The notes under the pieces were generated by a model. That model made no database searches, was not told where the DNA came from, and saw only the letters and a program-made list of their open reading frames with translations. Positions 1-13,466 of a stretch of DNA of 13,466 nucleotides are shown here, piece by piece (the first letter of the stretch is position 1; the number at the start of each line of letters is the position of its first letter). Location: NCBI GenBank assembly GCA_016926735.1, contig JAFGOA010000029.1:1-13466 (forward strand), given 5' to 3'. The position numbers and the translations under genes are program-made. The stretch comes from Promethearchaeota archaeon (GTDB taxonomy: Archaea; Asgardarchaeota; Lokiarchaeia; Sigyniarchaeales; SOKP01).

Positions 1-124
1 GTATAGAAATTAATTAATATAAAAATATGTTTTTAGAAAATGTATACTTCATATAATTATTTTATTATGTAATTTTAAATACAATTTATTGATAAATTAT
101 CAGTAAAATATTAAATTCTTCTTT

Positions 125-1258
125 TTAAATAATTATTTGATTTGGAGCGTAATCTATAATACTTGAATATTTTAAGCATTCTTTTAATTTTTTAAATGTA
201 TCAGAATACAATTGAATTGATTGAAATATTGTTCCATTTTCGGAAAGAAAATGCATTCTTAGATCAGTCTCTATATTATAAAAACTAATTTTTACTCCTT
301 CGGATGTAATTAGAATATCAAAATCATTCATAGTACTATAATTACTACGTATTATATTGTTATCTTTATACTTTTCAGAAAGTGATTTATATTTTTTTAT
401 TTCAGCTAAAGTATTTTGATAAGAATCAATAGATATGATTAAATTTTCCCTAGATAAAGTAATTCTATGTTTTTTTATTGCATTTAGAGCTAAAAAATAA
501 TATTTTTCGCTCCTATTGATATAAGCATTTATTATTTTTTGTTCATAATGAAAGATTTTTAATAAGAATCCAGTTTTTTTAATATCTCTACCATCTTTTT
601 CTAATAAAATATTGTAGAGATCAATTACTTCTTTCCAATAATTTATTGCATTTAAATAATCTTTATTGAAATAAATCTGATCTGCTTTTTCAGCTAAATA
701 TTTTGCTTTATTTAATACATATCTTAGCTTATATTTAATCAGATGTAAATTTCCAATATTTTCAATGTCTTTACAAAATTCTAATTTTTTTTTTGCTATT
801 TCTTTAATATCTTTAAAGTTTGATCTTTTTGATTCTTGAATAATATTCTCCAATAAATTAATGATTTTAGGATGATAATCCTTTTTCTCTATTTTTTTAT
901 CTGTTTTATAAAATTTATTGAGCAGATCTTCTCTTTTGGTTTGTATTATAATCCTTTTTTCTCTATTCCATTTTATTAATTTCTTTAAGATAAAATACAT
1001 TCCATAAGCAATTATAAATATAACAGGAATTAATAGAATAACAATAATATAAGCAGGAAATTGAGTATTCATTATTATTTTATAATTAATAGTATTAAAA
1101 TTATTATCTTGCTTTTCTGAGGAGTTAAATATATTTAGATTATTAAAATTTAATAAAATAACAAATATTGAGATAATAATTATGCTCAAGGTCGAATAAA
1201 TTAAGAGAATATTTCTTTTTTCAGAAATTGTATTTATCAACTCCTTTAGAAATTTCAT
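125..1258 (-). CDS. Hypothetical membrane protein: two N-terminal TM helices followed by a large alpha-helical (TPR-like) soluble region
   Basis: 377 aa ORF. Hydrophobic segments ILLIYSTLSIIIISIFVILLNF and FPAYIIVILLIPVIFIIAYGMYFIL, the second followed by a basic stretch KKLIKWNREKR (positive-inside). Helical pattern AKYLAEKADQIYFNKDYLNAINYWKEVIDLY resembles a TPR. Confidence 0.6.
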   Translation of the reverse strand: MKFLKELINTISEKRNILLIYSTLSIIIISIFVILLNFNNLNIFNSSEKQDNNFNTINYKIIMNTQFPAYIIVILLIPVIFIIAYGMYFILKKLIKWNREKRIIIQTKREDLLNKFYKTDKKIEKKDYHPKIINLLENIIQESKRSNFKDIKEIAKKKLEFCKDIENIGNLHLIKYKLRYVLNKAKYLAEKADQIYFNKDYLNAINYWKEVIDLYNILLEKDGRDIKKTGFLLKIFHYEQKIINAYINRSEKYYFLALNAIKKHRITLSRENLIISIDSYQNTLAEIKKYKSLSEKYKDNNIIRSNYSTMNDFDILITSEGVKISFYNIETDLRMHFLSENGTIFQSIQLYSDTFKKLKECLKYSSIIDYAPNQIII

Positions 1259-1448
1259 TTTTTTATTTAGAAGAATAATAGTTCAAATTCGCCTTATATT
1301 AACCTATTTAAGGGTGACTATTCTTTATTGAATGTTAATATTTAAATCTTTCCTTTTTTTCATAGGATTTTAGGGACTTTACTATTAAAATTAATATTGG
1401 AAGATTAAAAAGATTATTTCTTTTATAGGATTTAGAAAAAATTTTGAA

Positions 1449-1463
1449 TGAAAAAATGAAAAA
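1449..1463 (-). terminator. Candidate archaeal oligo-T terminator after the methyltransferase gene
   Basis: Minus strand reads TTTTTCATTTTTTC about 20-35 nt after the stop at 1485. T-tracts are common here, so support is weak. Confidence 0.25.
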
Positions 1464-1484
1464 TTAAAGATGAATGTTAAAATC

Positions 1485-3677
1485 TTATTTAAACACAATT
1501 TTTTTTGTTAAATTATCAAGTTTGGAAAAGTTTTCGTTTAATATTGTTCTTATTTTTTTGGTAGTAATGGTTGGGTTATTTAAAAAAAGATCACTAACAT
1601 AAGTTGTATATTTAATACCTTTTTTTGCGAGTTTATAATGCCATTTATTTGATTCATCATATAATGGGATAGGAAAATGAAAAGGTCTTTTATGGATATG
1701 ACGAGAACTTTTAATTACATTAATATATCTATTTAATAGTTGTGAATTTAGTATTGCTGAAAGATAATATGCTTCATATTTAGAATCGGTTGAATAATAA
1801 TAATTTTCAGAACCTATTATGATCCTTTCTTCATATTGTTTAATTACAGCAGATTTTATATTTGAACCACTTGCATTATAAACTACCGTATATAAATGAG
1901 GAGCTACTTGTTTTTTTAATTTATTCCAATAATTTAAATTAGAGAACAATGTATTAATTTTACTTGTTTTCTTCTTTTTCGTTTGATAAATTACGTTAAT
2001 ATCTCGATAGAATTTTTTAGCATATGGAAATTTGTCCATATGTTTTTCATTAAATTCATAAGTATCTCTCGTTATTGGGATAAAGACATTTCTTTTCTTT
2101 TTAATCAGAAATGGTACAAGATCCAAATTTAAGAAAGTTATATATCTAAAATCTTTCTCAATCTCCTTATTTTTGAATTTAAAAATCCATTCTTTTTTAG
2201 ATCTAGAGAGAATATCTTTATCAGAAGATATAATAAGTCTATTATCTAATGAATCCATTATATCAAAAAATACGAGAGTTCTCGGAACTAATGTTGCTCC
2301 TTGAAGAAACTTATCTTTATATTCACTATAATTAATATCTTTCAAAAATCTTAATTCTTTTTTAGGCAAAATTAACAGTGCGCCGTGTTTATTAATTTTA
2401 AGCGAGGAATAAAAAGTCTCATTCAGAATTACTAATTTTTCATCTAATATTTTTGTTTTAATCGGATATTTATCCCCAATAGTAGGATTTTGATCTGCTA
2501 TATATCTCGCTTTAAGACAAATATGATTAACATTAAAAAAATATCTTCTTGGAAAATCCCATATTTCTAGGTTATCAAATATTGAAAACGCTCTAAACTT
2601 TTGACAATGGTCTCCATTTAAAACACTTTGAGTCATAACAAAAAAGATTATCCCATTTATCTTGAGGAATCTTTTTGGAATTTGATAAAAAAAGATCGCT
2701 GCTAATTCAATATGAGTTATATATTGACTACCGGGTTTAATATCTAATATTTTAGCTAAATGTCTGATTTTATCTTGATATATTTTATCATTCAAATCCT
2801 TATATGTTAACCAAGGAGGATTACCAATTATTAAGTCAAATGAATTATAATGTTGGGATATTTTCTTATTTACAGTTAAATTATGATCATCAATTAGAGA
2901 GTCAATAAGAAAAATATTTTCATTAATAATCTCAAAACTAGTCCCAGCATATCCTGCATTAAATAGTAAAAGAATATTTGATTTAACTGTTAATATTGCA
3001 AGTGGGTTGATATCAAAACCATAAATTTTCTTTATCGCATCTATTTTTTGTTGTTCATTCTCATTAGAATTTATAATGTTCAAAAATATTTCTATAATAA
3101 AATTACCTGAACCGCATGACGGATCTAGGATTTTTTCTCCAAAAACATAAGAATCTTCTACCATTTTTTTTACTAGCTCAGAAGGAGTATAAAATTCTCC
3201 AATTCTATGTCTTGCAGATAAGAAAAACATATGTTGATATAATATATGAAATAAATCTCCATTAATTTGTTCCTTTTTTGTAATAAGGTTATAAATTTCT
3301 TTAAAAATCTTTTTACTTAATATGAACCAATCATAAATGTTAAATTCATCAATAAGAGATAATGGTTTATTTGATTTCGATAAATAATTTTCATAAGCAA
3401 AATCAATATCATTAGATTCATTGCAAATGATCTTTGATATTAAAAATACTTTCACAAGATTAATATAATAAATTTGTTTTAAAAATAAATCATAATTACA
3501 TTCTTGATCATAGATCTTTATAAAAATTGATTCCCATTCTTTATATTTTAATTCATATTCATCTTCTTTCAATAATTTTTTTTGTAAAAAATTATTTTTA
3601 AAAATTTTAAATATGTTTGAATTTAATCCAAATAAATATGTTATTGTATCTGAATCAATTTCCTTTTCTATAATCAT
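1485..3677 (-). CDS. N6-adenine DNA methyltransferase (N-6 DNA methylase/Eco57I/TaqI-like, gamma-type motif order) with C-terminal target recognition region
   Basis: 730 aa. Motif X GEFYTP, motif I ILDPSCGSGNF (SAM binding), motif II IYGFDINPLA, motif IV FDLIIGNPPW. C-terminal YYLSAILNS is typical of TaqI_C-like TRD regions. Confidence 0.9.
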   Translation of the reverse strand: MIIEKEIDSDTITYLFGLNSNIFKIFKNNFLQKKLLKEDEYELKYKEWESIFIKIYDQECNYDLFLKQIYYINLVKVFLISKIICNESNDIDFAYENYLSKSNKPLSLIDEFNIYDWFILSKKIFKEIYNLITKKEQINGDLFHILYQHMFFLSARHRIGEFYTPSELVKKMVEDSYVFGEKILDPSCGSGNFIIEIFLNIINSNENEQQKIDAIKKIYGFDINPLAILTVKSNILLLFNAGYAGTSFEIINENIFLIDSLIDDHNLTVNKKISQHYNSFDLIIGNPPWLTYKDLNDKIYQDKIRHLAKILDIKPGSQYITHIELAAIFFYQIPKRFLKINGIIFFVMTQSVLNGDHCQKFRAFSIFDNLEIWDFPRRYFFNVNHICLKARYIADQNPTIGDKYPIKTKILDEKLVILNETFYSSLKINKHGALLILPKKELRFLKDINYSEYKDKFLQGATLVPRTLVFFDIMDSLDNRLIISSDKDILSRSKKEWIFKFKNKEIEKDFRYITFLNLDLVPFLIKKKRNVFIPITRDTYEFNEKHMDKFPYAKKFYRDINVIYQTKKKKTSKINTLFSNLNYWNKLKKQVAPHLYTVVYNASGSNIKSAVIKQYEERIIIGSENYYYSTDSKYEAYYLSAILNSQLLNRYINVIKSSRHIHKRPFHFPIPLYDESNKWHYKLAKKGIKYTTYVSDLFLNNPTITTKKIRTILNENFSKLDNLTKKIVFK

Positions 3678-3838
3678 AATTTAAAATGTTCTTTTAATTT
3701 AGTTTTATATATCATTTTTCAGATAAATAAACCAATTCTACATATTTCTGTTGATATTGTAAAAAATATATTCTTATTTTTTAAAAATTAAAATTATTTT
3801 AATTATATTCATAATATAATAAATTTAAATTTTTTTTC

Positions 3839-4381
3839 TTATCTCATGAAAGATGGAAGTAATATATTGAATATTTCTTTAATTTTATTTAATTTTGATG
3901 ATTCGCTTATTTTTGTTTCTATTAAAATCGAATTCTCTAGTTCATTTTTATCAAGATTTCCACCCGAATATATAGCATTTTGATTATTAAAGACTAATAA
4001 AAATTTAACACGAGGGTTATTTATTATATCAACCCCTTTAAAATTCTTTAATTCATCATAGAAAGTACGATATTCTTTAGGGATTGCACTGCGTTCATTT
4101 GTAATAATTAATATTTTTATACCTTTATTAGCAAGATTTCTTATCTCATTAGTATAAAATCTGTCTATTACAGGACTTAGAATATTTAATTGATCCTCAG
4201 TTGTATTCATAAGTTCAAGAATTTCATTATTAAGTAATCCCTTACTATTTTGACCTCCAGATGTATTAATTTCAATATTTCCAACTAAAGAAAGTACTTT
4301 TAATTCTAAATCTTCTATTTGTTTTTTAAGTTTAGCATTTTCGATTCTAAATTCAGTAAGTCTATCAGACATTTTAGTCAC
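3839..4381 (-). CDS. N-terminal coiled coil plus phospholipase D/Nuc-like (PLDc_2) fold with degenerate HKD motif
   Basis: 180 aa from a GTG; the in-frame ATG at 4372 is a likely true start. Heptad segment LTEFRIENAKLKKQIEDLELKV. PLD-fold hallmarks ILELMNTTEDQLNILSPVID, NKGIKILIIT, and RVKFLLVFNNQNAIYSGGNL at the HxKxxxxDxxxxxxGSxN position. Confidence 0.65.
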   Translation of the reverse strand: MTKMSDRLTEFRIENAKLKKQIEDLELKVLSLVGNIEINTSGGQNSKGLLNNEILELMNTTEDQLNILSPVIDRFYTNEIRNLANKGIKILIITNERSAIPKEYRTFYDELKNFKGVDIINNPRVKFLLVFNNQNAIYSGGNLDKNELENSILIETKISESSKLNKIKEIFNILLPSFMR

Positions 4382-4506
4382 TACTCTAGATAATAAAATA
4401 ACTAATATAAAATTATAATAAAATCATATTATTTAACATTTAATTTTAGAAAATAAAAGATGAAAAAAAGTATTTGTTTTAAAAATAGAAAATTAAATCA
4501 GATAAA

Positions 4507-7083
4507 TTATAATTTTCTCCAAGGTTCGCCATATAAGATAAAACTTGAGATTGATAGACTATTTTCTATATTTATATGAGTATTATTTTTAATTTCATCT
4601 AAACTCGTTATATTTTGTTCTATGAGTTGCGTTGTTCGATCTGCAATATATTTTTGTCTTGCTTTAAGCAAAGAGATACCTATACTATTTTGTTCAAAAA
4701 GATTTTGAAAAATATCTGCGATAATTTGTTTAGTTTCTTCATTAAAAATTGGATAAACTCTTGAAATAATTCCTGTAATTGCACTAAGATCAAAGTTTGA
4801 GATGATCTCTCCAAAGCATCTTAAATCGTCTTTTATACGATCTCCTATTATATTATAAATTTGTGTGTTAAAAAATAAAACTGGTTTTGTTTTATTTTTA
4901 TTCTCTAATATGCTACCGAAAATTTCAGTGAATTTTATTATATCATTATCATTTGCGATGAAATAGCTATTTCTTGGATTCATATTTGAATAAAAAATAT
5001 TACCAACAATATATATTATCTTGTATGAGTTGTCTCTTATGGAATCTAGAATTTTTTGTTTTTGACTCTCTCTTCCAGATAAAATTTCAATTGTATTTAC
5101 TTCCTTACATTGATTAAAATAATTACTAATAAAAACCAATTCATTGTTACCAGCAGGAAAAGGGAACAATAGTTCCTTATTTTTAATATCCTCATTCCAT
5201 CTTATTGGTCCTAAAGAATTTGTGGAATCTATAATTAAAATATCATATTTTAAATTTTCTTCTTTATCAATTTCAATTAATTTTTCTTCTTCAAAATTTA
5301 TTCCATGAATCGGAGGTTCACCAATATTATACCCACAAGAATATTTTAAGAAGAAAAAATTTCCATCATATACCAATTCAAATGGTATAGTTATCGTATC
5401 AATTATATAATATATCTGAGGAATAAATTCAAGACTCCTAATTTTAAATTGAGAAAAGAAATTTCTTATATTTTTGGGTAAGGAAAGGTATAAAATAGCA
5501 CCTAATTCACTTAAAGTAAAATCATATAGTCTTTCTTTTTTATCTGAATATATATCATTATATAGTTCCATGAGATGAATATCATTCCAAAATTCATCTA
5601 TTATTTTCCCTTCTAACGTTTTATTATCTGTTGATAAGATTCTATAAGATAATTCACCTTGAGAATTAATCCTTAAAATAATATTTTTAATTTCAAAATC
5701 AATATTTTTTAAATTATAGCTGTTTTTTTCTTCTAATATATAGATATTTTTATTTAAATCAGAGGTTTCTTTATAAAGTAGTTCAAGATTGTTTAATAAG
5801 GGTTGTAATCTCTCATGTAATAATGGTAAAATTCTTTTTGCTAAATCAATATTATTTTCTTCATATAATGCTCTATAAAACAACATCCTCCAAAAATCCT
5901 GCTTATCTGAATAAAAAAACATTGATTTAAATTTCCATAAATAATTAGATGTATAAAAATAATGATATATTTGAGGTCCATTCTGAGGTATTTTAAGATT
6001 ATCTGATAATTTTTCAATTGATTGTAAAAGAAATTTTTTTTCTCTCATATTAACAAATTTGCTACAAGCTTCAGCCCATAATTCGATAAGCACATTGTCA
6101 TAACTTAAATCAGATTGTACTAAAAATAAATCTTCTAAAAAATCATAAATTTCATAGGAAATATCAAATTTATTTCTATCAATCGTATAATTTATAAATT
6201 GACGTATTTGAACAATAGCATCTCCAAGGGATTGAAATTGTTTGATATTTTTAAAAAGACTTCTAATAACAATAATAATCCAAGATGCCTCACCTACATT
6301 ATTTAAATATTCAATGAGATTCACAAGATCTTGTTGAATTGCGTTGAATGATCTCTCATTAATTGAAATTCTACTTAAATTACTAAAATCATTCTTTAGA
6401 TAATTTGGAATTCTATTTACTAAAATCTTATTCATTGCTTTTATAAAATCTTCAGAAGATTCTAAAAGATTAAATTTTATATTTACATTTTCAAGTATTA
6501 TATAGAGAAAAAGAGATCTTTTTCCAGGTTCTAATTTATATATAATCCTTCCCATACTTTCCATTGCTAATTTAAAATAATCAGTGGGAATTACAGTCTT
6601 TCTTAAGAACATCAATAATAATTGCAATTCAATTAATTTTAAAGTATTATTCTGTTCAATAACTTTTACAGAATATGAATTAAGAAATTTAGATATTCCC
6701 TCGGTTGATAGATCCTTTATAGAAATGAAACTTTTTAATAAATCAGAAGCAAATTTATCAAAAAGAGAAAAATCTTCTAATTTTGAGAGATACGAAAAAA
6801 ATCTTTGATATGCATCTATATATTTTATATAATCTAATCCTTCAGTCTTATTTTTTATTTTAAGTGAATTTAGATACATCCACCAAGAATTTGATATAAT
6901 AAGGATCAATTGGTGTTTTTTTTGAGCATCAAGCCATTCTTTTGTTTCTATATCAAAGTAAAGATCAAGAAATACTTTAGATGCCCAATGATGATTTCCT
7001 AATTGAAGGAGTTTTCTTCCATGAATAACATTATTTTGAAAATTACTCAGAAATTCTTCTTTCTTTTCTTTATTGATTAACAT
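4507..7083 (-). CDS. Large alpha-helical (solenoid/TPR-like) protein with C-terminal CHAT (caspase HetF-associated) domain, catalytic dyad apparently lost
   Basis: 858 aa. CHAT hallmarks LGAILYLSLP, IPFELVYDGNFFFLKY, SIGISLLKARQ and terminal SFILYGEP. The His motif reads IIYIVGN and the Cys motif reads LFFNTQ. The N-terminal ~450 aa look amphipathic-helical. Confidence 0.75.
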   Translation of the reverse strand: MLINKEKKEEFLSNFQNNVIHGRKLLQLGNHHWASKVFLDLYFDIETKEWLDAQKKHQLILIISNSWWMYLNSLKIKNKTEGLDYIKYIDAYQRFFSYLSKLEDFSLFDKFASDLLKSFISIKDLSTEGISKFLNSYSVKVIEQNNTLKLIELQLLLMFLRKTVIPTDYFKLAMESMGRIIYKLEPGKRSLFLYIILENVNIKFNLLESSEDFIKAMNKILVNRIPNYLKNDFSNLSRISINERSFNAIQQDLVNLIEYLNNVGEASWIIIVIRSLFKNIKQFQSLGDAIVQIRQFINYTIDRNKFDISYEIYDFLEDLFLVQSDLSYDNVLIELWAEACSKFVNMREKKFLLQSIEKLSDNLKIPQNGPQIYHYFYTSNYLWKFKSMFFYSDKQDFWRMLFYRALYEENNIDLAKRILPLLHERLQPLLNNLELLYKETSDLNKNIYILEEKNSYNLKNIDFEIKNIILRINSQGELSYRILSTDNKTLEGKIIDEFWNDIHLMELYNDIYSDKKERLYDFTLSELGAILYLSLPKNIRNFFSQFKIRSLEFIPQIYYIIDTITIPFELVYDGNFFFLKYSCGYNIGEPPIHGINFEEEKLIEIDKEENLKYDILIIDSTNSLGPIRWNEDIKNKELLFPFPAGNNELVFISNYFNQCKEVNTIEILSGRESQKQKILDSIRDNSYKIIYIVGNIFYSNMNPRNSYFIANDNDIIKFTEIFGSILENKNKTKPVLFFNTQIYNIIGDRIKDDLRCFGEIISNFDLSAITGIISRVYPIFNEETKQIIADIFQNLFEQNSIGISLLKARQKYIADRTTQLIEQNITSLDEIKNNTHINIENSLSISSFILYGEPWRKL

Positions 7084-7111
7084 ATTATTTAGTACAATAT
7101 ATGATATTTTT

Positions 7112-8281
7112 TTATTCTTGATTCATTAGATTTGGTTGTTCCTCTAAATTTGGATTTTTTATCCAACCTTGTAATTTATTTTGTGAATATAAAATAGATG
7201 CACCAATCCAACTCATATTCTCTCTTCCAGATGCTGCTATTATTTCTATCTTTGAGTGCAATTGCTCTGGAAAATATTTTTTTAATTCAAATGTCAATCT
7301 TTCTTTAATACCAGGAAATAAACTATTTCCTCCAGAAATTATAATATCGGATAAAAGATCGCTCCAATTTTCTCGATCCCAAAATTTTATAACTTTTGCA
7401 ATCGCCTCTGGAAGGCTAATATAGTCAATATGGATTAATTTTGGATCAAAAAGTGGTTCAACAAGTTGAAATCTTTCAAAATTTATGTCGAATTTAGAAT
7501 TATCTGGAAGATTTATCATTCTATTATATTTAGTTAAACCTTCTTTTATTTTCTCTCTTTCAGCTTTAGGATTCATTACACATATTCCCATTTTTTCTTT
7601 TATTTCTTTCGCTAAGTAATAATTGAGATAAATATTTTTACTCGCACCTCTCCCTTTCAACATTATACTAAGAAAAAAATTAGTTAGTTCTTTTCCTGCT
7701 ATAGGAAAAATATCTCTAGCCATTATATTTGTAAATCCTCGATAAATAGATGATATATATGTTTTTGATTCTCCCATATTAATGATAATTCCATCAGTTT
7801 TTTTTAATGTCGATAGAATTGCTTTATCATCATTTATAAATAAAATGTAAGGAAATTTAAATTCTTGAAAAAAAATATTTTCATACTTATTTCTATCAAT
7901 ATCGGTCATAATAAAAGAAGAAACTAAAATAATTGGTTGTAAATATCTATAATCTTCCGGAATCTTCAATTTTTCATAATGATAAAGAAAAAATTTTGAA
8001 AAAATATTATAATTGTTTTCTTTTTTAAATTCGTGAAGTTTAAGTATATTTTGATAAGTTAATGCTTCATTACCATAATAATATCCATCATCTTCATTAG
8101 ACATAAAAATTTCTTCAAGACCATCTATTACATCAGAATTGAAGATATAGTCTGTTCTATCTACATAAATACTTGGTGCAATAATATCTGGAAAATCATC
8201 ACCACCCCATCCCATTTTAAATGTATTACTTCCAATGTCTAAAACTAAGGGTCGAAGATACTTATCATTATCAGATGACAT
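7112..8281 (-). CDS. Divergent actin-related protein (Asgard ARP-like, actin family)
   Basis: 389 aa. Phosphate-1 LVLDIGSNTFKMGWGGDDFP, phosphate-2 GIIINMGESKTYISSIYRG, AGKELTNFF, EIKEKMG, LPD...ERFQLVEPLFDP, adenosine motif IIISGGNSLFPGIKERL, and SWIGASIL. All are collinear with eukaryotic actin motifs. Confidence 0.93.
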   Translation of the reverse strand: MSSDNDKYLRPLVLDIGSNTFKMGWGGDDFPDIIAPSIYVDRTDYIFNSDVIDGLEEIFMSNEDDGYYYGNEALTYQNILKLHEFKKENNYNIFSKFFLYHYEKLKIPEDYRYLQPIILVSSFIMTDIDRNKYENIFFQEFKFPYILFINDDKAILSTLKKTDGIIINMGESKTYISSIYRGFTNIMARDIFPIAGKELTNFFLSIMLKGRGASKNIYLNYYLAKEIKEKMGICVMNPKAEREKIKEGLTKYNRMINLPDNSKFDINFERFQLVEPLFDPKLIHIDYISLPEAIAKVIKFWDRENWSDLLSDIIISGGNSLFPGIKERLTFELKKYFPEQLHSKIEIIAASGRENMSWIGASILYSQNKLQGWIKNPNLEEQPNLMNQE

Positions 8282-8323
8282 TTTTGTAATAAATAATAAA
8301 AAAAGAACTATATATACTTACTC

Positions 8324-9052
8324 TTAGTGAAATAATTCATCTGAAATTCTTTTTAATTGGTACTCTTTTACTTGTAATTCTAATAATCCTAATACTTTCT
8401 TAAATTCACTAGACATATCTTGAATATTTACTTCTGCAATTCCTTCAATTTCATCTCTTTTAATTTTAAATTGTTCGAGATTTTCTTGAATGCGTCCATA
8501 TGATTGACTAATTTCTAAGACTAATTCCTCAGTATTTTTTTTTGTAATTTTTCTCATTTTTCTTAAGATTGAAAGAAGTGTAGAAATGGAATTTTCCCAA
8601 CGATTATATCTTTCGCCATATCCTTCGAAAGTTTGTGTAAAAAATTCACATAATTTATCATAAAGATCACTTTCTTTATTTTCTTTTTCTTTAATATCTC
8701 CTAATTGAGCAGATTCTGATACTTGCGTATTGCTTTGAATTATTTTTTCATTTTTAATAAGTTCTTCTTTAACTAATTTTTTTCTCTCTTTAATTCTTTC
8801 TCTTTGAGCAAGAGGTACTTCCTCAAGAGCATATTCTTCTGCAATTTCTTTAGCTTTTAATTTATCATAAGAAAGATGAGGTTCTATTTTATTTTCATCT
8901 TTATCTTTTCGTTGATAAGTTCCTTTACCTGTTGATAAAGACCCTAATAGACTATGTAAATCATCTCCAGTTTTTTCAGTTGATTTTAATGCTTCTTCCA
9001 AAGAAGGTGATTTTTTTTCCTTTTTCTTCTTATCCTTTTTTTTTTTTGCCAT
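8324..9052 (-). CDS. Hypothetical protein: Lys-rich N-terminus, charged low-complexity middle, C-terminal helical/coiled-coil domain
   Basis: 242 aa starting MAKKKKDKKKKEKKSP. The C-terminal ~115 aa have amphipathic heptad character. Stops 42 bp upstream of the ARP start. Confidence 0.75.
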   Translation of the reverse strand: MAKKKKDKKKKEKKSPSLEEALKSTEKTGDDLHSLLGSLSTGKGTYQRKDKDENKIEPHLSYDKLKAKEIAEEYALEEVPLAQRERIKERKKLVKEELIKNEKIIQSNTQVSESAQLGDIKEKENKESDLYDKLCEFFTQTFEGYGERYNRWENSISTLLSILRKMRKITKKNTEELVLEISQSYGRIQENLEQFKIKRDEIEGIAEVNIQDMSSEFKKVLGLLELQVKEYQLKRISDELFH

Positions 9053-9200
9053 AGTCCTATTTCATTTTAGTTAGTTTTTAATATAATATCTGTTCTTCTA
9101 TATTATCTTTGTGAAATTAATATTTTTTTAATGTTTACAAAAAAAATTTGTTTTTTTATTCATTCTTAAAACAAATAAGAAATAGAATTTTAATAAAATT

Positions 9201-9611
9201 TTAAAGTGGGACTATATCTACTTTTAAAGCATCTCCCTCTTGAATTAACCTCTCTCTAAGTTCATTAAGAGGAATATTTGGAGTAGGACTTATAACCGTC
9301 CATAAAGCTGTTTTATCTTTCTCTAAAATTGCGGATTCTCCATACATTAAGGATATTCCCAGACTTCCAAATGTTTCAGCAATTTTCGCTAATGATCCGG
9401 GTGAATCTGCCATCGTTATCTTTAATTTAATTGGTTGTTGATCTTTATCTAATCCTGCAGGAGTAATCTTAATTTCTTTAGTCTCTGTGTCTGCTACCAT
9501 CATTAATTGAGTATCTAATGTTATTCCAAAACTTTTTCGAATAACGAGTGGTAATACTAATCTCCCTCGATCATCAATCGATATAATCCTTACTTCTTTC
9601 ATGATTATCAA
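9201..9611 (-). CDS. AbrB/MazE/SpoVT-family DNA-binding domain fused to an ACT domain (small-molecule-sensing transcription regulator)
   Basis: SIDDRGRLVLPLVIRKSFGI is the AbrB swapped-hairpin signature; KITMADSPGSLAKIAETFGSLGISL is the ACT signature. The ORF starts at TTG 9611; the ATG at 9602 is a likely true start. Confidence 0.88.
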   Translation of the reverse strand: MIIMKEVRIISIDDRGRLVLPLVIRKSFGITLDTQLMMVADTETKEIKITPAGLDKDQQPIKLKITMADSPGSLAKIAETFGSLGISLMYGESAILEKDKTALWTVISPTPNIPLNELRERLIQEGDALKVDIVPL

Positions 9612-9911
9612 ATAAATATATTAGAATTTTATAATATTAAATAGGATTGTCTATTTAAATATTTTATACTTCATTAGTTTGTTAATTATTGAAATAATTC
9701 TTCCTATTATTGTTGTTTTAAAAATAAAAATAATTAAAGAGGTTGATGGGGAAAATTAATTATAATATAGTTTAAATTAGAACATAATCAAAAATTTATT
9801 TTCTAAAATTTTAATTTGTTATTCTGATGATAGTTTAATTTAGCAATTCTCAGGAAAATATGTAAAGAAAATGAAAGATAAGAAATAAGTGATAAATTAA
9901 ATAAAATAGAT

Positions 9912-11903
9912 TTATTGAACATTTGATTTTAATTTAATTGAGAGATCTCGTGCTCTTTTAGAGTACCATATTAATAATTCCCCTGCATCTTCTGGTTTAA
10001 AGTATTCTCCACCACACAAAGAAGCAGCTCTAGACATTAATTCATCATCAGGGTTACCAAGTCCAACAATGTATATAATCACATTATTCATAGTTGAAAA
10101 TTGCTGTATCGCATTGAAAAATGCATCTCCATCAGTTGGAACTCCGTCCGTTAGCATAACAATCATTGTAGGTTGATTTGGGTTTATTTTGTTAAATTCA
10201 TTAAGGATATTCATTGATTTAACCATAGCATCACCCATATTTGTAGCTTGACCATAACTATTTCCTATACGATCAACAATCATCCTAGCAGATTCCTCAA
10301 GCACTCCTTTCTTTCCACTAGCAGAATCCATATAATAACTATTACCAAAAGGTAAAATCTGAGCTTCATCAGCAAACCGAATTACAGAAACTTTTTCACC
10401 GAAACCTCTACCCACCTTTTCGCTTAGAAATAAAACAGCTGCAAATGCTGCTGATATGCGTCTAGGTATGTTAATACCATCTTTAAAATTTTTTAAGAAC
10501 TCTTGAATTTCTCTTGATTCCATTGCTGCTTTTATTCCTTCAATAGCAGGTGCAATATTAGTAACATAAACGTCCCTTGCCATCATCGAACGACTTATGT
10601 CTATGATTAATATAGCATTAAAAGGGATTAATCCCATAGGGCTTAATGTAAGAGTTGTATTTTCTGTAATACAAGCTAATATATCACCTGATAAATCTGG
10701 AACGCAATTTAAAAAGGAGCAAGCTAAATTTACAACATTCCATCTTAATTTAATACCTTTAAATATAATATAATTTGAAAGCCATTGTTTTAGTTGGATA
10801 ATATTTTGTCGCGCTGTTGATATAAGTTCCCACATATTTTCACCAGCTACAGGAGATATACCTAAAGAAACACTTTGTAATGGAATTATTTGTCTTTGGT
10901 TCTTGTAGACTTTTACTTCATAACTTCCAATACCAGAGGCCTCTAAAATCTCACTATCAATAACAATTGTATTATCAGGAGCGGCTTCTGAAATTTGTAT
11001 TTTACCTGCACCAATAGCACCTGTAAGTTGATCTTCAAAAGCAACAATATCATTATTCTGAAGTGAGAGAGTATATTGAACTCTTGGATTAACTAAACAA
11101 AAGCCTTGAAGATCTCCTCTAGAATCAACTTGAAGCATAATTTGTTCTGCTTTTTTAATAGGAGGTTCCGTAGAATATATAACGATTTGTTCAGATTGGA
11201 TATTGGTATCTTCTTTTGTATCTTTACTCATTCTTATTTCTATATCGCTTATACTAGCCTCATCTATTCTCGCTGAACCTGTTGCTCTTGTTAGAGGGTC
11301 TTCCCAAACAATTAACATTCCTTGTCCAAGTCCTAGTTTTCTTAGATTACTTGAACTAATTTGTACTCTACCTCCCGCAATCGAAGGAGAAACAATAGGT
11401 TTTACTTTAATTCCATTTTTTTGTTTTTTTAGAACATCAACATTAATTTGATTTGAGTATGTCTGAGGTTGAGGAGCTTGAGGGCCTAGAGGTCGCTGAA
11501 AACTAGACGGAGCAGATTGATAAGGCATACTAGGTGGTGGGGGTGGTGCATATCCTTGTGTTGGAGGCGCAGGGTAAGAATGTACTGGAGGGGATGGAGC
11601 TTGGAACTGTTGAGGCTGTTGAAATTGTTGTGGTTGTTGATATTGTTGAGTACCTTTCCTTAGAATAAGTTCTACACCACTATATTCTAGATTACGTATT
11701 ATATCTCCTGAAAATTTCCCAGCAAAATCTAGTACTTGGCTAGATATTTCAACAGAAGCAAATACTGTTTTATAATTATCTGGATTAAATATTTCTACTT
11801 GCTCTCCATTAGCTACTCCTAATATCTGAGCATTTCCTGGAGATATAATTACTTTATTTGTAATATCATTATTTTGATCAACAAATATTTTTATCTCTGG
11901 CAT
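9912..11903 (-). CDS. Multidomain protein: 3 x double-psi beta-barrel (CDC48/p97 N-like), Pro/Gln-rich linker, CDC48_2-like subdomain, C-terminal vWA domain
   Basis: 663 aa. vWA MIDAS intact: IIDISRSM (D435-x-S-x-S), GQATNMGDAM, MLTDGVPT, then IYIVGLG and GGEYF. Three repeats VIISPGNAQILGVANGEQVEI / VQISSSNLRKLGLGQGMLIVW / CLVNPRVQYTLSLQNNDIVAF match the DPBB pattern. Confidence 0.8.
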   Translation of the reverse strand: MPEIKIFVDQNNDITNKVIISPGNAQILGVANGEQVEIFNPDNYKTVFASVEISSQVLDFAGKFSGDIIRNLEYSGVELILRKGTQQYQQPQQFQQPQQFQAPSPPVHSYPAPPTQGYAPPPPPSMPYQSAPSSFQRPLGPQAPQPQTYSNQINVDVLKKQKNGIKVKPIVSPSIAGGRVQISSSNLRKLGLGQGMLIVWEDPLTRATGSARIDEASISDIEIRMSKDTKEDTNIQSEQIVIYSTEPPIKKAEQIMLQVDSRGDLQGFCLVNPRVQYTLSLQNNDIVAFEDQLTGAIGAGKIQISEAAPDNTIVIDSEILEASGIGSYEVKVYKNQRQIIPLQSVSLGISPVAGENMWELISTARQNIIQLKQWLSNYIIFKGIKLRWNVVNLACSFLNCVPDLSGDILACITENTTLTLSPMGLIPFNAILIIDISRSMMARDVYVTNIAPAIEGIKAAMESREIQEFLKNFKDGINIPRRISAAFAAVLFLSEKVGRGFGEKVSVIRFADEAQILPFGNSYYMDSASGKKGVLEESARMIVDRIGNSYGQATNMGDAMVKSMNILNEFNKINPNQPTMIVMLTDGVPTDGDAFFNAIQQFSTMNNVIIYIVGLGNPDDELMSRAASLCGGEYFKPEDAGELLIWYSKRARDLSIKLKSNVQ
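11601..11648 (-). repeat. Short imperfect 18-bp coding tandem repeat (QQ[Y/F]QQP, about 2.7 copies)
   Basis: Plus strand ttggaactgttgaggctgttgaaattgttgtggttgttgatattgttg encodes QQYQQPQQFQQPQQFQ on the minus strand. Confidence 0.7.
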
Positions 11904-12036
11904 TTTTTAAAACTGATTTTTAGTTTATTAAATAATATAAAATAAGTATGCATTATTGTATTAATAAATTTGGAGAATTAAAGAATATATAATTATTTTT
12001 CCGAAATACTTAATATTTAAAGCTTATAAAATAACA

Positions 12037-12426
12037 TTATGCTTTTGGATATCTTTTCTTAATTTCTCCTGCATAATATCTAAAAACAGAGACTACTTTT
12101 CCTAAATCACCAATCTTTCTAGAACCACCCATTAAGAAAAATCTTCCAGCATCTGATAAAATAATAAATGCATCTTTCCCACGAAGGATAACTTCTAACA
12201 TATTTTTATATCCTAAAGTCGTTATGGCATCAGTACCTGCTTGTAATGCTACAGCACTAAGACTTGAAAAAAGATCTGGATCTACTTCATAACCAGGAAC
12301 AGAAGAAAATGCTAATCTTAATCCTTCGCGAGTAATTAGTGCTAATGCTTCTAATTCTGAATGTTCAGTTATGTTTCCTAAAAATTTTGATAAGTTTTCA
12401 GCTTCTTCAACAGTTAAGTCAGACAT
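12037..12426 (-). CDS. Roadblock/LC7 (MglB/LAMTOR-like) domain protein
   Basis: 129 aa with the Roadblock pattern LEALALITREGLRLAFS...DPDLFSSLSAVALQAG...LEVILRGKDAFIILSDAG...DLGKV. Confidence 0.9.
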   Translation of the reverse strand: MSDLTVEEAENLSKFLGNITEHSELEALALITREGLRLAFSSVPGYEVDPDLFSSLSAVALQAGTDAITTLGYKNMLEVILRGKDAFIILSDAGRFFLMGGSRKIGDLGKVVSVFRYYAGEIKKRYPKA

Positions 12427-12541
12427 TTTAAAATTAAGATGATTAATGAATTATTATATTATTATTAAGAAATTGGAATTTAAAAATTTAGTTGGTTTTA
12501 AGGAAATATAGATCAAAAGAAAGTCATAAAAGATTTTTTTT

Positions 12542-13378
12542 TTATGATTTTGATTCTAATTGTTTTTTAATTTGATCTTGAAGTACATTCTTTTTCTTAG
12601 CGAGTGTTTTGGGATTCCCACTATCTTTCTGTTTCAAAAATTCGATAGCTACAATTTTACCATTTTCAGAAAGGATTCTTGGAGAATAATCTTCAGCAAA
12701 AAATATTCCTTCAGGAATTGAACCTACTTTTTCAATTACCTTTTCACTTTGTTTTTTTCCTAAAAATGATTGGACTTTTTCAACAACAGAATATGCATAA
12801 CTACCAATAATTATTAATTCTCTTTCATATCCTTCTGGTATTTTAATTTCCTCTAATTTTCGCATAATTTGTTCAAAATTTACTTGAGATTGATCTGATG
12901 TATATTGAGCCATCGAATTAGCACCAGTATAAAGAGGTCCAGTATTTTGAGCTCTGTCTCTACTACCAGCAATATTCATACCACTCGCGGGGCTAGGAGG
13001 TGAAAATATTGGTTTATCTCTAAGTGGGTGACCCCCACTGCCACCACCGCTACCACCCAAGTCCTCCGCTTTAATCTCTTTGGCAATTCCATCGGTAGTA
13101 GGCCCTCCAACAAGATCTATAAATTCTTGCTCTTCTTCTCCTTGATCCTGAGGAACAACAACATAGTGCATACCTACTTGACCTCTAAAGTCTTGACTTC
13201 GTTTAGCGCCTATAAATTTCTTTCTTACACTGCTTTTTTGTCCTTTCCACAGATATACTTTTCTTACATCATCAGCAATGAGAACATAACATTCATCATC
13301 CTTGAGAATATCTTTAATATTCCCTTCAGATTGTACTTGATCAGTTGTACCATCATTATTTATACGGAAAACTTGCAT
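12542..13378 (-). CDS. Single gelsolin-domain protein with Gly/Pro linker and additional C-terminal domain (Asgard 1DGelX-like)
   Basis: 278 aa. Residues ~1-92 fit a gelsolin repeat: LKDDECYVL...VYLWKGQKSS...QDQGEEEQEFIDLVGG. Linker GGSGGGSGGHP...SPPSP. Globular alpha/beta region at ~165-250. Confidence 0.85.
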   Translation of the reverse strand: MQVFRINNDGTTDQVQSEGNIKDILKDDECYVLIADDVRKVYLWKGQKSSVRKKFIGAKRSQDFRGQVGMHYVVVPQDQGEEEQEFIDLVGGPTTDGIAKEIKAEDLGGSGGGSGGHPLRDKPIFSPPSPASGMNIAGSRDRAQNTGPLYTGANSMAQYTSDQSQVNFEQIMRKLEEIKIPEGYERELIIIGSYAYSVVEKVQSFLGKKQSEKVIEKVGSIPEGIFFAEDYSPRILSENGKIVAIEFLKQKDSGNPKTLAKKKNVLQDQIKKQLESKS

Positions 13379-13428
13379 TTGAGAACACTCGTTATTTTTT
13401 TTTTTTTTCTTTTATTTTAATATAATAA

Positions 13429-13436
13429 TATATAAA
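13429..13436 (-). promoter_or_regulatory. Candidate archaeal TATA box for the gelsolin gene
   Basis: Minus strand TTTATATA, 51-58 nt upstream of the ATG at 13378, matches TTTAWATA. There is no convincing BRE and the region is very AT-rich, so a chance match is plausible. Confidence 0.3.
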
Positions 13437-13466
13437 CGATTAAAATATAAAATTTGATGTTACAAA

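Follow-up and report, generated by a model that had tools for sequence, protein, structure and literature searches.

A conserved Lokiarchaeial gene cluster of two co-inherited pairs, with a divergent actin-related protein and a CHAT-like pseudoprotease, probably encodes a non-enzymatic assembly

Every list of eukaryote-like proteins includes the actin-related proteins (ARPs) of Asgard archaea, yet we know of none with a known partner or function. The question raised by the locus described here is whether one such ARP belongs, with its gene neighbours, to a protein complex. A first-pass annotation of the window (the whole stretch of 13,466 nt that was analysed) had proposed a dedicated multi-subunit ARP complex built from four full-length genes, three of them for enzyme folds with substituted catalytic residues. 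ORF calling reproduced this layout: the four ORFs are co-directional on the minus strand, are free of internal stops, and are separated by 42, 28, and 125 bp. They encode the gene 1 product (“cc”; 9052..8324; 242 aa), which matches no known family, a divergent ARP (8281..7112; 389 aa), a CHAT-like pseudoprotease (7083..4507; 858 aa), and a PLD-like protein (4381..3839; 180 aa), which has a heptad N-terminus and a PLD-like domain lacking HxK; the likely true start of the last is the ATG at 4372, where the profile match begins, which gives 177 aa. A literature search found no description of this cluster or assembly, and the four genes probably encode an undescribed, non-enzymatic protein assembly.

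Membership of the ARP in the actin family is clear from its match to Pfam Actin (PF00022; E 3.2e-45; 154.9 bits for a cut-off of 27; residues 10-375) and to PDB actins (E 4.2e-35). A phmmer alignment to the actin 1dej_A shows that D11, G13, S14, and K18 are retained, and the phosphate loops are mostly retained too (DIGS, NMGES, SGG). In the same alignment, of the residues that a competent actin uses in water activation (Q137 and H161) or for the metal and phosphate (D154), the first is D, the second Y, and the third N, with E at D157; another alignment gives K rather than D at Q137, and Gln is found in neither. Of the 21 orthologues, none has Q137 or H161 in the alignment columns and four have D154. 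The source genome has four actin-family loci, among which the Lokiactin-like paralogue retains all of Q137, D154, D157, and H161; the two remaining paralogues likewise lack Q137 and H161, so this loss is not peculiar to the cluster ARP. Phylogenetically, the cluster ARPs form their own orthologous clade (support 0.974), which is one of the non-Lokiactin groups. A search of the PDB with the family profile put conventional actins at the top (E 3.1e-58), with no ARP class among the best 60 matches listed, while the single sequence matched Arp1 at 5e-32 versus actin at 4e-35. Its dN/dS is 0.11-0.17. The cluster ARP is, as far as its sequence allows one to judge, a fast-evolving protein that cannot use the hydrolysis residues of actin.

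The 858-aa protein of the window has no Pfam match at E<=0.1. Its membership of the CHAT domain (PF12770; clan CD, caspase-like) is nevertheless indicated by homology of both sequence and fold: PF12770 is matched by 18 of 21 orthologues (best 6.8e-11), an hhalign comparison of the family with 12 genuine CHAT proteins gives a probability of 99.8 (E 4.3e-30; 279 columns), and the remote matches of the family profile were genuine CHAT proteins in all 10 non-family proteins scanned. In the AF2 model (pLDDT 84.1; pTM 0.75), an N-terminal TPR-like solenoid of 22 helices (residues 1-445; 5749..7083, minus strand), the predicted ARP-binding part, precedes a small beta sheet and a CHAT/caspase-like domain (residues ~465-858; 4507..5691, minus strand). 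Foldseek with the full-length model found Csx29 (8eey_B; E 2.9e-11) ahead of human separase (9hm7; E 2.1e-7). In VIA, the model aligned with 7zoq_A, a Csx29, over 297 residues (model 465-854; Z 18.2; rmsd 3.9), with the separase 5fby_A over 291 (model 455-858; Z 17.7; rmsd 4.1), and with a further Csx29, 7y9x_B, over 367 (Z 19.7; rmsd 14.8). The protein thus models as an alpha-solenoid joined to a CHAT domain, nearest to Csx29 and separase.

The active-protease dyad is missing from this family. In the window protein, the catalytic G-H has become G-N (His>Asn695) and N-A-C has become N-T-Q (Cys>Gln). All 10 aligned family members have lost the His (N in nine, I in one) and the Cys (Q in five, R in two, and K, H, and V in one each); genuine CHAT domains have both H and C in 10 of 10 aligned, with H300 and C341 invariant in 12 of 12. 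At least 90% of the 21 orthologues have N695 itself, and a family-specific insertion in the C-terminal half has the invariant residues N622, P626, W629, and F642.

The two outer genes are less easily assigned. The gene 1 product begins with a Lys-rich stretch, continues through a variable, probably disordered region in which short motifs are conserved, and closes with a conserved domain of ~115 aa (residues ~125-242); an alignment of 20 orthologues shows eight invariant residues (F137, Y149, W152, N173, F195, K198, Q227, and E230; dN/dS 0.11-0.25). No known family was found for it, Pfam giving only sub-threshold matches, the PDB profile search a best E of 0.089, and the Atlas only its own cluster. 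The “coiled-coil” label that it had been given found no backing in a crude, home-made heptad test, where 60 of 300 shuffles attained its maximum of 0.47; in the same test, the PLD-like protein scored 0.65 at its N-terminus, a value attained by 2 of 300. The fold of the PLD-like protein itself is putative: over residues ~45-175, the window protein matches PLDc_2 (PF13091) below threshold (E 1.4e-4; 22.1 bits for a cut-off of 27), the same profile is matched at E<=0.05 by 12 of 21 orthologues (best 3.2e-6), and NucT (6ehi) is matched at E 0.0028. When a real PLD-type ORF (RPRIHFKLML) is aligned locally and without gaps with the family (NPRVKFLLVF), HxK is seen to be replaced by KxL. The active motif HxK(x)4D is absent, 21 of 21 orthologues having no His in the segment; its position is taken by K in 12, R in six, and V, N, and T in one each, and all 21 have a hydrophobic residue where the Lys would be. 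The C-terminal LPSFMR is invariant (dN/dS 0.04-0.22).

How widely is the cluster conserved? Of 400 phylum genomes, 131 have a CHAT-like match, and 20 loci were fetched from among these so as to cover different genera. All 20, from three families (f1, f2, and f3) of one Lokiarchaeial order, keep the order cc-ARP-CHAT-PLD. The median gaps are 53, 27, and 84 bp, and 3 of 21 loci have a 4-bp overlap between the ARP and CHAT-like ORFs; a further, apparent overlap of 98 bp in locus L052 comes from an uncertain start-codon assignment. Conservation of synteny, suggested earlier as a check, therefore holds within this order and does not extend across Loki, Hel, Thor, and Heimdall genomes: beyond the order, no orthologues were found, 5 of 250 phylum genomes giving only weak matches to the CHAT domain alone. 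Within it, the genes are single-copy and vertically inherited, with trees that follow the families. The proposed dN/dS check gave 0.04-0.27 in all 20 pairs with an unsaturated dS (three more pairs were saturated), indicating purifying selection on all four genes. The upstream neighbours in the family of this cluster are gelsolin-like and roadblock genes, which in family f3 are replaced by a Hef-like helicase-nuclease and a PHP protein. The substitutions read from the window in all three enzyme folds were borne out and, since all the orthologues examined lack the catalytic residues of the ARP, CHAT, and PLD folds, the losses are, on alignment evidence, ancestral and not the lineage-specific decay that had been named as the alternative.

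The four genes do not always travel together. In 5 of 5 genomes of the genera g15 and g18 (G131, G132, G135 [one contig], G136, and G137), cc and the PLD-like gene are directly adjacent, the CHAT-like profile finds no match (0 of 5), and there is no ARP orthologue, the best match to the ARP profile being at most 205 bits versus 440-600 for orthologues. In a tree of cc and PLD-like sequences, g18 branches from within the four-gene genera (supports 0.996 and 0.928), with g15 separate, which implies at least two independent losses of ARP and CHAT-like together. Distant homologues of the PLD-like protein in three other families of the class lie in other contexts, with neither ARP nor CHAT-like nearby in 7 of 7 loci. 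The cluster, as found here for the first time, is composed of two co-inherited gene pairs, an inner one of ARP and pseudoprotease and an outer one of cc and PLD-like.

The modelling of complexes, another of the suggested checks, was carried out with the ARP as partner of residues 1-430 of the CHAT-like protein and residues 65-242 of cc, that is, with three chains, each with its own alignment. In this set-up, which differs from that used for calibration, the ipSAE for ARP and solenoid was 0.57 (0.57, 0.56, and 0.57 in the runs) against 0.00 for the best of three controls, a result graded as weak, in a band where, for guesses that were not already likely, wrong calls outnumber right ones. Contacts are at least 97% the same between runs, and the partner pLDDT is at least 78. 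In the calibration, 116 of 157 solved complexes passed, as did 2 of 215 mismatched pairs; scores of 0.60 or less account for 18 of those solved complexes and for both mismatches. When the solenoid chain was replaced and cc kept, the ARP score fell to 0.00, so the check lends no support to binding of the ARP to the gene 1 product. The model thus lends weak support to a contact of the ARP with the N-terminal solenoid of the pseudoprotease, and an ARP-pseudoprotease unit is likely.

What, then, do the four genes encode? The explanation that we prefer, and which we hold to be about evenly poised between right and wrong, is a conserved, operon-like Lokiarchaeial cluster of two co-inherited, non-enzymatic pairs, the inner being the ARP with the dead TPR-CHAT protein and the outer cc with the PLD-like protein. 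In its original form, the proposal was of one obligate complex needing all four proteins. The constant order and short gaps in 20 of 20 loci and the purifying selection on every gene are in its favour, but the five genomes with the outer pair alone contradict an obligate four-gene set, and the distant PLD-like homologues in other contexts and the score of 0.00 for the control retaining cc with the ARP also go against it; we regard this form as improbable, though the conserved order, the ancestral losses, the purifying selection, and the weakly supported ARP-solenoid contact partly bear out the first-pass annotation. Co-regulation in one pathway, with adjacency reflecting co-expression and no stable complex, also seems to us unlikely. 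Synteny by itself is no proof of binding, the complex result is weak, and only 7 of 44 blind-picked neighbours passed such a prediction; however, the 4-bp ORF overlaps, the joint loss of ARP and CHAT-like at least twice, and a score of 0.57 against 0.00 speak for something closer, and with all three “enzymes” lacking their catalytic residues, binding is left as the plausible activity.

Two other explanations strike us as very improbable. One is that the proteins are still enzymes by virtue of substitute residues, such as Asp or Glu at position 137 of the ARP or another nucleophile in the CHAT domain, for which it can be said that the ARPs of family f1 keep D11, G13, S14, G156, and the SGG loop and that position 137 is acidic in 13 of 15 f1 orthologues. 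Across all orthologues, however, this position may hold D, E, F, S, H, or N, f3 has aromatic residues at positions 157/158, and the CHAT Cys and PLD His positions vary too, which argues against conserved chemistry; likely none of the encoded proteins is an enzyme, so far as residues can tell. The other, to which we give just as little credence, takes the cluster for a defence module against viruses, or what is left of one, DISARM- or Craspase-like, in which a CHAT protease and a PLD nuclease would act with an adjacent N6-methyltransferase. The nearest solved fold is indeed Csx29 of a type III-E system, the PLD-like protein matches the PADLOC model DrmC at 7.9e-5, and a downstream 730-aa protein matches a type IIG RE-MTase at 1.4e-34 and DrmMI at 1.3e-4. 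Yet cc, ARP, and CHAT-like have no PADLOC match at E<=0.01, the protease and nuclease residues are missing from all orthologues, and the genes are single-copy and vertically inherited across an order. Moreover, only 9 of 15 f1 loci, and 0 of 5 f2/f3 loci, have the methyltransferase gene next to the cluster in the same direction, and no Cas genes, whether Cas7-11 or Csx30/31-like, occur among the window ORFs (0 of 10 with a Cas-related Pfam match), which sets the locus apart from Craspase.

In the preferred explanation of two non-enzymatic pairs, the ARP would be a stable, non-polymerising subunit seated on the helical N-terminal solenoid of the 858-aa protein, and the groove of the dead CHAT domain would be a surface that holds a peptide rather than cuts it. 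The outer pair of cc and PLD-like would be the older platform, which also works without the inner pair, and the two pairs might dock on each other. To go by its neighbours at the level of the family, the assembly could serve the Lokiactin cytoskeleton as an adaptor in which the ARP imitates an actin subunit. A more specific and improbable extension would make the ARP the fixed subunit of a separase-like scaffold, the CHAT groove of which permanently holds a pseudosubstrate segment of the gene 1 protein, as separase does securin, and would have the assembly tether Lokiactin filaments to DNA or membrane; were this true, an ARP used as a subunit and a separase-like helical-plus-caspase build would already have been partnered in Asgard archaea, before eukaryotes.

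The cluster gives one Asgard ARP a concrete candidate partner, a protein of the separase/Csx29 build that has lost its chemistry. If the binding is confirmed, it would be the first assembly with an ARP from outside the eukaryotes, and pseudoenzyme scaffolds would already have been in use in the lineage nearest to them. Since complete genomes on a single contig exist in the order that carries the cluster, experiments on it should be feasible, and nature supplies two-gene and four-gene variants for comparison.

Eukaryotic ARPs serve as non-filament subunits in Arp2/3, in dynactin (Arp1/Arp11), and in INO80/SWR1 (Arp4/5/6/8). The cluster ARP likewise has a divergent actin fold, is encoded beside a likely partner, and is probably a structural subunit; it differs in that TPR-CHAT and PLD-like partner families are unknown from eukaryotic ARP complexes and in that, among the matches listed, its profile best fits conventional actins. 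“Ca. Lokiarchaeum ossiferum” has Lokiactin and three other actin homologues (“ARPs”), the same number of actin-family loci as the source genome; the portion of that article at hand covers ARP phylogeny and RT-qPCR and makes no mention of an ARP gene neighbourhood, partner, or function (PMC9834061). The single-domain PLD nucleases Nuc/NucT and the DISARM protein DrmC resemble residues ~45-175 of the PLD-like protein at the HMM level (PLDc_2, NucT, and DrmC, with the E-values given above), but the latter has no HxK in 21 of 21 orthologues and has an added, putative N-terminal coiled coil and the invariant LPSFMR.

The 858-aa protein shares with separase a helical N-terminal region and a caspase-like C-terminal domain. 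The separase inhibitor, securin, is disordered, and the small, largely disordered product of gene 1, encoded two genes upstream of the 858-aa protein, may be its analogue. In contrast to separase, the 858-aa protein lacks the dyad, is about half the length, and has no Peptidase_C50 (PF03568) match among 21 orthologues at E<=0.05, which places it outside the separases; we know of no cohesin link for the family, and Csx29 ranks higher. Csx29 is the TPR-CHAT protease of the type III-E CRISPR “Craspase”, and its N-terminal helical repeat holds a partner protein. As the best structural match, it has the same two-part build of N-terminal helical repeat and C-terminal CHAT domain, but the 858-aa family has dispensed with the catalytic His and Cys in all members examined, is inherited vertically within one archaeal order, and has as its gene neighbour and predicted partner an actin-fold protein.

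The window belongs to an Asgard genome of 3.88 Mb and is strongly AT-rich (GC 0.19-0.33), and its ten sizeable ORFs are all encoded by the minus strand. Four of these form the cluster: gene 1, termed cc (242 aa, 9052..8324), an actin-related protein or ARP (389 aa, 8281..7112), a CHAT-like protein (858 aa, 7083..4507) and a PLD-like protein (180 aa, 4381..3839). The gaps between them are 42, 28 and 125 bp, in exact agreement with the first-pass annotation. Upstream, on the same strand, are genes for a gelsolin-like protein (12542-13378), a Roadblock/LC7 protein (12037-12426) and a 663-aa VWA protein with a Pro/Gln-rich linker (9912-11903), which recur in several loci of f1 (f1, f2 and f3 being three families of one Lokiarchaeial order), and for a small ACT + AbrB/MazE-like protein (9201-9611), whose counterpart lies 5' of cc in 14 of the 15 f1 loci and in the f2 locus. 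Downstream, again on the minus strand, are a 730-aa N6-adenine methyltransferase (1485-3677), in which no nuclease domain was seen, and a fast-evolving 377-aa ORF with hydrophobic N-terminal segments (125-1258), found in only one of 20 related loci. Public homologues of the window proteins carry the taxon label Lokiarchaeota or Promethearchaeota and are nearly all named "hypothetical protein" or "actin-related protein". Three metatranscriptome contig sets gave only matches of ~18-29 nt to positions 3700-9300, which are uninformative on expression.

The ARP is a full-length member of the actin family (Pfam Actin, 154.9 bits). Aligned by phmmer with the actin chain 1dej_A, it retains D11, G13, S14, K18 and the SGG loop, but at positions Q137, D154, D157 and H161 it reads D, N, E and Y, respectively. 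The loss of hydrolysis residues proposed from the window alone extends to the whole family: neither Q137 nor H161 is present in any of the 21 orthologues (the window and 20 fetched loci), while D154 is N in 16, S in one and D in four. In the f3 ARPs, aromatic or His residues take the place of D157 and G158, so that nucleotide binding by these proteins is doubtful. As a control, a Lokiactin-like paralogue in the window's genome has Q137, D154, D157 and H161 intact; two further ARP paralogues in this genome have likewise lost Q137 and H161. A phylogeny built on 25 proteins of the actin family in six genomes resolves four orthologous groups, the cluster ARP being a clade of its own on a long branch (support 0.974). 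In one complete 6.0-Mb genome, the frame of the ARP orthologue (L052:10465-11550, minus strand) has no ATG, GTG or TTG before the conserved N-terminal strand, and the earliest canonical start would remove ~50 residues.

The 858-aa protein has no Pfam match of its own. Its CHAT identity rests on its family: 18 of the 21 orthologues match Pfam CHAT, the remote matches of the family profile in a library of 1.8 billion proteins are genuine CHAT proteins, and comparison with 12 such proteins in hhalign yields a probability of 99.8 (E 4.3e-30). The replacement of the catalytic His by N and of the Cys by Q was correctly read, the catalytic G-H being G-N and N-A-C being N-T-Q. Among ten aligned family members, the His position is N in nine and I in one, and the Cys position is occupied across the aligned members by Q, R, K, H or V. 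An insertion of ~20 residues with invariant N622, P626, W629 and F642, which ordinary CHAT domains lack, also marks the family. An AlphaFold2 model built on a 21-row alignment (pLDDT 84.1, pTM 0.75) comprises a solenoid of 22 helices (residues 1-445), a small sheet (465-494) and an alpha/beta domain (500-858). For the N-terminal half, the ESM Atlas search offered TPR-like leads at 0.79, under the tool's trusted level.

The PLD-like protein matches PLDc_2 below threshold, as do 12 of the 21 orthologues, and its closest solved relative is the nuclease NucT (E 0.0028). In a gap-free alignment with a genuine PLD-type ORF of another Asgard genome, RPRIHFKLML stands against NPRVKFLLVF; HxK has therefore turned into KxL, as the first-pass annotation had it. 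Across the 21 orthologues, the His position is K in 12, R in six, and V, N and T in one each. A crude heptad test gave a clear signal at the N-terminus of this protein. The C-terminal LPSFMR (3839-3859) is invariant in all 21 orthologues, a few of which add one or two residues after it. A profile search found full-length distant homologues in three further families of the class, seven of which keep a tail of the form LP[SQHR]F[MLV][RQKS], often with more residues after it and with no CHAT neighbour. This disfavours the idea that the tail occupies the dead CHAT groove as a product-like peptide and favours a role internal to the fold. None of the seven distant loci has an ARP, CHAT or cc homologue next to the PLD-like gene. 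Four of them (L055, L056, L060 and L061) have nearby a 525-575-aa Arf-like GTPase fusion, a 366-411-aa coiled-coil protein and a 126-129-aa ORF; in L057 and L059, the gene directly follows those for giant proteins of 2341 and 2399 aa. No fused PLD-like form was found among longer proteins, which is weak evidence.

The product of gene 1 is rich in Lys at its N-terminus, variable in the middle and conserved over a C-terminal domain of ~115 residues. The label "coiled-coil" drew no support from the same crude heptad test, which gave no signal. No relatives beyond the order were found with the orthologue alignment, a PDB profile or the ESM Atlas: nothing in the PDB sequences scored below E 0.089, and the C-terminus retrieved only its own ESM Atlas cluster. 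After the poly-Lys start comes a conserved motif, ALKSxKKTE..LQxLL (window 8950-9000), which may resemble the actin-monomer-binding motifs of WH2 or thymosin type.

Gene order proved conserved in every locus fetched. Of 400 phylum genomes, 131 have a CHAT-like match; the 20 loci, sampled from these to span 13 f1 genera, f2 and f3, all read cc-ARP-CHAT-PLD, with median gaps of 53, 27 and 84 bp; in three loci, the ARP and CHAT ORFs overlap by 4 bp. Each of the 20 pairs with usable dS had a dN/dS ratio within 0.04-0.27. The lineage-specific decay that the first-pass annotation held to be incompatible with its reading was not seen, as no ARP orthologue has Q137 or H161 and the CHAT and PLD positions are replaced. 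Judged from these alignments, the missing catalytic residues are ancestral states, not decay. Synteny across the Asgard groups, which the first-pass annotation asked to have checked, was not seen: beyond the order, five of 250 genomes gave weak matches, to the CHAT domain only, and the cluster thus belongs to one order of Lokiarchaeia rather than to Asgard archaea at large.

Within the order, the CHAT-like gene is present in 117 of 134 f1 genomes, in the single f2 genome and in seven of 14 f3 genomes. Where an f1 genome has the PLD-like gene without a CHAT-like match (G230, G248 and G256), the contig runs no more than 15 bp past the end of the PLD-like match in all three cases, so these are assembly breaks, not losses. 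Five f1 genomes that are 92-99% complete (G179, G181, G209, G211 and G238) lack cc, CHAT-like, PLD-like and the ACT-like neighbour, and their methyltransferase is only 36-40% identical; G181, G209, G211 and G238 lack the ARP orthologue too. These absences reflect either deletion or an unassembled locus. In six f3 loci (L051, L052, L053, L087, L089 and L091), genes for a Hef-like helicase/ERCC4 nuclease and for a PHP-domain protein precede the cluster, whether of four genes or two, on its own strand, and each locus has a 381-413-aa ORF 3' of it, without a Pfam match in the three scanned (L051-L053). This ORF was rejected as a core member: it is unlike the 377-aa ORF of the window and has no match in genome G000.

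The two-gene clusters belong to genera g15 and g18 of f3: in five genomes, including a single-contig one, cc directly adjoins the PLD-like gene with nothing between. None of the five matches the CHAT-like profile, and their best ARP scores are at most 205 bits, the level of paralogues, against 440-600 bits for orthologues. In a tree of concatenated PLD-like and cc sequences, g18 falls within the four-gene genera g16, g19 and g20 (supports 0.996 and 0.928), and g15 is sister to the remaining f3. As the full set of four is present in f1 and f2, these placements are most simply explained by joint loss of ARP and CHAT-like on at least two independent occasions. The inner pair is therefore dispensable and co-inherited, while the outer pair, cc and PLD-like, stands alone.

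The overlapping ORFs and joint losses made an association of the ARP with the 858-aa protein a likely guess beforehand. The ARP was submitted to complex prediction against CHAT-like residues 1-430 plus gene 1 residues 65-242, and gave an ipSAE of 0.57 (runs 0.57, 0.56 and 0.57), the best of three controls giving 0.00. The tool's mark is reached by 116 of 157 solved complexes and by two of 215 mismatched pairs, with just 18 of the 157, plus both mismatches, at 0.60 or under; the tool cautions that such a pass is mostly wrong unless the prior guess is likely, and that this job is unlike its calibration. Contacts agreed by at least 97% between runs, with a partner pLDDT of at least 78. A control in which the solenoid was replaced and gene 1 kept gave 0.00, and the predicted contact is therefore ARP-solenoid, not ARP-gene 1. 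We know of no solved actin/TPR-CHAT complex that the model could have remembered. The prediction lends weak support to a contact of the ARP with the N-terminal solenoid.

The ARP and the pseudoprotease are best read as a non-enzymatic unit set inside an older cc/PLD-like pair. The earlier proposal of a single pseudoenzyme complex is kept in its observation of genes and residues and only in part in its interpretation. Cryptic catalysis through substitute residues is unlikely, given that orthologues differ in what they carry at the catalytic positions. A defence module would accord with the likeness of the 858-aa protein to Csx29, with a DrmC match of the PLD-like protein (PADLOC, 7.9e-5) and with the downstream methyltransferase, which in PADLOC most resembles the methylase portion of type IIG restriction-modification enzymes (1.4e-34). 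However, cc, ARP and CHAT-like have no PADLOC matches, the catalytic chemistry is gone, the cluster is single-copy and vertically inherited, and the methyltransferase is adjoining and co-directional in just nine of 15 f1 loci and in no f2 or f3 locus, all of which makes a defence role unlikely. For the ARP-pseudoprotease unit, a cytoskeletal role is our guess.

Full-text literature searches retrieved no description of the cluster, of an Asgard CHAT or separase-like pseudoprotease or of any partner of an Asgard ARP. For "Ca. L. ossiferum", four actin homologues, three of them ARPs, are described by phylogeny and RT-qPCR only (PMC9834061). PMC12962969 does not mention "Arp", "actin-related", "separase" or "caspase", and ARPs or separase are no more than touched on in three other sources (10.64898/2026.10.28.762692, PMC13247210 and 10.1101/2024.01.07.573240).

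The CHAT-like family profile retrieved nothing below E 0.17 from the PDB sequences. In Foldseek against the PDB, the 858-aa model first found Csx29, the TPR-CHAT protease of type III-E CRISPR (8eey_B, E 2.9e-11), then DdvA, a CHAT-containing anti-sigma factor (1.8e-8), and then the separases (human 9hm7, 2.1e-7). With VIA-align, the C-terminal part superposed on Csx29 (7zoq_A; Z 18.2, rmsd 3.9 A, 297 aligned), on a separase protease domain (5fby_A; Z 17.7, rmsd 4.1 A, 291 aligned) and on gingipain R (1cvr; Z 14.0, rmsd 4.8 A, 282 aligned).
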